Part shown: in pieces, positions 1 through 64,000 of the stretch
Position numbering within the stretch: the stretch's first letter is position 1
How the letters are laid out: each line of letters begins with the position of its first letter
DNA from: an uncultured Gemmatimonadales bacterium
GTDB taxonomy: Bacteria > Gemmatimonadota > Gemmatimonadetes > Gemmatimonadales > Gemmatimonadaceae
Direction: 5' to 3'
NCBI GenBank assembly: GCA_963701965.1
Contig: OY969695.1
Location: 2,752,001-2,816,000 of the forward strand
Length of the DNA: 64,000 nt
The notes under the pieces: model-generated
Database searches by the model: none
What the model saw: only the letters and a program-made list of their open reading frames with translations
Told to the model about the DNA's origin: nothing
Translations under genes and position numbers: made by a program

Positions 1-37
1 GAAGGACGTAGAGTGGCTTATCGTATCCGAGTGTCAT
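1..37 (-). CDS. 5' end of a DUF2090-like (IolC C-terminal/aldolase-like) protein; runs off the window
   Basis: Manual translation MTLGYDKPLYVL from ATG at 37 with a GAGGTGG RBS; resembles the N-terminus of DUF2090 proteins; only 12 codons visible. Confidence 0.5.
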   Translation of the reverse strand, partial: MTLGYDKPLYVL

Positions 38-84
38 CAACCACCTCGCAATTGCGTTGTCCAGCACGCCGTACGGCGCTCGTG

Positions 85-2016
85 CTATCCGCGCTTCGCG
101 AGCAGAGCCCGCTTCGACGCGATCACTGCCATCAATGCGTGCCACGACTCGACGAACGCCGCCGCCCCATCCTTCTGCAGGCGGGCGGCGAGCGCGTGGA
201 TGTCCGTCCCTTCCGCGGCGAACCGCGCCAGTACAACGTCCGCTTCCCCGCCGTCCGCCCGCATGAGTGTCGGGACGTCGCCGTGCTCCGCGAGTTCGGT
301 CAGCGTGCCCTCGGGCATCGTGTTGACGGTGAACGGCGCGGCCAGCGCTCTGACATAGAACAGTTTGGATACGCCCGGATCCTTGCTCGCGGTGCTGGCC
401 CAGAGCAGCCGCTGGGGCCGCGACCCGGCGTTGTAGATGCGCTGCCAACGGGGCGAGGCGAGGAGCGAGCGATACGCCTGGTACGTGCGCTGGGCGACGG
501 CGAGGCCGAGCCGGTTGCGGAGCGCGGCGGGTACTGTGTCGGCGACGGCGGCGTCCCACCGGCTCACGAACACGGAAGCCACGGAGCTCACGTCCGGCTT
601 GAGGCCCGCATCCAGCCGGCGCTCGATGCCGCGGAGAAACGCCTCGGCCACCGCGAAGTAATGTTCGCGGGAGAACAGCAGCGTCGCGTTCACGGGGATG
701 CCGGCAAAGATGACCTCCTCGATCGCGGGCAGCCCTTCGCGCGTCGCCGGGATCTTGATCATGAGATTCGGCCGGTTCGCGCGCACGAAGAGATCTTTGG
801 CCGCCGCGACGGTGCCGGCTGTGTCGTAGGCGAGGAGCGGCGACACCTCGAGCGACACCCAACCATCGACATCATCGGTCCGATCGTAGATCGGGCGCAA
901 CACATTGGCGGCGCGCCTCAGATCATCGATGGCGAGGTCGAAAAACACTTCCTCGTCGGTGGCATCCGTCATGCGCGCCTCGGCGATCGCCACGTCGTAT
1001 GCCTGGCTCGTGGTGATGGCCCGCTCGAAGATCGTGGGGTTGGACGTGAGGCCGGTGACGGACAGGTCTTTCACGTACCGCGCGAGCGTGCCACTGGTCA
1101 ACAAGTCGCGCGTGATGTTGTCGAGCCAGAGGCTCTGTCCCAGCCGGTGGAGTTGGCCCGTGGCCCGCGTCGCCGGGCCGCGAGCGGGCGCGGCGCGTGG
1201 AAGGATGTACTGGACCACCGCGTCGGCGAATCCTTCGTCCTCGTACGAAGTCGTGACGACGTTCGCGTGCCGCTTGACCTCGTCACTGGCGTTGCCCATC
1301 GCAATGCTGAGCCCACTCCGCTCGAACATGGCGATGTCGTTCAGCTGGTCGCCGAGCGTGGCGATCTGCGCCAACGGTATCTTCAGATACCGCGACAGGC
1401 GCGTGATCGACGAGCCTTTGTTGGCCGCCGGGTGGGTCACGTCGAGGTAGTGCGGCTGGGATCGCACGGCAGTGACCTGCGTGCCGAACTCCTCCTGGAG
1501 GGCTCGCTCGCACGCCGCGACGCGATCGTGGTCGAGGCTCGCACCGACGATCTTCACGATGCCCGTCAGCACATCGTCGAAACTCGGCACCACCGTCGGC
1601 GCAAACTGGACGGTCGAGGTTTCCCGGTCGACGCGCGGGGCTTGGGCGTCGCGCACATACCACTGCGTCGCGGAGTAGAGCCACACGTCGATGCCATGCG
1701 ACTCGATCGCCTCGACGAGCGCGGGGAGCAGATAGTCCGGGATCGCCAGCTGATCGAGGAGGGAAAGATCCGGGAGCACGATGGCCCCGCCGTTGAAGGC
1801 GGCCATCGGCATGGTCAGCCCGAGGGGCTCGACGAGCATTTGCAGGCCGCGGGGCGGCCGGCCACTGGTGATGGCGAAGATGATCCCGTTGTCCCGCATC
1901 CGCTGCACGGCCTGTTTGGCGCGGTCAGTGATCACCTTCTCCTTCGTGACCACCGTACCGTCGACGTCGGCCAAGAGGGCAGCGATTGCAGGGGAGCCCG
2001 GGGTGGAAACGGCCAT
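85..2016 (-). CDS. tal: Cof-type HAD phosphatase / transaldolase fusion
   Basis: N-terminal DVDGT, TSGR, GDQLND..MF and AMGNA HAD-IIB motifs; C-terminal GQSLWLDN, GLTSNPTIF, MIKIPAT, NATLLFS and QRLLWAST transaldolase motifs; start set at MAVST. Confidence 0.9.
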   Translation of the reverse strand: MAVSTPGSPAIAALLADVDGTVVTKEKVITDRAKQAVQRMRDNGIIFAITSGRPPRGLQMLVEPLGLTMPMAAFNGGAIVLPDLSLLDQLAIPDYLLPALVEAIESHGIDVWLYSATQWYVRDAQAPRVDRETSTVQFAPTVVPSFDDVLTGIVKIVGASLDHDRVAACERALQEEFGTQVTAVRSQPHYLDVTHPAANKGSSITRLSRYLKIPLAQIATLGDQLNDIAMFERSGLSIAMGNASDEVKRHANVVTTSYEDEGFADAVVQYILPRAAPARGPATRATGQLHRLGQSLWLDNITRDLLTSGTLARYVKDLSVTGLTSNPTIFERAITTSQAYDVAIAEARMTDATDEEVFFDLAIDDLRRAANVLRPIYDRTDDVDGWVSLEVSPLLAYDTAGTVAAAKDLFVRANRPNLMIKIPATREGLPAIEEVIFAGIPVNATLLFSREHYFAVAEAFLRGIERRLDAGLKPDVSSVASVFVSRWDAAVADTVPAALRNRLGLAVAQRTYQAYRSLLASPRWQRIYNAGSRPQRLLWASTASKDPGVSKLFYVRALAAPFTVNTMPEGTLTELAEHGDVPTLMRADGGEADVVLARFAAEGTDIHALAARLQKDGAAAFVESWHALMAVIASKRALLAKRG

Positions 2017-2295
2017 GGGAACCCTCGGATACGGCGGCCGAGTCCGGCGGCACGCGTCCATACCACCGCCATCGCCGGTCACTGCAGCGCGTAGACTGTA
2101 TAGGTACCCGTGCGGCAAAACGCGCGCATGAGGACCAAAGTCTAAGGCATTGCAGGCCATGGCTTCGCCGCATTTGCGATCGCATCGCGGCGGTCACGAT
2201 AGGACAGTCTCTGTGCCATCGGTGATTTCCAGTGCTATTGGCGTGATTTGTGGCGCCCGGTTGCCGGGCACGATCCGGCGACCCATGATGTACGC

Positions 2296-3399
2296 ATGCC
2301 GGATGCACGCCAGCCGACCGACGGTTTGCGGAGTTCCCGGGTCGTAGCGCTCGCACTCGTCGTCGGAACATTCTTCGTCACCCAGGAAGCGTTGACCGAT
2401 CTCGCCGGGGGGCGATCGATCAACGTCGGCGCCGACGTGCGGGTCGCGCTGCTCTTCTGGGGCGCGTGGGCGCTCCTCACGCCCGCGGTGCTCGTGGCCG
2501 TACGCCGGTGGCCGCCCGACGCCAAGCCGATCTCCCGTTCACTGCTCGTGCACACGGCCGTGGCGGTGATCTTGGCGACCGTACAGTACGGGGTCGTGAT
2601 CACGCTCCGGTCGCTGCAGCTGTCTCTCCAGCACGGGGTCGGTCTCGGCGCGGCGTTTGACGGGGTCGCCAGCCCCAACGCGTTCGTGTGGGGCGTGTTC
2701 ACGGGCGTGTTCTTTTATGCCGTGGTCGCGATGGTCTACACGGTCGTGCGCTTCCAAAGTCTTTACGCTGCCGAGCGGATCAGCGCCGCCGCGTTGGAGG
2801 CCGAGCTCACGCGATCCAAGCTGGACACCCTGCGGTCGCAGCTTCGGCCCCATTTTCTGTTCAATACGTTGAACGCGATCTCCGTGTTCGTGACCGAGGA
2901 TGCGGGGAAGGCCGAGCAGATGCTGTTGCGGTTGTCGACGCTGCTGCGGCGGAGCCTCGACGAAGAGGCGCATGAAGTGCGGCTCGAACAGGAGTTGGCG
3001 TTCGTCAATGACTATCTGGATATCCAGCGCGGGCGATTCGGCGATCAGTTGCGTGTGGAAGTCACGGTCGATCCGGCGGTGCTCGACGCGCGCGTGCCGG
3101 TGTTTCTGATCCAGCCGCTCGTGGAGAACGCGATCGAGCACGGGAAGACCGACGACGCCTGCACGACGATCGTGTTGTCCGCGGGCCGCCAACACGACAT
3201 GCTGCACATCACGATCGTCGACGACGGCTTGGGATTCGGGGACGGCGCGCCGAGAGTCGAGGGGATCGGACTCGGCAACACGCGGGCGCGGCTCAATCAC
3301 CTCTATGGTCCGCAAGCGACCGTCGAGCTGCATGGGAGACCGGGGTCGCCGGGGACGCGCGTGGAGATTCGCATTCCCTTTGCACCGGTGCCCGCATGA
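2296..3399 (+). CDS. LytS/YehU-family membrane sensor histidine kinase
   Basis: TM N-terminus; LRSQLRPHFLFNTLN, QPLVENAIEHG and GIGLGN motifs. Confidence 0.9.
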   Translation: MPDARQPTDGLRSSRVVALALVVGTFFVTQEALTDLAGGRSINVGADVRVALLFWGAWALLTPAVLVAVRRWPPDAKPISRSLLVHTAVAVILATVQYGVVITLRSLQLSLQHGVGLGAAFDGVASPNAFVWGVFTGVFFYAVVAMVYTVVRFQSLYAAERISAAALEAELTRSKLDTLRSQLRPHFLFNTLNAISVFVTEDAGKAEQMLLRLSTLLRRSLDEEAHEVRLEQELAFVNDYLDIQRGRFGDQLRVEVTVDPAVLDARVPVFLIQPLVENAIEHGKTDDACTTIVLSAGRQHDMLHITIVDDGLGFGDGAPRVEGIGLGNTRARLNHLYGPQATVELHGRPGSPGTRVEIRIPFAPVPA

Positions 3400-4175
3400 A
3401 GGTGCTCATCGTGGATGATGAGCCGGTCGCGAGACGAGGGCTCCGGCGGCAGCTCGGAGTGCTGCCGGGTGTGACGTGCATCGGCGAGTGCGGCGGGCGG
3501 GCCCAGGCCATCGCGGCCATCGTCGAGCGGAGTCCCGACGTCGTGCTGTTGGACATCCAACTCGGCCGGGCGACGGCGTTCGAGATCATCGAGGAGATCG
3601 GAGTCGACGCGATGCCGTTGGTCGTGTTCGTGACGGCGTACGATCGGCACGCGCTGAAGGCGTTCGAAGTCCACGCCCTCGACTACGTGCTCAAGCCAGT
3701 TGACCCGGACCGTTTGCGCGAGGCGCTGGAGCGGGCGGCGTCGCAGCTCTCACTCCAGCGCGGCGCGTCACTGGCCGACCGGCTGGAGGGGCTGCTGGCG
3801 CAGCATGCGGCGGTCGCTCCGGAGACGGTGCCGTCGTCGGCCGACCGTCTGGTGGTGCGGGACGCGGACCGTCTGTCGTTGATCGAGATCGAGCAGGTCG
3901 ATTGGTTCGAGAGCGCCGGCAACTATGTCCGCGTGCACAGCGCCGGTCGGGCGTATCTCATGCGCACGACCATGGATCGCATCGCGCAGCGGGTGGCCGG
4001 GCGGAGCGCATTCATCCGCGTGCGGCGTTCCGCGCTCATCAACGTTCGGGCGGTGGCGACGCTGGAGCGCTATGGGAAGGGGACCTACGTCGTTCATCTC
4101 CGGAATGGGACGAAGGTGATCTCGAGCCGCTACTATCAGCCCGGTCTGCGCCGGCTGCTCGGATCGTCAGCGTAG
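3396..4175 (+). CDS. LytTR-family response regulator
   Basis: Receiver domain (VDDE, LLDIQ, FVTAYD, DYVLKP) plus LytTR domain; ATGA overlap with the kinase. Confidence 0.92.
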   Translation: MKVLIVDDEPVARRGLRRQLGVLPGVTCIGECGGRAQAIAAIVERSPDVVLLDIQLGRATAFEIIEEIGVDAMPLVVFVTAYDRHALKAFEVHALDYVLKPVDPDRLREALERAASQLSLQRGASLADRLEGLLAQHAAVAPETVPSSADRLVVRDADRLSLIEIEQVDWFESAGNYVRVHSAGRAYLMRTTMDRIAQRVAGRSAFIRVRRSALINVRAVATLERYGKGTYVVHLRNGTKVISSRYYQPGLRRLLGSSA

Positions 4176-5072
4176 CGTACGGGCGACGCGGAACCCCAGC
4201 ACGACGTCGCGGTTGTCGGCCGGGTTCCTCTCGCGCGTCGCGGGGCGGAGGAGCCAGGATGGGTAGAACCACGACCCGCCGCGATCGACGCGGAGGCAGT
4301 CCTTTGCCGTCTCGACGGCGCGGCCATCGTGCGGCGCGGTGGTGTAGTTGTCGATATAGCAGTCTTCCGTCCATTGCCAGACGTTGCCCACCATGTCGTA
4401 GAAGCCGAGGGGGTTCGCCGGCTTCGAGCCCACCGGGTGCGGGTGACCCTCGGCATTGGCGTCGTGCCAGGCGTAGCGTGGTGCGTCGGTGTCCTCGTCG
4501 CCCCACCAGAACCGCGTCGTCGTGCCGCCGCGTGCCGCGTATTCCCACTCCGACTCTGTGGGGAGTCGGTAGCCGCGATGGACGGTGGTATTGAGCCAAG
4601 CGACGTAGGCTTGCGCGTCCGTCCACGAGATGCAGACCACGGGGTCGCGGTCGGTTTGCGGGAAGCCGGGGTTTTGCCAGTTGGTGCCGGGGAGTTTCTT
4701 CCACAGCGAGTTGTCGGCGTGGACGCCGTCGGAGACGTGGCATCCATTGCCCGCGGCGTATCCGGTTGCCCGCACGAAGGCGGCATATTCGCTTCGCGTC
4801 ACATTGTATCGGCCCAACGCGAAGGACGCGAGCGTCACGTCGTGGGGCGGGGATTCATCGGCTACGGATGCCGGGGTGGCACCGTGATCGACGGCCCAGG
4901 CGCGCGCGGCCGCCGAGGAGCCCATGGTGAACGAGCCAGCGGGTACGACGACCATCTCGGGGCAGGCCGGGCAGTCGCGGAACGCGCTCCCCGGCGTACG
5001 GTCGGACTGTGCGGCGGCGGTCGCCGTCGATGTTAGCGCTGCCAGGAGCCAGGCGGCTCTAGTACTCGCCAT
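4167..5072 (-). CDS. Secreted formylglycine-generating enzyme (SUMF1/FGE-sulfatase) family protein
   Basis: Signal peptide; FRDCPACPEMVVVPAG, RLPTESEWEYAARGG, YDMVGNVWQW and GFRVAR motifs. Confidence 0.9.
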   Translation of the reverse strand: MASTRAAWLLAALTSTATAAAQSDRTPGSAFRDCPACPEMVVVPAGSFTMGSSAAARAWAVDHGATPASVADESPPHDVTLASFALGRYNVTRSEYAAFVRATGYAAGNGCHVSDGVHADNSLWKKLPGTNWQNPGFPQTDRDPVVCISWTDAQAYVAWLNTTVHRGYRLPTESEWEYAARGGTTTRFWWGDEDTDAPRYAWHDANAEGHPHPVGSKPANPLGFYDMVGNVWQWTEDCYIDNYTTAPHDGRAVETAKDCLRVDRGGSWFYPSWLLRPATRERNPADNRDVVLGFRVARTLR

Positions 5073-6537
5073 AGTGTCCTTTCGTTGCGTCGAGCAGGGC
5101 GTGGGGATCGTATCCAATGCCGTCCTTGAAGACGATTTCGACGTTTTCGATGTCCGCGATGTGTGTGGCGGGGTCGCCTTTCATCACGACCAGGTCCGCG
5201 TTCTTTCCGACGGCGATGGAGCCGATGTGTTGGGCGCGGCCGAGGAAGGTGGCGCCGTTGAGGGTCGCGATGCGGATGGCTTGGACGGGGCTGAATCCGG
5301 CGACGACCAGGAGCTCGATTTCCCACTGGTCGCCAAAGCCCGGGAGGAGACCGTGGAGGCCGACCGGATCCGATCCGGCGAGCAGGAGGCCGCCGGCCGC
5401 GGCGAATGCGCGCTCCAGCGCCATGTCCCGGGCGAGCAGGCGCGCGGGGTCGCTGCTCGCTTTGGACGTGCGCCGCCAGTCGGAATAGGTTTGGCGGACG
5501 GGCGGTGCCATGGCATCGAGTACGGCGGGGCGCGGCGCCGGCAGCGCGTCGGTGTCGCCGCCGAGGCCTCGCACGGACGCCGCGGTGCCGGGCAGGGTGG
5601 ACGTGATGGCCACGTGATGTCGCAGGAGATCGTCGATCAGGCGCTTGGCGTCGGGGCCATCGGCGCTCATGTGATCGAGCGTGTAGTCGCCGCCGCTCGT
5701 CGAGCAGGTGTCCGGTCGCTTGTCGGGGTCCATCCCGGTGTTCGTGAAGAACCCGTGCTCGAGGTTATCGATGCCCGCGTCGATCGCTTCCTCGTAAGTG
5801 ACGGAGCACAGGTGCCCGGTGACCTTGATCCCGCGTTTGTGGGCTTCCTCGATCGCGGCCCGCAGCTCTTCGCGGGTGATGTGGGTGTACGCTTTGAGCG
5901 ATGTCACGCCGCGATCGGCCCAGTAGCGCACCGTCTCGCGAGCATCGTCCGGTCCCGTGAGCTGGTGCATCTGGAGATTGGGACTGGCGCTGGCGCCTTC
6001 CAAGTAAGGACCGGTGACGTCGAGGTGTGGCCCAGGGACGACGCCGGTCTCGATCAGATGCGCGAGTCTCAGGTCGGTGTACGGGTCGATGCTGCCCGCG
6101 GTGCGCATGGTCGTGACGCCGTTCGCCAGATAGAGGCGGGGCGCCGAGAAGCTCATTTGCAGGAACAGGGCGGGCGGATCGAAGGTGTTGTCGCTCTTGA
6201 GGCCGGGGCGCGCCAGGTACCACAGGTGGTCGTGCATGCCGACGATACCGGGCATGACCGCGTATCCCCGCAGGTCGAGGATGGTGGTGCTGTCGTGCGG
6301 CAGCCGATCGGCACCAGCCGCGATCGCGGTGATCTTGCCGTCCTCGATCGTGATATTCCGATCCATGCTCGGAGCGCCGCCGGTGCCGTCTATGATCTCG
6401 ACGTGCTCGAGGATGACCTTCGCGGTGCCGACGCGCACGTACTTCCGGACTTCGGGCGCCAGCGAGTCCGGGCGCGGGGCTTGGGCGCCCGCGGCGGAGC
6501 ACAGCGCCGCCAATGAGAGAACTGTCGTGAGTACCAT
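5059..6537 (-). CDS. Secreted metal-dependent amidohydrolase
   Basis: PGIVGMHDH metal motif, LEHG, GSD and GSIAVGKNADLV; signal peptide. Confidence 0.88.
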   Translation of the reverse strand: MVLTTVLSLAALCSAAGAQAPRPDSLAPEVRKYVRVGTAKVILEHVEIIDGTGGAPSMDRNITIEDGKITAIAAGADRLPHDSTTILDLRGYAVMPGIVGMHDHLWYLARPGLKSDNTFDPPALFLQMSFSAPRLYLANGVTTMRTAGSIDPYTDLRLAHLIETGVVPGPHLDVTGPYLEGASASPNLQMHQLTGPDDARETVRYWADRGVTSLKAYTHITREELRAAIEEAHKRGIKVTGHLCSVTYEEAIDAGIDNLEHGFFTNTGMDPDKRPDTCSTSGGDYTLDHMSADGPDAKRLIDDLLRHHVAITSTLPGTAASVRGLGGDTDALPAPRPAVLDAMAPPVRQTYSDWRRTSKASSDPARLLARDMALERAFAAAGGLLLAGSDPVGLHGLLPGFGDQWEIELLVVAGFSPVQAIRIATLNGATFLGRAQHIGSIAVGKNADLVVMKGDPATHIADIENVEIVFKDGIGYDPHALLDATKGHYGEY

Positions 6538-6558
6538 CGTCACACACGTTACGGAGCG

Positions 6559-7500
6559 GTGTGTGGGAAGGCCTACACTTTGGCGATGGACGGGGGTGTC
6601 GCCGGGATGAAGGGTACCGTGCGCGTGTTCTCTTGCGCCGCGGTTACTAGATTCATCGCGCACACTGACGGAGGTTCACATGGTACGGCACACACCGGCG
6701 CAGTGACGCGTACTGGCGGAGATGCGGGCGACCGATCATCGACTGATCCGTCGAGGGGACCCGCGGCTCACGAACCTCTCGACGCGTGGTTGCGACGGGA
6801 TCTGCTCGCTGAGTTCGGACCAGAACGTGAGTCCGAGCCGTGGGCCGCCACACAGGTCTCCCGCGTCATGACGCGCCTCTTAACAGCGCGCGAGACCGGG
6901 CGACCGATAACAGCAGAGATTCTCTGGGTGCGTGAGGTTACGGCATTCACCGTACCGGGTCACTACGCCTACGTCTCGCGCCGCCTCCTCGAGCGGTGTG
7001 CTACTGACGATCCTGTTGCCTTCGCCCTGGCCCACGAGATCGCGCACCATGATCTGGGTCATCTGCGTGGTTTAGACGAATTCGCCGCGAGCATCCCTCG
7101 CGGGCTCGACGGTCTGCGCACGGGCCGGGCGCTGCTCCTGGTGGCGCTCCTGCTGATTGAGCGACGTGTCCACGGTCCCGAAAAGGAAGCCCATGCTGAC
7201 GCGCGCGCCCTCGAACTGTGTCTGGCTGCAGGGTATGATGGTGAGCGGTGCATCCACCTCTTCGACATCCTCGAAGCCGATGCGCTCGACCGAGGGGATC
7301 TCGACGGAGTTTTCGGGACGGAGGACTCTCTTGTGTCGCCCGCCGATGGCGATCACTCCTGGTTGCAGGAGGCCCGCGAGTGGCTTTGGGAGCGTGTACG
7401 CGGCTACTTGCCGATCAGAGAACGCAAGGCGCGCCTCCGCGCATTGATACGAAGTGCTCCTGGGTGTCCGTCCCATCGTGACGACGCCCGGCATGCCTGA
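6559..7500 (+). CDS. M48-family zinc metallopeptidase (start uncertain)
   Basis: AFTVPG, LAHEIAH and E..AD motifs. Confidence 0.75.
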   Translation: MCGKAYTLAMDGGVAGMKGTVRVFSCAAVTRFIAHTDGGSHGTAHTGAVTRTGGDAGDRSSTDPSRGPAAHEPLDAWLRRDLLAEFGPERESEPWAATQVSRVMTRLLTARETGRPITAEILWVREVTAFTVPGHYAYVSRRLLERCATDDPVAFALAHEIAHHDLGHLRGLDEFAASIPRGLDGLRTGRALLLVALLLIERRVHGPEKEAHADARALELCLAAGYDGERCIHLFDILEADALDRGDLDGVFGTEDSLVSPADGDHSWLQEAREWLWERVRGYLPIRERKARLRALIRSAPGCPSHRDDARHA

Positions 7501-7592
7501 AGATGTTCACCGGTATCCAGGAGTGACGCGCCTAGCCCCCGACTGTCGAGCGCTGGCCGCTAGCCAACGCCTCAGGCGGCGGCGATGTGCGA

Positions 7593-7620
7593 AGGAGCTG
7601 GATTACAACCATCCGCTCCT
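7593..7620. terminator. Possible hairpin between the convergent M48 and fic genes
   Basis: AGGAGC(T)GGAT...ATCCGCTCCT inverted repeat. Confidence 0.35.
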
Positions 7621-7627
7621 AGTTAGG

Positions 7628-9028
7628 CTACGGCAGTAGGCGTTGCGGTGAAGTCTGACCTGCCGCTTGGCGCGCGTCGGCGACGTTCGAAAGGCGCTCG
7701 TACAGGTTACGAGGAACTGTGAAGTTGAATGTTCGGCCGACCTTGCTCGTGATCAGCAAGTGCTGATCAGCCAAATCGAGCAGATCGGCCCGCGCGGTCG
7801 CGTAGCTCACATTATGAGATCTGCGGTGAGATTCGAAAGTGTATTCTGCGTGGGGACGCTTTAGAGCGTGATTCATTAGCGCGAGCTGCCTGTAGTTGAG
7901 TTGATTCTTGATTGCATCCGACTGCTGTAGCAAGCCAGCTGTCTTCTTCAGATCGACAGCTTTCTTGGCCAGGTACAGATGGAGCTCCTGAATAGCCTGT
8001 GTGACAATGCGAAGTTGCCCAAGGATGAAGTACGTAGCGTCATTGTCATCCGTCTCTGTATAGAGAAATGAACGGCCGTACGCACCGCGAGCCTTCTTGA
8101 TAATCCGCGATATGGATAGGAACTCGGCGAGCCAGTAGCCTTGGCGCACCATGGACCAGTAGAACAGTGCACGCGCGGTGCGGCCGTTGCCGTCAACAAA
8201 CGGGTGGTCATAAGCGAGCCAGAAATGAAGCAGGACGGCACGTATCACCGGATGCACAAAAGGATCCGCTGACTGCTGATTCGCAAACGCGCACATTTGT
8301 TCTATGCGCCACGCGAGTTCGTTGGCTGGTGGAGGGTCGTGGAGCATCGTGCCAATTTCGTCCGAAACGCAAATGTGCTCGTCGGCGTTGCGTGTTCGCC
8401 CGGCAGCGTCAGGATCGTCGAGAGTTCCGTCAACGAGTGTGCGATGGATCTCAAAGAGAATCTTTGGCGTTAATGGTTGGTCGATGACATCTCTGATAAA
8501 AAGGAGAGCCCGGTAGTTGTTGTAAATCATGCGCTCGCTGCGATCTTGTGGCTCTCTGCCGCGTTTGATCATGTTCTTAGCCACTTCTCTAGTTGTCGCG
8601 GCGCCTTCCAGTTGGCTGGAAGTAATTGCCTCCTCGATCAGCGAGGAATAGAGATATGTGTCGCGCGTCTGGGGATTCGTTACCTGTTCACTGATTTGAA
8701 TGGTTCCACTGGCGTCGCGGTCGATCTCATGTAGCAGTCGTTGGGCTATGTCGGGAAGCGCGTACTGAAACGGCATCCCTCCTTTGTCCTGAAGAGGAAT
8801 GGTTTGATACATTGCGGTTCGAGCCATCTTCAGGCCGAGCCACCACTGCTCAACTGTCAGTCCCGATGGCGGCTCGAGATGTCGCAGAATGTCCCAATGC
8901 TGGTACTTGCCGCGTACCAGTGCGCCGGTGCGAGCCGCAGCGATCTTGAGCCAGACTTGCGGACCACCTGCCGCGATTTCGCTCTGCATCAACGCGTAGA
9001 AGGTCGGTGGACTAACGGGGATTTTCAT
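7628..9028 (-). CDS. Fic-domain protein (AMPylase) with C-terminal HTH
   Basis: HPFVDGNGRTAR catalytic motif; TSSQLEG inhibitory motif (class II); visibly lower GC than neighbours. Confidence 0.92.
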   Translation of the reverse strand: MKIPVSPPTFYALMQSEIAAGGPQVWLKIAAARTGALVRGKYQHWDILRHLEPPSGLTVEQWWLGLKMARTAMYQTIPLQDKGGMPFQYALPDIAQRLLHEIDRDASGTIQISEQVTNPQTRDTYLYSSLIEEAITSSQLEGAATTREVAKNMIKRGREPQDRSERMIYNNYRALLFIRDVIDQPLTPKILFEIHRTLVDGTLDDPDAAGRTRNADEHICVSDEIGTMLHDPPPANELAWRIEQMCAFANQQSADPFVHPVIRAVLLHFWLAYDHPFVDGNGRTARALFYWSMVRQGYWLAEFLSISRIIKKARGAYGRSFLYTETDDNDATYFILGQLRIVTQAIQELHLYLAKKAVDLKKTAGLLQQSDAIKNQLNYRQLALMNHALKRPHAEYTFESHRRSHNVSYATARADLLDLADQHLLITSKVGRTFNFTVPRNLYERLSNVADARQAAGQTSPQRLLP

Positions 9029-9372
9029 TTGTTACGTTCACCAATCCTGGAATTGTCGTCATACATTTGTGACATGCTACTCCTTAACTAGTTGTGCTGT
9101 AGTCAATTATCGCGCAAATATCAATTTATGACAGATTGATATTTAGTTGATAAGTTATAATCGGGATACCCGAATATCAATCCGAAATGAATTGATATTT
9201 CGCACCTTCTCCTTTTGGCTAAGGTGACGCTGGCTGATTAGGCCATGGCCTCGGGGCCCCGAGACGCCATTGGGGGATCTGACTCGGGGCCGCCTGCTGG
9301 GCGACGTTGCTGTGCTTGCTCGGCGGGCCGGCCGGAGCAACGATAGTCGGTATCGCGAGCGGAGCGACTGTC

Positions 9373-10200
9373 ATGCCCAGCATCAGGACCAGCAGGATCA
9401 CCATGCATTACGATGCGCAGGGAAAGGGTGAGCCACTCATCCTCATTCCGTATCTGGCGGCTGACTATGCGTGTTACGCCTTCCAGGTTCCGGAGTATTC
9501 CAAGCACTTTCGCTGCCTCTCTGTCGACTTGCGCGGGACGGGCGAATCGGACAAGCCCAATGGTGTGTACACGACCGAGGACCTCGCGGACGATATCGCG
9601 GCGTTCATGCAGGCAATGGGGATTGAGCGTGCGCACCTTTTTGGCATGTCGCTCGGCGCAGCCGTGGGACTGTGGGTCGCAGCGAAGTATCCGGACAAAG
9701 TGCAGTCGCTGTCGGCGCACAGCGCGTGGCCGAAGACGGATTACTACGTGGAGACCCTAGCTCGGGATTGGCAGGTGGTGGCCCGGGCTCTCGACGACAT
9801 TCCCGAAATGACGGTGCGTTGTATCCTCCATTGGTGCCTATCGCCAGCGCTGTACGACACCAAGCCGGACTACATCGGGACCCTGGAGGAGTTCATTCGC
9901 GGCCGGCCCTCGCAGCCTGTGCCGGCGTTTCTCCTGCAGTCGAACGCGGTGATTCGGCATGACGCGACATCGCAGCTCGGTCGGATCACGGCGCCGACCC
10001 AGATCACGTTCGGCGCGCTCGACCTCGTCACCTCGACCCGCTTCGCGACCCCGCTATGCGAAGGCATTCCCAGCGCTGAGCTGTTGGTGTTCGACGGGTG
10101 TGCGCACGCGGCGCTCTACGAGCACGTCGAGGAGTTCAACGAGAAGACCGTGCAGTTCCTGTTGCGGCATACTAGGAGGGGCGCCGGGCAACTCGCGTGA
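9373..10200 (+). CDS. Alpha/beta hydrolase
   Basis: DLRGTGES, GMSLG nucleophile elbow and C-terminal catalytic His. Confidence 0.88.
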   Translation: MPSIRTSRITMHYDAQGKGEPLILIPYLAADYACYAFQVPEYSKHFRCLSVDLRGTGESDKPNGVYTTEDLADDIAAFMQAMGIERAHLFGMSLGAAVGLWVAAKYPDKVQSLSAHSAWPKTDYYVETLARDWQVVARALDDIPEMTVRCILHWCLSPALYDTKPDYIGTLEEFIRGRPSQPVPAFLLQSNAVIRHDATSQLGRITAPTQITFGALDLVTSTRFATPLCEGIPSAELLVFDGCAHAALYEHVEEFNEKTVQFLLRHTRRGAGQLA

Positions 10201-10368
10201 GACATGCTGGACTGAGGAGCGCTTCACGGAACGGGTGAGGCATGACTGTGGGCGGCGTAACGTGCGAAACGCCCACGTTTTGCCTAAAGGGGTGCCCCGA
10301 GACGCATGCGAACGGCAGTGGCGTAGCTTGAGGAAGCTCAATCAGGGCACTACGTTACACCGTCTTCC

Positions 10369-10441
<73 letters not shown>

Positions 10442-10700
10442 TGATTGCCTGAGTGTGGATCTTGGACTTTGTCCCTCTCGCGCGCGCCGTATGCTGGCGA
10501 CCGCCTTCATCTCTCAATCGCAAGTCAGTGCAACGCCGCTCGACCGCCGAGATGGAAGCGGCTGTCGAGAGTGCGATTCACAACCTCCCAGAGAGCAAGC
10601 AGTCGACTGGTGATGGGACCCAGATGAGTCACGCCCTACATCGCCTTAGGCACTCACCAAAGAAAGTAGAAGCCAGGTAGGGCCCGAGAAGGCTAAAGAC

Positions 10701-10736
10701 TTGCCGGATACAGAATATTGCTCTAAATTATACAGA
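10701..10736 (+). promoter_or_regulatory. Putative sigma70 promoter of vapBC with an ATACAGA direct repeat
   Basis: TTGCCG-17 nt-TAAATT; ATACAGA at 10708 and 10730. Confidence 0.45.
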
Positions 10737-10762
10737 TCGCAGTGGTAATTCTGGAGGCACCT

Positions 10763-11011
10763 ATGGCGCGTTCAACGGGCGGCAAAGTCGCTCGCAAGAA
10801 CATGGACATGGATACGGTAAAGCTGCGCCGTGCCAGAGCCCTCCTCGGTGCGCGCACCGAGACCGAAACCGTCGATCGCGCGCTGGATCTGGTGATCTTC
10901 CAGGCCGATCTCGAAAGCGCCATTGACGGCCTTGCGGCCGCCGGCGGTCTCAGCGAGCCCTACGCCGATCTGGTCATGAAATCCTCGAGCGGGCGTCGTC
11001 GAGAGTCATAG
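10763..11011 (+). CDS. vapB: VapB-type antitoxin
   Basis: GGAGG RBS; RKNMDMD..L..A..LLG..T.TETVDRAL RHH-like pattern; directly upstream of a PIN gene. Confidence 0.75.
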   Translation: MARSTGGKVARKNMDMDTVKLRRARALLGARTETETVDRALDLVIFQADLESAIDGLAAAGGLSEPYADLVMKSSSGRRRES

Positions 11012-11023
11012 TCTGCGGACTGA

Positions 11024-11471
11024 ATGGCGAGCGGCGCACGCCGTCATCATCGACACGAACCTCTACATCCAAGCGTTTCGCAACTCTGACGCTCGCCAGG
11101 CGTTGCTGGCCTTCCAGCGCCGAGTCGTCGGCAGGCTGGCGCTACACGGCGTGGTCGCAATGGAGCTCCGTTCGGGCGCGATGACTCGTCCTCAGCAGGC
11201 TGCCCTGGCTGATCTTGTGGGGCCGTTTCGAGAGCGTGGCCGCCTCATTGGTGTGTCCGCATCCGCGTACGTTGATGCCGGACGTGTTTTATCTGTACTG
11301 CGCCGCGAAGGACAGGTCGGCGAGAATCCAACGCCGTCGTTCGTACAGGACGTCGTGCTCGCGGCCTCAGTGCGCGAGCTCAGGGGACTGCTGGTGACAG
11401 AAAATGGCAGCGATTTCGCATCCATCCGGCGTCATCTCAGCGGATTTCAGTTCGTCGCACCTTGGCCGTGA
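11024..11471 (+). CDS. vapC: VapC PIN-domain ribonuclease toxin (start out of frame; possible frameshift)
   Basis: Manual in-frame extension gives VIIDTN at 11043, plus VAMEL, QDVVLAA and LVTENGSDF PIN motifs; the nearest ATG (11024) is in another frame. Confidence 0.8.
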
Positions 11472-11704
11472 TCGAGCGCTCTGGGCTAGCTGTAGTTCCG
11501 CCCTCGACTAACGCAGCCGTCGGTAGCGCTTAACAACACTCCGGGCCGCGCGCGAGAGCGACGGCGAGTGAGTGGACCAGGCGGGGTGGCATTGGGTTGA
11601 ACCGGGTGTTTCGTGTATGGTCCCGGAGCGCCCGGCGTCGGGTCGAGTACCATTCTGGGTACTCAAGGGCGTTGGCGTCTCCGGAGGATTGAACTGCCCT
11701 GGTT

Positions 11705-11743
11705 CTGAAAATCCGCGCGTCGGCGGTTCGATTTCGTCGCTCG
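11705..11743 (+). repeat. Degenerate direct repeat of the tRNA-Phe 3' half (attR-like)
   Basis: CTGAAAATCCGCGcGTCGGCGGTTCGATTtCGTCgCTcG versus tRNA 10400-10438; 4 mismatches in 39 nt. Confidence 0.85.
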
Positions 11744-11750
11744 TGTTGTT

Positions 11751-14279
11751 GTGTTTGTGCTGCGCGATTCGCTCGGCATCGTTGTCCGGGAACTGGCGCG
11801 GATCGCTCCTGAGCCCCGCTCCGAGGAAATCTCGCTATTATGGTGTCTCTTTTTTTCGGAGCTTTGTCTGCGCCAGCTCGTTCTCGGCATCGTCGTTCTC
11901 GCGATCGCCGCTTGCGGTAGCTCGAACACGACGCCCACGGGTACGAAGCCACCGCCGCCGACTGCGTCGACTTTCGATACCTTGTCCCAGGGCTCGGTCC
12001 CGGCCTCGGGCGGGACGATCACCGTCAACAAATCCGGTGACCCGCTCAACGGGCTGACCATGACCGTGCCGTCGGGCGCGTTCTCTGGCGCGCTCACCGT
12101 CACCATCGGCTCGTCGACGAACAAGAACCTCCCGACGGCGAACGGCATCGTGCCGATCTCGCCCGTCGTGCACGTCGTGACCAGCGCCGGCGGCTATGCC
12201 AAGGGCGCGATCACGTTCAAGGTCCCGGTGACCGTGGCCACCGGTACGTTCCCCGTCGTCGTCTTGTATGACTCGGTGACGAAGGCCATCGAGCCGATGA
12301 CGACGATCGCCTACGACGGTAGCAGCGTGACGGCGATCACGGGGCATCTGAGCCAAGCCAGCGCCGCTTCGGTGTCGGCGGACCAAGTCCGCGGTCGCGT
12401 CCACGCGATGGCGAGCGGCGGTTCGTCGGACAGCTTGAGCGTCAGCTTTGGTGTCTACGCGATCCCGACGGCGGTGCTGAACCAGGATTGGGATACCCAC
12501 TATCGGCCGGGCACCAATGATTGGGAGATGCCGGCCTTCCCCACGGAGGCGGCGCCGGCGAGCACACTGCTCGGCGTGGCCGCGACGGAGTTGTGGTATT
12601 TCAACGCCAAACCCTCGACGACTCCGCTGCATGGCCGGTTCGCGGCCGTCCGCAACGCGCCCCTCAGCGACACGATCGGTTTCCACTGGACGAGTTTGAT
12701 CGACGGGCAGGTGAGCAACCAGGTGAATAGCTACCTCAGCTCAGCCTACAAGAGCGTCACGCAAGGCGTGGCCGACAGGGACTCGCTGCAGTTCAATCAG
12801 ATTCGCGCCAGCTTCGCGCTCGGCACCTTGAACGGCGGCGCGCCACTCCCGGTGCTCGTCGATCTCCAGAGCTCCGCGATCAATGGCTTCTACTTTCTGA
12901 TCGCGTACCGGGCGACCGGCAAGCAGATCTACGTGGGCGACCCGATCAGCCCCGGTGACAGCAGCCGGTTTCTGCAGTTGGTAGGCAGTGGTATGACGCC
13001 GTACGTGAATCCCCTGTACAAGGCCGGCGTCTCCTTCACCACGCCGCTCGCCACTCCTCTCGGCTTGGCTATCCCCCTCGCGCCCCTCGCGTCGTCGTAC
13101 ACCGACGCGACGGCGGGGACTGCCGGCGCCAGCCTCTTCCCAACGTCGGGGTTCTACACGTGGTCTGGCCCGCTATTCGACACAATGTATGTCGTCGACA
13201 CCCTGCGCTTCTGGGCGCAGTGCGCGACGTGCCAATACGGATTCACGTCGACGCTGTCCCCCAGCCCGTCAGGGAATGTGGAGTCGAGCTACAACATCTA
13301 TCGCCTGTCAGGCGGAGTAGTGACAGACTCGAATGGCGGTCTCGGTGCGAACGGGCTCTTAACGACGAGCACTTCATTCACGCCGGGTACGCAAGCCACG
13401 TTCGGCCTGCCACTCTCTTCGGCTGACGCCGCGGGCACAACCTCGGCGAGTGGCGCCAGGCGCTGGCTCGACTGGCATCAGTTCACGATCACGAATCTGC
13501 AGGTGACCATCTCGCCGACCGCGCTGCAGGCCGTGAAGAGCTCACCGCAGACGTTGCAAGTGTCGGTGAGCCCGACCCTGTTGCCGGCCGACGTGGCGTA
13601 CCAGTGGAACTTCGGCGACAGCACGCCCAACGTGACGGTGCAGAACAGCCCCAGTGTGCAGCACGCGTTCGCGAAGACCGGGACGCTCCCGACGACGGTC
13701 AAGATCATCGACAACCGAAACACCCAGGTGATCGCCCAGGGCAACACCACGGTGACCGTCACCGATCAAGTGGAAGTATGGTCGATTACGTCGCTCAGAT
13801 ATCTGTACACGCTCGTCAACGGCGTGCAAGGACACGCGGGTGACCCTGGCGTTCCCAATGACACGCTGGTGATCGTGGTGAATTTGACCCCCAATCCTAC
13901 ACTGGTCGCATTGAACGGTCCCCCGTTCCCGAACGCGAACTACCCTCAAGCGGGATTCGCTTTCGTCAGACCGAGCACTGGCCCGCTAGACTGGGCGAAT
14001 TTCCCGCCTGATCCGCTCGCGATCTCCACAGCGGCAGCTCCGTACGACGTCATCGGGTACAGCAACATTGGTACGGACACGTCGGGGACGATTACGGGTC
14101 AGGTGATCGTATCGAAGACAGACAGCGGCGCCACGAATATCGGCCACACCGTGAGTCTCGCCAAGAAGGGCGCGACGCTGAGCGGATACATCAGGTTCCA
14201 GTATACCGTGCCCATCAACGGCGTCCCGACCACCAACGTCCTCGTCGACAGCGTCATCGCTCAACGGGTATCACCATAG
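11751..14279 (+). CDS. Large Ser/Thr/Pro-rich lipoprotein with a PKD domain
   Basis: Lipobox LAIAAC; YQWNFGD...VQHAFAKTG PKD motif; true start probably ATG 11840 via a T7 tract. Confidence 0.75.
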   Translation: MFVLRDSLGIVVRELARIAPEPRSEEISLLWCLFFSELCLRQLVLGIVVLAIAACGSSNTTPTGTKPPPPTASTFDTLSQGSVPASGGTITVNKSGDPLNGLTMTVPSGAFSGALTVTIGSSTNKNLPTANGIVPISPVVHVVTSAGGYAKGAITFKVPVTVATGTFPVVVLYDSVTKAIEPMTTIAYDGSSVTAITGHLSQASAASVSADQVRGRVHAMASGGSSDSLSVSFGVYAIPTAVLNQDWDTHYRPGTNDWEMPAFPTEAAPASTLLGVAATELWYFNAKPSTTPLHGRFAAVRNAPLSDTIGFHWTSLIDGQVSNQVNSYLSSAYKSVTQGVADRDSLQFNQIRASFALGTLNGGAPLPVLVDLQSSAINGFYFLIAYRATGKQIYVGDPISPGDSSRFLQLVGSGMTPYVNPLYKAGVSFTTPLATPLGLAIPLAPLASSYTDATAGTAGASLFPTSGFYTWSGPLFDTMYVVDTLRFWAQCATCQYGFTSTLSPSPSGNVESSYNIYRLSGGVVTDSNGGLGANGLLTTSTSFTPGTQATFGLPLSSADAAGTTSASGARRWLDWHQFTITNLQVTISPTALQAVKSSPQTLQVSVSPTLLPADVAYQWNFGDSTPNVTVQNSPSVQHAFAKTGTLPTTVKIIDNRNTQVIAQGNTTVTVTDQVEVWSITSLRYLYTLVNGVQGHAGDPGVPNDTLVIVVNLTPNPTLVALNGPPFPNANYPQAGFAFVRPSTGPLDWANFPPDPLAISTAAAPYDVIGYSNIGTDTSGTITGQVIVSKTDSGATNIGHTVSLAKKGATLSGYIRFQYTVPINGVPTTNVLVDSVIAQRVSP

Positions 14280-14344
14280 GAGGCCCCCCGTGGTGCGCAT
14301 TGGGCCCCGTCGCCATACTTGAGGTCGACTTTCCCCCTACTCCA

Positions 14345-16645
14345 ATGCGTGCCACTCGCCTTTCGGTCCCCGCCCTCACACTCGGCGCCCTGCTCGCCAC
14401 TCCGCCCAGGGCGCCGCATCCACCCGCGCCGCGCCCGGTGACGACCGCGGAGTACGATCGTGCGGCCAAGATGCTCGGGTTCAACGTCGACAGCTTGGTC
14501 ATCGGCGGACGGGTGACCGCGACGTGGCTGCCGGATGACCGGTTCTATTACCGGACGACGACGCCCACGGGTAGCGAATGGCTGCTCGTCGACCCGGCCC
14601 ACCGCACGCAGCAGGCGCTGTTCGACGCCGCGGCGGTGGCGCAAGCGCTCGGGCGCGCGGGCGCCGGGACGTTGGATGCGAGGCACCTGCCCGCCACGCG
14701 GGTCGAGCTGTCCAGTGATGGCGCGCGCGTGACGCTCGAGATCCCGAAGCATCGGTGGCGCTGCAATGTGAATGGCCATGCCTGTCAGGCCGACAGTACC
14801 AAAGTGCCGGCGGTGCCCGAGGTGATGTCGCCCGACGGCAAGCGCGCGGCGTTCATTCGGAACTGGAATCTCTGGGTGCGCGACGTCGCGACCGGACACG
14901 AAACGCAACTCACGACCGACGGCGTCGAGAACTTCGGATACGCGACGGATAACGCCGGATGGGTCCACAGCAATCGCGCGATCCTCCTCTGGTCGCCCGA
15001 TTCGAAAAAGATCGCCACGCAGCAACAGGATGACCGACCGGTTGGCGACATGTACGTCGTCGAGACGCGCGTCGGTCATCCCAAGCTCGACGCGTGGAAG
15101 TATCCGCTCGCTGGGGACAGCGTGGTGTCGATGGTCTCGCGCGTGATCATCGACGTCGATGCGGCCAAGGTCATTCGCCTGGCGACGCCGCCGGATTATC
15201 ATCGGGCCATGTTGGGCGACGACATCAGCATGAAGGACCTCATCTGGAGCCCGGACGGATCCGCGCTCGCCTACGTCAGCACCACGCGCGATCACAAGTC
15301 CGCGACGGTGCACGTGGCCGATGCCAGCACCGGTGCGGTACGCACACTCTTCGACGAGCATTCGCCGACCCAGTTCGAGTCCGTCGCCGGATGGCGCATT
15401 CTGTGGCCCGAAAACCAGATCATCTGGTCGTCCGAGCGGAATGACTGGGCCGAGCTCTACGCCTACGACCTCAAGACCGGCGCGCTGCAGCATCCCATTA
15501 CATCCGGGTCCGGCCCGGTCACGGCCATCGACCACGTGGACGAGCACACCCATTCGCTGCTCGTCGAAGCCCGCGGTCGCGACGCGAGTGAGGATCCGTA
15601 TTTCCGACACTACTATCGGGTCGGCACAGACGGTCGTCAGTGGACCCCATTGACGCCCGAGAGCGGCGACCACGCCATCCAGGTCGCCCCTGACGGCCGC
15701 TATTTCGTCGACAGCTATTCGACCCCGGTCACGGCACCGACCGTCGTGCTGCGCGACGCGAACGGCAAAGTCGTCATGCCGCTCACGCACGCCGACATCA
15801 CGCGCCTGGTGGCCGCGGGTTGGAAGCCACCCATGCCCATCGTGACGACGGCCCACGACGGCAAGACCAAACTTTACGGGCTCCTGTACCGGCCCACCAA
15901 TTTCGATTCGACGCAACACTATCCGATCATCAACAGCGTGTATCCCGGTCCCCAGACCGGCAGCGTCGGCTCGCGTAGCTTCGCCGCCGCGCGCGGCGAT
16001 TGCCAAGCGCTCGCCGAGCTGGGGTTCGTCGTCGTGCAAGTCAATGGGTGGGGGACGCCGTGGCGATCCAAGTCCTTTCATGACGCATACTATGGCGCGA
16101 TGGGGCGGGACAACACGCTGCCCGACCAAGTCGCCGCGATGCGCGAGCTGGGCACGCGGTACCCGTGGGTCGACACGACGCGGGCCGCCATCTGGGGGCA
16201 CTCGGGCGGTGGGTTCGCCACGGCGGATGCCATGTTCCGCTACCCGGACTTTTTCAAAGTCGGCATCTCGGAGTCGGGCAATCACGACCAGCGCGCGTAT
16301 GAGGACGATTGGGGCGAGCGCTATCAGGGGCTCGTGGCCGGCGACAACTACGCCGTAGAGGCCAACCAGTCCGTCGCCAAGAATCTCAAGGGGCACCTGC
16401 TGCTGGCCCATGGCGCGATCGACGACAACGTCCCGCCCTACAACACGATGCTGGTCGCCAACGCCCTCATCGAGGCCAATAAAGAGTTCGATGAGCTCAT
16501 CATCCCCAACGCCCATCACGGCTACGGCGCCGCCTCATTCTACATGATGCGGCGCCGGTGGGATTACTTCGTCCGGTATCTCTTGGACGCCGAGCCACCG
16601 AAGGACTACCGTATTGCTGCCCCGGGGCCGACGCTGGGCGGTTAG
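14345..16645 (+). CDS. S9B dipeptidyl-peptidase IV-like secreted peptidase
   Basis: DPP IV N-terminal propeller; GHSGGG, HGAIDDNV and catalytic His. Confidence 0.9.
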   Translation: MRATRLSVPALTLGALLATPPRAPHPPAPRPVTTAEYDRAAKMLGFNVDSLVIGGRVTATWLPDDRFYYRTTTPTGSEWLLVDPAHRTQQALFDAAAVAQALGRAGAGTLDARHLPATRVELSSDGARVTLEIPKHRWRCNVNGHACQADSTKVPAVPEVMSPDGKRAAFIRNWNLWVRDVATGHETQLTTDGVENFGYATDNAGWVHSNRAILLWSPDSKKIATQQQDDRPVGDMYVVETRVGHPKLDAWKYPLAGDSVVSMVSRVIIDVDAAKVIRLATPPDYHRAMLGDDISMKDLIWSPDGSALAYVSTTRDHKSATVHVADASTGAVRTLFDEHSPTQFESVAGWRILWPENQIIWSSERNDWAELYAYDLKTGALQHPITSGSGPVTAIDHVDEHTHSLLVEARGRDASEDPYFRHYYRVGTDGRQWTPLTPESGDHAIQVAPDGRYFVDSYSTPVTAPTVVLRDANGKVVMPLTHADITRLVAAGWKPPMPIVTTAHDGKTKLYGLLYRPTNFDSTQHYPIINSVYPGPQTGSVGSRSFAAARGDCQALAELGFVVVQVNGWGTPWRSKSFHDAYYGAMGRDNTLPDQVAAMRELGTRYPWVDTTRAAIWGHSGGGFATADAMFRYPDFFKVGISESGNHDQRAYEDDWGERYQGLVAGDNYAVEANQSVAKNLKGHLLLAHGAIDDNVPPYNTMLVANALIEANKEFDELIIPNAHHGYGAASFYMMRRRWDYFVRYLLDAEPPKDYRIAAPGPTLGG

Positions 16646-17127
16646 TTCGGCCGCACGGCGACCACGTCGATTTCTACCAACGCGCCACGAACGCCGGCGG
16701 GCAGCACCACCTGCGTCGTGGTGCGGGCGGGCTTGTTCGGTTGGTCCTTGGTGCCGAAGAACTGGCTATATCCGGCCTGCATTCCGGAAAAGTCCGTCTT
16801 GCCGTCTTTCGTGATCTCGCCCCCAAGGTACACATGCATCATCACGACATCGCCCATCGATAGTTTCTGCGATTCGAGGAGCTTTTGGATGTCCTTGAGG
16901 ATGCCCACGGTTTGTGACTTGGCATCGGTATCGGTCTTCATGTCCGGGTCGAGCCAGCCACTCACATACAACGTGTTGCCGGCCCATACGGCCGCCGCGA
17001 TTGGCAGGTCCGCACCCGTCGGGTTTTGACTGGGCGGCAGCGGAATTTGCTTGACTTGTTGCGCTGACGCGGTCGCGACACCCAGCACCATCGCGAGTGC
17101 GAAGAGGCGAAAAGGCGTGATCATCAT
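16642..17127 (-). CDS. RidA/YjgF family protein with signal peptide
   Basis: TLYVSG, PART and LVEIDVVA motifs; N-terminal signal peptide. Confidence 0.85.
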   Translation of the reverse strand: MMITPFRLFALAMVLGVATASAQQVKQIPLPPSQNPTGADLPIAAAVWAGNTLYVSGWLDPDMKTDTDAKSQTVGILKDIQKLLESQKLSMGDVVMMHVYLGGEITKDGKTDFSGMQAGYSQFFGTKDQPNKPARTTTQVVLPAGVRGALVEIDVVAVRPN

Positions 17128-17298
17128 GCCGCCAACGTAGCCCTCGACTGACCACCGCACAATTTCGTTTTTCTCACGGCATCGTTGAGAAATATTTATG
17201 ATTTCTTGGCGACGTTGAGCCGTATATTGAGTATTATTCATGACAATCTCGCCGATCCCACGCGACCAGTGAGCACGGGACAACAATCCGCCACTCTT

Positions 17299-18171
17299 AT
17301 GCCCCTCACCAACCTCGATCTCGACGCCGTGCGCTCCCTTGTGCTGGCGGCCGATCTCGGTGGCTACGGCCACGCCGCCACTCGTCTCGGCCGCACCCCG
17401 TCCGCCGTCAGTCTGCAAATGAAGCGGCTGCAAGAGAGCGTCGGCGCCACGCTCTTTCGCAAACTCGGCCGGAAAGTGGTCCTGACCGAAGCCGGTGAAA
17501 TCGCGCTGCGCTTCGGCCGCCGGATGCTCTTAGCCAATGACGAGCTGTTGGACACGGTACGCGGCGCGTCCCTGGTGGGCAGCGCGCGACTCGGCTTTTC
17601 CCAGGACTTCGCCGACACGGTCCTGCCGCAGGTCCTCTCGCAGTTCACGAAGCTCTATCCACTCGTGCAGCTCGAGCTGCACATCGAGGGCAACGCCGCG
17701 CTCGTCGAGGGAATCGCGAAAGGCACACTCGACGTGGCGCTCGCAGTCGGGCAAGCCGATCAGCCGACAGCGGAGGTCGTCGGCACCATGCCGCTCGTCT
17801 GGATCGCCGGCCAGGACTTCACCCCGCGGCACGACCAACCAATCCCGCTCGTCGTGCTGGGACCCCAATGCGCGTTTCGCAAACGGGCCATTCAGCTGCT
17901 GGAGCAAGCCGCACAGCCCTGGCGCATCGCCGCGGTCAGTCCCAGTCTCGCGGGACTGTGGGCCGCAGCGCTTGGCGGGTTGGGACTCACGGCGCAATGT
18001 GTGCTCGGTGTCCCCCCCGCACTCGCCGCCTCCGAGCGACTGTTCGATCTGCCATCACTCGGCACCTTCCCGATCACGCTGCACGCGTCGGGCGAGCGAC
18101 TCAGCGCCGGCGTCGAGCGATTGCGCGGGATCATCCGGGATGAGCTCGCACGGCACTATCACACGAAATGA
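17299..18171 (+). CDS. LysR-family transcriptional regulator
   Basis: LDLDAVRSL...TPSAVSLQMKRL HTH and substrate-binding domain. Confidence 0.9.
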   Translation: MPLTNLDLDAVRSLVLAADLGGYGHAATRLGRTPSAVSLQMKRLQESVGATLFRKLGRKVVLTEAGEIALRFGRRMLLANDELLDTVRGASLVGSARLGFSQDFADTVLPQVLSQFTKLYPLVQLELHIEGNAALVEGIAKGTLDVALAVGQADQPTAEVVGTMPLVWIAGQDFTPRHDQPIPLVVLGPQCAFRKRAIQLLEQAAQPWRIAAVSPSLAGLWAAALGGLGLTAQCVLGVPPALAASERLFDLPSLGTFPITLHASGERLSAGVERLRGIIRDELARHYHTK

Positions 18172-18180
18172 GGTGACATC

Positions 18181-19065
18181 ATGATCCAGATCGTGAACGT
18201 CGCGCAACATCCGACGGTCTATCGCACGAAGCAGATCGACGGGCTCTCCATCTTTTACCGCGAGGCCGGCCCCTCGGACGCGCCGACGCTGGTCCTGCTC
18301 CACGGCCTCCCCTCGTCGTCGCGCATGTTCGAGCCGCTCTTCGCCCGGCTGTCCGACCGCTACCACCTCATCGCGCCCGACTACCCGGGTTTCGGCCACA
18401 GCGACTGGCCGGATCCTCAGCAGTTCGCCTACACGTTCGACCACTACGCCGAGGTCATGACGCACTTCGTGGAAGCGCTCGGCGTCTCGCGATACACGCT
18501 CTACATGCAGGACTACGGCGGTCCCGTCGGGTTCCGCATGGCGCTGGCGCATCCGGACCGGATCAAGGCGCTCATCGTGCAGGATGCGGTCGCGCACAAC
18601 GAAGGGCTGGGCGCAAACTGGAAGGCGCGGCGCGCCTTCTGGGCAGACCGCGCCGCCAATGAAAGCACGCTCCGGACGAATTTGTTGTCGCTGGCCACGA
18701 CGCGCACGCGCCACGTGGGAAGCGATCCCGACGTCGAACGGTATGATCCCGATCTCTGGACCGACGAGTTTCGGTTTCTCAATCAGCCCGGCCAGGCCGA
18801 GATTCAGAGCGACCTGTTTTACGATTACCGTACCAATGTCGACGCGTACCCCAAATGGCAGGCGTGGATGCGCGAGCACCAGCCCCGCCTGCTCGTGCTC
18901 TGGGGCAAGTATGACCTCTCGTTCGAGCTCTCGGAACCCGAAGCCTATCGACGCAATGTGCCAGGGGCGCAGGTGCACGTGCTCGACGCCGGTCACTTCG
19001 CGCTGGATACGAACGCCGACGAGATCGCGGGGTTGGTCCGGGGATTTCTCGATGCGGCACCATGA
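18181..19065 (+). CDS. Alpha/beta hydrolase (epoxide hydrolase/dehalogenase-like)
   Basis: LLHGLP, PDYPGFG, QDYGG and AGHFAL motifs. Confidence 0.9.
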   Translation: MIQIVNVAQHPTVYRTKQIDGLSIFYREAGPSDAPTLVLLHGLPSSSRMFEPLFARLSDRYHLIAPDYPGFGHSDWPDPQQFAYTFDHYAEVMTHFVEALGVSRYTLYMQDYGGPVGFRMALAHPDRIKALIVQDAVAHNEGLGANWKARRAFWADRAANESTLRTNLLSLATTRTRHVGSDPDVERYDPDLWTDEFRFLNQPGQAEIQSDLFYDYRTNVDAYPKWQAWMREHQPRLLVLWGKYDLSFELSEPEAYRRNVPGAQVHVLDAGHFALDTNADEIAGLVRGFLDAAP

Positions 19066-19367
19066 CCGACTCTCAACTCGTACTCATCAACGTGTTTACG
19101 GTCACACCCGCCGACCAGCGGCGCCTGATCGAGCTGCTCACCGAGGCCACTGAACGCTTCGTGCGCTACGCGCCGGGATTCATTTCGGCCCGCTTGCACC
19201 GTAGCCTCAATGGCACGAAGGTCACCATGTACGCCCAGTGGCGCAGCATGGACGACTACGAAGCGATGCGCGCGGATCCGGCGCCGTTGCCCTACCTGCA
19301 GCACGCGCTGGCGATCGCGACGTTCGAGCCCGGCATGTACGAAATCGTCGGCACGTTCGCGCCCTAG
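19062..19367 (+). CDS. Antibiotic biosynthesis monooxygenase (ABM) domain protein
   Basis: LINVFTV, PGFISARLHRSLNG and YAQWRS. Confidence 0.85.
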   Translation: MTDSQLVLINVFTVTPADQRRLIELLTEATERFVRYAPGFISARLHRSLNGTKVTMYAQWRSMDDYEAMRADPAPLPYLQHALAIATFEPGMYEIVGTFAP

Positions 19368-20881
19368 GCGTCATGCTCGAGCCGCGCTGCTACGAGCAAT
19401 CCGGTCGCAATGGCGACGACGGTCGCGGCAATCGCCGCGGCATGGAGCGATCCGGTGAACGCGTTTCGCGCCGCGCTCAGGAGTTGCGGACCGGCGTCCC
19501 CCGGCAGATGCTCGGCGACAGCGACGGCGCCGCCCAGCGTGCGCCGCGCGGCCTCGGCCGAATCGGGTAGCACCGCGCCGGGGACGTGCGTCATCGCGCC
19601 GCGGTAGGCCGCGGTGCCGATGCTTCCCAGCACGGCGATCCCCAGCGCGCCGCCAAGTTCCGAGCCCGTCTCCGAGATCGCCAATGCGGCGCCGGCGCGC
19701 TCCGGTGGCGCCGCGCCGACGATCAGGTCGGTGGCCAGCGTGAAGACTGGCGCGAGGCCCAGGGAGAGGATCGTGTCTCCGACAATGACACTCACGACGC
19801 CAGACGTAACGCCGACGCGGGTCAGCACCAAGCACCCAATCCCCGCGACGACGAGTCCGAGGCTTATCAAGCGCGCGGGCGGCACCCGCTGGGCCAGGCG
19901 CGGCACGACCAGGGATCCGAAAATGAACGTCACGGCGAACGGCACGTTCACCAGGCCCGCTTGGAGCGACGACAGCCCCAGCACCAGTTGCAAGTATTGC
20001 GTGATGAGGAAGAACGGGCCGAAGGCGATGAACGTCCCCATCGTGTACGCCGCGAGCGCGGTGCTGAACGAGCGGTCGCGGAAGAGCGCGAGATCGAGCA
20101 GGGGATCGCGGAGCACACGCTGCCGGGCAATGAACACCGCGCCCAGGAGCGCACCGGCGATCACGGCGACCGCGGCGCGTCCGTCGACGTCACCCTGCGC
20201 GGCGCGCTTGATGCCGTAGATCACGAGCAGCACGGCCGCGAGCGACAGCGCGGCGCTCGGGACATCGATCCGGCGGGCGGCCGGGTCCCGATACTCCGGC
20301 AGCAGTGCCGGACCGACGGCGAGCAAGACCAGCATGACGGGGACGCCGATCAGGAACACGGAGCCCCACCAGAAATGGTCGAGCAGCATGCCGCCCAAGA
20401 TCGGGCCAATCACGCCGCCAACCGAATAGCTCGTGATCCACACGCCGATCGCGAACCGGCGCTCGTCCGGGTCGGCGAACATGTTGCGGATCAAGGACAG
20501 CGTCAATGGCGCCAACGTCGCCCCGGCGACGCCCAAGATCGCGCGGGCGGCGATCAGCATCCCGGCGCTGCGGGCGAACGCGGCGAACACCGACGCCAGG
20601 CCGAACGCCGCGGCACCGATCAAGAGCAGGCGCCGGCGTCCGATACGGTCGCCCAGCGTTCCCATCGGCACCAGGAATCCGGCGAGCACAAACCCGTAGA
20701 TGTCCACGATCCAGAGCAGCTGCGCGCTCGTGGGCCGCAGGTCGGCGCTCAAGCTGGGCACCGCCAGATTCAATACGGTCAGGTCCATCGCGTAGAGGAG
20801 ACACGGGAGGGCGATGACGCCCAACCCGATCCACTCCCGCCGGCCCGCCCGCACCCCGATCCCCGTGGTCTCGACCTGCAT
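19364..20881 (-). CDS. MFS DHA2-type drug efflux transporter
   Basis: About 14 TM segments; MDLTVLNLAVP and GTLGDRIGRRR motifs. Confidence 0.9.
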   Translation of the reverse strand: MQVETTGIGVRAGRREWIGLGVIALPCLLYAMDLTVLNLAVPSLSADLRPTSAQLLWIVDIYGFVLAGFLVPMGTLGDRIGRRRLLLIGAAAFGLASVFAAFARSAGMLIAARAILGVAGATLAPLTLSLIRNMFADPDERRFAIGVWITSYSVGGVIGPILGGMLLDHFWWGSVFLIGVPVMLVLLAVGPALLPEYRDPAARRIDVPSAALSLAAVLLVIYGIKRAAQGDVDGRAAVAVIAGALLGAVFIARQRVLRDPLLDLALFRDRSFSTALAAYTMGTFIAFGPFFLITQYLQLVLGLSSLQAGLVNVPFAVTFIFGSLVVPRLAQRVPPARLISLGLVVAGIGCLVLTRVGVTSGVVSVIVGDTILSLGLAPVFTLATDLIVGAAPPERAGAALAISETGSELGGALGIAVLGSIGTAAYRGAMTHVPGAVLPDSAEAARRTLGGAVAVAEHLPGDAGPQLLSAARNAFTGSLHAAAIAATVVAIATGLLVAARLEHDA

Positions 20882-20955
20882 GATAGAGAGTGCACCGGGT
20901 GCGGCGGCCCCCGCCACCCCATCGAGGAACCGCGCCCGGCGAAGCATATTTCCGC

Positions 20956-23412
20956 GTGATCCTCGCGCTCGCGGCGCTCGCCGCCTTGCTCGCCGCCCCG
21001 CCGCAACCGCGCGTTCGAGTCTCGCTCGATGATGCCTGGCGATACGCGGCTGGGACCAACACGGGCGCCGAAGCGCCGGCGTTCGACGACAGCCAGTGGC
21101 AGTCCGTGACACTGCCCCACACGTGGAACGCGAAAGACGCGCTCCAAGAGAGCGAAGCGTATCGGCGCGGCGTCGGGTGGTATCGCCGGCACCTCACGGT
21201 GGAACGCGCGTTGGCCGGCCGGCGGTTGTTCCTGTGCTTCGAAGGCGCGAACCAGGAGACGATAGTCTATGTGAACGGCGTGCGCGCCGGCGCGCACAAT
21301 GGCGGATACACCGCATTCACCATCGAGATCACGGATCTCGTCCGGCTCGACGCCCCCAACGTCATCGCCGTGCGCGTGGACAACGCGGCCAACCCCGACA
21401 TCCCGCCGCTCAACGCCGACTTCACGTTCTACGGCGGCATCTATCGCGACGTGTGGCTCGTGGCCACCGCCCCGGTCCACATCGACATGATGGACCACGC
21501 GTCGCCCGGCGTGTACGTCGACACGCCGTCGATCTCCGATACACAAGCGACCGTCCGCGTGCGCGGCACCGTGGTCGATCAGTCACCCGCGGGCGGTGCC
21601 GTGCGGATCGCGACGCGCCTCCTCGATCCCCACGGCCGCGAAGTGCTGCGCCTGGACACGACACTCACGGTCGGCGCCGGCGCGTCCGCCCCGTTCGCGC
21701 AGATGACACCGGCGATCCCGCATCCCACCCTCTGGTCGCCGGAGACCCCGGCGCGGTATCACCTCGTCGTGGAAGTCAGCCAAGGTCGACGCGTCGTGGA
21801 TAGGGTCACCGTGCCACTCGGCTTCCGGTGGTTCGCGATCGACGCCCAGCGCGGATTCGCGCTCAACGGACACCCCTACCGGTTGTACGGCGCGGCGCGC
21901 CATCAGGACGAGGGCGGTTTCGGCAACGCGCTGACCGCGACGATGCAGCGGTCGGACATGCGCTTGATCAAAGAGACCGGATTCAACTTCGTGCGCCTCG
22001 CCCATTATCCCCAGGCGCCCGTTGTGCTCGACGCCGCCGACAGCCTCGGGCTCATCGTGTGGGAGGAGATCCCGATCGTCAACGGGATCTCGCCCTCGTC
22101 CGCGTTCGCCGCCAACGCCGAGCGGATGCTCGTGGAGATGATCCGGCAGCACTACGATCATCCCGCGATCGCGTTCTGGGGTTACATGAACGAAGTCGAT
22201 GACCCCGCGCACGCGAGCCAAGTGCTGGCCCTGGCCAAGACGCTCGACCACCGGGCCCACCTCGAGGACTCCCACCGCGCGACCGGGATGGCCATCACGT
22301 GGAGGATGGTGAACGCCTACACCGGCCTCGCCAATGTCCCCGACGTCACCGGCCTCAATCTCTACTTCGGCTGGTACTACGAAACCCCCTATGCCCTCGC
22401 CAGCGTCCTCGACACCTTCCATGGCCAGCATCCCGCCCGGCCGGTCGTGGTTACCGAGTACGGCGCCGGCGGCGACGAGCGAATACATTCGTTCGCACCC
22501 GTCCGGTTCGATTTCAGCGCCGAATATGAGCAGCGGTGCCACGAGATCACCTTCCCGATCATTCAGGCGCGGCCCTGGTTGATCGGCAGCACCGTATGGG
22601 CAATGTTCGACTTCAGCTCCAAAACGCGCGAGGATAGCCGGGAGAACGTGAACAACAAGGGCCTGTTCACTTTCGAGCACGCGCCTAAGGACGTCGCCTC
22701 GTACTATCGGGCCATGCTCGCCCCGCGGCCGGTGCTCGCCATCGCGTCGCGCGGCTGGCGCCATCGCGGCGGCCCCGTCGTCCAGCCCGTCACCGTGTAC
22801 TCCAACCGCGACTCCGCCGAGCTCTTTGTCGACGAGACGTCGCTGGGCTGGCGCCACTTCCGGAATGCGACGGCCCGCTGGTCCGTGCCCCTGCACGCCG
22901 GCACGAACCGCCTGCGCGCCGTGAGCGGCGCGTTCGTCGATACGGTCACCGTGGGCTTCGAGTCCGTCAATGAAGACCCGGCCGTCAGCGCCGGGAACTA
23001 CCAGTATACCGACGCCGAGGGCATCCTGTGGGATGCCGATCAGGGCTACATGGGCGGCGCGATCCACGAGAGCCATCATCGCATCGCCGGCACCGACGAC
23101 AATGGACTTTACCAGACCACGCGCGAAGGATCCGACGGCTATCGATTCGCGGTACCCGACGGCACGTATACGGTCGATCTCCGGTTCGCGGAGACCGATA
23201 CGAACCCGCGCGTGTTCGACGTCCTCGTGAATGACGGGCTGGTGTTCGACCATCTCGACCTGGCCACACAGTTTGGACGCTATCGCGCCGTCCGCCGGCG
23301 CGTCACCACCACCGCGCGGGGCGGCCACGGCGTCGTCGTACGCCTCGTCGCCCACGTCGGCGCTACCACGATCAGCGGCATCCGCATCGCACCCACACCC
23401 CCCACGGAGTAG
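20956..23412 (+). CDS. GH2 beta-galactosidase-like glycosidase with C-terminal malectin domain
   Basis: LPHTWN, YGGIYRDV, VRLAHYPQ, MNE and VTEYGA; malectin LYQT.R...LRFAE. Confidence 0.9.
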   Translation: MILALAALAALLAAPPQPRVRVSLDDAWRYAAGTNTGAEAPAFDDSQWQSVTLPHTWNAKDALQESEAYRRGVGWYRRHLTVERALAGRRLFLCFEGANQETIVYVNGVRAGAHNGGYTAFTIEITDLVRLDAPNVIAVRVDNAANPDIPPLNADFTFYGGIYRDVWLVATAPVHIDMMDHASPGVYVDTPSISDTQATVRVRGTVVDQSPAGGAVRIATRLLDPHGREVLRLDTTLTVGAGASAPFAQMTPAIPHPTLWSPETPARYHLVVEVSQGRRVVDRVTVPLGFRWFAIDAQRGFALNGHPYRLYGAARHQDEGGFGNALTATMQRSDMRLIKETGFNFVRLAHYPQAPVVLDAADSLGLIVWEEIPIVNGISPSSAFAANAERMLVEMIRQHYDHPAIAFWGYMNEVDDPAHASQVLALAKTLDHRAHLEDSHRATGMAITWRMVNAYTGLANVPDVTGLNLYFGWYYETPYALASVLDTFHGQHPARPVVVTEYGAGGDERIHSFAPVRFDFSAEYEQRCHEITFPIIQARPWLIGSTVWAMFDFSSKTREDSRENVNNKGLFTFEHAPKDVASYYRAMLAPRPVLAIASRGWRHRGGPVVQPVTVYSNRDSAELFVDETSLGWRHFRNATARWSVPLHAGTNRLRAVSGAFVDTVTVGFESVNEDPAVSAGNYQYTDAEGILWDADQGYMGGAIHESHHRIAGTDDNGLYQTTREGSDGYRFAVPDGTYTVDLRFAETDTNPRVFDVLVNDGLVFDHLDLATQFGRYRAVRRRVTTTARGGHGVVVRLVAHVGATTISGIRIAPTPPTE

Positions 23413-23419
23413 ATCGCGT

Positions 23420-25483
23420 ATGCGACTCAGGATCATGTTCGCGCTCTTGCTTGGAGCCACGGCCGGCGCACAAACGTCCCGGCGCAGCATCACGTCCGCG
23501 GATCTCCTGCGCTTTCAGTGGGTGGCCGACCCGCGCATCTCGCCGGACGGCGCCCAGGTCGCCTATACCCTGGTCACGGTGAACGAGAAGAAGGACAAGT
23601 ACGAGACCAGCGTGTGGGTCGTCGCCGCCGACGGTCACGGCGCGCCCCGGCGCATCGCTGAGGGACCGCGCGACCAGGCGCCGCGTTGGGCCCCGGACGG
23701 CAAGACGATCGCGTTCCTGCGCGGCACCAGCGACACCGGGGCCGCCGAGCTCTACGTGACGCCGCCGCAACCCGGCAAAGCGCGGCAACTCACCCATCTG
23801 CCCAAGAGCGTGTCGGCCGCCGTGTGGTCTCCCGACGGGCGGACCATCGCGTTCACGAGCACCACCCTGCCGGGGGATACGGTACACGGCAAACCAAAGA
23901 AGAGCGACGTGCACGTCACCACGCGCGCCGTGTATCGGGACAACGACGAAGGCTGGCTCGACGATACGCGACACAACCATATCTTCGTCATCGACGTCGC
24001 GGGTAACGGCGCGCCGCGCCAGCTGACCGACGGCGAGTTCGATGAGAACGGGCTCGTTTGGAGCGGTGACGGGTCGCGCATCGTGTTCACGTCCGATCGC
24101 GTCCCAGAGCCGTACTACGAGAACCCCGATGACGACGCCTATACCGTGCCCGCCGCCGGCGGCGCCATGCAGAAATTGATCGACACCGACGGGCCGATCC
24201 AGGGCGTCACGCCATCGCCCGACGGCCACGCGTTCGCCTTCACGGGATCGATCAACCCGCCGCACCGGCAGTCGTACACGCAGAACGCGGTGTTCGTGTT
24301 TCGCGACAACGCGGTCCAGCAACTCACCACCGGCGGCGACGCCGAGATCGGCAGCAGCGTCACCGGCGACCAGCATCCGCCGCGCGCCGGATCGGGCGAG
24401 AGCCCGCTGGTGTGGTCGGCCAATGGCCAGAGCGTCATCATCGCGAACACGGTCCACGGTGTGTCGAACCTGGTGCGCATCAATCTCGCCTCGCACGCGA
24501 TCGATCCCGTGACCACGGGCGCCCACGACATCATTGGATACAGCGCCACGCCGGGCGGGACGCGGTTCGCCCTCACCATCAGCGACGTCACGCATTTGGG
24601 CGAGCTCTATGCGTTCGACCCCGCGACGAAGGCGCTCACGCAGCTCACGCACGTCAACGACCCCCTCTGGTCCGAGCTCAAGTTCGGACCGACGGAGAAG
24701 ATCACGTACAAGAGCTTCGACGGGACGCCCATCGAGGCGTGGGTCGTGAAACCGCCCGATTTCGATCCAGGAAAGAAGTATCCGCTGATCCTGAACATCC
24801 ATGGCGGTCCGCACGCCGCCTACGGCGAAACGTTCTTCCACGAGTTCCAGGTCATGGCCGCGCGCGGCTACGTGGTCCTCGCGCCCAACCCACGCGGCAG
24901 CACCACGTACGGTGAGCAATTCGGGAACGTGATCCAATATCACTATCCCGGCGACGACTACAAGGACCTCATGGTCGGCGTCGACACGCTCCTCGCCCGC
25001 GGCTACATCGATGAGAAACGACTTGGCGTCACGGGCGGCAGCGGCGGCGGCCTCCTCACCAATTGGACGGTGACGCAGACCCACCGGTTCGCCGCCGCCG
25101 CATCGCAGCGGTCGATTGCCGACTGGGCCGCGTGGTGGTATACGGCGGACTTCACGTTGTTCACGCCGAGCTGGTTCAAGGCGCCGCCGTTCAAGGATCC
25201 GCAGGACTACGCCAGTCGCTCGCCGATCACGTACGTCGAGCAAGTCACGACGCCACTCATGCTGATCGAAGGCGAAGCCGACTCCCGCACGCCGTCCGGA
25301 TCGGGCGGCATGACAATGTTCCGCGCCCTCAAGATGCTCCACAAGACGACCGAGATGGTCGTGTTCCCGGGGGAGACCCACGAGCTCTCCCGCTCCGGCA
25401 AACCGTCGCACCGGATCGAGCGCATCGACCAGATCAATGGCTGGTTCGACAAATACCTCACGGGTTCCGCGAGTACGAGCTGA
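23420..25483 (+). CDS. S9C acylaminoacyl-peptidase-like secreted peptidase
   Basis: PD40 repeats; IHGGPH, NPRGS, GGSGGG and ETHELSRSG. Confidence 0.9.
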   Translation: MRLRIMFALLLGATAGAQTSRRSITSADLLRFQWVADPRISPDGAQVAYTLVTVNEKKDKYETSVWVVAADGHGAPRRIAEGPRDQAPRWAPDGKTIAFLRGTSDTGAAELYVTPPQPGKARQLTHLPKSVSAAVWSPDGRTIAFTSTTLPGDTVHGKPKKSDVHVTTRAVYRDNDEGWLDDTRHNHIFVIDVAGNGAPRQLTDGEFDENGLVWSGDGSRIVFTSDRVPEPYYENPDDDAYTVPAAGGAMQKLIDTDGPIQGVTPSPDGHAFAFTGSINPPHRQSYTQNAVFVFRDNAVQQLTTGGDAEIGSSVTGDQHPPRAGSGESPLVWSANGQSVIIANTVHGVSNLVRINLASHAIDPVTTGAHDIIGYSATPGGTRFALTISDVTHLGELYAFDPATKALTQLTHVNDPLWSELKFGPTEKITYKSFDGTPIEAWVVKPPDFDPGKKYPLILNIHGGPHAAYGETFFHEFQVMAARGYVVLAPNPRGSTTYGEQFGNVIQYHYPGDDYKDLMVGVDTLLARGYIDEKRLGVTGGSGGGLLTNWTVTQTHRFAAAASQRSIADWAAWWYTADFTLFTPSWFKAPPFKDPQDYASRSPITYVEQVTTPLMLIEGEADSRTPSGSGGMTMFRALKMLHKTTEMVVFPGETHELSRSGKPSHRIERIDQINGWFDKYLTGSASTS

Positions 25484-27148
25484 TGGGTACCTTCCGGGCC
25501 ATGCGCACTTCGTTTGCCGGACTCGGCCTGCTGCTGTTCTCGGCGGCAGGGCTCAATGCGCAGACCGCCGGCCGCTCGCCGGTCTACGCGCCCCATGGGG
25601 TCATCGCGACCAGCCAACCGCTCGCCAGCGCTGCCGGGCTGGCGGTCCTGGAACGCGGTGGGAACGCGTTCAATGCCGCCGTCACCGCGGCGGCCGTCCT
25701 CGGTTTCGTCGAGCCGATGATGACGGGACCGGGCGGCGACATGTTCGCGCTGTTCTGGTCGGCCAAAGACCACAAGCTCGTGGGGCTCAACGCCAGTGGA
25801 CGCGCGGGCGCGCTCATGACGCGCGAGACGCTGGCGGCCCGCGGCCGCACCGCGGTGCCCCTCGAGGGCGCGGAGTCGATCATCGTGCCGGGCGCGGTCG
25901 CCGGCTGGCAGACGCTGCTCCAGAAGTACGGCACCATCTCGCTCGCGCAAGCGCTCAAGCCGGCGATCGCGCTCGCCGACAGCGGATTCCCCGTGTCGCC
26001 GATCATCGGTCGCGATTGGCGGGCCGCGGCGGAGCTGCTCAAGCAAAATGAAGGGGCCGAGCAGACCTTTCTGATCGACGGCGTGCGCACGCCGAACACG
26101 GGCGAGTGGTTCCGGAATCCCGACTACGCCAAATCACTGCGCGCGATCGCCACGGGTGGTCCGGCCGTGCTCTATGGCGGTGAGCTCGGACAGAAGATCG
26201 TGAAGCGGGTGCACGAGCTGGGCGGGTTCCTCACGCCGGCGGATCTCACCACCATCCACCCGACATGGGTCGAGCCCATCTCGGTCCCGTTCAAGGGACT
26301 CCGGGTCTGGGAGCTGCCGCCCAACAACCAAGGCGTGGCCGCGCTCGGAGATGCTCCGCATCCTGGAGCCGTACGATCTCAAATCACTCGGCTACAACTC
26401 GGCGGCCTATATCCATCGGCTCGTCGAGGCCAAGAAGCTCGCGTTCGCCGACCTCGCCCAGTACATCGGCGAGCCGGACGCCATGACCATCAAGGCGACC
26501 AGCCTCCTCTCCGACGACTTCATCGCCCGGCGGCGCGCCGCGCTCGATACCACCACCGCGTCGGATCAAGTCGATCCCGGCACGCCGGCGACGGCGAGTG
26601 AGACGATCTACCTCACGGTTGCCGACAAGGACGGCAACATGGTCTCGTTCATCAACAGCCTGTACTCGGAGTTCGGCTCGGGCGTCGTCGTGCCGGGCAC
26701 CGGGTTCGCGCTCGAAGATCGGGGAGCGGGATTCACCATGAAACCGGGGCTGGCCAACACCGTGGGGCCCGGCAAGCGGCCCTTGCACACGCTCATCCCC
26801 GCGTTCGTGACGAAGGACGACCAACCCTATATGAGCTTTGGCGTCATGGGCGGCGCAATGCAGCCGCAAGGGCATGTCCAGGTGCTGCTCAATCTGCTGG
26901 TCTTCGACATGGACCTGCAGTCGGCGATCAATGCGCCGCGCTGGCGGCATTACGACGGGCGGCGCCTCGGCCTCGAAGCGGCGATTCCCGATTCGGTGCG
27001 CAGGGCGCTGGAGGCGATGGGCCACACGATCATCGCGCAAGACAAAGTCATCGGCGCCTTCGGCGGCGGGCAGGCCATCCGCCGTCTGCCGCGGGGATGG
27101 GAAGCGGCATCCGATCCGCGGAAAGACGGCGAGGCCGTGGGCTACTGA
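25483..27148 (+). CDS. ggt: Gamma-glutamyltransferase, split by one extra base near 26348
   Basis: N-half ATSQPLA, EPMMTGPGGD, ELPPNNQG; C-half ETIYLTVAD, KRPLHTLIP, QPQGHVQ, SDPRKDG; GCG CTC gGAG ATG frameshift. Confidence 0.88.
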
Positions 27149-28044
27149 TGCGGTCCGTTCGGATCATCGGCGTCCCGCTCGACCTGGGCCAGAGCCGCCG
27201 CGGCGTCGATATGGGCCCGTCGGCGCTGCGCATCGCGCGGATCGCCGAGCGCATGCAGGCGATCGGCTATGACGTCGAGGATCGCGGCAACGTGACCGTC
27301 GGCCAGCGCGAGCATCTCGGCGCCAATGACGCGTACGCGGCGATCGCCAATGTCTGCCGCGCGCTGGCGCTCATGACCGCGGAAGCGGTCCGCGCGGGCG
27401 CCAGCCCGCTGGTGTTGGGCGGCGACCACTCGCTGTCAATGGGATCCATCGCCGGTGTGGCCACGGCGCTGGCCGAACGGAACGAGAAGCTGGGCGTGAT
27501 TTGGCTCGACGCGCATGGCGACATCAACACGCCGGAGACGAGCGCGAGTGGCAACATCCATGGGATGCCCGTCGCGCACGTGCTCGGTCTGGGCGACGAG
27601 CGGCTCTCCCACATCGCGCAGCCCAGTCCCGCGGTCGCGGTCGAGAATTTCGTGATGGTGGGCTTGAGAGACCTCGATCCCCCCGAGCGGGCGACGATCG
27701 GCCGGCTCGGGATGACCGTCTACACGATGCGCGACATCAATGAGCGCGGGCTGGCCACGATCATGGCCGAGGCGATCCACGTCGCGAGTCGCGGGACTGG
27801 CGGGATCCACGTGTCGTGCGATCCGGACTGGATCGATCCCATCGAGGCGCCCGGGGTGGGGACGCCGGTGCGCGGCGGCGCCACGTTCCGCGAGGCCCAT
27901 TTGGCGTTGGAGCTGATCGCGGATTCTGGCCGACTGGTCTCGATGGATCTGGTCGAGATCAATCCCGTGCTCGACGATCGGAACCGCACCGCCTCGCTCG
28001 CGGTCGATCTGATCGTGAGCGCCTACGGGAAGCGCATTTTGTAA
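27148..28044 (+). CDS. rocF: Arginase
   Basis: GGDHS, DAHGD, SGNIHGMP, APGVGTPV and EINP. Confidence 0.93.
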   Translation: MRSVRIIGVPLDLGQSRRGVDMGPSALRIARIAERMQAIGYDVEDRGNVTVGQREHLGANDAYAAIANVCRALALMTAEAVRAGASPLVLGGDHSLSMGSIAGVATALAERNEKLGVIWLDAHGDINTPETSASGNIHGMPVAHVLGLGDERLSHIAQPSPAVAVENFVMVGLRDLDPPERATIGRLGMTVYTMRDINERGLATIMAEAIHVASRGTGGIHVSCDPDWIDPIEAPGVGTPVRGGATFREAHLALELIADSGRLVSMDLVEINPVLDDRNRTASLAVDLIVSAYGKRIL

Positions 28045-28059
28045 GAACGCGAGCGTGCG

Positions 28060-28743
28060 TCAAGCGCGACGACGGCGCTTGGTGGCGTCCCAAAGGCGAA
28101 ACCCGCCCAGGAAGGCGTTGTCGTTGCTCCCCAGCACGGTGTTCGGCGGCAGGTTGCCGAGGAGCGCGGCGTTACCGCCGCCGAGTACGACGTACTCCGC
28201 GGCCAGCGCCTCGGCCAGGTGCCGGATGATGTCGCGCGCATGGTTGCGCCACTTCTTTTTCCCCGATTGCGCGAGACCCGCGGCGCCAACGTAGCTCTCG
28301 TACGAGCGCCCTTTCTTGTAAGTCAGGTGCGCGATTTCCATGGCATCGGGGACTCCGTTGGCCACCACCGCGCAGCCAAGGCCTGTTCCGAATCCCAGGA
28401 ACAGCATCCGACCACCCTTGTAGCTACCCAGGGCTTGCATGGCGGCGTCGTTGATGACCCGCACGGGACAATCGAACGCCTTCTCGAAGTCGAATCCCAC
28501 CCAACCGGCACCGATGTTCACGGGATCGCAGATGGCCCGCCCGCCGTAGACGAAGCCGGGATAGCCGACCGAGACGACGTCATAGTCCCAGTCGGCGGTG
28601 GCGTGCTTCACCGCTTTGACCATCCGCTGGGGTGTCATGCCAGGGCCAGACGGAATCTTCACCCGCTCGTCCCGTCCCGTGGCCAACACCTTCACATTCG
28701 TCCCGCCGACATCGATAACCAGGATTTTCGAGGGTTCGTTCAT
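28060..28743 (-). CDS. ROK-family sugar kinase (polyphosphate glucokinase-like)
   Basis: IDVGGTNVK, NDAAMQA and LGFGTGLG. Confidence 0.85.
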   Translation of the reverse strand: MNEPSKILVIDVGGTNVKVLATGRDERVKIPSGPGMTPQRMVKAVKHATADWDYDVVSVGYPGFVYGGRAICDPVNIGAGWVGFDFEKAFDCPVRVINDAAMQALGSYKGGRMLFLGFGTGLGCAVVANGVPDAMEIAHLTYKKGRSYESYVGAAGLAQSGKKKWRNHARDIIRHLAEALAAEYVVLGGGNAALLGNLPPNTVLGSNDNAFLGGFRLWDATKRRRRA

Positions 28744-28751
28744 TGTCCGAG

Positions 28752-29456
28752 CTACTGGCGGTCGAGCGTATCCTGTAAGAACGCGAGTGTGCGCCGCCAG
28801 GCGTCAGGCGTCGCCTCGGCCTGGCGCGGCGTGCCGAAGTAACGGAAAAATGCGTGATCTTCCCCGGAATACACAGTCAGCGAGAACCCTTTGTCCTGGT
28901 CGACCAGCGTGTCCCGAATGCGCTCAATGTCCGCGTTGGGGATGCCCTTGTCCTTCGCGCCAAAGACCAGATAGAGTGGCGCCTGGATGAGCGGCGCGTA
29001 GTCCAGCATCGGCACGCGGTCGGGGCCGGCGGACTTGGCCGTCTGGGCGCCGTAGAATGAGACCGCCGCCGCGATCCCGGGAACGGTCGCCGAGAGAAAC
29101 GCCAACGAGCCGCCCCAGCAAAATCCCCACGTCGCGATGACGCCGGTGGCGTCGGGGCGGGCGCGGATGGCGGCGATCAGCGCGGTGAGATCCGCCCGGG
29201 AGTCGTCGTGCGTGATGATCGCGCGCGCCGCCAGGCCTCGTTGCATGCCCTCGGCGTCGTATCCCGACAGAAACTCCGGATCCGTCCGATAGAACAGCGC
29301 CGGCACCACCGTGAGGTACCCCTCGGCGGCCAGGAGATCGGCAATGTGTCGGAGCTCGGCGGTGACGCCGAAGATCTCGTGGAGCAGGATGATCGCGGGG
29401 TGCCGGCCGCCGCCTGGTGGAACGGCGACGTAGGCCGGCATGGCCCCGATCATCAT
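28752..29456 (-). CDS. Dienelactone hydrolase family protein
   Basis: HEIFGV, GFCWGG and HAF. Confidence 0.9.
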   Translation of the reverse strand: MMIGAMPAYVAVPPGGGRHPAIILLHEIFGVTAELRHIADLLAAEGYLTVVPALFYRTDPEFLSGYDAEGMQRGLAARAIITHDDSRADLTALIAAIRARPDATGVIATWGFCWGGSLAFLSATVPGIAAAVSFYGAQTAKSAGPDRVPMLDYAPLIQAPLYLVFGAKDKGIPNADIERIRDTLVDQDKGFSLTVYSGEDHAFFRYFGTPRQAEATPDAWRRTLAFLQDTLDRQ

Positions 29457-30886
29457 ACGGTCGCGTGCTTGCGCCGGCTCAGGAATTGGAAGAACTCGAC
29501 GCCTTCGCGCAGCCGGCGTTTCATCATGGTCGGGCTCTTCGCCATCTCCGCCGTCATCTCGGCGATCTTGCCAGCCCGGAAATAGAAGCGCTTGTAGAAC
29601 GTCTCCACGGAGTCGAAGATCTCCGTCTGGCCGAGGTGCTCGTAGGAGAGCGCCGCGGTCTGCATGCCGCGCTCGTCGACCAGATGCGTGTTCTCGTCGT
29701 CGGGCGGGAGCCAGCCGTTCTCTTTCGCTTGCTTGTAGAGAAACGTGCCCGGATACGGCGCCGCGATCGACACCTGGATCGTGTGCGGGTTGATCTCGCG
29801 CGCGTACTGGATCGTCTGCTGGATCGTCTCCCGGGTCTCCCCGGGCAAGCCCAGAATGAACGTCCCGTGGATGGTAATCCCCAGGTCGCGGCAGTCTTTC
29901 GTGAACTTCTTCGCAATGTCGATGCGGAGACCTTTCTTGATGTTATTCAGGATGTCCTGGTTCCCGGACTCGTAGCCCACGAGCAGCAGCCGGAGTCCGT
30001 TGTCGCGCATCACCTTGAGCGTGTCATACGGCACGTTCGCTTTCGCGTTGCACGACCACTCGAGCCCCAGTTTCCCCAGGCCGCGCGCGATCTCCTCGGT
30101 GCGCGGCCGGTCATCGGTGAACGTGTCATCGTCGAAAAAGACTTCTTTGACCTGCGGGAAGTACTTGGGGATCAACGCCATCTCTTCCAGCACGTGCCCC
30201 ACACTGCGCGTGCGGTAGCGATGCCCGCCCACAGTCTGGGGCCACAGGCAGAACGTGCACTTGGACCGGCAGCCCCGTCCCGTGTAGAGCGAGACGTACG
30301 GGTGCTTGAGATACCCAATGAAGTAGTCTTCGATCTTGAGGTCGCGCTTGTAGACTTCCGTGACGAACGGCAGCTGATCCATGTTCTCGAGGATCGCGCG
30401 GTCCGGCGTGCTGAGGGCCCGGCCGTTGTCGTCGCGGAACGTGACTCCATCGACAGACGCGAGCGGCCGCCCTTCGGCGATCTCCTTGATCGTGAAGTCG
30501 AACTCCTCGCGGGCGACGAAGTCGATGGCCTCCGAGGCCAGGAGCGACGCGTCCGGCTCGACCGCGACCTTGGCCCCGACGAATCCAATCATGAGGTGCG
30601 GATTCTCGCGCTTGAGCGCCTCGGCGACTTTGACATCGCCGGGGAACGACGGCGAGCTGGTGTGGAGCACGGCCAGGTCGAAGTCGCGCGCCATGGGAAG
30701 CACTTGGGCCAGCGAGAGGCCGGCCGCCGGCGCGTCGACCAGCTTGCTGTTGGGGACCAGCGCCGCGGGTTGGGCGAGCCAGGTCGGGAACCAGAAGGAG
30801 CGCACTTCGCGCTTCGCCTGATAGCGTGAGCCGGCACCGCCGTCGAATCCCTCGTAGGAGGGAGGATGCAGAAAGAGCGTGCGCAT
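29453..30886 (-). CDS. hpnJ: Hopanoid radical SAM protein HpnJ
   Basis: MRTLFLHPPSYEGFDGGAGSRYQAKRE signature; CRSKCTFC. Confidence 0.95.
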   Translation of the reverse strand: MRTLFLHPPSYEGFDGGAGSRYQAKREVRSFWFPTWLAQPAALVPNSKLVDAPAAGLSLAQVLPMARDFDLAVLHTSSPSFPGDVKVAEALKRENPHLMIGFVGAKVAVEPDASLLASEAIDFVAREEFDFTIKEIAEGRPLASVDGVTFRDDNGRALSTPDRAILENMDQLPFVTEVYKRDLKIEDYFIGYLKHPYVSLYTGRGCRSKCTFCLWPQTVGGHRYRTRSVGHVLEEMALIPKYFPQVKEVFFDDDTFTDDRPRTEEIARGLGKLGLEWSCNAKANVPYDTLKVMRDNGLRLLLVGYESGNQDILNNIKKGLRIDIAKKFTKDCRDLGITIHGTFILGLPGETRETIQQTIQYAREINPHTIQVSIAAPYPGTFLYKQAKENGWLPPDDENTHLVDERGMQTAALSYEHLGQTEIFDSVETFYKRFYFRAGKIAEMTAEMAKSPTMMKRRLREGVEFFQFLSRRKHATV

Positions 30887-32079
30887 CAAGCGAAAATCCT
30901 CTCTTCGTTCGTCCGGAGGACCCCATCGGGTCGGACCCACAGCTCCGTACCGCGCCACGTCACCCGCCGGCTCGTATAGCTCGCGATCCACAGCGCGAAC
31001 GACATCAGATCACGCATCGGGACCATCCACACGAGATAGGGCATCCGGTACCCCGCGATGATCGCCGCGATATTGTCGCGGTCCCAGCGCGCGGGGCGCA
31101 GCACGACGTAATGTAGCGCGATCCGCAGGAGAATCGCGAGCGCCGGGAGGACCAGCGTCCATGGCTTCGACCCATTGACCAGCGCGGCCAGTAGTGTCAG
31201 CGGCACCACGTAGGTCAAAAACGAGAGCGCGTGGCCCACCGGGGTCACCGTCCGGATCGTGCGCATCCAGCGCAGCTCGTGGTGGATCAACGTGAGCAGC
31301 GTCGGTTCGTGGGCCGTGGCCGCGACCTCGTACTGCGCGACCACGCAGCGGAGACCCAAGCGCCGGACGCGCGCGCCCAGCTCATAGTCGTCGGCAAGGA
31401 GCGGCGCCAGTGCGGGGAATCCACCGGCCGCTTCGAGCAGGTCGCGCCGGAGGGCCATGGTCGTGCCCGAGCAATACGCGTTCGAGCCCAGCGCCTGGCT
31501 GACCAGCACGGACGGGATGAACCACTCGTCGATCGCCAGGGCGCCCAGCTGTGACCAGAGACCTTCGGTCGGCCGGCCGCGATAGCTGCACGTGACGATG
31601 CCCACCGTCGGATCCGCCAACGGCGCCACGACGCGCTGTAGATACGATGGGCCCACCCGAACGTCGCTGTCCGCGATCACGATCGTGTCGTGCGTCGCCA
31701 GCGACATGAGGTGCGTCAGGATGTTGACTTTGCGATTCTCGCCGAGCGCGTGGGCGCCCGCCACGACCCGAATGTGCTGATGCGGGTAGTCGGCGGCGAC
31801 CCGCCGGGCCAGCGCCAGCGCGGGGTCGTCGCTGTCGCGCGCGCCGAACAGCAGCTCGACGGTCGGATAGTCCTGCGCGCAAAATGAGCGCAGGTTCGCC
31901 TCGAGGCCGGGCTCGAGCCCGCACAGCGGTTTGAGAACCGTGACTGGAACGGACGCAGCCGTCGAGGTCGCCGCCGTCTTCCGTCGCCAGGTCAACGTCG
32001 CCAGGACGCCGAGCGCGACATAGATGAGGGAGAAGACGGCCAAGCAGATCGTTAAATAGGACAAGACGTAGGTCAGCAC
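30886..32079 (-). CDS. hpnI: Bacteriohopanetetrol glucosamine glycosyltransferase HpnI
   Basis: VTVLKPLCG, NRKV, DSD, LADDY and HELRWMRTIR; start uncertain. Confidence 0.9.
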   Translation of the reverse strand: MLTYVLSYLTICLAVFSLIYVALGVLATLTWRRKTAATSTAASVPVTVLKPLCGLEPGLEANLRSFCAQDYPTVELLFGARDSDDPALALARRVAADYPHQHIRVVAGAHALGENRKVNILTHLMSLATHDTIVIADSDVRVGPSYLQRVVAPLADPTVGIVTCSYRGRPTEGLWSQLGALAIDEWFIPSVLVSQALGSNAYCSGTTMALRRDLLEAAGGFPALAPLLADDYELGARVRRLGLRCVVAQYEVAATAHEPTLLTLIHHELRWMRTIRTVTPVGHALSFLTYVVPLTLLAALVNGSKPWTLVLPALAILLRIALHYVVLRPARWDRDNIAAIIAGYRMPYLVWMVPMRDLMSFALWIASYTSRRVTWRGTELWVRPDGVLRTNEERIFA

Positions 32080-32205
32080 GTGCGGTCTACTGCACTCCCA
32101 TGGTGCGAGATTCCTGGCTAACTTCGCGAATCGACCCGCCACAGCACAATCCAGGGTCGTCCCTCTTCTGTTCCCGACACGTTCTCCCAACTTATTCCAT
32201 CCGAC

Positions 32206-33222
32206 ATGCCCGCACCCCGATCACGCGTTCGCACCGCCCTCTGGTTGGCGGCTGGTGCGGGTCTCGCGGTCGCGGTCGCGCTCGTCGTGCGCGAAGGATT
32301 CCACGACATACTCGGGCTGCTGGATGTCGCGGGCTGGCGACTGCTGTGGCTCGTGCCCGCGCACGTCGTGCCACTCGCGTGCTTTGGCGCGGCGTGGCTC
32401 GCGTTGCTTGAGGGCAGAGACCCGCCAAGTCTCGCCTACGTCACGTGGGGCGCGATCGTGCGCGAAGCGGTGTCGGGATTGTTGCCGGTCGCCCGCATCG
32501 GGGGCGAGGTCGTGGGCGTCCGCCTCCTGTCCCGGCGCGGCATTCCGGCGTCCACAGCCGGGGCCAGTGTGGTCGTCGAGCTGACCCTCACGATGGCCGC
32601 GCAGGTGGTATTTGCGGCCATCGGGTTGGTCTTGCTCGCCGGGTATCCGACCGTGGGACCGGCCGTCCGCATCGTCACCGTTGGCCTGCTCGTGGGTATC
32701 GCCGCCATCGCGGCCTTCGTGGTCGTCGTGCGCCGGTGGGGGCGAGCGATGTTCGCGCTCATGCAACGGGTGATCGGGGCCCTGACCGGAAGCACCGATC
32801 GTCTGGGCGGCGATCCGGCGCGGTTCCATGAGGTGCTGCACGCGATGTTCGCCGATCGCGGCGCGCTCACGGCGTGCGGGGTCTGGCAACTGGTTGGCTT
32901 CGTGGCCGGCGCGTTCGAGCTGTGGCTCACGTTGCGCCTCCTCGGCCAGCCGGGTGACGTGCGGATGGCCCTCGTCTTGGAGAGCTCCGCGACGGCCGTC
33001 CAGAGCGCGATGTTCATGGTACCCGGCGGCTTGGGGACACAGGAGGGCGGATTTGTCCTCTTTGGCGCGGCGGTCGGCCTCTCGCCTCAAGTGTCGTTGG
33101 CGCTGTCGTTGGCACGCCGCATGCGGCAAGTCGCGCTTGGGCTCCCTGCCCTCCTGTCGTGGTACTGGACGGAACTCCGTTCCGCCCAGTCGACTTCTGT
33201 TCTCGAGACCGACAGGAGATAA
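32206..33222 (+). CDS. hpnL: HpnL-type membrane protein (LPG-synthase TM/flippase-like)
   Basis: REAV..LLPVARIGGEVVG and FMVPGGLGTQEGGF; hpn context. Confidence 0.85.
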   Translation: MPAPRSRVRTALWLAAGAGLAVAVALVVREGFHDILGLLDVAGWRLLWLVPAHVVPLACFGAAWLALLEGRDPPSLAYVTWGAIVREAVSGLLPVARIGGEVVGVRLLSRRGIPASTAGASVVVELTLTMAAQVVFAAIGLVLLAGYPTVGPAVRIVTVGLLVGIAAIAAFVVVVRRWGRAMFALMQRVIGALTGSTDRLGGDPARFHEVLHAMFADRGALTACGVWQLVGFVAGAFELWLTLRLLGQPGDVRMALVLESSATAVQSAMFMVPGGLGTQEGGFVLFGAAVGLSPQVSLALSLARRMRQVALGLPALLSWYWTELRSAQSTSVLETDRR

Positions 33223-34280
33223 TGACTACTCGCGCCGCAGACAGACCACGAGACGCAGCGCCGGGCGCGGCGAACGGCAGGGAGTTGCAGGACCGACTCC
33301 TACCGGGCGTTTCGCGCACGTTTGCGCTGACGATCCCGCAACTTCCGGGCGCGCTCCGCCCGGTCGTGACCAACGCGTACCTGCTCTGCCGGACGGCGGA
33401 CACGATCGAAGACGAAGTGGCGTTGTCCCCCGAACAAAAGCAGGAGTTCTCGGACCGGTTCATCGAGGTCGTGGCCGGGCGCGCGTCGGCGGAGGCGTTC
33501 GCGCGGGATCTCGAGCCGCTGTTGTCGCCGGCGACCCTGGATGCCGAACGGACATTGGTGCGCGAGACCGAGGCGGTCGTGGGTGTCACGGCGGAATTCA
33601 CGCCGCGGCAGCGCGCGGCGCTGGAGCGGTGCGTCCGCATCATGTGCAATGGGATGCCCCGATTTCAGCGCAACGCGGATCTCGGCGGGCTGGCGGACGT
33701 CCGGGAGTTGGACTGTTACTGCTATTACGTTGCCGGGGTGGTCGGCGAGATGTTGACGGAGCTGTTTTGCGCGCATTCACCCGCGATCGAGGCGCGGCGG
33801 GAGCGGTTGGCGCCGTTGGCGACGTCGTTCGGACAAGGGCTGCAGATGACGAACATCATCAAGGACACCTGGGACGACCGGCGGCGGGGCGTGTGTTGGC
33901 TGCCCCGCGATATTTTCGGCCGGCAGGGACTGGAGTTGGAAACGCTCGCTCCGGGCGGCGACACGGGTGCTCTGGCCGCCGCCATGGACGAGATGATCGC
34001 GATCGCGCACGGGCATTTGCGCGACGCGCTTACATATACGTTGACCATTCCCCAACGGGAAACCGGTATCCGGCGTTTTCTGTTGTGGGCCCTCGGGTTG
34101 GCGGTGCTCACGCTTCGGAAAGTCCATCGCAACCCGGCGTTCCTCGCCGGACACAGTGTCAAGGTTTCGCGTCGCACGGTCCGCGGGACGGTCCTCGCGA
34201 CGTCGTTGTGGGTCCGGAATGATTGGGTGCTCACCCGACTGATGCAGCTGGCGACGCACTCACTCCCAAGGCTGTCATGA
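33222..34280 (+). CDS. Squalene synthase (single-enzyme SQS type)
   Basis: VSRTFALTI, AYLLCRTADTIED, YCYYVAGVVG and GLQMTNIIKD. Confidence 0.85.
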   Translation: MTTRAADRPRDAAPGAANGRELQDRLLPGVSRTFALTIPQLPGALRPVVTNAYLLCRTADTIEDEVALSPEQKQEFSDRFIEVVAGRASAEAFARDLEPLLSPATLDAERTLVRETEAVVGVTAEFTPRQRAALERCVRIMCNGMPRFQRNADLGGLADVRELDCYCYYVAGVVGEMLTELFCAHSPAIEARRERLAPLATSFGQGLQMTNIIKDTWDDRRRGVCWLPRDIFGRQGLELETLAPGGDTGALAAAMDEMIAIAHGHLRDALTYTLTIPQRETGIRRFLLWALGLAVLTLRKVHRNPAFLAGHSVKVSRRTVRGTVLATSLWVRNDWVLTRLMQLATHSLPRLS

Positions 34281-36235
34281 GCTCAACTCTCGTCAGTGTA
34301 GTCGATGTTCCATTACGGCCCGATCCCGACGCTCTGGAAGCCGCGATCGCCCGGGGGTCCGACGCGCTGAGACAGGCGCAGGCCCGCGACGGGTACTGGC
34401 GGTTCGACCTGGAAGCCGACTGCAGCATCACCGCCGAATACGTCCTCATGATGCACTTCATGGACGAAATCGACGGACCGCTCGAGGGGAAGCTGGCGGC
34501 GCATCTCCGGGCCAAGCAAGAGAAACACGGTGGGTGGGGGCTGTATCCCGGCAGCGACTGCGATCTCAGTTGCTCGGTGAAGGCGTACTATGCGCTCAAG
34601 CTCGCGGGCGACGACGCGAACGCGGAGCACATGGTCCGCGCGCGCAAAGCGATCCTCGCCCGCGGCGGCGCGGCGCGGGCCAATGTGTTCACGCGCATCA
34701 CGCTGGCGCTGTTCGAGCAGATTCCGTGGCGGGGGTGTCCGTTCCTGCCGGTCGAGATCGTGCTCCTGCCGCGCTGGTTCCCGTTCCACCTCACCAAGGT
34801 CTCGTACTGGTCGCGCACCGTGATGGTGCCGCTGGCCATTCTGTGTAGCCTCAAGCGCCGGGCGCGGAATCCGCGGCGCGTGAACGTGCGGGAGCTGTTC
34901 GTCACGTCGCCCGAACTGGAAAAAGAATACTTTCCGGCGCGCTCGACGCTGAGTCGCGCGTTCGCGGCGCTCGATGCGCTGGGGCGGCGGAGCGAACCGC
35001 GCATCCCGGATGCGGCGCGGCGCCGGGCGCTGCTGCGCGCGACCCGTTGGTTCACGGCGCGGCTCAACGGCACGGACGGACTGGGGGGCATCTTCCCCGC
35101 GATGGTCAATGCCTATGAGGCGTTGGCCGCGCTCGGCTACGGCTACGATCACCCGTACCGGGTGCAGGCGCGCGAAGCGCTGCGCAAGCTGCTCGTGGTC
35201 GAGGGCGACAGGGCGTATTGTCAACCGTGCGTGTCGCCCGTGTGGGACACCGCGCTGGCGACGCTCGCGCTCCAGGAGGTCGGCGACCAGGCTTCGACGG
35301 CGTCGGCCGGCCGCGCGCTCGACTGGATGGTCTCCAAGCAGCTCCGCGACGATGAGCCGGGAGATTGGCGGGCGATCCGGCCCGGCGTGCACGGAGGCGG
35401 TTGGGCGTTTCAATTCGCGAATCCGCACTATCCGGATCTCGACGACACCGCCGCGGTCGCGTGGGCGCTTTCGCGCGCCAGTCGGCCGGAACGCTATCGC
35501 CGGTCAATGGCGTCGGCCGTCGAATGGATCGTCGGGATGCAGAGCCGGAATGGCGGCTTCGGCGCGTTCGACGCCGACAACACGGCGCGGTATCTCAATC
35601 AGATCCCGTTCGCCGACCATGGCGCGCTGCTCGATCCGCCGACGAGCAATGTGAGCGCGCGGTGCGCGCTCGCGCTGGCCCGGCACGGACGGCCGGAACA
35701 CCGGTTCGCGTTGACGCGCTGTCTGGCGTTCGTGCGGAGCGAGCAGGAGCCGGCCGGATCCTGGTTCGGACAATGGGGAACGAACTACGTGTATGGCACG
35801 TGGTCGGTGCTCACGGCGCTCGAATTGGCCGGCGGCGCCGCCAATGCGCCGATCATCGCCCGCGCGGCCGCGTGGCTCAAGGCGACGCAGAACCCCGACG
35901 GTGGCTGGGGCGAGGGATGCGCCAGCTACTACGACAATGGCTGCGTCTCCCGTCGCGATCCGAGCACGGCCTGCCAGACGGCATGGGCGGTCCTCGGTCT
36001 GCTGGCGGCCGGGGAGGTCCGGTCGGCCGAAGTGCGCCGCGGCATCGCGTATCTGTTGGCGCGCCAAGACCGGGACGGCGACGGGCTGTGGGATGATCCC
36101 TGGTTCAACGCGCCCGGGTTTCCGCGCGTGTTCTATCTCAAGTATCACGGATACGCGAAGTACTTTCCGCTCTGGGCCCTGGCCCGATATCGCGCGCTGT
36201 CGCCGGGCGCGGTCGAGGAAGGACGTCGGGCGTGA
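34277..36235 (+). CDS. shc: Squalene-hopene cyclase
   Basis: YPDLDDTA catalytic motif, QW repeats, SPVWDT and GFPRVFYLKYHGY. Confidence 0.97.
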   Translation: MSSTLVSVVDVPLRPDPDALEAAIARGSDALRQAQARDGYWRFDLEADCSITAEYVLMMHFMDEIDGPLEGKLAAHLRAKQEKHGGWGLYPGSDCDLSCSVKAYYALKLAGDDANAEHMVRARKAILARGGAARANVFTRITLALFEQIPWRGCPFLPVEIVLLPRWFPFHLTKVSYWSRTVMVPLAILCSLKRRARNPRRVNVRELFVTSPELEKEYFPARSTLSRAFAALDALGRRSEPRIPDAARRRALLRATRWFTARLNGTDGLGGIFPAMVNAYEALAALGYGYDHPYRVQAREALRKLLVVEGDRAYCQPCVSPVWDTALATLALQEVGDQASTASAGRALDWMVSKQLRDDEPGDWRAIRPGVHGGGWAFQFANPHYPDLDDTAAVAWALSRASRPERYRRSMASAVEWIVGMQSRNGGFGAFDADNTARYLNQIPFADHGALLDPPTSNVSARCALALARHGRPEHRFALTRCLAFVRSEQEPAGSWFGQWGTNYVYGTWSVLTALELAGGAANAPIIARAAAWLKATQNPDGGWGEGCASYYDNGCVSRRDPSTACQTAWAVLGLLAAGEVRSAEVRRGIAYLLARQDRDGDGLWDDPWFNAPGFPRVFYLKYHGYAKYFPLWALARYRALSPGAVEEGRRA

Positions 36236-36957
36236 CCGCCGCGGAGACGGCGCCGACCGTGGCGACGGTGGGCGTCGTCGCCGCGCTCGCCGCGGAAGCG
36301 CGGTGGCTGGACGGCGTGCGCGGACCGCCGGACTCGCCGCTCCGCGTCCTGGTGAGCGGCGTCGGCGCGCGCGCGGCCCAACGCGCCGCCGAGCGCCTGC
36401 TGGCCGACGGCGCGCGGTCGCTCGTGAGTTGGGGCACCGCCGCTGGACTGCATCCGACGCTCGCCCCGGGCACGTTGCTCATCGCGGACCGCGTGCTGGC
36501 GGACGCCGCCGCGACGACCGCCCTCGAGCCTACCCTGGCGTGGGCCGATCGCTTGGCCACCGCGCTGCAGGGCGTGGTCCCGGTCGCCCGCGGCACGATG
36601 GCGTGCCCGCGCGCCGTGCTGCGGACCGCCGCCGACAAGAGCGCGCTGGCCCGCGCCAGCGGCGCGATCGGCGCCGACATGGAGAGCGCGGCCATCGGAC
36701 GGGTGGCCGAGGCGGCCGGTGTCGCCTGGATCGTCGTGCGCGTCGTGTCCGACGGCTGGGACGCCACGGTGCCCGAGAGCGTCGTCGCCGCGGTCGGCAA
36801 TGACGGCGCGATTCGACTCGGCCGGTTGGCGAGGGCCGTCCTCGCGCGCCCGTCCGACCTGCGGGCGTTTCCCGCGCTCGCCCGCGGTATGCGGGTCGCG
36901 GGACGGACGATGCGCCGGGCGGCGCCAGTGCTCGCCTGCGGCGGGCGGGAAGCGTGA
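36232..36957 (+). CDS. hpnG: Hopanoid-associated phosphorylase/nucleosidase HpnG
   Basis: [15 protein letters not shown] and RVVSD; immediately after shc. Confidence 0.85.
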
Positions 36958-37949
36958 TGAAGGCGCTGGTCACGGGTGCCACCGGGTTCGTTGGCGCGGC
37001 GGTCGCGCGCCGCTTGCGCGAGGCGGGACACGAGGTGCGTGCGCTCGTGCGCCCGCGCGCCGATCGCCACAATGTCGAGGGGCGGGGCATCGAGACGGTC
37101 GAGGGAGACCTGACCGATCGCGCCTCGCTCGCGCGCGCGGTGCGCGGATGTCAGGCGGTCTTTCACGTCGCGGCCGACTATCGGCTCTGGGTTCCGTCGC
37201 CTGCCGCGATGTACGCGGCCAACGTCAAGGGCACACGGTCGGTACTGCAGGCAGCCGGGGAAGCGGGCGTCGAGCGGATCGTCTACACGAGCAGCGTCGC
37301 GACCCTGGGCCTGCGCGCCGACGGCTTACCGGCCGACGAGGAAACCCCGTCGACCCTCGACGACATGATCGGTCACTACAAGCGCTCGAAGTTCCTGGCC
37401 GAGGAAGTCGTGCACACCATGGCCGCCTCCGGTACGCCGGTCGTGATCGTGAATCCCTCGACGCCCATCGGGCCGGGCGATGTGAAACCGACACCGACCG
37501 GCCGCATGATCCGGGATGCCCTGGCGGGCCGCATGCCGGCCTACGTCGATACCGGGCTCAACGTGGTGCACGTCGACGACGTAGCGACAGGGCATCTGCT
37601 CGCGTACGAGCGGGGCCAGATCGGGCGCCGTTACATCTTGGGCGGAACCGATATGACGCTCAAGGAGATTCTGACAGAGTTGGCGCACATTGCCGGCCGC
37701 CGTCCGCCACGGTGGCGGCTGCCGCAGCGGGCCCTGCTCCCCATCGCGTATCTCGCGGAAGGATGGGCGCACGTGAGCGGGCGCGAACCGTTGACCACGG
37801 TGGACGGCGTTCGCTTGTCGGCGAAGCGTATGTACTTTTCGAGTGCGAGGGCGGCACGCGAGCTGGGCTATGGAGGGGCGACGCGCGAACCTCGTCGCGC
37901 GCTCGAGGATGCGGCCGAGTGGTTTCGGGGGGCGAGCGTATGGACCTGA
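36954..37949 (+). CDS. hpnA: Hopanoid-associated NAD-dependent epimerase/dehydratase HpnA
   Basis: [23 protein letters not shown] and GDVKPTPTG. Confidence 0.92.
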
Positions 37950-38896
37950 TTCTGGCGCAACCCCGTGGCTTCTGTGCGGGCGTCGTTCGCGCGATCGAAA
38001 TCGTCGAGCGCACGTTGGAGCTCCACGGGGCGCCCGTGTATGTCCTGCACGAGATCGTGCACAATCGCCGCGTCGTCGAGGATCTGGAGCAGCGGGGCGC
38101 GATCTTCGTCGAGGAGATGAGTCAGGTGCCAACCGGGGCGATCTTGATCTTCAGTGCCCACGGCGTCGCCCGTAAAGTCGAACACGCCGCCGCGGCCCGT
38201 GGGCTGCGCGTGATCAATGCCACCTGTCCTCTGGTCACCAAAGTCCATCTCCAGGCCCAGCGCTACGCGCGCGAGGGCCGCGAGCTGATCATCGTGGGGC
38301 ACGCTGGCCACATCGAGGTCGCCGGAACTGTCGGCCAGGCGGATGGCCCGGTCCACGTCCTGTGCAGTCCAAGAGAAGTGGATGAGCTCGTCGTGACGGA
38401 TCCGGACCGACTGGCGTACGTGACCCAAACGACCTTGAGCATCGACGACACCCGCGAAGTGGTCGATGCGCTCAAGCGGCGGTTTCCGTCGATCAAGGGC
38501 CCCGGACTCGACGACATCTGCTACGCGACCCAGAACCGGCAAAATGCGGTGCGGGCGCTCGCCGTGCGGGCCCATGTCCTGCTGGTGGTCGGTGCAAGGA
38601 ACAGCTCGAACTCCAACCGGCTTCGTGAAGTCGGGGCGCATCACGGAGTACCTTCCTATCTGATCGAGGAAGCGGGCGATATCGATCCCGCTTGGCTTCC
38701 GACAAACGGCGGGCGGGTGGCGATCACGGCTGGGGCGTCGACGCCGGAGGTGTTGGTGGATCAGGTGATCGAGCGGTTGCGAGGGCTCGGCATCCGATCG
38801 GTGTCGACGATCGATGGGGTGAAGGAAACGACGACTTTTCGGCTGCCGGCGGAGCTCGCGCTCCCGGCGACCGGTGATCTCGAGGAATCGGCCTGA
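37940..38896 (+). CDS. ispH: 4-hydroxy-3-methylbut-2-enyl diphosphate reductase
   Basis: [33 protein letters not shown] and NSSNS. Confidence 0.96.
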
Positions 38897-40032
38897 TGGG
38901 TATTCCGTTTTCGGCGCAGGCGCGCATTGCGCGCTATGTCCTGGGGAAAAAGCTCTCGGGACAGAAGCGCTTCCCGCTCGTGCTCATGCTGGAGCCGCTC
39001 TTCCAGTGCAACCTGGAATGCTCGGGCTGCGGCAAGATCGCGTACTCCAACGACATTCTGCGGCGGCGGCTGACGGTCGACGAGTGTCTGGCCGCGGTCG
39101 ACGAATGCGGCGCACCCGTCGTCGCGATCCCCGGTGGGGAGCCGCTGATCCACAAAGACATGCCGGAGATCGTGGCCAAGATCCTGGCCCGCGGCAAGCT
39201 CGTGTCGCTGTGCACGAACGCGATCCTGCTGGCGAAGCGCCTCGACGAGTTCACGCCGTCCAAGTACCTGATGTTCTCGGTGCATCTGGATGGCATGCAA
39301 GAGCGCCACGACGCGTCGGTGTGTCGGGACGGGGTGTTCGAGAAAGCGGTGACCGCGATCCGGCTGGCGCGGCGGCGCGGGTTCCGCGTCTCGATCAACG
39401 CGACGTTGTTCCAGGGCGAGGATCCCGAGAAGGTCGCGACGTTTCTGGACTTTGTCACGACAGAGTTGGGCGTCGAGGGCATCACGCTGTCGCCAGGGTA
39501 CAGCTACGAGAAGGCGCCGCGCCACGACGTCTTCTTGGGGCGGAACGAGAGCAAGAAGTTGTTCCGCGAGATCTTCAAGCGGGGCAAGGACAAAGGCTGG
39601 CCGTTGACGGACTCGTCGTTGTTCCTCGATTTCCTCGCGGGGAATCAGCCGTACGAATGCACGCCGTGGAGCACGCCGACCCGGAACGTGTTCGGCTGGC
39701 AGAAGCCGTGCTATCTCCTCGTGAACGAGGGGTACGCGCCGTCGTTCCAAGCGCTCATGGACGAGACGGAGTGGGAGCAGTACGGGACCGGCAAGAATCC
39801 CAAGTGCGACAACTGCATGGCGCACTGCGGGTACGAGGGCGCGGCGGTCGATGACGCATTCGCGCATCCGATCAAGGCGATGCTGGTGTCGCTCCGTGGG
39901 CCCAAGACCGAGGGGCCGTTCGCGCCGGATCCCGAGGTGCGCTACGCCCGGCCGGCCGGTCGTCCGCCGTTGACCGTGCTGCCGGCCGAGCCGGGCCAGC
40001 GCGCGGCCCGAGCAAAGGGCAACTCCAACTGA
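38896..40032 (+). CDS. hpnH: Adenosylhopane-forming radical SAM HpnH
   Basis: PLVLMLEPLFQCNLECSGCGK and CMAHCGYE. Confidence 0.95.
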   Translation: MGIPFSAQARIARYVLGKKLSGQKRFPLVLMLEPLFQCNLECSGCGKIAYSNDILRRRLTVDECLAAVDECGAPVVAIPGGEPLIHKDMPEIVAKILARGKLVSLCTNAILLAKRLDEFTPSKYLMFSVHLDGMQERHDASVCRDGVFEKAVTAIRLARRRGFRVSINATLFQGEDPEKVATFLDFVTTELGVEGITLSPGYSYEKAPRHDVFLGRNESKKLFREIFKRGKDKGWPLTDSSLFLDFLAGNQPYECTPWSTPTRNVFGWQKPCYLLVNEGYAPSFQALMDETEWEQYGTGKNPKCDNCMAHCGYEGAAVDDAFAHPIKAMLVSLRGPKTEGPFAPDPEVRYARPAGRPPLTVLPAEPGQRAARAKGNSN

Positions 40033-41189
40033 CCGCGCCCGGCGCGGCGGCCGCCGCAGCCACGGCGGCCGCGGCGCTGTGGCTCGCGATTCTGCTGGCG
40101 CCGTGGCGGCCGTGGAGCACGGCCGAACGGCTGGATGCCAGCCGCCAACGGAGATCGGGCGGCGACGATCGCCCGGGGGATGATGATCTCTCGCAGGACC
40201 TGGGGGATGTCACGGCGCTGATCCCCGCCCGCGACGAGGGCGCCCTCATCGGGCGCACGGTGTCGGCCCTCGCCGCCCAAGGCATCAGCCGGATCATCGT
40301 GGTCGACGACCAGTCGACGGATGACACCGCCAGCGCGGCCCGTAGTGCCGGTGCCGAGGTTATCCCGGGTGAGCCTCTACCGCCGGACTGGGTCGGTAAA
40401 CTGTGGGCGCTCGAGCAGGGACGTCTGCAGGTGACCACGCCGTTGACACTGCTCGTCGACGCTGATATAGAGCTTCATAAGGGCACTATCAGAGCACTAT
40501 TGCAACAGAAGGCCAGGCGCGGTCGAGTCCAGCTCGTATCGTTGATGGCGGTGCTGGAAATGGACAATGCGTGGGAGAAGCTCCTCATCCCCGCGTTCAT
40601 CTACTTCTTCAAGCTGCTGTATCCGTTCCGCCTGGCCAACGGCAAGACCCGGCTGGTGGCCGCCGCGGCCGGGGGCTGTGTGCTCGTCGAAACGGCGGTG
40701 CTCGCGCGCATTGGCGGGTTTGGCGCGCTCCGCGGCGCCATCATCGACGATTGCACGCTCGCCCGCCGGGTCAAGGATGCTGGAGGCCGCACCTGGATCG
40801 GCCTGACGCACTCGGCGGTGAGCCGGCGCGCGATGCACGGTCTCGCGCCCATCTGGTCGATGGTCGCCCGGTCGGCGTTCGCGCAATTGCGCTATTCGAC
40901 GGCGCTCCTCGTCGCCTGCGTGGCGGTCCTGGCCTTGGCGTTCTGGGTCCCGCCCGCCGGCCTCTTCGTCCCCGCCATGCGCCTGCCTTCGGCGGTCGCG
41001 CTCGTCGCGATGATGACGACGTATCTCCCGGTCCTGCACTTCTACAGGCGTTCCCCCCTCTGGGCGCTGGCCCTGCCGGTCGCCGGAACGTTCTACGTCT
41101 TCATGACCATCACGTCGGCCGTCCGGTACTGGCGCGGCGAGCGGTCCCGGTGGAAAGGACGCGTCTACGCATCTTCCGGGGAGGGATAA
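40029..41189 (+). CDS. hpnB: Hopanoid glycosyltransferase HpnB (apparent CTG start)
   Basis: Manual in-frame extension gives LAPWRPWSTAERL and LIPARDE; also WVGKLWAL, DADI, IIDDC and WKGR. Confidence 0.85.
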   Translation: MTAPGAAAAAATAAAALWLAILLAPWRPWSTAERLDASRQRRSGGDDRPGDDDLSQDLGDVTALIPARDEGALIGRTVSALAAQGISRIIVVDDQSTDDTASAARSAGAEVIPGEPLPPDWVGKLWALEQGRLQVTTPLTLLVDADIELHKGTIRALLQQKARRGRVQLVSLMAVLEMDNAWEKLLIPAFIYFFKLLYPFRLANGKTRLVAAAAGGCVLVETAVLARIGGFGALRGAIIDDCTLARRVKDAGGRTWIGLTHSAVSRRAMHGLAPIWSMVARSAFAQLRYSTALLVACVAVLALAFWVPPAGLFVPAMRLPSAVALVAMMTTYLPVLHFYRRSPLWALALPVAGTFYVFMTITSAVRYWRGERSRWKGRVYASSGEG

Positions 41190-41200
41190 AAATACGTATC

Positions 41201-42217
41201 ATGGGGGCCCGTAAGCCGAGGTCGCTCCCCTTGTCCGTGACATTCTCGCCGGCCGATCTCAGTCGGATGGAGATGGCCGCGGAGGCGCTGCTGTCCCCGC
41301 TCGCCCACGAGCGGGTCGATGATTGGCGGCGCACGGTCACGCGCACGATCAAACGCGCGCTCGACGGGGACCGGGCCACGTTCACCCTCGCGCCGCCCAG
41401 TGAGCCGGGCGCCGGGGCGACGTTCAGCGAGGAGGACCCGACGGTCGCGCTGCGCCCCGACGCGCCCGATGAGCCGGTGTTCGGGTCCGGCCCGATGGAC
41501 AACATTTGCCATGCCGCCGGCATGCAGGCGGCGTGTCGGACGACCAATGCGGTCGGGGTCGTCGTGGTCACGCGCGACGGCCAGGGGACGCTCCCATTTG
41601 GCGAAAAGGCGTTCGCCATGCTTCGGTTGCTGCAGCCGGCCCTCGCTGTGGGCATCGAGATGCGGCAGCGGTTCGCGCGGCGCCGCGCCGAGTTTCACCG
41701 GGTGCTGGACGCGATGCGCGAGGGGCTGGTCCTGATCGACGCGTCGGGACGCGTCGTGCACGAGACGCCAATGCTCGGACGGCTCATGGCCGACGAATGG
41801 GAGTGCGATCGCGTGCGCGCCGTCATGCTGGCCTGCGCGCGGAGTGTCAGCGATGCGCTGCGCGGCATCGGGCTCCCGCGCGGCGCGCTCACGGAGCTCT
41901 GCACCGCGCAGCACCGGTATCGCGTCCGCGGGTGCTACGCGGGCGACGAGTTGGCGGGTTCGGCCGCTGTGCTTGTGGCGCTCGAACGGGTGGGCCCGGC
42001 GCCGGCGCCGGACGATGCGACGCTCCGGGCCCGGTTTGGCCTCACGCCGCGCGAAATCCAGGTCACGCGGCTGCTGGCCGCCGGACGGCGAAACGACGAC
42101 GTCGCGGCGTCGCTCCAGATCAGCCCGCACACGGCGCGCCGCCACACCGAGCGGGTGCTCGCCAAACTCGGCGCCACGTCGCGCGCCGCCGTGGGAGCGC
42201 TCCTCCGCGGCACGTAG
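41201..42217 (+). CDS. LuxR-type C-terminal HTH regulator with PAS-like region
   Basis: FGLTPRE..V..LLAAG...ISPHTARRH...KLG. Confidence 0.82.
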   Translation: MGARKPRSLPLSVTFSPADLSRMEMAAEALLSPLAHERVDDWRRTVTRTIKRALDGDRATFTLAPPSEPGAGATFSEEDPTVALRPDAPDEPVFGSGPMDNICHAAGMQAACRTTNAVGVVVVTRDGQGTLPFGEKAFAMLRLLQPALAVGIEMRQRFARRRAEFHRVLDAMREGLVLIDASGRVVHETPMLGRLMADEWECDRVRAVMLACARSVSDALRGIGLPRGALTELCTAQHRYRVRGCYAGDELAGSAAVLVALERVGPAPAPDDATLRARFGLTPREIQVTRLLAAGRRNDDVAASLQISPHTARRHTERVLAKLGATSRAAVGALLRGT

Positions 42218-42228
42218 GCGCCGGCCGT

Positions 42229-42245
42229 AAATTTGAGCGCAAGAC
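42229..42245 (+). promoter_or_regulatory. Ada box (AAT-N6-GCAA)
   Basis: AAATTTGAGCGCAAGA about 40 nt upstream of ada; matches the box A/box B layout. Confidence 0.65.
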
Positions 42246-42285
42246 TTGGCGCGCGTCATCGGCGAGGGCCAAGCATCATTGGAGC

Positions 42286-43326
42286 ATGACTGAGACAATC
42301 GTGAAAGACGAGGAGCGGTGGGCGGCGCTCGACGCCCGGGACCGCCGCTACGATGGCGCGTTCGTCTACGCCGTCCGTACCACGGGGGTGTACTGCCGGC
42401 CGAGCTGTCCCTCGAAGAGGGCGCGGCCGCAGAACGTCGCGTTTTTCGGGACGGCCGCGGAGGCCGAGCAGGCGGGGTTTCGCGCGTGCCGGCGGTGCCG
42501 GCCGCACGCCGCGGATGGGGCGCCGATCGAGCGATCCGTCCGGGCGGCGCAAGCGTATCTCGATGCGCGGGTCGGCGAGCGGGTGCCGCTCCAAAAGCTG
42601 GCGCGCGCCGTGGGCTTGAGCCCGTGGCATGTGCAGCGGGCGTTCACGCGGCTCGTCGGCGTGTCGCCCAAGGCGTATCAGGACGCGCGGCGGCGCGAGG
42701 TGTTCAAGGACCGGTTGCGCGATGGCGCGACGGTGAGCCGCGCGGCTATCGAGGCGGGTCTCGGTCCGTCGGCGCGCGACGGCGCGCCGTTGGGCATGAG
42801 TGCAGGGACGTATCGCCGCGGTGGACGCGGAGAGTCGATCCGCTACACGGTCGTCCCCACATTGCTCGGCGCGTTGCTCGTCGGGACGACGGATCGCGGC
42901 GTGGCGACGGTCTTGCTCGGCAACGGTGAGCTGGAGCTCGAGGCGGCGCTCGGCGCCGAGTTTCCCGCGGCCGACATCGCGCGCGATGACGCGGCCGTCG
43001 GAGCGATCGTGCGCGACGTGGTCGACGCGATCGAGCGCGGCGACAGCGGCGCGACGCTGCCGCTCGACGTCCGCGGTACGGCGTTCCAGATGCGCGTCTG
43101 GCACGCGCTGCGCGAGATCCCGCGCGGAGCGACGCGCACGTACTCGGAGATCGCGGCGGCCATCGGCCAACCGCGCGCGGTGCGCGCCGTCGCCAGCGCC
43201 ATCGCCGCCAATCGACTCGCGGTGCTCGTCCCCTGCCACCGCGCGGTGCGCGCGGATGGCACGCCCGGCGGTTATCGCTGGGGGCCAGAACGGAAGCGCC
43301 GGTTGCTCGAGCGCGAGCGCGCATGA
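42286..43326 (+). CDS. ada: Bifunctional Ada regulator / O6-methylguanine-DNA methyltransferase
   Basis: TTGVYCRPSC and FRACRRC zinc site, AraC HTH, PCHR active site. Confidence 0.95.
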   Translation: MTETIVKDEERWAALDARDRRYDGAFVYAVRTTGVYCRPSCPSKRARPQNVAFFGTAAEAEQAGFRACRRCRPHAADGAPIERSVRAAQAYLDARVGERVPLQKLARAVGLSPWHVQRAFTRLVGVSPKAYQDARRREVFKDRLRDGATVSRAAIEAGLGPSARDGAPLGMSAGTYRRGGRGESIRYTVVPTLLGALLVGTTDRGVATVLLGNGELELEAALGAEFPAADIARDDAAVGAIVRDVVDAIERGDSGATLPLDVRGTAFQMRVWHALREIPRGATRTYSEIAAAIGQPRAVRAVASAIAANRLAVLVPCHRAVRADGTPGGYRWGPERKRRLLERERA

Positions 43327-43331
43327 TGCGA

Positions 43332-43363
43332 AAAGTCTCCGAGGAGAAATCCTCGGAGACTTT
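43332..43363. terminator. Perfect 14-bp hairpin; likely bidirectional terminator between ada and the minus-strand tRNA cassette
   Basis: AAAGTCTCCGAGGA-GAAA-TCCTCGGAGACTTT. Confidence 0.85.
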
Positions 43364-43384
43364 CACTACGTGGTGGAAATTAAC

Positions 43385-43415
43385 CACGCCGGCTTGACAA
43401 GTGCCACGAATGTAT
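43385..43415 (-). repeat. Anti-anticodon box of cassette 1
   Basis: 43389-43402 is the exact reverse complement of 43505-43518 (anticodon arm); context CATAcATTCgtGGCAC-N12-CGTGG. Confidence 0.85.
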
Positions 43416-43461
43416 GCAATCGCACCGGCGCGGTCAACCGGTAGTTTGGCGCTAACTAGCG

Positions 43462-43545
43462 TGCCCGGAGCGGGACTCGAACCCGCACGACCTCGCGGTC
43501 GCCGACTTGTCAAGCCGGTGTGTCTACCAATTCCACCATCCGGGC
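43462..43545 (-). tRNA. Type II tRNA with tRNA-Leu body and GAC (Val) anticodon
   Basis: GCCCGGA TG GTGG AATTGGTAG ACAC A CCGGC TT-GAC-AA GTCGG CGACC-GCGA-GGTCG T GCGGG TTCGAGT CCCGC TCCGGGC A. Confidence 0.9.
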
Positions 43546-43654
43546 ACTCTTCGCGATGGACGGAATTGGATGTTGCGACACGAGCTTCGACTGTCGTTCG
43601 CCACTAGCTAGCGGTGGCGAATCTCGCGCTACGTGAGGCGCGCGTCGTCATCGT
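43546..43654 (-). ncRNA. Conserved structured leader of tRNA cassette 1
   Basis: Blocks shared with 52484-52588: ACGATGACG, ATTCG, CGCTAGYTAGTGGCG, CGTGTCGCARCATCCARTT and AGAGT. Confidence 0.65.
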
Positions 43655-43714
43655 TACACTTCGTACATCATCGGGAACGCGGAACTCGACGCCCTGACGC
43701 GGGATAAGAGCCGC

Positions 43715-44557
43715 ATGCCAACACAACTCTTCAGTGGTCTCGTGTTCGGCGAGTCGCCGCGATGGCGTGACGGACGCCTCTGGGTCTCGGACTGGGGCGC
43801 GCGCGAAATCGTGGCGATCAATGGAGCGGGCAAGAGCGAGGTCATCGTTGCCGCGCCGTCCTTTCCGTCGTGCATCGAGTTTCTGCCGGACGGACGGCTC
43901 CTCATGGTGTCCGCGCTCGCCGGGCTGCTGTTGCGCCGCGAACCGAATGGCACGGTGGTGACGCACGCGGATTTGAACGCCGCCAGCAAGCCCGCGTGGA
44001 ACGACATCGTCGTCGATGGGCGCGGCAACATCTTCGTGAACAGCGTCGGCTTCGATCTCTCCAAAGGCGAGCCGTTCGCTCCGGGCTCCGCCGCCGTCGT
44101 CACGCCCGACGGCGCGGCGCGCCGCGTGGCCGCGGGATTCGCGTTCCCCAACGGCATGGCCGTGACGCGCGACAACGCGACGTTGATCGTCGCCGAGTCC
44201 TACGGCAAAAAACTCACGGCGCTAGACATCGCCGCCGATGGCAGCCTGTCGAACCAGCGCGTGTGGGCCGACCTCGGCGACGGCGTCCCGGATGGCATCT
44301 GCATCAATGCCGAGAACGCCGTGTGGTACGCCGACGTCCCCAACAAGCGTTGCGTGCGCGTGCGCGAGGGCGGCGAAGTCCTGGACACGGTCACGCTCGA
44401 CCAGGGGTGCTTTGCCTGCATGCTCGGCGGCTCGGACGGGAAGACGCTATTCATCGTGGCGCGCGAATGGCGGGGCGTCAAGACGATGGCCGACCAGCGC
44501 CGCGTCGGTCAAGTGCTCACAGTGACCGCGCCCGCGGCGCACGCCGGCTGGCCCTAG
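43715..44557 (+). CDS. SMP-30/gluconolactonase family protein
   Basis: FGESPRW, NDIVVD, FPNGMAV and PDGIC. Confidence 0.9.
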   Translation: MPTQLFSGLVFGESPRWRDGRLWVSDWGAREIVAINGAGKSEVIVAAPSFPSCIEFLPDGRLLMVSALAGLLLRREPNGTVVTHADLNAASKPAWNDIVVDGRGNIFVNSVGFDLSKGEPFAPGSAAVVTPDGAARRVAAGFAFPNGMAVTRDNATLIVAESYGKKLTALDIAADGSLSNQRVWADLGDGVPDGICINAENAVWYADVPNKRCVRVREGGEVLDTVTLDQGCFACMLGGSDGKTLFIVAREWRGVKTMADQRRVGQVLTVTAPAAHAGWP

Positions 44558-45489
44558 TGTTCGCCAGGGAGCGGCGTGCCGACGAGGATGGCGGTGGCGA
44601 CGAGGACGAGCGCGCCGATCAGTAGCTCGACGCGGGCGGAGTGGCGGAGGGCGGCTTCGTCACCGGCCACGAGGCGCGGGGTGCCGAGGCGCCAGTTATA
44701 CGCGCCGCAGGCCGCGACGCCGGCGACGAACGCGAGCTTGATCAGGAGCACCGTCCCGTAGCGGGACGAGAACACGGCCCCGATGGAGCCCAGGTGGATC
44801 CAGGCCGCGTAGAGCCCCGTGAGTGACAGCGTCGTCGCCGAGAGGAGCGCGATCGGCGAGAAGGCGCGCACCAGCGCGGCGAGATCGGTGGCGGGCGCCG
44901 CCGAAGCGCGGAGCGGGACGATCGCCGTGAGTGCGAGGACGAAGAGCGTGCCGAGCCACGCCCCGGCGCCGAGGACGTGCAGCATGTCCGCCACAATCGT
45001 GAGCGGCACCGACGGCGAGTCTCCGGTCGCGTGTCCCGAGAGCGCCGGCGTCAGCGCCAGCGCGATCGTCGATGCCGCCGCCACGAGCCAGGCCGGCCGC
45101 GCGCCGAGGCGCGCCCGCGAGAACGCGAAGTAGGCCACGACAATGAGCACGACCGACAGCGTCCACACGCGGCCCCATTGCGTCCGCAGAACCATCGCGC
45201 CGAACAGATCCCGCGCTTCGTCCGCCGACTGGCCGGGATCAGAGAGCGCAGTGTACTGCGCCCAGAGCCGGACTCCCGCGCCGAGCGCCAGCAGCGTCGC
45301 TGCCCAGGCGCCGAGCATGGCCGAGCGCGCCGCGAGCCGCTCGCAATGCGCGATCTCGAGCGCCGGCGCCCGCGCCAAGATGGCGTAGCGGAGCGTGATC
45401 ACTCCGATCGCGATCGTGAGGCCCAAGAACGTGAGCCACCGCCCCCCCGCCGCCGCGAGGGCCGCCGCGCCGAGCGGGTTCATGTCCAA
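44554..45489 (-). CDS. copD: Copper resistance membrane protein CopD
   Basis: LSGHA, HVLGAGAWLG and YG..LLIKL; follows copC. Confidence 0.88.
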   Translation of the reverse strand: MDMNPLGAAALAAAGGRWLTFLGLTIAIGVITLRYAILARAPALEIAHCERLAARSAMLGAWAATLLALGAGVRLWAQYTALSDPGQSADEARDLFGAMVLRTQWGRVWTLSVVLIVVAYFAFSRARLGARPAWLVAAASTIALALTPALSGHATGDSPSVPLTIVADMLHVLGAGAWLGTLFVLALTAIVPLRASAAPATDLAALVRAFSPIALLSATTLSLTGLYAAWIHLGSIGAVFSSRYGTVLLIKLAFVAGVAACGAYNWRLGTPRLVAGDEAALRHSARVELLIGALVLVATAILVGTPLPGEH

Positions 45490-45504
45490 GCGGCGGCGAC
45501 GCGA

Positions 45505-45900
45505 TCAGTGCGCGGCTGGCGTGACGACGAACGCGAAATGCCCCGACGACGGATGTCCGTCGGTCGCCGTCGTGCGCCAGGCGACATCGTAGGTTCCCGC
45601 CGCGACCTTGCCGCGGACCGAGGCCACGACGGGCGCCGTCTTGCCCGTGTCTGCCGCCAGCGGCGCCAACGCCACGGCCGCGCCCGCGGCCGTCGTGAGC
45701 TTGACGGATGTCACCGCCAGCTCGGGCCGTTCCGAGAACCAGAACTTGAGCGCCGCCGGCGCCGCGGCCACGGTGTCGTTCGCGCTCGGCTCGGAGCGGA
45801 CGAGGTGCAAGTGAGCCGCCGATCGGGCCGCCGGGATCACACCCAGGGCGATGACGGCGCAGGCGGCGGGAATGCGGAAAAGGGAAGCAGTGAGCGTCAT
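45505..45900 (-). CDS. copC: Periplasmic copper-binding protein CopC
   Basis: Signal peptide then H.HL..SEP; W.....DGH...G...F. Confidence 0.9.
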   Translation of the reverse strand: MTLTASLFRIPAACAVIALGVIPAARSAAHLHLVRSEPSANDTVAAAPAALKFWFSERPELAVTSVKLTTAAGAAVALAPLAADTGKTAPVVASVRGKVAAGTYDVAWRTTATDGHPSSGHFAFVVTPAAH

Positions 45901-45996
45901 ACGTGAAGACTAATAGCCTACGAGCCGGAGCATACCCGCCCGGGCAATGGTGACCCCATCGTCATAGATTGGAAATCTCTTTCACCGGAGCACCCT

Positions 45997-46659
45997 ATGC
46001 AGCGCCTCCTATTCGTTGCCCTGGTGACGGTCGTCCCTGTCGCCCGGGCCCAAGGTACCTTCGAGGGCATCGTGACATACGAAAACACGTCGCCAGCTGG
46101 AGCGAAGTCTTCGTTTGACTATATCGCGAAAGGCAGCAAGGTGCGGATACAAACTCATGATAGCACCAGCGGCATGGGCGGCATGATCATGGACCAAGCC
46201 AACAATACCATGACCGTGATCATCCCCCGGCAGAAGATGTACGCCACGTCGACCATGTCGCAGACGGATCTGTCGCACCACATGGATTCCACGATGCGGA
46301 ACTCCAAGGTCGTGAAAGTCGGGTCGGAAGTCATCGCCGGCATTCCCTGCGATGACTATGCATCGACCAACGCCGCGGGGGAAAAAGAAGGCACCGCCTG
46401 CGTGGCCCACGGCATGGGGAACTGGATGATGTTCGGGATGAACCGGGGCGCGATGGCCCAGATGTCCCAGGCGCCCGGATGGTCGCAGCTCATGTCGGGC
46501 GGATTCTTCCCGCTCAAGTTCGCGGGCAAGGACGGCGAGACAATGGTCGCCACCAAAGTCCAGAAGACCACGGTCGACGCGTCGCTCTTGTCTCCGCCAG
46601 CGGACTACAAGCAGTTCCAGATGCCGGCGGGGATGCCCATGCCCGGGGCGAAGCCCTAG
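45997..46659 (+). CDS. Secreted Met-rich protein (DUF4412-like)
   Basis: Signal peptide; FEGIVTY, GSEVIAGIPC and PPADY. Confidence 0.65.
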   Translation: MQRLLFVALVTVVPVARAQGTFEGIVTYENTSPAGAKSSFDYIAKGSKVRIQTHDSTSGMGGMIMDQANNTMTVIIPRQKMYATSTMSQTDLSHHMDSTMRNSKVVKVGSEVIAGIPCDDYASTNAAGEKEGTACVAHGMGNWMMFGMNRGAMAQMSQAPGWSQLMSGGFFPLKFAGKDGETMVATKVQKTTVDASLLSPPADYKQFQMPAGMPMPGAKP

Positions 46660-46707
46660 GGGCGGCCCATACGTTGCAATCGTCGTATTGAGCCGGGGGA
46701 TGTCTCA

Positions 46708-47004
46708 ATGCGACGATTGCCTAACGGGTTGATGGTCTTGGGCTTACTCGGGATCACAGCGAGCTCGGCCATTGCACAGCAGGACACCGTCCGGCGCGAC
46801 AGCACCCCGCCCCATCACCGGATAGTGCATCACCAGCCTCCGGTCGCGCACAGCCCGAAGACGCCGGCGGATACCAGCCTCGAACCGCACGCCGCGCCGT
46901 CCCGCCGGGACTCCTCGATCGTCCGCCACGAGATGCGCCACGATACGGCGTCGGTCGGTTCCGATACCGCGGTGCACAAGAAGCCACCGCCGCCTCCGCC
47001 GTAG
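46708..47004 (+). CDS. Small secreted His/Pro-rich hypothetical protein
   Basis: Signal peptide ending AIA/QQ; low-complexity mature part. Confidence 0.55.
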   Translation: MRRLPNGLMVLGLLGITASSAIAQQDTVRRDSTPPHHRIVHHQPPVAHSPKTPADTSLEPHAAPSRRDSSIVRHEMRHDTASVGSDTAVHKKPPPPPP

Positions 47005-47053
47005 TTGCCCGTGTGCGACGCCGAGGACAGGTTGTGCATGTGCCGAGTGGCCG

Positions 47054-47974
47054 ATGCTGATCAAGCACCTCGAGTATCTCGTGGCTCTGGCGAGCGAGAA
47101 GCATTTCGCGCGCGCGGCCGCGGTCTGCCACGTCACCCAACCGACGCTTTCAGCGGGCATCAAACAGCTCGAGGACACCCTCGGCGTCCTGGTCGTGGAG
47201 CGCGGCCAACGGTTTCGCGGTCTGACGCCAGAGGGCGAGCGCGTGCTGGCCTGGGCGCAGCGCATCCTCTCCGACGTCGACGGGTTGCGGCAGGATGTCA
47301 GCGAGACCCACGGCGGGTTGATCGGACGGTTGCGCGTCGGCGCCATTCCCGCGGCGCTCCCGATGGTGGCGTTGGTGACCGCCCCATTCGTGGAGCGATA
47401 TCCGGCCGCGACGGCCACGGTGTGGTCGCTCCCATCGATCGGCATCCAGCGCGGCCTCGATGATTTCACGCTCGACGCCGGACTCTCCTATCTCGACAAC
47501 GAGCCGCTGGCGCGCGTGCGCACGGTCCCGCTCTACCGTGAGCGCTACGTGCTGATCACGCCGGAGAGCGGTCCCCTCGGCGGGCGTCCGAGCGCCAGTT
47601 GGCGCGAAGCCGCCGAGCTGCCGCTCTGCTTACTGACGCCGGACATGCAGAACCGGCGCATCGTCGATGGGCACTTCCGGTCGGTCGGCGCCGTCGCGCG
47701 CCCGCGTGTGGAAGCGAACTCGCTCATGGCCTTGGGCTCCCATCTCCGCTTCGGCAGCTATTCCAGCGTGCTGCCGCGAACGGTCCTGGCCGTGATGGGA
47801 CAGCTCCCGGGGATGCGCGCTGTCCCGCTCGTCGAACCCGAGGTCTCGCACGAAGTCGGGCTCATCACCGCCGACCGCGATCCCGCGACGCCGGTGTCCG
47901 CCGCGGTGATGCGAATCGCCGAGTCGCTGCACATTGCAGGCGTCCTCGACCACCTGAGCTGGCCGGGCGCGTGA
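47054..47974 (+). CDS. LysR-family regulator
   Basis: HFARAA..CHVTQPTLSAGIKQLE; upstream of fdhD. Confidence 0.9.
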   Translation: MLIKHLEYLVALASEKHFARAAAVCHVTQPTLSAGIKQLEDTLGVLVVERGQRFRGLTPEGERVLAWAQRILSDVDGLRQDVSETHGGLIGRLRVGAIPAALPMVALVTAPFVERYPAATATVWSLPSIGIQRGLDDFTLDAGLSYLDNEPLARVRTVPLYRERYVLITPESGPLGGRPSASWREAAELPLCLLTPDMQNRRIVDGHFRSVGAVARPRVEANSLMALGSHLRFGSYSSVLPRTVLAVMGQLPGMRAVPLVEPEVSHEVGLITADRDPATPVSAAVMRIAESLHIAGVLDHLSWPGA

Positions 47975-48813
47975 TCGATTCGTCGGACCCGTTGTTCGGC
48001 CTCGGTTACGCGAAACCCTCCCGATCGCGCGAGTTCCTGCGACTCGAGGGCGACGAGGCGCGGGAGGATGCGGCGCAGGTGGCCGAGGAAGTCCCCGTCG
48101 CTATCGCCTACAACAATCGGCCCCACGTCGTGATGATGGCCACGCCGGCCGACTACGACGATTTCGCGTACGGGTTTTCGATCACCGAGGAAATCGTCGC
48201 ATCGGCCGCCGGGATCGAGTCCTGCACGGTCATCCCCTACAGTCAGGGCGTCGAGATCCAGCTCGTCATTCCCCAGGCCGCGGCCGAGGCGCTGGCCGAT
48301 CGCGGGCGACAGCTCGTCGGGCGGACGGGATGTGGATTGTGCGGCGTGCAGACCGTCGACGATGCGCTGCGTCCTCCGCGCGTCGTCGCGCCGCCGCGGA
48401 CGCCGATCCGCCCGGACGCCCTGTGGCGTGCCGAGGCCGCGCTCGCCGCGCGGCAGACGCTCAATCAGGCGACCGCGGCGGTCCACGCCGCGGCGTGGGC
48501 GGAGCCCGACGGCACGCTCGCCGTCCTCCGGGAAGACGTCGGGCGGCACAATGCGCTCGACAAGGTGATCGGCGCGTTGATCCGGACGGGCGTCGATCCC
48601 GCGACCGGGTTCGTGGTGATGACCAGCCGGGCATCATACGAACTGATACAGAAAGTGACCGTGGTCGGCATCCCGTTGCTGGCCGCCGTGTCGCGACCTT
48701 CCGGACTTGCCATCCGGCTCGCCGAGGCTTCGGGCATCGCGCTGGTCGGTCTCCTGCGCGGGCACAGCGCCAACGTCTACTCACACCGGGAGCATCTATC
48801 TCACGCCTCATGA
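47971..48813 (+). CDS. fdhD: Formate dehydrogenase accessory sulfurtransferase
   Basis: AEEVPVA, TGCGLCG, EDVGRHNALDKVIG and SRASYE. Confidence 0.93.
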   Translation: MIDSSDPLFGLGYAKPSRSREFLRLEGDEAREDAAQVAEEVPVAIAYNNRPHVVMMATPADYDDFAYGFSITEEIVASAAGIESCTVIPYSQGVEIQLVIPQAAAEALADRGRQLVGRTGCGLCGVQTVDDALRPPRVVAPPRTPIRPDALWRAEAALAARQTLNQATAAVHAAAWAEPDGTLAVLREDVGRHNALDKVIGALIRTGVDPATGFVVMTSRASYELIQKVTVVGIPLLAAVSRPSGLAIRLAEASGIALVGLLRGHSANVYSHREHLSHAS

Positions 48814-49613
48814 TCGTGCCGGCCCTGGCGTTCCTTGCCGCGCCGCTCGCCGCCCAAGACTATGCCGCGCGGATGGCCCATCTGCACGCCGATGACCGGC
48901 CCATCGCCAACGCGTCGGCCATTGCGCCGCGTGCCGACGTGGATACCCAGCAAGTCAGCTACGGCACGGGGATCAATGGGTATCTCGCCAAGCCGAAGAG
49001 CGGCAATCCGAAAGCCGCGGTCATCATGATCCACGAATGGTGGGGGCTCAACGACAACATCCGGATGATGGCGCGTCGGTTGGCCGGCGAGGGCTACACC
49101 GTGCTGGCCGTCGATCTCTACGGGGGTCGCTTCGCGACCACCCCCGACTCGGCGACGGTGCTCACACGGAGCGTCATGCAGAACAAAGATGCCGCGCTGG
49201 CGAATCTCCACGACGCCGTGGCGTATGTGCGCGCGCACGGCGCGCGCAAAGTCGGCGTCATGGGCTGGTGCTTCGGCGGCGGGTGGAGCATACAGACCGC
49301 GCTGGCCGAGGGCGACGCGGTCAATGCCGATATCGCGTACTACGGCTCTCCGGAGCTGGATCGCGCGAAGCTGGCGCAGCTGAAAGCGCCGTTCTTGGGC
49401 CTGTACGGCGGCGCCAATGACGGCATCCCGGTTGCCAAGGTCCACGAGATGGAGACGGCGCTCGATTCGCTGCACAAGACGGTGGCGGTCAAGGTGTACG
49501 ATGGCGCCAAGCACGCGTTCGCGAATCCCTCGGGGACCCACTACGATCAGGCGGCAGCGGACGACGCATGGCAGCGCACGACAACGTTCTTCGCGAAGTA
49601 CCTCAAGGCGTAA
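48810..49613 (+). CDS. Secreted dienelactone hydrolase family protein
   Basis: IHEWWGLN, GWCFGG and HAFAN. Confidence 0.9.
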   Translation: MIVPALAFLAAPLAAQDYAARMAHLHADDRPIANASAIAPRADVDTQQVSYGTGINGYLAKPKSGNPKAAVIMIHEWWGLNDNIRMMARRLAGEGYTVLAVDLYGGRFATTPDSATVLTRSVMQNKDAALANLHDAVAYVRAHGARKVGVMGWCFGGGWSIQTALAEGDAVNADIAYYGSPELDRAKLAQLKAPFLGLYGGANDGIPVAKVHEMETALDSLHKTVAVKVYDGAKHAFANPSGTHYDQAAADDAWQRTTTFFAKYLKA

Positions 49614-50215
49614 TGGAGCCACGGTGGCCCGCCACCGTGGCGTTACTGACGATCGGGGCGCTCAATCTCGTGCTGCCCCGATCGTTGACGCTCGGTCCCG
49701 AGTGGCTGCTCCTCGTGATCGTGTGCGTGATGTTGGTGCCGATCATCCTGACGCACCGTCGCGGGCGCTATCAGCTCAACCACGCGTTCGCCATGACGTT
49801 GGCGGTCGCGATCACGATCGAGCTCATGGCGGCGGTCGCCCTGCTGCTGGCGGCGCTGCCGGCGCATACGGAAACTCCCGCCAAACTGCTCCAGTCGGCG
49901 GCGGTGCTGTGGTTCACGAACGTGCTCGTGTTCGCCTATTGGTACTGGCGCCTCGATGCCGGCGGGCCGAACCAGCGGGCCAAGAATGGGCAGAAGAACG
50001 GCTCGTTCTATTTTCCGCAGCTCGTGCGCGGCGATACCGGGTGGCGGCCGGGGTTCATCGACTATCTCTTTCTCGCGTTCACGACCAGCACCGCATTCTC
50101 TCCCACTGACACACCGGTACTCTCTCCATGGGCGAAAGCGCTCACGATGCTCCAGGCCGCCATCGCATTCTCCACGGTGACCGTTCTCCTCGCCCGTGCT
50201 ATCAACTTGCTCTAG
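49613..50215 (+). CDS. DUF1345-like membrane protein
   Basis: W.TNV..FA.WYW.LD.GG and DYLFLAFTTSTAFSPTDT. Confidence 0.75.
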   Translation: MEPRWPATVALLTIGALNLVLPRSLTLGPEWLLLVIVCVMLVPIILTHRRGRYQLNHAFAMTLAVAITIELMAAVALLLAALPAHTETPAKLLQSAAVLWFTNVLVFAYWYWRLDAGGPNQRAKNGQKNGSFYFPQLVRGDTGWRPGFIDYLFLAFTTSTAFSPTDTPVLSPWAKALTMLQAAIAFSTVTVLLARAINLL

Positions 50216-52464
50216 CGCTCGCGGTATTCGGGGCGGTACCGGCGCTGGCCCAGACCGCGGATTCGTCGCGCGTCACGCTCGATCGCCTCTTTGCGTCGGC
50301 TGATTTCGCGACGGACCGGACGGGCGGCCTGGAGTGGCTTCCCAAGTCGCCAGCCTACTCGGCGTTCGAGGCGGGCACGCGGGGCGGCGGTGATCTCGTG
50401 CGCTACGACGCGGCGACGGGCGCCCGGACGGTCCTGGTGCCGGCGGAGAAGCTGGTGCAACCGGGCACGACGCACGAGCTGGCGGTCGAACGCTACGCAT
50501 GGTCGGCCGATGAGAAGAAGCTCCTGCTCTTCACCAACTCGGCGCGGGTGTGGCGGGAGAATACGCGCGGCGACTTCTGGGTCTACGATCTGGCGACCGG
50601 CACGCTCCGGCAACTCGGCGGCGACGCCAAGCCGTCGACGCTCATGTTCGCGACGTTCTCGCCCGATGGCGGCCGCGTGGCCTACGTGCGGGAGCACAAT
50701 CTCTACGTGGAAACGGTCGCCGACGGCCACATCACGCAGCTGACCACGGACGGATCGCCGACGATCATCAATGGAACGTTCGATTGGGTGTATGAGGAAG
50801 AGCTGAACGACCGCAACGGGTTTCGGTGGAGCCCGGATGGGAAGCAGATCGCGTACTGGCAGCTCGACGATGCGGGCGTCAAGGACTACGATCTCATCGA
50901 CGATACGGACTCGCTGTACTCGTTCACGACGCCGGTCCAGTACCCGAAGGCGGGGACGACCAACTCCGGCGCGAGGGTGGGGATCGTCGACGCGGCCGGT
51001 GGCCCGACCCGGTGGCTGGCGCTCACGGGGGACCCCAGGGCGTATCTGATCGCCCGCATGAGCTGGGCCGGCAACTCCGATGCGGTCGTGGTGCAGCGTC
51101 TCGACCGCGAGCAGCATCAGAACGAAGTCGTGTTGGGGGACGCGCACACGGGCGCGGTGCGGCCGGTGCTCACGGAGCGCGATAGCACGTGGGTCGATCC
51201 GGTCGACGACGTGCGGTGGTTCGATCGCGGCGCGCGCTTTCTGTGGGTCAGTGAGCGGGACGGCTGGCGCCGGCTGTACACGGTGGGGCGCGATGGCGGT
51301 GGGGTTCGGCCGCTCACGCCCGCGGCCGTCGACGTCACCACCCCCGGCAGTCCGTTCGGCGAGCCGTTCACCGCCGGCATCGACTCGGCCGCGGGCTGGG
51401 TCTATTACACGGCGTCGCCGACGAACGCCGCGCAGCTGTATCTGTATCGCGCCCGATTGGATGGCAGCGGCCGCGCCGAGCGGGTGACGCCAGCCGCGCA
51501 GGGCGGGGTGCATGAGTACGAGCTGTCGGCGGACGCGAAGTTCGCGATCCATCACTGGTCAGCGTTCGGCACACCGCCCACGGTCGAGATCGTGCGATTG
51601 CCGGACCACCACGTCATACGGCAGGTGACCGACAATGCGCGGCTCGCCCGCACCGTGCGGGCGTTGGCCCGGGGGCCGGTCGAGTTCACCCAGATCGACA
51701 ACGGCGCGGGCGTGCGGCTCGATGCCTGGATCATGAAGCCGCCGGCGTTCGATTCGACGCGTAAATATCCCGTCCTCTTTTTCGTGTACGGCGGGCCGGC
51801 CGAGCAGACCGTCCTCGATCAGTGGGACGGAGACCAGTATCTGTGGCATCTCATGTTGACCCAGATGGGATACATCGTGGCTTCGGTCGACAACCGTGGT
51901 GCGCCATCGCCCCACGGACGCGCGTTCCGGCACGCCATCTACAAGCGCGTCGGCGTCGTCGAGTCCGCCGACCAGACGGCCGCGGCCCGCGCGATCGCCG
52001 CGCGATCGTACGCTGACGCCACGCGCGTCGGAGTCTGGGGATGGAGTAACGGGGGCTCGATGACCCTCAACCTGCTGTTCCGCTCGCCCGACGTCTATCG
52101 CATGGGCATCGCCGTGGCGCCGGTGACCGACGAGCGGTTCTATGACACGATCTATACCGAGCGCTATCTCGGTCTGCCGCAAGACAACGCCGAGGCGTAC
52201 AAGCAGGCCTCGCCGCTCAACTACGTCGATCACCTGCGCGGCGATCTCTTGCTCGTGCATGGTTCGGGCGATGACAACGTGCACTATCAGAACAGCGAGG
52301 CGCTCATCAACGCGCTGGTGGCGGCGGACAAGCCGTTCACGATGATGGCGTATCCCAATCGCACGCACTGCATCTGCGAGGGCGAGAACACGTCGCGCCA
52401 CTTGTACGGCCTCTTGACCCGGTACGTGCGCGATCACCTGCCGGCGGGACCGAGCGTGCAGTAG
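50128..52464 (+). CDS. S9B dipeptidyl-peptidase IV (start uncertain)
   Basis: NGTFDWVYEEE, YPKAG, GWSNGG, YDTIYTERY and HGSGDDNVH. Confidence 0.9.
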   Translation: MGESAHDAPGRHRILHGDRSPRPCYQLALALAVFGAVPALAQTADSSRVTLDRLFASADFATDRTGGLEWLPKSPAYSAFEAGTRGGGDLVRYDAATGARTVLVPAEKLVQPGTTHELAVERYAWSADEKKLLLFTNSARVWRENTRGDFWVYDLATGTLRQLGGDAKPSTLMFATFSPDGGRVAYVREHNLYVETVADGHITQLTTDGSPTIINGTFDWVYEEELNDRNGFRWSPDGKQIAYWQLDDAGVKDYDLIDDTDSLYSFTTPVQYPKAGTTNSGARVGIVDAAGGPTRWLALTGDPRAYLIARMSWAGNSDAVVVQRLDREQHQNEVVLGDAHTGAVRPVLTERDSTWVDPVDDVRWFDRGARFLWVSERDGWRRLYTVGRDGGGVRPLTPAAVDVTTPGSPFGEPFTAGIDSAAGWVYYTASPTNAAQLYLYRARLDGSGRAERVTPAAQGGVHEYELSADAKFAIHHWSAFGTPPTVEIVRLPDHHVIRQVTDNARLARTVRALARGPVEFTQIDNGAGVRLDAWIMKPPAFDSTRKYPVLFFVYGGPAEQTVLDQWDGDQYLWHLMLTQMGYIVASVDNRGAPSPHGRAFRHAIYKRVGVVESADQTAAARAIAARSYADATRVGVWGWSNGGSMTLNLLFRSPDVYRMGIAVAPVTDERFYDTIYTERYLGLPQDNAEAYKQASPLNYVDHLRGDLLLVHGSGDDNVHYQNSEALINALVAADKPFTMMAYPNRTHCICEGENTSRHLYGLLTRYVRDHLPAGPSVQ

Positions 52465-52483
52465 CGGTGACAACGCGATCGCC

Positions 52484-52588
52484 ACGATGACGGCTAGCGG
52501 CTCGAAGTGGAGATATTCGAGTCGCTAGTTAGTGGCGTGCAATGAGTGAGCCCGTGTCGCAGCATCCAGTTTCATCCGCGTGTAGAGT
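52484..52588 (+). ncRNA. Conserved structured leader of tRNA cassette 2
   Basis: Homologous to the reverse complement of 43546-43654. Confidence 0.65.
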
Positions 52589-52672
52589 GCCCGGATGGTG
52601 GAATTGGTAGACACGGCAAACTCGCAAATTGCCGACCGTAAGGTCGTGCGGGTTCGAATCCCGCTCCGGGCA
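52589..52672 (+). tRNA. Type II tRNA with tRNA-Leu body and CGC (Ala) anticodon
   Basis: GCCCGGA TG GTGG AATTGGTAG ACAC G GCAAA CT-CGC-AA ATTGC CGACC-GTAA-GGTCG T GCGGG TTCGAAT CCCGC TCCGGGC A; A31-A39 mismatch. Confidence 0.88.
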
Positions 52673-52710
52673 CGCTAGCTAGCGCCACATTGCGCGTCGC
52701 TTCCTGGTTT

Positions 52711-52743
52711 CATAGATTCAAGGCACTTGCGAGTTTGCCGTGG
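52711..52743 (+). repeat. Anti-anticodon box of cassette 2
   Basis: 52727-52742 TTGCGAGTTTGCCGTG is the exact reverse complement of 52612-52627; context CATAgATTCaaGGCAC-N12-CGTGG. Confidence 0.88.
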
Positions 52744-52776
52744 CGAGCCCCGGGGAGAGATCCTCGGGGTTCGTTT
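52743..52776 (+). terminator. Terminator-like hairpin after cassette 2
   Basis: GCGAGCCCCGGGGA-GAGA-TCCTCGGGGTTCGT (with GU pairs) followed by a short T run. Confidence 0.7.
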
Positions 52777-52795
52777 GCATCGGAGCGTGTGCGGC

Positions 52796-52831
52796 TTGAC
52801 TTTCGGGATATCTTCGGGTAGCGTTAGAGCG
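52796..52831 (+). promoter_or_regulatory. Sigma70 promoter for a probably leaderless radical SAM gene; TTCGGG-N5-TTCGGG repeat in the spacer
   Basis: TTGACT-17 nt-TAGCGT; GTG start 7 nt after the -10. Confidence 0.6.
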
Positions 52832-54096
52832 TGGAGGACAATCTCTCGCTCGAGCAAAAGCTGGTGCTGCTGACGTCGCTCGCAGCCGATGACCGTGAGG
52901 GTCCACCGCCGCCACGGCTGCGGAACACCAGCACCAAGAAAGTCGGCGCTCTGCGCCCCCTCAACATCCGCACCGTCCGCGTCGGGACATGGACCACGTC
53001 GCTGTTGCGCGTGCTCATGACCAACGCCTGTAGCTACAATTGCCACTACTGTCCGATGCGCCGCGATCGGAACATGCCGCGGACGCTGCTCAAGCCCGAG
53101 GAGTTGGTGAAGATCTTCCTCGCGGCCCACGCGCGCGGATGGTGCCAGGGATTGTTCATCACGACGGGTATTCCGGGCCGGCCGACCAAGATCATCGATG
53201 ACCTGATCCAGGTATTGGAGCTCCTCCGCGGGAAGCACCGGTTTGGCGGCTACATCCACGTCAAAATGCCGCCGGGCGGCGAGCCCGCGCAGATCGAGCG
53301 CTTGACTGCGTTGGCGAGCCGGGTGTCGATCAATCTGGAGACCCCCTGCGGCCAAACGCTCGAGCACATTGCGCCCGAAAAGAACCTCGACCAGACGCTG
53401 GTCAGCCTGGAACGGTCGCGCACGCTCGTCAACCACGCGCGCGAGGCCGAGCGGGACGGGAGGCGCCGGGACCCGCTCTCGCCGGGCGGTGTGGCCGGTA
53501 TGACCATGCAGTTCGTCGTCGGCGCGACCGCCGACAACGACCGGTCGATCATGGGTCGGGTGACGGCCCTCTACGCCGGCGGCGGCATTCATCACGCGCA
53601 CTTCTCGGCGTTCCGCCCGATCCGCGACACGCCGATGGAGTCCCAGCGGGCCACACCGGCGCTGAGGGAGCACCGGCTCTACCAGGTGGACTATCTGCTC
53701 CGGCAATACGGATTTTCGCCGGAGGAGATCGTCTATGGCGCCGGAGACAACATCCCACTGACCAATGATCCCAAGACCACTTGGGCGCTGGCGCACCCGG
53801 AGCGGTTTCCGGTCGAGCTGTCGAACGCGGATCTCGAATCCCTGCTCCGCGTGCCGGGAGTCGGCCCGACCTCGGCGCGGCGCATCGTCGAAGGCCGGCG
53901 CGGCACCACGATCCGGGGGTTGTCCGATCTGCGCCGGCTGGGGGTCGTGACGTCCCGGGCCGCGGGGTTCGTGGCGATTCGCGGCCGGCGGCTGAGCGAC
54001 ACCCGGTGGGCCGAGCAGCTGGGCATTCGGCGGCCCGAGGACGAGATTGGGACAAGGTGGCAGGCTTACGAAGTCAGTCCGGGGACTTTTCGATGA
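52831..54096 (+). CDS. Putative DNA modification/repair radical SAM protein with HhH (TIGR03916-like)
   Basis: MTNACSYNCHYC, GYIHVK, REHRLYQ.D.L.R.YGF and LLRVPGVGP. Confidence 0.88.
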   Translation: MEDNLSLEQKLVLLTSLAADDREGPPPPRLRNTSTKKVGALRPLNIRTVRVGTWTTSLLRVLMTNACSYNCHYCPMRRDRNMPRTLLKPEELVKIFLAAHARGWCQGLFITTGIPGRPTKIIDDLIQVLELLRGKHRFGGYIHVKMPPGGEPAQIERLTALASRVSINLETPCGQTLEHIAPEKNLDQTLVSLERSRTLVNHAREAERDGRRRDPLSPGGVAGMTMQFVVGATADNDRSIMGRVTALYAGGGIHHAHFSAFRPIRDTPMESQRATPALREHRLYQVDYLLRQYGFSPEEIVYGAGDNIPLTNDPKTTWALAHPERFPVELSNADLESLLRVPGVGPTSARRIVEGRRGTTIRGLSDLRRLGVVTSRAAGFVAIRGRRLSDTRWAEQLGIRRPEDEIGTRWQAYEVSPGTFR

Positions 54097-54419
54097 TCGC
54101 ACGGACCTGGCGTGGCTGGACCAGCGCCGCCGACGCCGACGCCTACTTCGCGTATCTCGAGCGCACTGGGTTGCGCGCGTATCGTGAGACCCCGGGGAAC
54201 GCCGGGGTCTATACGTTGCGCCGGATACGCGAAGGCCGCGCCGAGTTTCTCCTGGTGTCCCTCTGGGAGTCCTGGGACGCCATTCGCGCGTTCGCCGGGG
54301 ATACACCAGAACGGGCGGTGTTCTATCCCGAGGACGATCGCTTTCTCGTGGACCGCGAACTCCACGTCGATCACTATGAAGTGGTAGACTTTGGGGGTGG
54401 CGAGCGACAATCTCCGTGA
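54093..54419 (+). CDS. ABM-like dimeric alpha/beta barrel protein
   Basis: MIARTWRG, W.S.DAIRAFAG and AVFYPEDDRFL. Confidence 0.8.
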   Translation: MIARTWRGWTSAADADAYFAYLERTGLRAYRETPGNAGVYTLRRIREGRAEFLLVSLWESWDAIRAFAGDTPERAVFYPEDDRFLVDRELHVDHYEVVDFGGGERQSP

Positions 54420-57153
54420 GCGGTTGCAGGCCGGTCTCGGCTCGGCCTATACGATCGAGCGCGAGATCGGGCGCGGCGGCATGGCGACCGTCTTTCTCGC
54501 CCAGGATCGGAAGCACGACCGCCCCGTGGCGGTCAAGGTGCTGCACGCGCATCTCGCGGCATCCCGAGGTCCGGAGCGGTTTCGGCGCGAGATCACGCTC
54601 GCAGCCCGTCTGCAGCATCCCCACATCCTCGCCGTCCACGATTCCGGCGAGAGTCCCGACGGGCTCCTGTGGTTCACCATGCCCTTCGTCGACGGTGAGA
54701 CCCTGCGCGAACGGCTCATGCGGCAGCGGCAGCTGCCGGTCGACGAGGCGTTGCGCATTGCGTCCGACGTGGCCGGCGCGCTGGAGTATGCGCACGCGCG
54801 CGGCATCATCCATCGCGACATCAAGCCCGAGAACATCCTGCTGTCGAGCTCCCATGCTCTGGTGGCCGACTTCGGCATCGCGCGGCCAGTCGCGGAGGAG
54901 GGCGACCCCGCGCTGACCGAGATCGGGCTGGCGGTTGGGACGCCGGCCTACATGAGCCCCGAGCAGGCCCACGGCGAGCGCACGCTCGATGGCCGCACCG
55001 ACATCTACAGCCTCGGCACGGTGCTGTACGAGATGCTGGCCGGCGAGCCGCCGTTCACGGGACCGTCGGCGCGCACGGCGAAGATGCTGAGCGGCAGCGC
55101 GCCCTCCGTGCGGCGCCGGCGGCCAACCGTCAGCGAATCGGTCGATCTCACCCTGCAGAAATCGCTGGCGCCGGTGCCGGCCGACCGGTTCGCGTCGGCC
55201 GGGGAGTTCGCCGAGACACTGGCCGCGGGCGGCAGCGGGCGGCACACGGGGCGATACAGCAGCGGGACCGCCATCGGCGGCCGTCCGCGGATCGGACTGG
55301 CCGCCGCGGCCGCGGCCGCGATCGCGCTGGTCATCGTGTTCGTGGCCGTGGCCGGACGTTGGCGCGGCGCCGCGCACGCCGGATCGATCGGCGTGCTCGC
55401 GGTGCTGCCCTTCGACAACTTCGGCGCGGGCAGCGATGAGTATTTCGCCGAGGGGCTGACCGACGAGCTGCGCGCGAAACTGTCGGCGATCGGCGGGCTT
55501 CGCGTCATCGCGACCGGGAGCTCGGAGCAGTATCGCCACAGCCCGAAATCCCAGACCGAGATCGCCCGCGAGCTCGGCGCGCGGTATTTGCTCGTGGGCA
55601 GCGTGCGGTGGGAGCGACTCGCCGACGGCAAGAGTCGGGTGCGGGTGAGCCCGGAGTTGGTCGATGTGACGTCGCCGGCGCCGACGACGACGTGGAAGCA
55701 GGCGTTCGACGCGGCCGACCTCGAGGATGTGTTCACGGTCCAGGCGAACATCGCGACCAATGTCGCGGCCAAGCTCGGCGTGGCGCTGGGTGGCGCGGTG
55801 CCGAAGGTCATCACCACGCGGCCGACGGAGAACCAGGCGGCGTACAACGCGTATCTCCAGGGGTTGGCGCTGTTGCCGCGGACGATCACGGCGGGCACGA
55901 CGACACCCTCGGCCGGTGTCGCGCGGCAGGCGGCCGCGGCGTTCCGCCAAGCGGTGTCGCTCGATCCGCGGTTCGCGGATGCGTGGGCGCGGCTGTCGTT
56001 GGCCGACTCGCGGCTCTATCTCGCCGAGCCGTCGCCGGCGGTGTTGGCCGAGTGCCAGGCCGCGGCCGAGCGGGCGTTGGCCATCGCGCCCACGCTGGCC
56101 GATGGGCATCAGGCGATGGGCGCGTACTACGCCACGGGGCCGGGCGATTATGCGCGCGCGCTGGCCGAGGATTCCATTGGTCTCGCCGCCGAGCCGGACA
56201 ACGTCGATCTCTTGACGTCGGCGGCGGCCAACGAGATCAACGTCGGACGATTGGATCCCGCGATTGCCCGTCTGCGCCGCGCGTTGGCGCTCGATCCGCG
56301 GTCGGTGTTGACGGCGACGCGGTTGGCGTCGGCGCTGCTCCGCCGGGGCGATTTCGCCGGCGCGCGCGACGCGGCGGATCGGGGGCTGGCGGTCGATCCG
56401 ACGAGTCTGGCGCTGTTGGAAGCCGACGCGACGGCGCGCCGCGCGCAGGGCGATCTCGCCGGGGCGCGCGCCGTGCTCGATCGGGCGCTCGCGGTCGCGC
56501 CGGACAATCTCGAGTTGATCGAGCAGAAGGTCATCACGTATCTCATGGCGGGGGATCTCGCGGGCGCGCGCGGGGTCGTGCGCGCGGCGTCGGCGCTCGT
56601 GGACACGCGGGCGTTGCTGGCGTACATTGGCGGGGTGTACGACCTGTACTGGGTGTTGGACGACGCCGATCAGCGGACGCTGCTCTCGGTGCGGCCGGAA
56701 ACGTTTACGGGGGCTGGTGCTGGGAACCGGCGGGATTGGGCGCTGGCGCTGGCGCACACCGCGTGGTTGCGGGGGGACGCGGCGAAGGCGCGGGCGTATG
56801 CCGATACCGCGCTCATCGCCAGCGGCGCGGACGACGGAAGTCCCAGCGCGCAGGATATGGCGCTGCGAGGTGTCGCGTATGCGTATCTCGGGAAGGCGGC
56901 CGAGGCGAAGGCCGCCGGTCGGCGCGCGACGGCGTTCGATCCCATCGCGACGGATCGGCAGAATGGGCCGTACACGCAACTGTTACTGGCGCGCATCCTC
57001 GTGCTGGCCGGCGAGCCGGATAGCGCGGCCGCGGCGCTGGCGGTCGCGGCAGGGGCGAAAGGCTTCTATCTCACGCCTGCGTGGTTGGCGATCGATCCGA
57101 CCTGGAAGGGCTTGCCGCGAGTGCCCTCGAGTCTGCAGGTTCCGGCCAACTAA
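54397..57153 (+). CDS. Hanks-type Ser/Thr protein kinase with TolB_N-like and TPR domains
   Basis: GRGGMATV, VAVK, HRDIKPEN, DFG and GTPAYMSPEQ; AVLPF.N; TPR repeats. Confidence 0.93.
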   Translation: MASDNLRERLQAGLGSAYTIEREIGRGGMATVFLAQDRKHDRPVAVKVLHAHLAASRGPERFRREITLAARLQHPHILAVHDSGESPDGLLWFTMPFVDGETLRERLMRQRQLPVDEALRIASDVAGALEYAHARGIIHRDIKPENILLSSSHALVADFGIARPVAEEGDPALTEIGLAVGTPAYMSPEQAHGERTLDGRTDIYSLGTVLYEMLAGEPPFTGPSARTAKMLSGSAPSVRRRRPTVSESVDLTLQKSLAPVPADRFASAGEFAETLAAGGSGRHTGRYSSGTAIGGRPRIGLAAAAAAAIALVIVFVAVAGRWRGAAHAGSIGVLAVLPFDNFGAGSDEYFAEGLTDELRAKLSAIGGLRVIATGSSEQYRHSPKSQTEIARELGARYLLVGSVRWERLADGKSRVRVSPELVDVTSPAPTTTWKQAFDAADLEDVFTVQANIATNVAAKLGVALGGAVPKVITTRPTENQAAYNAYLQGLALLPRTITAGTTTPSAGVARQAAAAFRQAVSLDPRFADAWARLSLADSRLYLAEPSPAVLAECQAAAERALAIAPTLADGHQAMGAYYATGPGDYARALAEDSIGLAAEPDNVDLLTSAAANEINVGRLDPAIARLRRALALDPRSVLTATRLASALLRRGDFAGARDAADRGLAVDPTSLALLEADATARRAQGDLAGARAVLDRALAVAPDNLELIEQKVITYLMAGDLAGARGVVRAASALVDTRALLAYIGGVYDLYWVLDDADQRTLLSVRPETFTGAGAGNRRDWALALAHTAWLRGDAAKARAYADTALIASGADDGSPSAQDMALRGVAYAYLGKAAEAKAAGRRATAFDPIATDRQNGPYTQLLLARILVLAGEPDSAAAALAVAAGAKGFYLTPAWLAIDPTWKGLPRVPSSLQVPAN

Positions 57154-57164
57154 ACGGAGACGAT

Positions 57165-57605
57165 ATGCTGGCACGTTGGGTGGTGGGATTGGCGGTCGTG
57201 GGGGTGTGCGCGATGGCGCGGCCCGCCACGCTGGCCGCGCAGTCGACGGCGACCGCGCCGCAGGTCACGTGTGCCGATGGCACGACGTCGAAAGCCGGAC
57301 AAGGGGCGTGTTCGCATCATGGCGGCATCAAAACGGCCACGACTGGCGCGGCCGGCGGTATGACGGCCGCGAGTACCCCCGGTGGGGGCAGAGTGCCGAA
57401 CAAGACGACCGTTACGCCGAGCGCGGCTGGTACGCCGACGCCCGCGCCAGCGACGACCGGTACCGCGAAGCCCGGCCCTGCGGATTCCACGGGCGCCATC
57501 GCGCAGTGCACTGACGGCATCTTCTGGCACGGTACCGTGCGGCAAGGCGCGTGTTCGGGGCATAGAGGCGTCAAGCGCTGGTTGGCGGCGGCGCCGGCCA
57601 AGTAA
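57165..57605 (+). CDS. Small secreted protein with two C.DG...GACS.H.G repeats (DUF3761-like)
   Basis: Signal peptide; CADGT..GACSHHGG and CTDG..GACSGHRGV. Confidence 0.75.
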   Translation: MLARWVVGLAVVGVCAMARPATLAAQSTATAPQVTCADGTTSKAGQGACSHHGGIKTATTGAAGGMTAASTPGGGRVPNKTTVTPSAAGTPTPAPATTGTAKPGPADSTGAIAQCTDGIFWHGTVRQGACSGHRGVKRWLAAAPAK

Positions 57606-57923
57606 GCATGTGCGGTGCGAACACGCCGCGCTTCGCGCGTGCGTGTTCGCGCCGCGCGCGCCGCGGCTGCGTGATCGCCGGCAGCGCGGCGAGTCGCGCC
57701 TAGGACCGCTGCCCCTTCAGCGCGAGTAGGATGGCTAACGGCTCAGCCGCGGGCGGTGCCTCGCGTACCGTGCGCGTGTGATGCGCGTCACGCGATGTTC
57801 GTGTGACACGACGGGACGAGCGGGAGCGATAGCGCGGGCAGCGCGCATCGCCAAAGTCAGGTGATCGAGGGGCAGTAGTATGTGCGCGCACCTCGATTTC
57901 CTTTCCCGCCCCGGAGCCGTCGT

Positions 57924-58382
57924 ATGCGTCGCGCCCTCGCCGTCCTCTCGTTGGTGACTGCTGTCACATTCCAGAGCGCCGCGGCTCAAACGTCGGCCAA
58001 GCCCTGGATGACGACGTTCATTTACGGTGTCGTGCCGTCCGCCGTGGCCTCGGCCGCCGCCCAGTGCCGCGATGGGCTCGCCACAGTAAGCCGCGGCGAA
58101 ACGCCAGCAAGCGTCCTCGCCAGCATTCTGACGCTCGGCATGTTCTCGCCGATCACGATCGCCGTCACCTGCGCGACCCCGCGCGCCCGCGCGCCGCTGA
58201 CCGGCCCGGTGGCCGTGACGATCGATGGATTGCGCAACGCCCTAGCCAACGCGGCCGACGCGACACTCAAGTCGCACCGTCCCGTGCTCGTGCGCTACAT
58301 TGCCGGCTGGACCGCCGACAACGCATCCGGCGACGCCAACAGCGCGTCCATCGCGTCGATCGTCAACGGCCGCGAGATGTAG
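57924..58382 (+). CDS. Bor/Iss-like secreted protein
   Basis: Signal peptide; FIYG...C..G....T....L..ILTLGMFSP.TI.VTC pattern. Confidence 0.6.
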   Translation: MRRALAVLSLVTAVTFQSAAAQTSAKPWMTTFIYGVVPSAVASAAAQCRDGLATVSRGETPASVLASILTLGMFSPITIAVTCATPRARAPLTGPVAVTIDGLRNALANAADATLKSHRPVLVRYIAGWTADNASGDANSASIASIVNGREM

Positions 58383-61046
58383 TTGCCTTGCCCCAGGTCG
58401 CACCCCAGCGACCGGAGCTCGTGCAACTGCCCGGCCGTCTCCACGCCTTCCGCGACCGTCTGCAAGTTCAACGTCTCGCCGAGCCCGATGATGGCCCGCG
58501 CCAACGCGGTGTCGGTCGTCGCATGCGTCACGACATCGACAAACGGTTTGGCGATCTTGAGCAGGTCGATCGGAAACCGTTTGAGATAGGAGAGCGACGA
58601 CGCCCCCATGCCGAAGTCGTCGAGCGCCAGCCGGATGCGGAGCGACTTGAGCGTGCGCAGCTGCGCCAGCATGACGTCCGTCTGCTGCATGAGCGCACTC
58701 TCCGTGATCTCCAGCACCAGCGATGTCGACGCCAGGGCGCTCTCCGTCAGCGCGAACCGCAGCGACTCGATCAAGCTCGGATGCTGGAGCTGATTCGCCG
58801 AGATGTTCACGGTGAGCAGCAGCGGCACATTGCGCGGATGCGCCAGCTGCCAGCGCTTGACCTGCTGGCACGCCTCCCAGAGCACCCATTGCCCGATGGG
58901 CACGATCAACCCCGTCTCTTCCGCCGCCGGAATGAACTCGCTCGGCGCCAACGTCCCGCGCCGCGGATGCTCCCAGCGGAGCAGCGCCTCCATGCCCGCG
59001 ACACACCCCGAGCGGAGATTGAGGATCGGCTGGTAGCGCAGCGAGAACTCGTCGCGCTCCACGGCAAGCCGCAGCTCCGTCTCGAGCTCCAGCCGTGCCA
59101 GCGTCTCGGCGTGCATGCTGGCCTCGAACAACTCGTGGCGCGCCTTCCCGTGCGCCTTGGCCTGATACATGGCCGTGTCCGCATTGCGCAGCAGATCCGA
59201 CGGGCTCAAGTCCGGCGTCGCCACCGCAATCCCGATGCTCGCCGATGTATGGACTTCTTTCCCTTCGACCAGCAGCGGTTGCCGCAGCGACGCCGTGATC
59301 CGCTCGGCGGCCAGCGCCGGCGCCATGGCCCCTGACGCATTCCTCCAACAAGATCGCGAACTCGTCGCCCCCCAATCGCGCCACCGTGTCGCTGGTGCGC
59401 ACCGCCTCGCACAAGCGCCGCGCCACCGCCGCCAGCAACTGGTCCGCCGGCAAGTGCCCGAGGCTGTCGTTGAACGCCTTGAAGTTGTCGAGATCGAGGA
59501 ACAACACCGCGACCGGATGGCGGCCCGACGCCGCCGGACCACCATATCGTCCCGTGATCGCCAGCGCATGGCTGACGCGATCGAGAAAGAGCGCCCGGTT
59601 GGCGAGGCCCGTCAGCGGATCGTGAAATGCCTGATGGACCAGCTGCGCTTCGAGCGATTTCCGTTCCGTGATGTCGCGCGTGTTGACGACCACCCCGCGG
59701 ACCGTCGGCTCGTGGACCAGATTCGTGCCCACCGCCTCGACGTACATCCACCGCCCGTCCCGGTGCCGAATCCGCCACTCGCTCGGCGTCGTCACGCCCG
59801 CCCGGAGCGCGGCCTCGGCGAACATCGCCTCGCCTCGCGCCACGTCGTCCGGATGGAGCAGCGCGGTGATCGGTTTGCCCTCGATGTCCCCGGTCGGATA
59901 CCCCAGGACGCGCGTCGCCGATGGGCTGCAGTACCGGACGATCCCGCCCGGCTCGACGATGACGATGACGTCCGACGAGTGCTGCACCAGCGAGCGAAAC
60001 CGCGCCTCGCCCTGGCGCGCCGCGCGCTCCGACACCAATCGCGCATTCTCGCGCACCGCGGTGATCTGCCGCATCACGATGAGCACCGCCACCAGAATCT
60101 CGCCCACGGCCAACATTGACCACGGCTGACCCGGCGCCTGGAACGCGTCCCGCAGCAACATTGCCGAACACAGCGTCAGCACCACGTACGGCAGGGGACT
60201 GAACGGCTGGACCTCGGCGTCCGTGACCGACTCCGCGTCGGCGGGCGCACCATTGGGGTCGATCGCCCAGCGATACAGTCCCCAGACCAGCAGCGCGTAC
60301 GCCAGCATGAACGTGAGATCCGTCCAGTTGATGCCGAACGGACCCACGCGTTTGAGCACGAGATCGTTGGCCAGATCGCTCAGCGTGAAGACCGCCACGC
60401 CCGTGAAGAAGAGCGTCCCCGCCAATGATCCGCGCGCCGGCAACCGGCGCAACAGCACGGTGGTGAGGCCCGCCAGCACGAGGATGCTGCCCAACGGGTA
60501 CAGGAACGTGATCACCGTCGCGACGACGCCCAGCTCGCCCTCGATCGCGGTCGGCACGACGACGAGCTGCCAGATGGCGATGCCGCCGCCGATCAAGACC
60601 GTCAGCGTGTCGTAGAAGAACTTCCGGCGCTCGATGCGCCGCCGATCCGCCAACGGCAGCGAGACGAGCCCCGCGACGAACAACGGGTACCAGCAGAGAT
60701 AGGGAAGGTTGACCCACCACGACGCCGTGTAGTCGCCGAGCTGGAAGACGTTGGTGTACAGGGCGGAGCACGCGTTGCCGATGAGCACGCAGACCCACGC
60801 CGTGCCGAACCACCGGGACGCCCGGCGCACCCTCTCGTCGCTGACCCGCGAGGCCGCGAACCACGCCATGAAACACGTGGCGACGTTCATCGGCAGGAAC
60901 GCCACGGCCGTGACGATCAATCGACGCCCGGAAAGGGCGGTCGACGTCGCGAACAGCACCGGATAAAGGACGGCCCAGGCAGTCGCCGCGACGGCCATCG
61001 CGCGGGCAATACCGAGGGACCGCCGGGGGTTGGCGTTCACGGTCAT
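58295..61046 (-). CDS. Membrane-bound PAS-GGDEF-EAL c-di-GMP enzyme, frameshifted near 59330
   Basis: TM N-terminus, PAS, HDPLTGLANR and GGDEF in ORF 58242-61127; NADTAMY, MEALLRW and DDFG in ORF 58295-59569. Confidence 0.88.
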
Positions 61047-61178
61047 TACGAGGAAGGACGCGCAGCCCGGGGCGATCGTTTCGGAAGTGTCAAATCGCTG
61101 TTGGCAACGTAAGCCCATGTGAAACAATTATTTGCACTGAAACCAGTGACGAACGGGCCGTCGCTTCGTGTGGAGAGT

Positions 61179-61763
61179 ATGCGTCTCGTCATCGAAGCTC
61201 CCGAACGACTCGCCATCCACGATTCGACTGCCGGTACCCGGGCACTCGGCGCGGCGCTCGTGCTCTGCGGCGCACTCTGTTCCGGCGTGGTCGGCGTGGG
61301 ATGCGCGGTCCTCGGACTGATACTCATAGTGTGCAGTGGCGAGCGCCGCGTGGTCATCGATCGGGCTGCGGGGATGGTCACCATCGACCGGTGGGAGTGG
61401 TCGTCGTGGAGCGGCCGGGCGTATCCCCTCGACGCGATCGCCGACATCATGCTCGAGGAGAGCGACGGCGAGGCGTCGACCGGACGCTTTCGCGTCGCTT
61501 TCGTGATGCAGGATGGCGAACACGTCCCTTGGAACCGCGCCTACTCGCGCGCCGCCGCGGGCGCGCGCCCGGCCGTGGAAGCCGTCCGGCGGTTCCTGGG
61601 TACCGCTACGCTTCCGCCGCCCCCTGCTCGGCGGCGAGCCCCAGACCAACCGCGCCACCAACGACGTCCTGGACGTACAACATTCTTGATCGCGACCAGG
61701 GCCGCGGCGAGTGGCGGCACGGCGATCACCACGTTGGATTCCAGGCCCCGAATGAGCAGGTAG
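61179..61763 (+). CDS. Hypothetical membrane protein
   Basis: Two TM segments then a beta-rich region; GGAG RBS. Confidence 0.55.
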   Translation: MRLVIEAPERLAIHDSTAGTRALGAALVLCGALCSGVVGVGCAVLGLILIVCSGERRVVIDRAAGMVTIDRWEWSSWSGRAYPLDAIADIMLEESDGEASTGRFRVAFVMQDGEHVPWNRAYSRAAAGARPAVEAVRRFLGTATLPPPPARRRAPDQPRHQRRPGRTTFLIATRAAASGGTAITTLDSRPRMSR

Positions 61764-61849
61764 ACGGCCAGCACCTCGGCGCCCTTTTGTGGCGAGTCGA
61801 GGATGCCGCGCGCATGCACCAGAATCGTGCCCGCGCGATAAATTCCGGT

Positions 61850-62962
61850 ATGACGACGCTCATTCCGGTCGAGATCGTCGACCCGGTCAACGCCCGCATT
61901 CTCGCTATTTCCGAGGATCGCCTGGCCGGATTTCAACGCGACCCGTTCGGGGCGATCGCCGAGCGCGCGGATGTCGCGTTGCCGATCGTGCTCGACCGGT
62001 TATGCGCGATGCTCGCCGCCGGGACGATCCGGCGGATACGCCAGACGATGATGGCGACCAACCTGGCGCCCGGGGCGCTCGTCGCCTGGAACGTGCCCGC
62101 CGCGCGGTTGGACGCGGCCTTCGACTACATGGTCGCGCAGGATCCCTTTTCTGGCCACGTCGTGATCCGGTCGACGGACGCCGACACGACCGGATCAGCC
62201 TACCGGTTGTGGACGACACTCAAAGTGCCGCAGGGCTACTCCATGGAGAAGCACTGCGCCTATTTGAGCGCGGAGACCGGCGCCGTCTCGTATCGCGTGA
62301 TGCCGGCCAAGCGGCTGTTCGCCTTGGGCGTCGGTCATGTCCGGCGCCGGACGATCGAACCGGGGAGCAAGAGCGACGAGCCCGGCGTGGTGTTGGACAC
62401 GAAGGTTGTCGAATTGTCGCCGCTGGAGTGGCGCGTGCTGGGCCCCCTCAAGCGCGAGTTCGCGGTCGACGAGATTCAGGCCGAGCCCTGGGCGCCGCGC
62501 GCCGCGGAGGCGGGCGTATCCCTCGAGGAGTTTTGTCGCGTCGCGGACCAGCTCAATGCCCGCGGGGTCGTGGGGCGCTTTTCCACTTTCCTTGAGCACG
62601 TCAAGCCGTCGAGCGCGGGCGTGCGCGTCACGCGGTATAACGCGCTCTTCCATTGGAGAGTCCCGCCGGGCCGCGAGATCGAGGCTGGCCAGGAGATCGG
62701 GCGCCATCATATTCTAACGCACGCGTATTGGCGGGAAGGTGGCCCCGAATTCGCCAACGTCAATCTCATGGCCGTGGCGCACGGGACTGACAAGGCGCTG
62801 GTTCTGGAGCACAAACTGGCTATAGACCGACACATGGACGCGGTCGGCATCCCCGTGTCGTACACGAATGTCTTCTGGGGCGGCCGCAGCGAGATCAAGC
62901 CTTCCGAGATTACCCCCGCCGCCTATGCGGCGTGGTGTCAAGAACGCGTCATCGACAGGTAA
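61850..62962 (+). CDS. Lrp/AsnC-like fused siroheme decarboxylase (AhbA/AhbB, NirDL type)
   Basis: Two repeats of PF..IA/PW...A + G.IRR + ALVAW.V/ALFHW.V; THAYWR and NLMAVAHG. Confidence 0.75.
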   Translation: MTTLIPVEIVDPVNARILAISEDRLAGFQRDPFGAIAERADVALPIVLDRLCAMLAAGTIRRIRQTMMATNLAPGALVAWNVPAARLDAAFDYMVAQDPFSGHVVIRSTDADTTGSAYRLWTTLKVPQGYSMEKHCAYLSAETGAVSYRVMPAKRLFALGVGHVRRRTIEPGSKSDEPGVVLDTKVVELSPLEWRVLGPLKREFAVDEIQAEPWAPRAAEAGVSLEEFCRVADQLNARGVVGRFSTFLEHVKPSSAGVRVTRYNALFHWRVPPGREIEAGQEIGRHHILTHAYWREGGPEFANVNLMAVAHGTDKALVLEHKLAIDRHMDAVGIPVSYTNVFWGGRSEIKPSEITPAAYAAWCQERVIDR

Positions 62963-63054
62963 CGCATGGGCTTGTAATCAACGAACTTCGGACGAAAGTT
63001 GTAGTACACAGCGAAGTATTACAATCGTTCACCTCGCCTCCAACCACATCGCCT

Positions 63055-64000
63055 ATGCGCAATCGCGTCTGCGTTCTTGGGTTGCTGATCCTTGCCGCGT
63101 GTTCGGATTCCAGCCCGCGCGTTCTCACCGACGGTGCCCTGACGGTCTCGAACGTCTCGATCTCATCGAATCCATTCAACGTCCTTTCGTTTCGTGTGGC
63201 ATTCGATGCGGTCAACGGAGATTCGGCCCGGGTGCTCTACATGGCGACGACCGACACGACGGGGGCGCTGGTGGATTCCGGTTCGACGCCGTGGCAGCAT
63301 GTGGCGCAGGGACCGAACCGTATCACCCCGCTCGGTCTCCTTCCCCATACCACCTACCATCTGACGTTGCAGGTGACTGGCAAGGGCGGCGCGATGCTCG
63401 AGCCAAAGTACAACGAAGCAACGGACTTTCTCCCGAGTGACCTGCTCACGGCCAAGATCGCGTGGACAGGCACGCCCGGCCCGGGATACACGCTGATCTC
63501 ACCGATCAACGTGGTGATTCCGCGCGCCTACGCGATGGCGTTCGACGGCCAGGGACGGGTGCGGTGGTACCGGCGATTCGACAACGTCTCGTCGCTGGAC
63601 GCGCAGATGCAGCGCAGCGGTCACATTACCGTCGGCCTCTCGCACATCACGCCCGACAGTCTGAACATCGGCCCGTTCGTCGAGATCTTGCCGAGCGGAG
63701 ACAGTCTCGCCACGTACAATGCCCCCGCCGGATATCTCACGGATACCCACGAGATCGTGGTAAGCGGGGATCCCGCCAACCAGATCGTGCAATTCTTCGC
63801 GTTCGACACCCTGCGCAACGTCGATCTGTCCGGGGTCGGCGGAGCCGCCAACGCCCCGATATTCGGCCACTCGCTGTTTCGGCAGACGGCGCAGGGGGCA
63901 CGGCTTTTTGCGTTCGATGCTTGGAATCACTTCGACGTCTCGGACGCGCTGGAGCCCGTCACCGCGGGCAGCGACTTCGACCATCCCAACGCCCTCTCGT
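63055..64000 (+). CDS. Aryl-sulfate sulfotransferase (ASST)-like lipoprotein; runs off the window
   Basis: Manual translation MRNRVCVLGLLILAAC..., NPFNVLS, LGLLPHTTY, FDGQGRVRWY, DTHE and DHPNALS. Confidence 0.75.
   Translation, partial: MRNRVCVLGLLILAACSDSSPRVLTDGALTVSNVSISSNPFNVLSFRVAFDAVNGDSARVLYMATTDTTGALVDSGSTPWQHVAQGPNRITPLGLLPHTTYHLTLQVTGKGGAMLEPKYNEATDFLPSDLLTAKIAWTGTPGPGYTLISPINVVIPRAYAMAFDGQGRVRWYRRFDNVSSLDAQMQRSGHITVGLSHITPDSLNIGPFVEILPSGDSLATYNAPAGYLTDTHEIVVSGDPANQIVQFFAFDTLRNVDLSGVGGAANAPIFGHSLFRQTAQGARLFAFDAWNHFDVSDALEPVTAGSDFDHPNALS

Follow-up and report, generated by a model that had tools for sequence, protein, structure and literature searches.

Introduction

Bacterial tRNAs that break the genetic code have been described before, and the allo-tRNAs (PMC5389517) share with the gene reported here a long variable arm and a repertoire of many non-cognate anticodons. 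According to the available text of that source, their missense activity kills E. coli, as was found for allo-tRNAs that put Ser at Leu codons, and they are located near toxin-antitoxin genes. They differ from the present gene in architecture, since allo-tRNAs have an 8/4 or 9/3 acceptor branch, G73 or U73, Ser or Ala identity, and a long D stem with a tetraloop, whereas the gene described here has a 7/5 branch, A73, leucine-type identity, and a 3-bp D stem with an 11-nt loop. The word 'antisense' is absent from the available text of PMC5389517 and its supplement, and neither an anti-tRNA nor a locking leader is described there.

The tRNAProX/ProRSx pairs of Streptomyces and Kitasatospora (PMC10404621, PMC11415595) also combine the canonical body of one amino acid's tRNA with the anticodons of others, mistranslate, and are toxic if expressed constitutively; all three tRNAProX were toxic in E. 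coli, to differing degrees (PMC10404621). Their tRNAs have a Pro body and A34 and adjoin a dedicated ProRSx, whereas here the body is that of a Leu tRNA, charging by the host LeuRS is presumed, and an antisense RNA covaries with the tRNA. No dedicated synthetase partner was found: a single class I synthetase lies among 75 flanking ORFs, and its 60%-identical counterpart is far from the three copies in the genome. In their available texts, PMC10404621 and PMC11415595 contain neither 'antisense' nor 'toxin', and PMC7609411 does not contain 'antisense'.

Among toxin-antitoxin systems, the type I pattern of hok/Sok, tisB/IstR-1, and aapA1/IsoA1 consists of an inactive primary transcript, its processing, antisense binding, and cleavage by RNase III (PMC8167048), and hok/Sok as well as ToxIN are described as firing upon phage-induced transcription shut-off. 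The present locus resembles these systems in its predicted separate antisense RNA with a single-stranded 5' end and the occurrence of several paralogues with private putative antitoxins, and it may resemble them in an inactive transcript with paired 5' and 3' ends and in activation by processing (PMC8167048). A separate antisense gene complementary to the putative toxin RNA is recognizable in the sequence by its promoter, covarying complement, and hairpin. Unlike in type I systems, the effector would be an RNA and not a peptide, the antisense would target an anticodon arm and not a ribosome-loading site, and the putative antitoxin gene follows the tRNA gene in tandem, with the same orientation. 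In the type VIII systems SdsR/RyeA and CreTA, toxin and antitoxin are likewise both RNA, and CreT hits translation via tRNA (PMC11951105, PMC8167048, as far as their available texts go); CreT, unlike the tRNA gene described here, sequesters rare host tRNAs and is repressed at the DNA by CRISPR-Cas, SdsR represses mRNAs, and neither is itself a tRNA. No sequence or structure common to our locus and SdsR/RyeA or CreTA was found, Rfam recognizing the tRNA. By analogy, the module would work like type I but would formally be filed with type VIII.

A search of openly readable article texts and abstracts found neither this module, nor a bacterial tRNA with a dedicated anti-anticodon antisense RNA, nor a pair in which a tRNA is the toxin; a prior report may have gone unnoticed. 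Here, we describe a tRNA gene and its flanking elements that probably constitute a two-gene, all-RNA toxin-antitoxin module, in which the toxin would be a mistranslating, Leu-charged tRNA that inserts Leu at GUC and GUU unless a small RNA binds it.

A Leu-bodied tRNA gene with a Val anticodon

The window, a 64,000-nucleotide stretch from the genome of an uncultured Gemmatimonadales bacterium (5.12 Mb, one contig, 67% GC), carries on its minus strand at 43462..43545 a gene that ARAGORN calls tRNA-Val(gac) (43461-43545, minus) and that matches Rfam RF00005 over 43462-43545 (minus) with 57.8 bits and an E value of 7e-10. By these matches and by its identity elements (PMC9976931), it is a Leu-bodied 7/5 tRNA gene and the putative toxin. 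The cloverleaf comprises a 7-bp acceptor stem, a 3-bp D stem with a Leu-type 11-nt loop, a 5-bp anticodon stem, the anticodon loop TTGACAA with the anticodon GAC (Val) at 43509-43511, a 4-bp variable stem, a 5-bp T stem, and A73; CCA is not encoded. A sister gene with the anticodon CGC (Ala) lies on the plus strand at 52589..52672 (ARAGORN, Rfam) and is without G3:U70, and a third Leu-bodied copy, also CGC, lies at C1:2559322-2559405. All three copies have flanks in common.

The first-pass annotation had described the two genes of the window as one scaffold with a differing anticodon arm, and a hand count supports this: 70 of 84 positions are the same, and of the 14 differences, 11 fall in position 26 and the anticodon arm, two in the variable loop, and one in the T loop. 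It had further argued against random decay and sequencing error, in agreement with the third copy and with the pairing kept in the wider family, where 98.7% of the cloverleaf cells are paired in 53 members of 84 nt (slid controls, 32-45%) and 21 of 24 pairs change on both sides. The genome survey proposed at that stage for further paralogues and normal tRNAs yielded all of them, namely the third copy, a normal short-arm Val(GAC) tRNA at C1:1834831, and a normal Ala(CGC) tRNA at C1:2240650. The gene at 43462 is thus not the sole Val(GAC) tRNA of the genome, a situation that would have spoken against recoding. The ordinary tRNA set is complete, and six tRNAs have Leu anticodons. Elsewhere in the genome, a degenerate short copy of tRNA-Val(GAC) was noted at C1:1809504-1809573 (minus), and a second tRNA-Ser(TGA) with encoded CCA beside a low-scoring tRNA-like sequence at C1:49350-49694 (minus).

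A predicted small RNA gene complementary to the anticodon arm

In all three copies, a 14-16-nt perfect complement of the gene's own anticodon arm is found 55-74 nt past A73, within a constant order 3' of the tRNA and on its strand: a sigma70-type promoter, the complement, and a hairpin with a short T tail. At the Val-anticodon copy, the promoter (43409..43437, minus) comprises the -35 box TTGACC (43432-43437), a 17-nt spacer, and the -10 box TACATT (43409-43414). It is the sole promoter-like site within 43280-43760 (481 bases), where 0.1 is expected in shuffles, and its motif and spacing are common across the family. Transcription from it would yield a predicted anti-tRNA small RNA of ~72 nt (43331..43402, minus), the putative antitoxin, with a single-stranded 5' end, a small hairpin, and a terminator-like hairpin, its ends being deduced from the promoter and hairpin positions. 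The terminator-like hairpin (43331..43363, minus) has a tail of 4 T and also ends the converging ada gene; the terminator tool needs 5 T, so this hairpin and that of the sister were not called. The antisense segment (43385..43402, minus) matches tRNA nt 27-40 perfectly over 14 nt, followed by one mismatch and three further pairs, and bears the codon GTC. Its own tRNA is its sole target of at least 14 nt in the 5.1-Mb genome. In the predicted fold, the 5' end of the small RNA is the complement of nt 40-27, with the codon exposed as a single strand.

The sister copy repeats this arrangement on the plus strand, with a promoter at 52690..52718 (-35 TTGCGC, 17 nt, -10 TAGATT) that was recognized by motif and lies below the promoter-scan threshold, a 16-nt perfect complement to nt 23-38 of its own tRNA at 52727..52742, and a terminator-like hairpin at 52748..52769. 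The whole module occupies <300 nt. Beyond it, at 52797-52830 of the window, a promoter-like stretch of the radical SAM gene contains a spaced repeat that is kept in three congeners and may be a repressor box.

The predicted interactions are specific for the cognate partner. The small RNA of the Val copy pairs with its own tRNA at -31.7 kcal/mol, with the paralogues at -9.1 and -16.7, and with the normal Val(GAC) tRNA at -20.1, and its cofold gain is -11.1 kcal/mol with its own tRNA as against 0.0 and -0.1 with the two paralogues. For each of the three small RNAs in the genome, the best match is its own tRNA. A role of the small RNA as a toxin against normal tRNAs was ruled out, its own tRNA being a far better pairing partner. 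Visual inspection had also suggested a reverse-strand promoter in the trailer and a sigma54 site; both were dropped, as relatives have the same-strand sigma70 motif. Apart from the tRNA, Rfam found nothing in the module loci except a weak BjrC68 match under the gathering score.

A leader predicted to lock the precursor

Upstream of the tRNA, the leader (43546..43613, minus) is predicted, in a fold of 43440-43615, to pair with the 5' strand of the acceptor stem, the D arm, and the anticodon arm, while the trailer directly past A73 (43450..43461, minus) closes an outer helix with the 5' end of the leader. In this fold, which has a z score of -4.4 against 200 shuffles, the first 14 nt of the leader pair with the trailer, and the precursor is not a cloverleaf. 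With leaders no longer than 20 nt, the predicted acceptor-stem probability is 0.98; it falls to 0.10 at 30 nt and to 0.00 at 40-80 nt, suggesting a precursor that would fold into a tRNA after trimming.

The leader covaries with the anticodon arm across the three copies, all of which are predicted to be locked, including the sister, whose homologous leader (52519..52588, plus) was identified by sequence comparison and folding. Because the leader sequence follows the anticodon arm, a small peptide encoded by the leader is argued against. Family-wide, a lock is predicted in 30 of 66 members versus 0 of 24 Leu tRNAs, and the specificity of the leader for its own anticodon arm is weak, reaching the top tenth in 23 of 66. 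A promoter scan of 43280-43760 found no precursor promoter for the Val-anticodon copy.

Conservation of the tRNA and its predicted antisense partner

Of 151 related genomes, 44 gave BLAST matches to the sister module, most of these matches being ordinary Leu tRNAs, and 50 loci were parsed. A pattern combining the Leu D loop with a non-A35 anticodon returned 52 viral loci and at least 121 genome loci, and a pattern for A35 anticodons returned 14 matches, every one with GAC or CAC, from 10 of 401 genomes, together with at least 121 metagenome loci. An antisense match was counted from an ungapped duplex score of 11, taxon labels were taken from record titles, and 11 loci were left unparsed. Among the matches listed, antisense over the anticodon was present in 37 of 40 Gemmatimonadota-titled rows (in 33 of them preceded by the promoter at 0-8 nt, in 29 with the hairpin as well), in 9 of 13 Planctomycetota rows, and in 8 of 68 rows from other taxa, two of them with a promoter. 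The score of at least 11 was reached by 2 of 52 viral loci and by 0 of 27 controls with Leu anticodons. Rows first met later passed in 14 of 16 cases, and the two misses were TGG genes of another layout. For the Val/Ile class, antisense and promoter were each present in 12 of 12 members of the phylum sample; in metagenomes, intact cloverleaves with enough downstream DNA had antisense in 66 of 86 cases and a promoter in 59 among the matches listed, and seven of the 20 misses listed carried CAT.

Since the duplex score allowed G-U pairs and had picked its own rows, we recounted with a G-U-blind rule, the promoter motif followed by an exact complement of nt 34-38, on the 233 unique intact Leu-type cloverleaves among the matches listed. 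Within this set, 113 of 204 Leu bodies with non-Leu anticodons passed versus 0 of 29 with Leu anticodons. When downstream regions were swapped, a mean of 9.1 and a maximum of 18 passed in 200 rounds, compared with the 113 observed. The 91 of 204 that failed the strict rule, again among the matches listed, include other taxa, phages, and a branch in which the variable arm is targeted. Among the listed members that passed, the partner of nt 38 sits 8-11 nt past the -10 box in 106 of 113, and the anticodon stem pairs at 83% with its own partner versus 36% with partners of the same anticodon. Positions 34-36 are Watson-Crick in 64 of 64 members of the score-defined set and in 62, 61, and 61 of the 62 members of the A35 set. 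The predicted small RNA is 50-89 nt long in the 43 members with both ends called among the matches listed. A strict pattern of the element gave no match across genome contigs, plasmid records matched in 10 of 72,556 cases by the tRNA body only, and members with Phe anticodons were found in 0 of 29 genomes. On these comparisons, the tRNA family is real and conserved, and it is made up of putative code-breaking tRNAs, each paired with its own predicted anti-tRNA.

Viewed as DNA, the antisense segment repeats the anticodon arm in inverted orientation at a distance of 55-100 nt, and it could serve as an invertible switch or as a gene-conversion template that alters or inactivates the arm. We find such a role scarcely credible, as the inverted form was seen in 0 of 40 genomes, ~28 of them carriers, the segment keeps a fixed distance to the -10 box and has a hairpin behind it, and a recombinase neighbour is absent. 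G-U combinations are also in excess: beside the seed, G-U and A-C stand at 66 to 30 among the matches listed, which include kin that are not independent, as expected for a same-strand RNA; earlier, score-based counts were 41 to 32 and 35 to 21.

Several loci show other arrangements. Seven Planctomycetota-titled loci (L111, L118, L120, L144, L164, L172, L217) and two viral ones (L084, L055) form a branch of the module with GTC, TTC, or GCC anticodons and a promoter of the type TTGAC-17-GATAAT, whose small RNA complements mainly the variable arm and the 3' side of the anticodon stem. A second layout (L053, L073, the viral L096, L110, L145, L161, L215) has Leu bodies with TTA (ochre-reading), TGG, or TCC and no antisense; directly 3' of the L053 group lies a conserved ORF of 85-120 aa with a coiled-coil start and a possible HTH end. 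This layout includes a cultured Rhodovulum marinum record and may be a system of a tRNA and a protein partner. At five loci (L125, L211, L229, L238, L131), a Leu-bodied TGG (Pro) tRNA lacks the antisense and precedes a short Lys/Arg/Pro-rich ORF of 27-50 aa. At L124:390-600, titled Dehalococcoidia, a Leu body with TGC precedes a promoter motif and an 11-nt complement of stem and variable arm with a borderline score of 10.5. The Mariniphaga-titled L140 has three tandem, degenerate Leu-like tRNA repeats ~143 nt apart with TTA or TCA at the anticodon position, and one metagenome contig contains three CAC modules inside 12 kb (L301, L302, L343).

Amino acid identity and decoding

Leucine identity in E. 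coli is conferred by A73, A15-U48, G18G19, and A20a without need of the anticodon; C2-G71 blocks SerRS, and valine identity depends mainly on A35, C36, and A73, with G20, G3-C70, and U4-A69 as further ValRS determinants (PMC9976931); the AlaRS element is G3:U70 (PMC5389517). The tRNA at 43462 has A73, A15-U48, G18G19, A20a, C2-G71, and a long variable arm, and thereby every known bacterial leucine identity element; in place of a Leu anticodon it has GAC. In the family, A73 is present in 66 of 66 and 62 of 62 tRNAs, which the search pattern did not impose, C2-G71 in 52 of 53, and U48 in at least 90% of 53, while the variable stem is 99.5% paired and the acceptor branch is 7/5 in 53 of 53 aligned members. 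The pattern did fix the D-loop letters, position 20, and purine 37, so D-loop invariance is imposed, as is the T or C at position 20 in 62 of 62.

The first-pass annotation had pointed out the ValRS determinants A35, C36, and A73 as a caveat, and all three are indeed present. Compared with tRNA-Val, the gene at 43462 has U20, C3-G70, C4-G69, and a long arm in place of G20, G3-C70, U4-A69, and a short variable loop. Judging from these elements, charging with Leu, and with it insertion of Leu at GUC and GUU, is the likely activity, and some valylation is possible. The main ValRS determinants (PMC9976931) and the prevalence of GAC and CAC, the commonest anticodons with 54 of the 113 passing members among the matches listed (partly since one scan asked for them), would also suit a spare, Val-charged decoder, for example one that resists an anticodon nuclease and is held in reserve by the small RNA. 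We rate this as very unlikely, given the missing G20, G3-C70, and U4-A69 and the normal Val(GAC) tRNA in the genome. The Ala-anticodon members speak against it as well: G3:U70 occurs in 0 of 66 members, although 35 of 66 read Ala codons, so these tRNAs are not correctly chargeable, which rules out a family made up of correctly decoding tRNAs. The editing site of LeuRS would, in addition, tend to strip Val from a Leu body.

Thirteen anticodons occur among the 113 passing members listed, mostly Val and Ala, and Asp, Arg, Gly, Glu, Ser, Thr, and Pro anticodons are represented too. They track the commonest codons, with a Spearman coefficient of 0.46 over 45 codons; most members read codons of ranks 1-5 and 7-9, the non-Leu codons of the genome being ranked GCG 1, GCC 2, GGC 3, GTC 4, CGC 5, GAC 7, and GTG 8. 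This relation argues against a tRNA that acts without decoding, be it as a sponge, an inhibitor (of LeuRS or EF-Tu, or through stalled ribosomes), a scaffold, or a signal for processing, under control of the small RNA. A non-decoding role would fit the absence of U33 in 15 of 52 members and the weak anticodon stems of some, and there is precedent in some allo-tRNAs that were lethal to E. coli without suppressing (PMC5389517). We nevertheless consider it improbable, since purine 37 is as in decoding tRNAs (being part of the search pattern), the antisense is strictest precisely at positions 34-36, and the copy at 43462 itself has U33 and a 5-bp anticodon stem. Served by a predicted promoter of its own, the small RNA would not have to be cut out of the tRNA transcript.

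Distribution and genomic setting

Members with antisense occur in at least 21 of 401 phylum genomes (likely Gemmatimonadota, at least 90% complete), with one to five copies each and scattered over genera; the figure is a lower bound, as the patterns miss two known carriers (G051, G021). About 95% of the sampled genomes are without the module. The sister copy is syntenic in three congeners, while the site after ada is empty in four of four congeners having the gene, and across 172 nt the 43462 copy shares 85% identity with the one that a congener carries at the radical SAM site. The empty sites and this identity point to a recent duplicate, in which anticodon, stem, leader, and antisense are likely to have changed together. 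Anticodons also switch at orthologous positions: CTC, CGC, CGC, and CAC at a MutS/TonB site in four congeners, and CGC, GGA, and GGC beside Ro60 in three, each with a matching antisense. In two of these cases (L034, L040), the antisense match is shifted toward the variable arm.

Of the 75 flanking ORFs (the nearest on each side), 57 have Pfam matches, which include repair genes as well as three genes of antitoxin type; none of the 75 is an integrase or transposase. The flanking ORFs and the viral and plasmid searches gave no sign of mobility by a known route or of a defence-island setting. Genes that abut modules include those for Ada, radical SAM, MutS, UvrA, RuvB, topoisomerase IB, and RtcB (window 42262-43326 and 52831-54096; L006, L019, L031, L232); the radical SAM gene beside the sister module is one that we take to be a repair gene. 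In two congeners (L008, L040), the module lies in antisense orientation between Ro60/TROVE and rtcB genes, and the third copy of the present genome adjoins what is left of a Ro60 gene, a relic of 50 codons (C1:2559003-2559152), no RtcB match being found in the genome. Bacterial Y RNAs are tRNA mimics bound by Ro60. That the module is a Y RNA was ruled out, since a search of 14 loci against Rfam at E 1, including two that neighbour Ro60 genes, gave no Y RNA match, and this genome has only the relic.

The repair genes among the neighbours (Ada, MutS, UvrA, RuvB, RtcB/Ro60) and the one site kept in four congeners could indicate a regulated, adaptive mistranslation, in which a little Leu at Val and Ala codons would serve as a tuned stress response and the small RNA as its threshold or off-switch. 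Val and Ala anticodons indeed make up 31 of 39 in the phylum sample, against a codon share estimated at about a quarter, and in the available text of PMC10404621 the least toxic tRNAProX is the most widespread and antibiotic tolerance from mistranslation is mentioned. We hold this explanation to be unlikely, though deserving of attention, because anticodons for Asp, Arg, Gly, Glu, Ser, Thr, and Pro exist too, because anticodons switch freely at the orthologous sites above, which argues against one specific useful recoding, and because genomes hold up to five copies with private antisense partners while most sampled genomes have none.

Proposed mechanism

The first-pass annotation had read the gene as a Val-to-Leu recoder. 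Its Leu body, its swappable anticodon arm, and the likely Val-to-Leu activity stand, whereas the free-running, unaccompanied tRNA does not: with a predicted antisense gene 3' and a predicted locking leader 5', the tRNA makes up only half of a module, which suggests a repressed and probably toxic tRNA. A harmless tRNA would give a cell no reason to maintain a silencer that is private to it and matches its sequence.

RNase P requires a folded tRNA. The primary transcript would be locked by its leader, and RNase P cleavage and CCA addition are predicted to be held up until the leader has slowly been shortened to less than ~30 nt. The short RNA from the stronger promoter would meet the refolded tRNA codon-to-anticodon in the loop and zip down the stem, and the resulting duplex would either block decoding or be passed to RNase III. 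Once the locus disappears or transcription ceases, the small RNA may be the first to decay, letting the stored precursor mature, by analogy with hok/Sok, tisB/IstR-1, and aapA1/IsoA1. Leu would then be misincorporated at some of the commonest codons and the cell might arrest, with addiction, dormancy, or abortive infection as the conceivable outcome by the same analogy. The anticodon stems may have diverged to give every copy an antidote of its own.

The patchy, multicopy distribution, with gains and losses, speaks for the toxin reading. Against it, the bias toward Val and Ala anticodons implies mild substitutions by Leu, and tolerated mistranslation would explain it equally well, as would a short mutational distance from Leu anticodons; moreover, the lock is predicted in 30 of 66 members only, no precursor promoter was found for the 43462 copy, and the sister is syntenic in three congeners. 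On balance, we lean slightly toward the wider proposal of a toxin-antitoxin class built wholly from the genetic code, with a tRNA as the toxin, an anti-tRNA that displays the codon, a leader-locked store, target codon and antidote reprogrammed together, at least 13 anticodons, a variable-arm branch in Planctomycetota and some phages, and firing when phage or stress stops transcription.

Significance

Annotation based on the anticodon mislabels such genes as Val or Ala tRNAs. Natural mistranslating tRNAs such as the allo-tRNAs and tRNAProX are toxic in E. coli; here, a predicted control element adjoins the gene. As the module would need host enzymes alone, each step is testable in the laboratory, and the module offers a natural switch for conditional mistranslation and for the silencing of a tRNA.

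Follow-up and report, generated by a model that had tools for sequence, protein, structure and literature searches.

The DNA analyzed here (the window) is a stretch of 64,000 nucleotides from an uncultured Gemmatimonadales bacterium. It contains two copies of a cassette which we interpret as a toxin-antitoxin system made only of RNA and following the logic of type I systems: an inert precursor, a miscoding tRNA as toxin and an antisense RNA as antitoxin. We give this reading a probability of about 65%. The antisense leader noticed in the first-pass annotation is one part of this larger system. We are also inclined to see in it a new class of toxin-antitoxin formed by RNA alone. In this class a self-locking, miscoding tRNA-Leu precursor would be controlled by an antisense sRNA from the same strand, and anticodon and antisense would diversify together into groups which do not cross-react. 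A shut-off of transcription (by phage or stress) or the loss of the locus would then lead to proteome-wide mistranslation with an abortive or an addiction effect.

The features of copy 2 are the following, in the order of its transcription:
52487-52517, + strand: putative weak promoter of the precursor (ATGACG, 19 nt, GATATT)
52523-52534, + strand: 5' strand of the helix which closes the precursor
52539-52550, + strand: leader segment with imperfect pairing to the anticodon arm
52551-52558, + strand: outer helix strand of the leader, antisense to the 3' side of the D stem (GACACGG)
52559-52565, + strand: 7-nt internal loop GCAGCAT, candidate site of an activating cleavage
52566-52579, + strand: inner helix strand of the leader, antisense to the D loop, the 5' side of the D stem and the acceptor 5' strand
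52589-52672, + strand: tRNA with a Leu body and the Ala anticodon CGC (52623-52625)
52673-52684, + strand: 3' trailer strand of the closing helix
52690-52718, + strand: sigma-70-like promoter of the antisense RNA (TTGCGC, 17 nt, TAGATT), below the threshold of the consensus scan
52725-52742, + strand: predicted 5' end of the sRNA, antisense to its own anticodon arm
52745-52776, + strand: terminator-like hairpin with a short T tract, missed by the strict scan

Those of copy 1 are found in the opposite strand:
43620-43651, - strand: putative weak promoter of the precursor (ATGACG, 20 nt, GAGATT)
43602-43613, - strand: 5' strand of the closing helix
43555-43595, - strand: antisense leader, with the segment against the anticodon arm (43595-43584), the outer helix (43584-43577), the loop GCAACAT (43576-43570) and the inner helix (43569-43555)
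43462-43545, - strand: tRNA with a Leu body and the Val anticodon GAC
43450-43461, - strand: 3' trailer strand of the closing helix
43409-43437, - strand: sigma-70-like promoter of the antisense RNA (TTGACC, 17 nt, TACATT)
43385-43402, - strand: predicted 5' end of the sRNA, antisense to the GAC anticodon arm
43330-43364, - strand: terminator-like hairpin, missed by the strict scan

ARAGORN and Rfam assign the two tRNAs to tRNA-Ala(CGC) (52589-52673, +) and tRNA-Val(GAC) (43461-43545, -), although each of them shows a long variable arm together with a D arm of the tRNA-Leu type. In copy 2 there is also A73, no G3:U70 pair, a mismatch A31-A39 and no encoded CCA; this tRNA is predicted to place leucine at alanine codons. 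At gathering score the Rfam scan of the window gave only RF00005 matches, the two cassette tRNAs and a tRNA-Phe, with no riboswitch, RtT or sRNA family. The source genome also has standard tRNA-Ala(CGC) and tRNA-Val(GAC) genes and six tRNA-Leu; many of its standard tRNAs likewise have no encoded CCA. A degenerate second sequence similar to tRNA-Val(GAC) is found at C1:1809504-1809573, possibly a remnant of integration. A third cassette is present in the same genome (L001, C1:2559321-2559405) and its anticodon is again CGC. Its stem differs from that of copy 2 and it has its own matching antisense, so the two are predicted not to cross-react. Genome-wide the leader motif has three occurrences, always 5' of a tRNA with a Leu body and a non-Leu anticodon; the genome pattern search did not find it at the tRNA-Leu genes, and a reversed control of the motif had no match.

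Related loci were collected from relatives, GTDB contigs (at least 119), metagenomes (at least 120) and viruses, which gave at least 295 distinct Leu-type bodies. At least 61 bodies with non-Leu anticodons passed a cut on the antisense z-score; three planctomycete loci were set aside and eight variants picked by eye were added. The resulting family has at least 66 distinct cassettes, almost all of them from Gemmatimonadales. Among the matches listed, these 66 have 14 different anticodons and none of them is a leucine anticodon. Annotators label such genes as ordinary tRNA-Ala or tRNA-Val. The complete set of leucine identity elements (A73, A15-U48, G18G19, A20a and a long variable arm) is present in 66 of 66 bodies. 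The search pattern itself required A15, G18G19 and A20a; A73 and U48, which it left free, are also found in all 66, and G3:U70 in none. Leucine identity in E. coli is reported to depend on A73, A15-U48, G18G19 and A20a, not on the anticodon (PMC9976931); since the identity elements exclude the anticodon, these tRNAs should be substrates of LeuRS whatever anticodon they carry. The GAC copy has the ValRS determinants A73, A35 and C36, so it might be partly valylated. The bodies have a canonical 7/5 cloverleaf, a U33-type loop and strong covariation; CCA is not encoded in 65 of the 66.

The antisense changes along with the anticodon. It is not found at any of 125 ordinary tRNA-Leu genes, which came largely from scans blind to the anticodon. 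In a tree calculated with the anticodon arm masked there are repeated anticodon switches inside well-supported clades: one starred clade holds GAC, CGC, GCC and GTC. The window copies are found together in one clade. The commonest anticodons read top codons of the source genome (GCG rank 1, GCC 2, GUC 4, CGC 5 and GAC 8), a preference which is not significant against a null of codons ending in G or C (p 0.088) and is inseparable from GC bias. Phages and diverse bacteria also have many Leu-type bodies with non-Leu anticodons and no antisense (L058-L081 and a large part of L082-L200). Their anticodons are TTA, TCA, CTA, GCC, GTC and TGG; the ochre-reading TTA bodies recur in records of Alphaproteobacteria.

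On the 3' side of each tRNA we find a promoter-like element, then a nearly perfect antisense of the anticodon arm and then a hairpin. In the window cassettes the antisense begins 7 nt past the -10 box. Strict promoter and terminator scans called only the sRNA promoter of copy 1. An ungapped antisense score, independent of the z cut which defined the family, is 24 or higher downstream of 65 of the 66 family members, 0 of 125 tRNA-Leu genes and 4 of 104 other bodies with odd anticodons. A core of 58 cassettes was defined without using the promoter: the promoter motif is present in 57, its spacer is 17–18 nt in 56, and the antisense core starts 7–8 nt past the -10 box in 50 of the 57. Among loci which had not been selected for TTGAC the promoter is present in 38/38 family members and in 0/21 Leu genes. 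Further downstream, 42/58 cassettes have a hairpin whose tail is rich in T, against 5/21 Leu genes. The duplex of sRNA and tRNA has more G-U than A-C pairs (35:14), and in 53 of the 58 cassettes the sRNA region favours its own arm over every arm with a different anticodon. For the three cassettes of the source genome the adjacent tRNA is the best target of the 62 tRNAs called by ARAGORN, with a margin of about 9 kcal/mol, and for this reason we rejected ordinary host tRNAs as targets of these sRNAs. According to folding, a full read-through transcript can also pair the antisense in cis. A peculiar case is L041 (1574-1660), adjacent to mutS, in which the variable arm and the D arm, and not the anticodon arm, are the complement of the sRNA; in its orthologues L038 and L039 the sRNA targets the anticodon.

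The promoter of the precursor would be weak and unusual, with a spacer of 19–20 nt. In the family, -10-like hexamers end 4–7 nt before the closing helix 26 times in 38 cassettes, and a hexamer of the type RTG(A/C)C lies 20 nt before the -10 box in 15/65 family members and in 1/120 tRNA-Leu genes. Since these promoter-like motifs lie upstream of the leader element, transcription probably starts upstream of it, and not downstream, as would be fatal for the lock proposed in the first-pass annotation. In copy 2 the predicted starts lie near 52523 for the precursor and near 52724 for the sRNA. A palindrome is often found in or over the spacer of the precursor promoters (52487-52534 and 43620-43651), with a long inverted repeat at 52495-52530. 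Long spacer and palindrome are reminiscent of promoters of the MerR type; a regulator may act here.

The named records which have cassettes belong almost exclusively to Gemmatimonadota, where the distribution is patchy and multicopy: a strict pattern, which misses the copy 2 tRNA at 52589 itself, gave 27 non-Leu matches in at least 22 of 401 genomes of the family. In 101 Gemmatimonadota genomes from outside the order it only matched genes with Leu anticodons. Three loci of Planctomycetota (L111, L170 and L190) have an odd-anticodon Leu-type tRNA followed by a promoter and an antisense; L190 also has an antisense leader. They were possibly transferred or are convergent; a further 350 Planctomycetota genomes had no match. 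Viral contigs gave 24 Leu-type matches with odd anticodons, of which 20 distinct ones were scored and none had the antisense. Locus L198, in a 3-kb contig from a record labelled Propionibacteriaceae, is nearly identical to a Gemmatimonadales cassette and was probably misbinned.

The cassettes are chromosomal, syntenic in several congeners, and those scanned are mostly surrounded by housekeeping or unrelated genes and not by evident mobile or defence islands. The flanking genes vary: mutS, peptidases, GMP synthase, transporters, radical SAM and others. No neighbour gene is common to the loci in the 71 of 96 flanking frames which were scanned. Because of these differences we rejected both a partner protein and a context specific for DNA repair. 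The window copies have ada and a gene of the radical SAM/HhH type as neighbours. A cluster of hopanoid type (34223-41189) lies upstream of ada and of cassette 1, with a squalene-hopene cyclase, LytB/IspH, a radical SAM protein and a glycosyltransferase.

These results bear on a different purpose for the same parts, namely regulated adaptive mistranslation. A stress switch would release a little miscoding tRNA which diversifies or slows the proteome (dormancy, persistence), without addiction or abortive effects. We consider it unlikely, although it is the strongest of the alternatives. The anatomy which it predicts is identical to that of a toxin-antitoxin system; chromosomal location, synteny in congeners and the vicinity of ada and the radical SAM/HhH gene agree with it, and a natural miscoding tRNA of unknown purpose, tRNA-ProX, does exist. 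What counts against it is that the anticodon varies freely over 14 values with the antisense tracking it, so that no particular substitution is conserved. The neighbours are also unrelated between loci, and an antisense specific for each copy fits better with independent addiction modules.

Still less probable is a tRNA which does not decode at all and acts as decoy or sensor: a sink for LeuRS or EF-Tu, a trigger of the stringent response or a bait for anticodon nucleases, its anticodon loop being just an address for the antisense. The canonical 7/5 cloverleaf with a U33-type loop, the strong covariation and the conserved Leu determinants speak against it. The absence of an encoded CCA in 65/66 bodies would suit a decoy, but it is shared by many ordinary tRNAs of the source genome; the A31-A39 mismatch of copy 2 would also suit it. 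Some allo-tRNAs found near toxin-antitoxin genes are reported not to translate, yet two of them are lethal (PMC5389517). A Leu anticodon never appears with the antisense in the 125 Leu genes, which also argues for decoding, although taken alone it is modest evidence.

We now turn to the leader, which in the toxin-antitoxin reading keeps the tRNA inert. From position 52552 leader 2 reads CCGTGTC-GCAGCAT-CCAGTTTCATC, and leader 1 runs in the minus strand from 43581 to 43555; on re-reading both copies, the sequences and positions given by the first-pass annotation turned out to be correct. Its main observation, that the leader is antisense to the 5' half of its own tRNA in both cassettes, is also borne out. 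When 1000 dinucleotide shuffles of each leader were compared with it, the duplex with tRNA positions 1–45 was equalled by 3 (copy 1), 6 (copy 2) and 7 (third cassette) of them; for the block facing the D arm alone the numbers were 50, 7 and 13. Pairing with the D arm is real but is not the limit of the interaction, which extends to the anticodon arm and to a helix closing the 5' and 3' ends.

Folded from its predicted start, each window precursor gives a single rod: D arm and anticodon arm are both taken up by leader segments, and the very beginning of the transcript is paired with the 3' trailer. The z-scores of these predicted folds are -4.2 and -4.7, to which the helices of the tRNA contribute. 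The probability of the acceptor stem is 0.00 in both precursors and forcing it costs 9.3 and 10.7 kcal/mol. Folding of the full precursor had been suggested as a check of the lock, and the rod is thus preferred to the cloverleaf by 9–11 kcal/mol in both copies. In the third cassette the lock and the cloverleaf are tied (-75.4 and -75.1). The hairpin of leader and D arm is present in folds of growing prefixes once about 15–27 nt of the tRNA have been made, before its 3' half, as judged from equilibrium folding and not from kinetics.

Comparison of sequences points in the same direction. In 24 cassettes of the window type, chosen by eye, the two leader helices are paired in 90.3% of 288 cells, against 25–42% in slid controls. 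There are 17 two-sided changes, and none of 500 shuffles came up to this result; counts of this kind are inflated by relatedness, and the main changes may represent few events. These are GUGUC to GCGUC with GACAC to GACGC, and CCAG to CCAA with CUGG to UUGG. G-U pairs again exceed A-C (18:6). The fold which RNAalifold gives for the 24 aligned rows is the cloverleaf, and 15 of its 25 pairs are compensatory, so the cloverleaf is also under selection; the lock is not the consensus fold of a sequence-based alignment. In the wider family a median of 20.8 of the first 45 tRNA nucleotides are paired with the leader, against 2.9 in ordinary Leu genes (61 and 124 precursors, p 5e-8, kin not being independent). 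The acceptor stem is lost in 42/61 family precursors, but the same happens in 60/124 ordinary Leu genes folded with 75 nt of flanking sequence, which shows how noisy the folding model is. Simple duplex z-scores of leader and D arm are noisy too, and the leader is weakly specific for its own tRNA: the median fraction of non-cognate targets beaten is 0.65–0.77, with 0.50–0.54 in controls. Overall, capture of the D arm and loss of the cloverleaf, as first proposed, are supported by folding and covariation, with the third copy as a tie. A block of RNase P cleavage would follow from the rod structure. The earlier reading did not cover why a lock is needed; in the present one, the tRNA would miscode, and it is accompanied by a predicted antisense RNA with a promoter of its own.

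The 7-nt internal loop had been described as conserved. This is true for its length within one subclass (7 nt in 22 of 24 window-type cassettes), but its sequence drifts: it is only loosely GCAGCAU, with each consensus base kept in 11–20 of 22, and in the window class it does not track the anticodon. In another subclass the loop has 2–3 nt. When the leader is removed up to the loop in silico, the median probability of the acceptor stem in 21 cassettes rises from 0.01–0.08 to 0.87–0.88. Shortening of the trailer does not unlock the precursor, so that an activation by 3' trimming, as in hok, is unsupported in silico. A cut in the loop would be sufficient, but the site is unproven since it is the loss of the outer helix that matters. 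A cleavage site appears to fit the loop better than a ligand pocket.

A subclass of 13 members (L020, L084, L097, L105, L116, L125, L142, L202, L211, L216, L229, L273 and L351) has the anticodons GCG or GTG and a leader which mostly folds on itself. This leader carries the complement of its own anticodon loop in 13/13 cases, in 11 of them within a predicted hairpin loop, and UCGCAG becomes UCACAG as the anticodon changes. It resembles a kissing lock in cis, similar to a T-box. Several of the sRNAs in this subclass also target the variable arm. The GUCGCAG of the window leaders is probably homologous to this apical loop.

The first-pass annotation had proposed that the loop binds a ligand or a protein, and we found nothing positive for it. 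As a full alternative, the leader would be a natural riboswitch acting on tRNA maturation, opened by whatever binds the loop; a speculative ligand is the host tRNA-Arg(ACG), with an anticodon loop complementary to UCGCAG. In E. coli, RNase P is indeed controlled by synthetic riboswitches placed in leaders (PMC8925977), the length of 7 is kept in 22/24 cassettes with the consensus GCAG at 15–20 of 22 per position, and in the GCG/GTG subclass UCGCAG forms an apical loop which complements the anticodon. We nevertheless regard a riboswitch as very improbable: the sequence drifts and ignores the anticodon, the loop shrinks to 2–3 nt in another subclass, no riboswitch of Rfam matches the window and the flanks scanned have no linked metabolic or regulator gene. 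Finally, homogenization of inverted repeats may occur in DNA, but we give hardly any credit to a relic of inverted partial duplications of tRNA genes (integration scars, RtT-like tails or repair of quasi-palindromes by template switching) with no RNA function, given the excess of G-U over A-C on the transcribed strand (35:14 and 18:6), the promoter placed exactly at the start of the antisense, the cassettes which target the variable arm or the D arm instead, the leader-loop codon which tracks the anticodon in 13/13 cases and the lack of any RtT match in the Rfam scan.

The toxin-antitoxin reading can be expressed as a sequence of six steps. It would start from a leucine body with a foreign anticodon, which can be read directly in the DNA; the toxin is predicted to put leucine in place of Ala, Val, Arg, Asp or Thr at abundant codons. 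According to the published identity rules LeuRS would charge it regardless of its anticodon, and therefore the mature tRNA would miscode and stop growth. In the third step, suggested by folding and covariation, the likely weak upstream promoter would give a precursor whose leader captures the 5' half of the nascent tRNA and then closes on the trailer; the inert rod would not be recognizable as a tRNA by RNase P. The cloverleaf would then be freed by refolding or by a slow cut on the 5' side, for which the single-stranded 7-nt loop is a plausible place. In the fifth step the downstream promoter, which is likely to be stronger, would produce an sRNA of roughly 50–80 nt, whose 5' end would pair with the freed anticodon arm and neutralize the tRNA. 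The last step follows type I systems by analogy: after an arrest of transcription or the loss of the cassette, the sRNA would be the first to disappear, and toxic tRNA would then arise from the precursor still in store.

In yeast, 45 of 58 variants of tRNA-Leu with non-Leu anticodons are reported to slow growth: the GCG, CUC and GCC variants could not be transformed and CGC left 54% of growth, while GGC had no growth defect (PMC11028032). A miscoding allo-tRNA is lethal to E. coli (PMC5389517). The cassette is not described in the literature searched, in which subscription journals are largely missing; the supplements of PMC5389517 may list related tRNAs. If our reading is correct, within that literature it would be the first natural tRNA toxin under antisense control and the first natural leader to control the maturation of a tRNA by refolding it. 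It would also give a purpose to one class of bacterial tRNAs with a wrong anticodon, a question which tRNA-ProX and allo-tRNAs raise as well. With a length of about 300 bp, no need for a protein and a wide range of natural specificities, the cassette allows a direct test in E. coli and possibly its use as an orthogonal growth switch.

Among the closest known systems are those of type I, in which an inert primary transcript is processed and an antisense RNA acts on the active form (PMC5416894, PMC11228461). The cassette appears to share with aapA1/IsoA1, hok/Sok and tisB/IstR-1 a transcript kept inert by closing its 5' and 3' ends, activation by processing, an antisense sRNA against a loop which becomes accessible in the active form alone and several copy-specific loci per chromosome. 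In silico it is a 5' cut which unlocks it, as in tisB, and not 3' trimming. However, the toxin of type I systems is a small protein, whereas here no toxin ORF is evident and the regulated unit is a tRNA; the 71 flanking frames scanned have no conserved protein either. The type I antitoxin is an overlapping transcript of the opposite strand, here it is an inverted copy downstream in the same strand. Membership in type I fails on these two points, the absence of a protein toxin and an antitoxin on the same strand.

The cassette would fit the definition of type VIII, an RNA toxin with an RNA antitoxin. As in CreTA and SdsR/RyeA, the two predicted RNA partners lie within 200 bp (PMC10767807, PMC8167048, PMC8501985). 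Nevertheless CreT sequesters a tRNA and CreA acts through CRISPR-Cas, whereas the toxin proposed here is itself a translating tRNA; neither cas domains in the scanned flanks and window proteins nor a CRISPR family in the Rfam scan of the window were found. SdsR and RyeA overlap on opposite strands, while the antisense of the cassette would pair directly with the anticodon arm.

Two groups of unusual tRNAs should also be compared. The tRNA-ProX of Streptomyces and Kitasatospora mixes a body and an anticodon as the cassette does, miscodes and harms E. coli; it has a Pro body, A33, A34 and a co-encoded ProRSx, and a review of it mentions no antisense or precursor control (PMC11415595). The cassette has instead a Leu body, U33, 14 anticodons, a predicted antisense control and no partner protein: A34 is found in just 2/66 of its tRNAs and there is no synthetase among the scanned neighbours. 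Allo-tRNAs resemble it in their long variable arm, their diverse non-cognate anticodons and their toxicity in E. coli, and Mukai et al. proposed links to toxin-antitoxin loci (PMC5389517). But they have an acceptor branch 8/4 or 9/3 with G73 or U73, against 7/5 and A73 in 66/66 cassettes, and Ser or Ala identity; they are found in Acidobacteria and other groups beside protein toxin-antitoxin genes. The cassette is unlike them in being of Leu type with its own RNA antitoxin.

In the specifier loop of a T-box, a codon in the leader pairs with the anticodon of a tRNA. The leaders of the GCG/GTG subclass show the same kind of pairing, but with the tRNA of their own transcript, and the cassette seems to have no gene downstream that it would regulate. 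In the synthetic RNase P riboswitches (PMC8925977) a leader structure gates the 5' maturation of a tRNA; the cassette would be a natural case of this arrangement.

Follow-up and report, generated by a model that had tools for sequence, protein, structure and literature searches.

Two tRNA genes in the window analysed here (the whole stretch of DNA studied, 64 kb) are each enclosed by a leader and a trailer that can pair over 12 nucleotides, which raises the question of what such an arrangement is for. A first-pass annotation had offered several answers: a helix that shields the 3' processing site, a nuclease-activated switch, or a near-palindromic DNA-binding or recombination site. By comparing the two loci with each other, with their homologues and with canonical tRNA-Leu genes, we arrive at another one, in which this clamp is one part of a larger module. 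What can be read directly from the sequences is the anatomy of the module, the Leu identity elements of its tRNA, covarying pairings of the leader with the D arm and with the trailer, and a copy-specific antisense segment behind promoter-like sequence. The reading that we prefer, at a probability of about 0.6, is that of an RNA-only toxin-antitoxin module, whose toxin would be a tRNA that causes mistranslation and is kept as a misfolded precursor, and in which a small antisense RNA would serve as antitoxin.

Anatomy of the module

Alignment of the two window cassettes exposed a promoter, 14-17 nt of antisense sequence and a hairpin behind each trailer. The order is weak promoter, clamp strand, leader, tRNA-Leu body, clamp strand, sigma70-like promoter, antisense and terminator-like hairpin, the enclosed 162-164 nt consisting of leader and tRNA. 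Three copies are present in this genome; the third (Leu body with CGC at G000:C1:2559322-2559405) follows the same plan with its own clamp and antisense. The features of the two window copies are as follows.

Cassette 2
52487..52492, + strand: possible -35 hexamer of a putative weak precursor promoter with a poor -10
52523..52534, + strand: clamp 5' strand
52554..52573, + strand: leader segment complementary to the D arm; the fold extends the pairing to the anticodon arm and the acceptor 5' strand
52589..52672, + strand: class II tRNA-Leu body with Ala anticodon CGC at 52623-52625
52673..52684, + strand: clamp 3' strand, from position 74
52690..52718, + strand: sigma70-like promoter TTGCGC-17-TAGATT for the antisense RNA (below the scanner cut-off, found with a looser pattern)
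52726..52742, + strand: antisense, 17 nt perfectly complementary to its own D-stem/anticodon arm
52743..52777, + strand: GC-rich terminator-like hairpin with a short T tail (not called by the scanner)

Cassette 1
43646..43651, - strand: possible -35 hexamer of a putative weak precursor promoter
43602..43613, - strand: clamp 5' strand
43562..43581, - strand: leader segment complementary to the D arm
43462..43545, - strand: tRNA-Leu body with Val anticodon GAC (43511-43509), without encoded CCA
43450..43461, - strand: clamp 3' strand, from position 74
43409..43437, - strand: sigma70-like promoter TTGACC-17-TACATT for the antisense RNA
43371..43401, - strand: antisense, with an anticodon-arm part at 43401-43385 (one mismatch) and a D-arm part at 43381-43371
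43331..43364, - strand: hairpin resembling a terminator, with a T tail and pointing at the convergent Ada gene (missed by the scanner)

The promoter and terminator scanner found one of the two internal promoters and neither of the two terminators. For cassette 2, a small RNA of about 52724-52780 is predicted, and the 5' clamp strand lies near the predicted transcript start. The -10 of the precursor promoter is clear in four homologous cassettes (L034, L032, L035 and L037). A 14-bp imperfect inverted repeat (window 52493-52529; 52493-52506 with 52516-52529) stretches across the cassette 2 promoter and takes in the clamp 5' strand. It is conserved in L003-L005, L370 and L374, and could act as an operator or, in read-through transcripts, tie up the clamp strand.

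The enclosed RNAs are tRNA-Leu bodies with other anticodons

ARAGORN labels the window tRNAs as Val and Ala; the bodies of both are class II tRNA-Leu. The same genome also encodes ordinary tRNA-Ala(CGC) and tRNA-Val(GAC) and a full set of Leu tRNAs. Homologues were collected by DNA search of 61 relatives, by pattern in 401 genomes of the phylum (15 with a match) and by a GTDB scan (at least 120 rows). Among the matches listed, at least 46 distinct full-length missense Leu bodies assigned to Gemmatimonadota served as the test set and 17 canonical Leu tRNAs as controls; L076 (a near-copy of L018), exact duplicates and matches not parsing as full tRNAs (truncated or intron-containing) were left out. 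For the permutation tests L055, which has no antisense, was also removed, leaving 45 cassettes. A held-out set was obtained through a Val-anticodon pattern (matches in 13 of 301 genomes, giving 11 new loci with 10 full tRNAs, 9 of them flanked, two near-identical), and a metagenome scan gave 7 loci, of which 6 parsed and 3 were new.

The missense bodies carry A73 (46/46), U8 (45/46), U48 (45/46) and C2-G71 (43/46), and neither G3.U70 nor an encoded CCA (0/46 each). The tRNA-Leu identity elements A73, U8-A14, A15-U48, G18G19, A20a, U54-A58, C2-G71 and a long variable arm are in place, the D-loop letters being fixed by the search pattern and as such no independent test of Leu identity. In cassette 2, A73, A15-U48 and the long variable arm are present, G3.U70 and an encoded CCA are absent, and A31.A39 is mismatched. 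Bacterial Leu identity is described as resting on A73 and the core, with the anticodon not used (PMC9976931; PMC2377443).

The anticodons of the 46 bodies are CGC (19), GGC (9), GCG (7), GAC, CTC and AGC (2 each) and five others, found once each. Codons ranked 1, 2 or 4 in this genome are read by 35 of the 46, a count in which kin are not independent and which GC bias may explain. Copies with a Val anticodon, cassette 1 included, are presumably possible substrates of ValRS (A35, C36, A73), and could be charged by it and be harmless.

The anticodon loop has 7 nt, with U33 in 43/46 (C33 in the other 3) and A37 in 45/46. In the 35 of 45 rows that were aligned, compensatory change upholds 20 of the 25 cloverleaf pairs, and acceptor and T-stem are 7/5 in all 35. 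The anticodon stem is hypervariable, with mismatches at 27-43 and 31-39 in some copies. In a tree of 63 tRNA bodies without the anticodon arm, the few columns do not separate one origin from several. An Rfam search of the module returned tRNA (RF00005) as sole match.

Several further tRNA loci were noticed. L055 and L324 are missense tRNAs without antisense. Leu bodies with TGG (Pro) and no antisense occur at L075, L079, L094, L184 and L055, in Acidobacteriota, a planctomycete and one Gemmatimonadales genome. At L052/L109:451-560 the unit is decayed, the 5' half of the tRNA running straight into its antisense with the middle deleted, and L369 has a second, broken tRNA body nearby. The own genome further holds a degenerate tRNA-Val(GAC) copy (G000:C1:1809504-1809573) and a separate Lys/Arg/Pro tRNA cluster near tRNA-Sec (346014-346345).

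The leader and the trailer can form a covarying helix

The clamp claimed for both cassettes was recovered: leader 52523-52534 with trailer 52673-52684 in cassette 2, and leader 43613-43602 with trailer 43461-43450 in cassette 1, each form 12 contiguous pairs, two of them G.U, and both helices are present in the minimum free energy fold. The whole-unit folding z-scores of the two window cassettes are -3.4 and -4.1. In both, the trailer starts at position 74, as had been stated, A73 being 52672 in cassette 2 and 43462 in cassette 1. The clamp 12-mer has 7 matches with at most one mismatch in the window, against 0.62 expected, a count equalled by none of 100 shuffles, and its exact motif occurs in the 5.1-Mb genome at these four sites only. 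The C/T change between the cassettes had been described as reciprocal with pairing kept, which is correct, but it is not compensatory: because strand position 7 pairs with G6 of the opposite strand, it consists of two one-sided shifts between G-C and G.U. Moreover, since the motif is near-palindromic, two cassettes alone cannot separate a direct repeat from a helix, which homologues can.

Across the homologues, pairing exceeded permutation. At register 49-65, the helix of a cassette's own leader and trailer has a mean of 6.44 bp, compared to 4.72+/-0.21 for permuted trailers (45 cassettes) and 3.8-4.7 bp at other registers and in canonical tRNAs; by energy the values are -13.8 for own and -10.4 for permuted trailers, with a null result in the control window. 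Clamps that are not palindromic still pair (L037, L040, L056 and L372). An alignment of 24 rows, hand-picked and hand-registered at the start, contains both-side changes at 7 of 9 pairs (31 cells), a result reached in 0 of 500 shuffles; a control slid by +3 has 32 both-side changes but 47% pairing, that is far fewer pairs. From these sequences, the clamp covaries at fixed spacing among homologues. Its length differs: at least 8 pairs are formed in just 24% of cassettes, and 10-12 pairs are confined to this genus. The 9 held-out Val-anticodon cassettes, with shared trailers and 2-6 bp, show no excess (4.44 compared to 4.45 permuted).

These data bear on the proposal that the near-palindrome is a DNA element, be it an operator, a recombination site or a target duplication, with incidental RNA pairing. 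Such an element might look like what is seen in this genus, where the motif reads as direct repeat and palindrome alike and, in cassette 2, forms part of the larger inverted repeat across the promoter. Its sequence, however, is not conserved: the third copy and most homologues differ and yet still pair. The motif encloses part of the module only and is found nowhere else in the genome. Three congeners have a cassette at the site of cassette 2, which is empty in G002 and G005; these two empty sites keep no copy of the motif, where a single one would be expected of such an element. We regard this explanation as scarcely credible.

As for the suggested shielding of the 3' processing site, the helix does cover position 74 onward; its 10-12-bp form is limited to this genus. 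C74, which may hinder RNase Z, is present in 44/46 missense Leu bodies and in 4/17 canonical Leu tRNAs. We conclude that the clamp is real, that it overlies the 3' processing site and that it probably protects both ends. An outer tRNA or minihelix with a CCA of its own was also considered and rejected: CCA follows the clamp in both window cassettes and in L003-L005, and is absent from the third copy and most others.

The leader as candidate lock of the precursor

The leader also pairs with the D arm. In an unfitted 35-row alignment, 91% of the cells of these helices are paired and 17 both-side changes occur, equalled in 0 of 500 shuffles. Pairing of the leader with the anticodon loop is weaker (-8.2 compared to -7.0+/-0.3), and RNAalifold on the 35 rows returned the cloverleaf alone, without the leader helix. 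In both window cassettes folding favours the leader-paired form over the cloverleaf, by 9-11 kcal/mol; the clamp is present either way and is in silico compatible with the cloverleaf. Removal of the trailer in silico leaves these tRNAs locked, and removal of 45 nt of leader frees them. This modelling points to the leader, rather than the clamp, as the better candidate for the main lock. The idea that the clamp is a nuclease-activated switch is modified accordingly: because loss of the trailer does not free the tRNA and loss of the leader does, the clamp is more likely an end-protecting, 3'-blocking part of the precursor than the switch itself. In the read-through fold of cassette 2 it is replaced by antisense pairing in cis.

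Folding energy was dropped as proof of locking when the canonical-tRNA control failed. The acceptor-stem probability is below 0.1 in 25 of the 45 cassettes and also in 10 of the 17 canonical tRNAs with their own flanks, which gives no discrimination; since canonical tRNAs, too, are disrupted in silico by random flanks, the test is a weak one.

A copy-specific antisense behind the trailer

A sigma70-like pattern downstream of the tRNA was found in 42/46 missense and 0/17 canonical Leu tRNAs under loose settings, and in 38/46 and 0 under strict ones. The antisense behind it is typically about 15-20 nt long and complementary to the anticodon arm of the same tRNA. Pairing of this arm with its own downstream antisense reaches -31.3 kcal/mol, compared to -17.5+/-0.55 after permutation, and the own tRNA is the best partner in 40/45. 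The held-out Val set replicates this (-28.1 compared to -17.6, strong in 8 of 9, L324 being the one without). Specificity is also seen within this genome, where each of the three predicted small RNAs favours its own tRNA by about 10 kcal/mol among 62 tRNA calls; the energy with the true tRNA-Ala(CGC) is -17.8, compared to -32.9 with the own partner.

In the 42 of the 45 cassettes with an ungapped match, 125 of the 126 cells for the three anticodon bases are Watson-Crick pairs. Transitions over the whole duplex divide into 23 wobble-compatible and 21 incompatible ones, and at positions 28-37, a stretch chosen post hoc, into 19 and 2. Cassettes at the orthologous site of cassette 2 carry either CGC or CGG, and their antisense switches in step; two of the new metagenome loci belong to this site, with CGG and a matching antisense.

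The RNA could also be a tRNA mimic that does not decode, a stable scaffold or a decoy for a nuclease, an RNA-repair protein or a synthetase, with the antisense as switch or cargo. The hypervariable anticodon stem with its mismatches, the lack of an encoded CCA and two copies beside Rsr, one of them between Rsr and RtcB, are what such a mimic could look like. The RNA nevertheless retains the canonical 7-nt loop and all Leu identity elements, and nowhere is the antisense more exact than at the three bases of the anticodon, which together points to decoding as the activity that is blocked. A mimic is in our judgement distinctly unlikely.

Alternatively, the roles may be reversed, with the small RNA acting against a host tRNA, or the whole may be an attenuator, in which a tRNA-like RNA in the leader of a downstream gene controls termination; phage P4 CI RNA and T-boxes are precedents of such control. 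The downstream unit does have the stronger promoter and a terminator-like hairpin, and the downstream ORF is co-directional at 14 of 35 loci. It is convergent at 18 and unclear at 3, its functions are unrelated, and pairing of the small RNA is much weaker for the true tRNA-Ala(CGC) than for its own partner. Reversed roles are very unlikely on this evidence.

Genomic context and distribution

The module sits among unrelated, varied neighbours and its presence is patchy. No integrase, transposase, synthetase or Cas families were detected among the 61 of 98 flanking ORFs scanned, nor Cas families among 37 window ORFs, and Pfam gave no match for ORFs overlapping the cassettes (ORFs of at least 90 aa listed). 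In four congeners the Ada gene lacks a cassette behind it. Several of the neighbouring genes belong to DNA or RNA repair: Ada, a radical SAM repair protein, uvrA (twice), mutS, Rsr and RtcB. The cassettes L040:1354-1669 and L008:1379-1686 lie directly behind Rsr (Ro60) on the opposite strand, that of L040 between Rsr and RtcB. Y RNAs usually sit in that place beside Rsr.

A direct repeat, TTCGG-N6-TTCGG (window 52800-52816), overlaps the promoter of the radical SAM repair gene. It is present twice upstream of lexA (L327, G000:C1:4877022+), has a weaker copy before recA and 16 exact sites in the genome, and is also found at the empty sites in L360 and L364; we consider it a candidate SOS box of this lineage. 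SOS control of the precursor promoter was tried and rejected, the box not being enriched upstream of cassettes (8/45 compared to 5.2+/-2.2).

The context is relevant to a reading with the same anatomy, in which a tRNA released under stress would diversify or stress-prime the proteome, without arrest or killing, as a controlled device of sub-lethal mistranslation. A chromosomal location without mobile-element genes among the flanking ORFs scanned and the neighbouring repair genes would suit it, and tRNA-ProX of Streptomyces is described as a precedent of encoded mistranslation (PMC11415595). On the other hand, there is no fixed choice of which amino acid is replaced (Ala, Arg, Val, Pro, Glu, Asp, Ser), not even at a single orthologous site, the SOS-like box shows no enrichment, and patchy presence with copy-specific antisense is better explained by addiction. 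We therefore hold the sub-lethal reading to be unlikely, and retain the toxin-antitoxin module.

Outside the phylum, among the matches listed, a downstream antisense is present in 4 of 6 planctomycete rows and in 1 of 23 viral rows (L215), and at z <= -4 in 0 of 32 other non-Gemmatimonadota rows that parsed, including proteobacterial Leu bodies with CGC. The planctomycete antisense targets the 3' anticodon stem and the variable arm, and there is no clamp. Analogous units of tRNA, promoter and antisense were noted at L093, L112, L116, L179 and L180 (Planctomycetota), L129/L332 (Dehalococcoidia) and L215 (viral contig); their antisense aims at the variable arm and no clamp was seen, L093 and L129 being judged by eye only. 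The planctomycete matches L341-L343 contain no such unit by eye, and a viral scan with the genus-type leader pattern gave 0 matches. Leu-type tRNAs with CGC, GGC, GGA, GTC or CTC also occur in proteobacterial marine MAGs (L086, L090, L097, L107, L108, L135, L146, L150 and L185). They have extended variable arms and mostly an encoded CCA, stand two in tandem at L090, lack a downstream antisense in those that parsed, and possibly form a separate family of missense tRNAs.

Proposed mechanism

In the toxin-antitoxin model, transcription from the weak promoter would give a precursor whose leader is paired to the tRNA's 5' half and whose clamp fastens position 74 onward to the 5' end. Locked in this way, the precursor would be stable and escape RNase P, 3' trimming and CCA addition. 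Cleavage within the leader would allow the cloverleaf to form and the tRNA to mature, after which LeuRS, ignoring the anticodon, would charge it with Leu, to be inserted at very common Ala, Arg, Val, Pro, Asp or Glu codons. The anticodon arm would be neutralised by pairing, either with short antisense RNA that the internal promoter supplies in excess or, on read-through transcripts, with the antisense sequence in cis. Once the antisense runs out, by loss of the module or transcription shut-off, the stored precursor would yield toxin.

We infer from the sequences described above that both promoters are active, that the precursor is locked and then activated by cleavage of its leader, and that the tRNA is charged with Leu, mistranslates, is toxic and is neutralised. 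Two of these steps draw on analogy. The locking model borrows from AapA1/IsoA1, where the AapA1 toxin mRNA is described as inert through a 5'-3' long-range helix until processed and the antitoxin as binding the processed form alone (PMC5416894); the presumed toxicity borrows from allo-tRNAs, missense tRNAs that killed E. coli upon induction (PMC5389517).

Should the model be correct, tRNA genes can serve as toxins and small RNAs as dedicated anti-tRNAs, neither of which was found in the literature searched. It would account for 'wrong-anticodon' tRNAs that annotation tools call Ala, Val or Arg, explain in a testable way how missense tRNAs that look lethal can persist in genomes, a matter left open for allo-tRNAs, and offer a natural switch of about 300 bp for control of any engineered tRNA. 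Toxicity aside, the covarying tRNA/antisense pair is a real RNA module, uncatalogued in Rfam beyond its tRNA.

Comparison with known systems

By anatomy both components are RNA, as in RNA-RNA toxin-antitoxin systems, a label that we take to be type VIII. Canonical tRNA-Leu (RF00005) shares with the module the body, D-loop, variable arm, A73 and A15-U48; the anticodon, conserved leader, clamp, C74, downstream promoter and antisense set the module apart.

A literature search, with most subscription journals and supplements outside its scope, found no description of the module. A preprint on tRNA-tRNA complementarity deals with canonical E. coli tRNAs (10.64898/2026.09.02.748885). PMC5389517 presents the allo-tRNAs of soil bacteria, which are likewise class II missense tRNAs, have diverse anticodons, are toxic in E. 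coli and were tied by the authors to toxin-antitoxin neighbourhoods. They have 8/4 or 9/3 acceptor/T-stems and Ser or Ala identity, whereas the tRNAs of the module have 7/5 stems and Leu identity. The words 'antisense', 'complementary' and 'leader' have 0 occurrences in the main text of that paper, the supplements of which could bear on allo-tRNA flanks. The Streptomyces pair tRNA-ProX/ProRSx (PMC11415595) also combines the body of one amino acid with the anticodon of another. It has its own synthetase, none of which lies beside the cassettes among the 61 of 98 nearest ORFs, and the part of that paper drawn on here describes no antisense RNA or locked leader.

CreTA, as described in the part of PMC8501985 consulted, resembles the module in that both parts are RNA and toxicity acts on translation through tRNA. 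There, CreT sequesters a rare tRNA by means of a mini-ORF and CreA, derived from a CRISPR repeat, represses transcription together with Cas proteins; here, the predicted toxin is itself a tRNA with which the antitoxin pairs directly, and neither such a mini-ORF toxin nor a Cas-dependent antitoxin was found, the scanned flanking ORFs containing no Cas genes.

Closest in regulatory logic are type I systems, of which hok/Sok and tisB/IstR are named alongside AapA1/IsoA1 (PMC5416894). From the account in that source, AapA1/IsoA1 has in common with the module several paralogues per genome and a short antisense RNA, predicted in the module, that pairs with the active form. A stable toxin transcript, kept inactive by a 5'-3' helix until it is processed, would be a further likeness, for which the module offers covarying helices but neither a discriminating energy control nor a clamp above permutation in the held-out set. 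At sequence level, the predicted small RNA of the module is complementary to the putative toxin transcript, as a type I antitoxin would be. Unlike type I toxins, the predicted product is a tRNA without a toxin ORF, the conserved signal of the enclosed RNA being a cloverleaf and not a small protein. Unlike IsoA1, the antisense is in tandem, on the same strand and separately promoted rather than an overlapping transcript of the opposite strand, and folding suggests that removal of the 5' leader, not 3' trimming, unlocks the module. The tRNA/anti-tRNA pair is a new part, and with a logic like that of type I the module could be called a far variant of it. We lean, by a little over even odds, towards a new RNA-only class, in which the toxin would be a Leu-charged tRNA with a swappable anticodon, kept as a clamped, misfolded precursor, and the anti-tRNA would re-evolve with every anticodon switch; such modules would spread and duplicate in Gemmatimonadota and have analogues in Planctomycetota and on at least one viral contig.

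Follow-up and report, generated by a model that had tools for sequence, protein, structure and literature searches.

A leucine-type tRNA with an alanine anticodon and a complementary small RNA: a candidate RNA-only toxin-antitoxin cassette in Gemmatimonadota

tRNA-ProX of Streptomyces and Kitasatospora combines the body of one amino acid with the anticodon of another, and its function in the host is stated to be unknown (PMC11415595). Allo-tRNAs have 8/4 or 9/3 folds and adjoin toxin-antitoxin (TA) genes (PMC5389517, PMC7609411). They are likewise missense tRNAs, carry diverse anticodons and are toxic in E. coli (Mukai et al., PMC5389517), where serine-inserting allo-tRNAs caused growth arrest and death (PMC5389517). 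RNA toxins also feature in type VIII TA systems (PMC10767807, PMC11951105).

The locus described here lies in a window of 64,000 nucleotides, the whole stretch of DNA that was analysed. It is a cassette of about 290 bp, all RNA, read as a leader, a tRNA with a leucine body and the alanine anticodon CGC, a sigma70-like promoter, an antisense segment and a terminator (Table 1). It has neither the proline body nor the co-encoded dedicated synthetase of tRNA-ProX, and the acceptor branch of its tRNA belongs to a 7/5 fold, not to the 8/4 or 9/3 type of allo-tRNAs. Sequence prediction gives two adjacent RNA genes and no protein, as in type VIII systems. With a rough probability of 0.7, we read the cassette as an RNA-only TA pair in which a leucine-inserting tRNA would be silenced by a self-pairing leader and by an anti-anticodon small RNA. 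In its family, which occurs in soil bacteria, a predicted complementary small-RNA gene nearly always adjoins the tRNA, and a proteome-scrambling toxin with an RNA antidote therefore seems likely. We hold it nearly as probable, if slightly less so, that such cassettes form a new RNA-only TA class in Gemmatimonadota and Planctomycetota, in which a fully functional tRNA toxin would corrupt the code at the commonest codons of its host, be stored as a self-silenced precursor and diversify together with its anticodon-aimed antidote into insulated specificities.

The tRNA gene and its host genome

The gene is a real tRNA gene, with a 7/5 leucine body and a CGC anticodon. ARAGORN called tRNA-Ala(cgc) at 52589-52673 and Rfam RF00005 matched 52589-52672 with 51.6 bits; over the whole cassette, only the tRNA reached an Rfam gathering score. 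The 84-nt RNA has a canonical 7/5 class II tRNA fold, with C2:G71 and C3:G70 in the acceptor stem, A14 A15, G18 G19 and U20 A20a G21 in the D arm, U33, A37 and a mismatched A31/A39 in the anticodon arm, and U48 and A73. CCA is not encoded, as is the case for many ordinary tRNAs of this genome. The earlier note had listed the anticodon, A73, A15:U48, G18G19, A20a, G21, C3:G70 and the A31-A39 mismatch; all are read in the sequence, and the mismatch may weaken decoding. It had also described a 5-bp variable arm with a GNRA loop. The loop (GUAA) holds, but the stem has 4 bp and one unpaired base before U48, the register of true Leu tRNAs (51/55 family members, 29/30 Leu controls), and it becomes 5 bp only if C44 pairs in the arm rather than with G26. 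Contigs from three DNA runs did not span the anticodon of this copy. A sequencing error there is still very unlikely, because three genomes of the same genus have CGC at the orthologous site and the antisense segment further downstream contains its complement.

tRNA-Ala is identified by a G3:U70 pair, which is absent here and occurs in 1 of 55 family members. A73 and U48 are present in all 55. The family search pattern partly imposed A14A15, the D-loop motif and R37, not A73, U48, C2:G71 or the arm geometry. E. coli LeuRS recognizes its tRNA through A73, A15:U48, G18G19 and A20a without the anticodon, and C2:G71 is an antideterminant against SerRS (PMC9976931). The gene carries this bacterial tRNA-Leu set in full (A73, A15:U48, G18G19, A20a, a long variable arm and C2:G71) together with an anticodon that is not a leucine anticodon. 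Of 84 positions, its body shares 50-60 with the six Leu tRNAs of the genome and 42 with the ordinary Ala(CGC) tRNA. These features support the leucine-type identity that had been proposed from the letters, by rules that derive from E. coli and may not be those of this phylum.

The host genome, a single 5.1-Mb contig, holds three cassettes that join a leucine body to a non-leucine anticodon (CGC, CGC and GAC), alongside ordinary tRNAs for leucine (six), Ala(CGC) and Val(GAC). The second CGC copy lies 245 kb from the first, and a profile search of the genome returned no fourth copy or remnant. There is a single leuS. GCG, said at the outset to be very common, ranks first and makes up 6.6% of the 1.25 million codons counted over 3058 genes from a rough gene call; the codon bias may be partly a product of GC-rich mutation. 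In seven ortholog alignments, GCG stood opposite alanine at 139 of 210 positions and GCC at 95 of 154, and leucine was not among the six commonest residues facing GCG. The 13 anticodons observed in the family read 8 of the 9 commonest non-leucine codons in the genome (hypergeometric p=9e-6), a value that is indicative only, the ranks coming from one genome and GC bias lying outside the model.

Table 1. Predicted features of the two cassettes in the window, and loci with leucine-like bodies that lie outside the family
Feature	Position or locus	Strand	Remark
Weak promoter of the tRNA precursor (-35-like ATGACG, -10-like GATATT, 19-nt spacer)	52487..52517	+	inferred
Leader 5' end, closing helix with the 3' trailer directly after A73	52523..52535	+	MFE and centroid folds
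Part of the leader complementary to the 5' half of the tRNA	52539..52578	+	predicted block to cloverleaf folding
tRNA, Leu identity elements, anticodon CGC (Ala)	52589..52672	+	predicted toxin
3' trailer CGCTAGCTAGCG, pairs with the leader 5' end	52673..52684	+	12 nt after A73
Sigma70-type promoter of the small RNA, TTGCGC-17-TAGATT	52690..52718	+	predicted
Small RNA of about 53 nt, proposed antitoxin	52724..52776	+	predicted
Antisense segment of the small RNA	52727-52742	+	exact complement of tRNA nt 24-39, 16/16 Watson-Crick pairs
Terminator-like GC-rich hairpin and short U tract	52743-52776	+	fold of the small RNA 3' part
Second cassette, Leu body with Val anticodon GAC	43331..43613	-	same family
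tRNA of the GAC cassette	43462-43545	-	
Small-RNA promoter of the GAC cassette, TTGACC-17-TACATT	43437-43409	-	reported by the promoter scan
Antisense segment of the GAC cassette	43402-43385	-	
Terminator of the GAC cassette	43363-43331	-	
Leu-like bodies with stop-reading anticodons	L100, L121, L131, L150, L156, L161, L163, L170, L171, L178, L186		
Leu-like bodies with stop-reading anticodons, viral	L064, L076, L080, L085, L091		
Leu-like bodies, anticodon ACC	L093, L117, L126		Saccharibacteria; without antisense
Leu-like bodies, anticodon TGG	L096, L101, L160		without antisense
Leu-like bodies, anticodon GTC	L113, L143, L157		without antisense
tRNA shapes with unpaired acceptor ends	L102, L104, L116, L119, L130, L146, L167, L169, L185, L192		

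Leader, small-RNA unit and antisense specificity

A leader of about 65 nt precedes the tRNA, and the flanks are common to all three copies in the genome. Leader, tRNA and trailer were predicted to fold as a rod (z=-4.7, MFE and centroid), and the predicted probability of the acceptor stem was 0.00 in the precursor versus 0.97 in the mature form. A GTGTC box of the leader pairs with the 3' strand of the D stem and a CCAG box with the D loop. Across an alignment of 22 members, pairing held in 96.4% of the 220 cells of these boxes and 14 cells were compensatory, neither value being reached in 500 shuffles and slid controls giving 20-42% paired; the subgroup was picked for similar leaders, and kinship inflates these statistics. 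For the same 22 rows, the consensus structure given by RNAalifold was the cloverleaf rather than the leader rod. Over the wider family, sequestration by the leader was predicted in 64% of 45 members versus 48% of 31 ordinary Leu tRNAs in the same test. Leader/trailer pairing gave -14.9 kcal/mol for cognate and -12.0 for non-cognate pairs (n=45, the cognate being best in only 7), versus -10.5 and -10.9 in Leu controls, and pairing of the leader to the anticodon arm was unspecific (cognate best in 3/45). A first whole-family leader test placed the cognate best in 1/45 and was uninformative on specificity because the D arm is conserved. The predicted sequestration is well supported within the 22-member subgroup, and only there. 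The predicted precursor promoter is the weakest part of the cassette annotation: the consensus promoter scan did not report it at 52487..52517, its motif order is repeated upstream of paralogs and orthologs, and three loci (L033, L050 and L031) have better -10 boxes.

Downstream of the tRNA, a second promoter is predicted to start the small RNA. The promoter and terminator scan gave nothing at the CGC copy 52589-52672 and one promoter at the GAC paralog; the small-RNA promoter falls below the scan threshold at the former and its counterpart is the one reported at the latter, and the terminator scan did not report the hairpin. The part of the tRNA matched by the antisense segment comprises the 3' strand of the D stem, the 5' anticodon stem and the whole anticodon loop. 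In the family, a strict TTGAC-type promoter accompanies 39/55 members versus 0/31 Leu tRNAs, and in 29 of those 39 the antisense starts 5-7 nt past the -10 box. The antisense covers the whole anticodon in 51/55; in most Planctomycetota cases it is aimed at the 3' anticodon arm and the variable arm.

Specificity was computed for 55 members, selected for having the unit, and 31 Leu controls. The mean antisense:tRNA duplex was -42.9 kcal/mol for cognate versus -27.1 for non-cognate pairs, and the cognate duplex ranked best in 39/55 and among the top three in 49/55 (0/31 and 1/31 in the controls). For each of the three predicted small RNAs of the genome, the best-ranked target among 62 tRNA calls is its own tRNA. 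The two partners also vary together at fixed sites. At a site after mutS, four genomes carry the anticodons CTC, CGC, CGC and CAC with a matching antisense each time; at a Ro60/RtcB site, the anticodon is GGA or GGC, again matched in each; and at the orthologous site of the 52589-52672 copy, four genomes keep CGC on four different stems, which the antisense follows. Among positions of the duplex that are not Watson-Crick, G-U outnumbered A-C by 42 to 17 (p=0.0015), suggesting that the antisense pairs with the tRNA at the RNA level.

At one locus, L136, the unit lies about 200 nt upstream of both of its tRNAs, with the order promoter, antisense, terminator kept. Positions 953-1573 of this locus hold two tandem cassettes (CAC and CGC), each with the antisense unit 5' of its tRNA. 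Because it has been transposed upstream there, the unit appears to be a movable gene of its own. At L166 (about 1490-1573, minus strand), the tRNA has lost the integrity of its 5' acceptor strand, and the small-RNA unit beside it is intact, possibly an orphan antitoxin.

Census and neighbourhood of the family

The kin search was a DNA search of 61 genomes, from which 30 loci and 20 further regions, of 71 matches, were taken in; these genomes are not independent of one another. A strict pattern that excluded A35 anticodons was positive in at least 10 of 401 genomes of the phylum. Pattern scans of other sources added 31 loci from viral contigs, at least 120 from GTDB and 6 from metagenomes, the last not being independent since their pattern held the promoter and the antisense seed. 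The family has at least 13 anticodons, some with A34 (AGC, AGG), a feature shared with tRNA-ProX.

Groups in the census were defined by origin and not by presence of the unit. Among the matches listed, 35 of 37 Gemmatimonadota tRNAs with a leucine body and a non-leucine anticodon had both a downstream antisense and a promoter-like site, the other two being those of L136, with the unit upstream; none of 24 true Leu tRNAs in the Gemmatimonadota comparison had both. Planctomycetota had the downstream unit in 7/9, other named lineages in 0/35 Leu-like odd-anticodon tRNAs, and GTDB loci without a lineage name in 11/31 (each among the matches listed). The finder missed 26 of the at least 120 GTDB loci; 23 of these were inspected, and the unit was found at two, L137 (the same locus as L008) and L166. 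By antisense score, 2/14 viral loci were positive. A score of 12 was reached by 0/308 tRNA calls from 125 loci of viruses and plasmids (among the matches listed) versus 34/37 in Gemmatimonadota. When viral sequences were scanned for the promoter motif downstream of a tRNA of any kind, none of the matches listed had an antisense unit; 10 plasmid records matched the tRNA part only, and the 4 inspected held ordinary tRNAs. Two viral contigs, L067 and L078, carry leucine bodies with GCC anticodons and a downstream antisense that matches the variable arm and the 3' anticodon arm; phages or prophages may be vehicles of the module. Family and Leu rows were intermixed in a tree built from 65 columns of 86 bodies, with the anticodon arm removed, which is too weak for questions of origin or monophyly.

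Several other kinds of leucine-like tRNA turned up in the scans (Table 1). Bodies with the stop-reading anticodons TTA, TCA and CTA occur in several phyla and in phages without an antisense unit, and could be nonsense suppressors or parts of recoded genomes. Bodies with Gly, Pro or Asp anticodons had no antisense within 400 nt. Bacillota, Bacteroidota and other groups have odd-anticodon shapes whose acceptor ends do not pair, perhaps a separate class of tRNA-like RNA or remnants of integration.

The genes around the cassettes examined are ordinary chromosomal ones, and neither mobile elements nor defence genes recur consistently beside them. Among 74 nearest-gene proteins scanned across loci, we found no shared neighbour, no synthetase and, at E<=1e-12, no Cas family, and thus nothing of the CRISPR-Cas link of CreTA. 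The gene after the terminator is convergent at 25 of 42 loci, co-directional at 16 and uncalled at 1. In L007 (1508-1591) and L040 (2182-2265), a cassette (GGA or GGC) lies antisense in the gap that separates RtcB from Ro60/TROVE genes, the usual place of Y RNAs.

Next to the CGC cassette are genes for an S9 peptidase and for a radical SAM protein of the repair type, which resembles TIGR03916 below the cut-off; the gene that follows the cassette is co-directional and has a promoter-like site of its own. Inside the promoter-like site of the radical SAM gene, at 52796-52824 (+), there is a repeat, TTCGG-N6-TTCGG, a candidate SOS box that occurs 16 times in the genome; the genome has two lexA genes, and one of them has the repeat twice in its upstream region. 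SOS control of the three tRNA promoters was not supported, the LexA-box-like repeat being at the neighbouring repair gene and not at those promoters. A hidden peptide toxin was rejected: over the 55 members there is no conserved reading frame, none being open across the cassette in more than 25.

Proposed mechanism, rival readings and known systems

In the mechanism that we propose, a weak promoter would yield a precursor whose leader pairs with the D arm and the 3' trailer, so that the tRNA would be stored misfolded and mature slowly; the pairing is supported by covariation, and its effect on processing would follow from it. Once refolded, processed and CCA-added, the tRNA would be leucylated by the single housekeeping LeuRS, if the E. 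coli rules apply. The small RNA, for which complementarity and specificity were computed, would begin to pair at the anticodon loop, extend into the stem by strand invasion and leave the tRNA inactive. Loss of the small RNA or a stop in its transcription (cassette loss, phage shut-off or stress) would then lead to Ala-to-Leu errors at GCG and to growth arrest. We thus infer transcription of both RNAs, leucylation, leucine insertion at GCG, toxicity and rescue. The earlier note had pictured a lone tRNA causing broad mistranslation; it is instead a member of a multi-copy family, in which 13 or more anticodons occur, and carries two predicted silencing elements. Constitutive mistranslation from the CGC tRNA is unlikely because the leader and the antisense small-RNA gene appear to be dedicated silencers.

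The genetics look TA-like: the cassettes are patchy and multi-copy, have no common protein neighbour and include the unit beside a broken tRNA at L166, and several insulated copies per genome with fast anticodon turnover and private antisense resemble TA dynamics. Against an addiction role stand the lack of a consistent mobile neighbour and of any cassette among the plasmid matches; against the TA reading as a whole stand the 35 odd-anticodon tRNAs of other named lineages, none of which, among the matches listed, has a downstream unit.

The strongest rival, which we consider unlikely, is regulated beneficial mistranslation, in which the small RNA tunes a low dose and the proteome is diversified under stress without arrest. 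The structural evidence fits it equally well, tRNA-ProX has been proposed as deliberate mistranslation (PMC11415595), and some of the neighbouring genes have stress or repair roles (repair radical SAM, UvrA, MutS, Ro60/RtcB, Hsp20, topoisomerase IB). Most neighbours, however, are unrelated housekeeping genes, the LexA-box-like repeat is not at the three tRNA promoters, and the patchiness, insulated copies, anticodon turnover and private antisense just described point to TA behaviour. Still less probable is a non-translating mimic or decoy (anticodon-nuclease bait, or a LeuRS or EF-Tu sponge) whose level the small RNA sets. A 31:39 mismatch of the A31/A39 type in 7/55 members versus 0/30 Leu tRNAs would suit a decoy, as would the translational inactivity of some allo-tRNAs near TA genes (PMC5389517); but the cloverleaf is conserved with compensatory changes at 16 of 25 consensus pairs, U33 is kept in 52/55 and A73 in all, and the antisense is aimed at the anticodon in 51/55.

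We think it improbable that the unit senses tRNA and attenuates the gene downstream of it, or that the tRNA-shaped RNA is an antisense regulator like the phage C4/CI RNA. Complementary segments do lie on both sides of the tRNA, and the next gene at the CGC locus is co-directional. That gene has its own promoter-like site, however, the unit lies upstream of the tRNA at L136, the next genes have no function in common, and the convergent next gene at 25/42 loci argues against an attenuator, which was rejected on these orientation counts. An antisense acting only in cis within a long read-through precursor, with an incidental promoter motif, is slightly more improbable again. The full transcript does fold with the antisense segment paired to the anticodon arm (z=-4.5), and cis pairing may add to silencing, but the promoter motif stands at a fixed distance in 39/55 versus 0/31, and the unit moved upstream at L136 has a terminator of its own. 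Reassignment of GCG to leucine, or an assembly error or pseudogene, has nothing beyond the odd anticodon in its favour and can be dismissed: the genome has an ordinary Ala(CGC) tRNA, the ortholog alignments contradict reassignment and show GCG still to be alanine, and orthologs retain CGC on stems that differ but are re-paired.

If the TA reading is true, cells carry tRNAs meant to break the genetic code together with a dedicated RNA off-switch, which would offer a testable answer to why natural mistranslating tRNAs persist without host death. It would also add small-RNA control of a tRNA via its anticodon, a description of which was not found in the literature searched, and a protein-free, reprogrammable switch of about 290 bp for mistranslation studies. 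Annotation based on anticodons mislabels genes of this family as Ala, Val, Arg, Asp and others.

A tRNA/anti-tRNA module was not met in the literature searched, mainly open-access, and is apparently undescribed so far. tRNA-ProX has a proline body and its own synthetase, whereas the present tRNAs have a leucine body, a single leuS and no dedicated synthetase; the accessible part of PMC11415595 mentions no antisense partner, whereas here at least 13 anticodons come with a small-RNA gene. Allo-tRNAs have Sec-like 8/4 or 9/3 folds and mostly serine identity, in contrast to the canonical 7/5 leucine fold here, and the word "antisense" occurs 0 times in the main and supplementary text of PMC5389517. 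In type I systems such as hok/Sok (PMC8594479), there is likewise long-distance 5'-3' silencing in cis and a short antisense RNA with its own promoter, but the toxin is a peptide and the antisense overlaps it on the opposite strand; the present cassette has no conserved frame and a non-overlapping unit on the same strand. CreTA and SdsR-RyeA of type VIII likewise have a toxin and an antitoxin that are both RNA and lie within 200 bp, here on the same strand (PMC10767807). CreT is reported to sequester tRNAs and CreA needs CRISPR-Cas, whereas the toxin proposed here would be a working tRNA neutralised by anticodon pairing; SdsR and RyeA lie on opposite strands, unlike the two RNAs of the CGC cassette (PMC10767807). 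By analogy, the logic of the cassette mirrors that of type I, with an RNA toxin as in type VIII. If toxic, the cassette would formally be a type VIII TA system, with a mechanism unlike that of CreTA or SdsR-RyeA.
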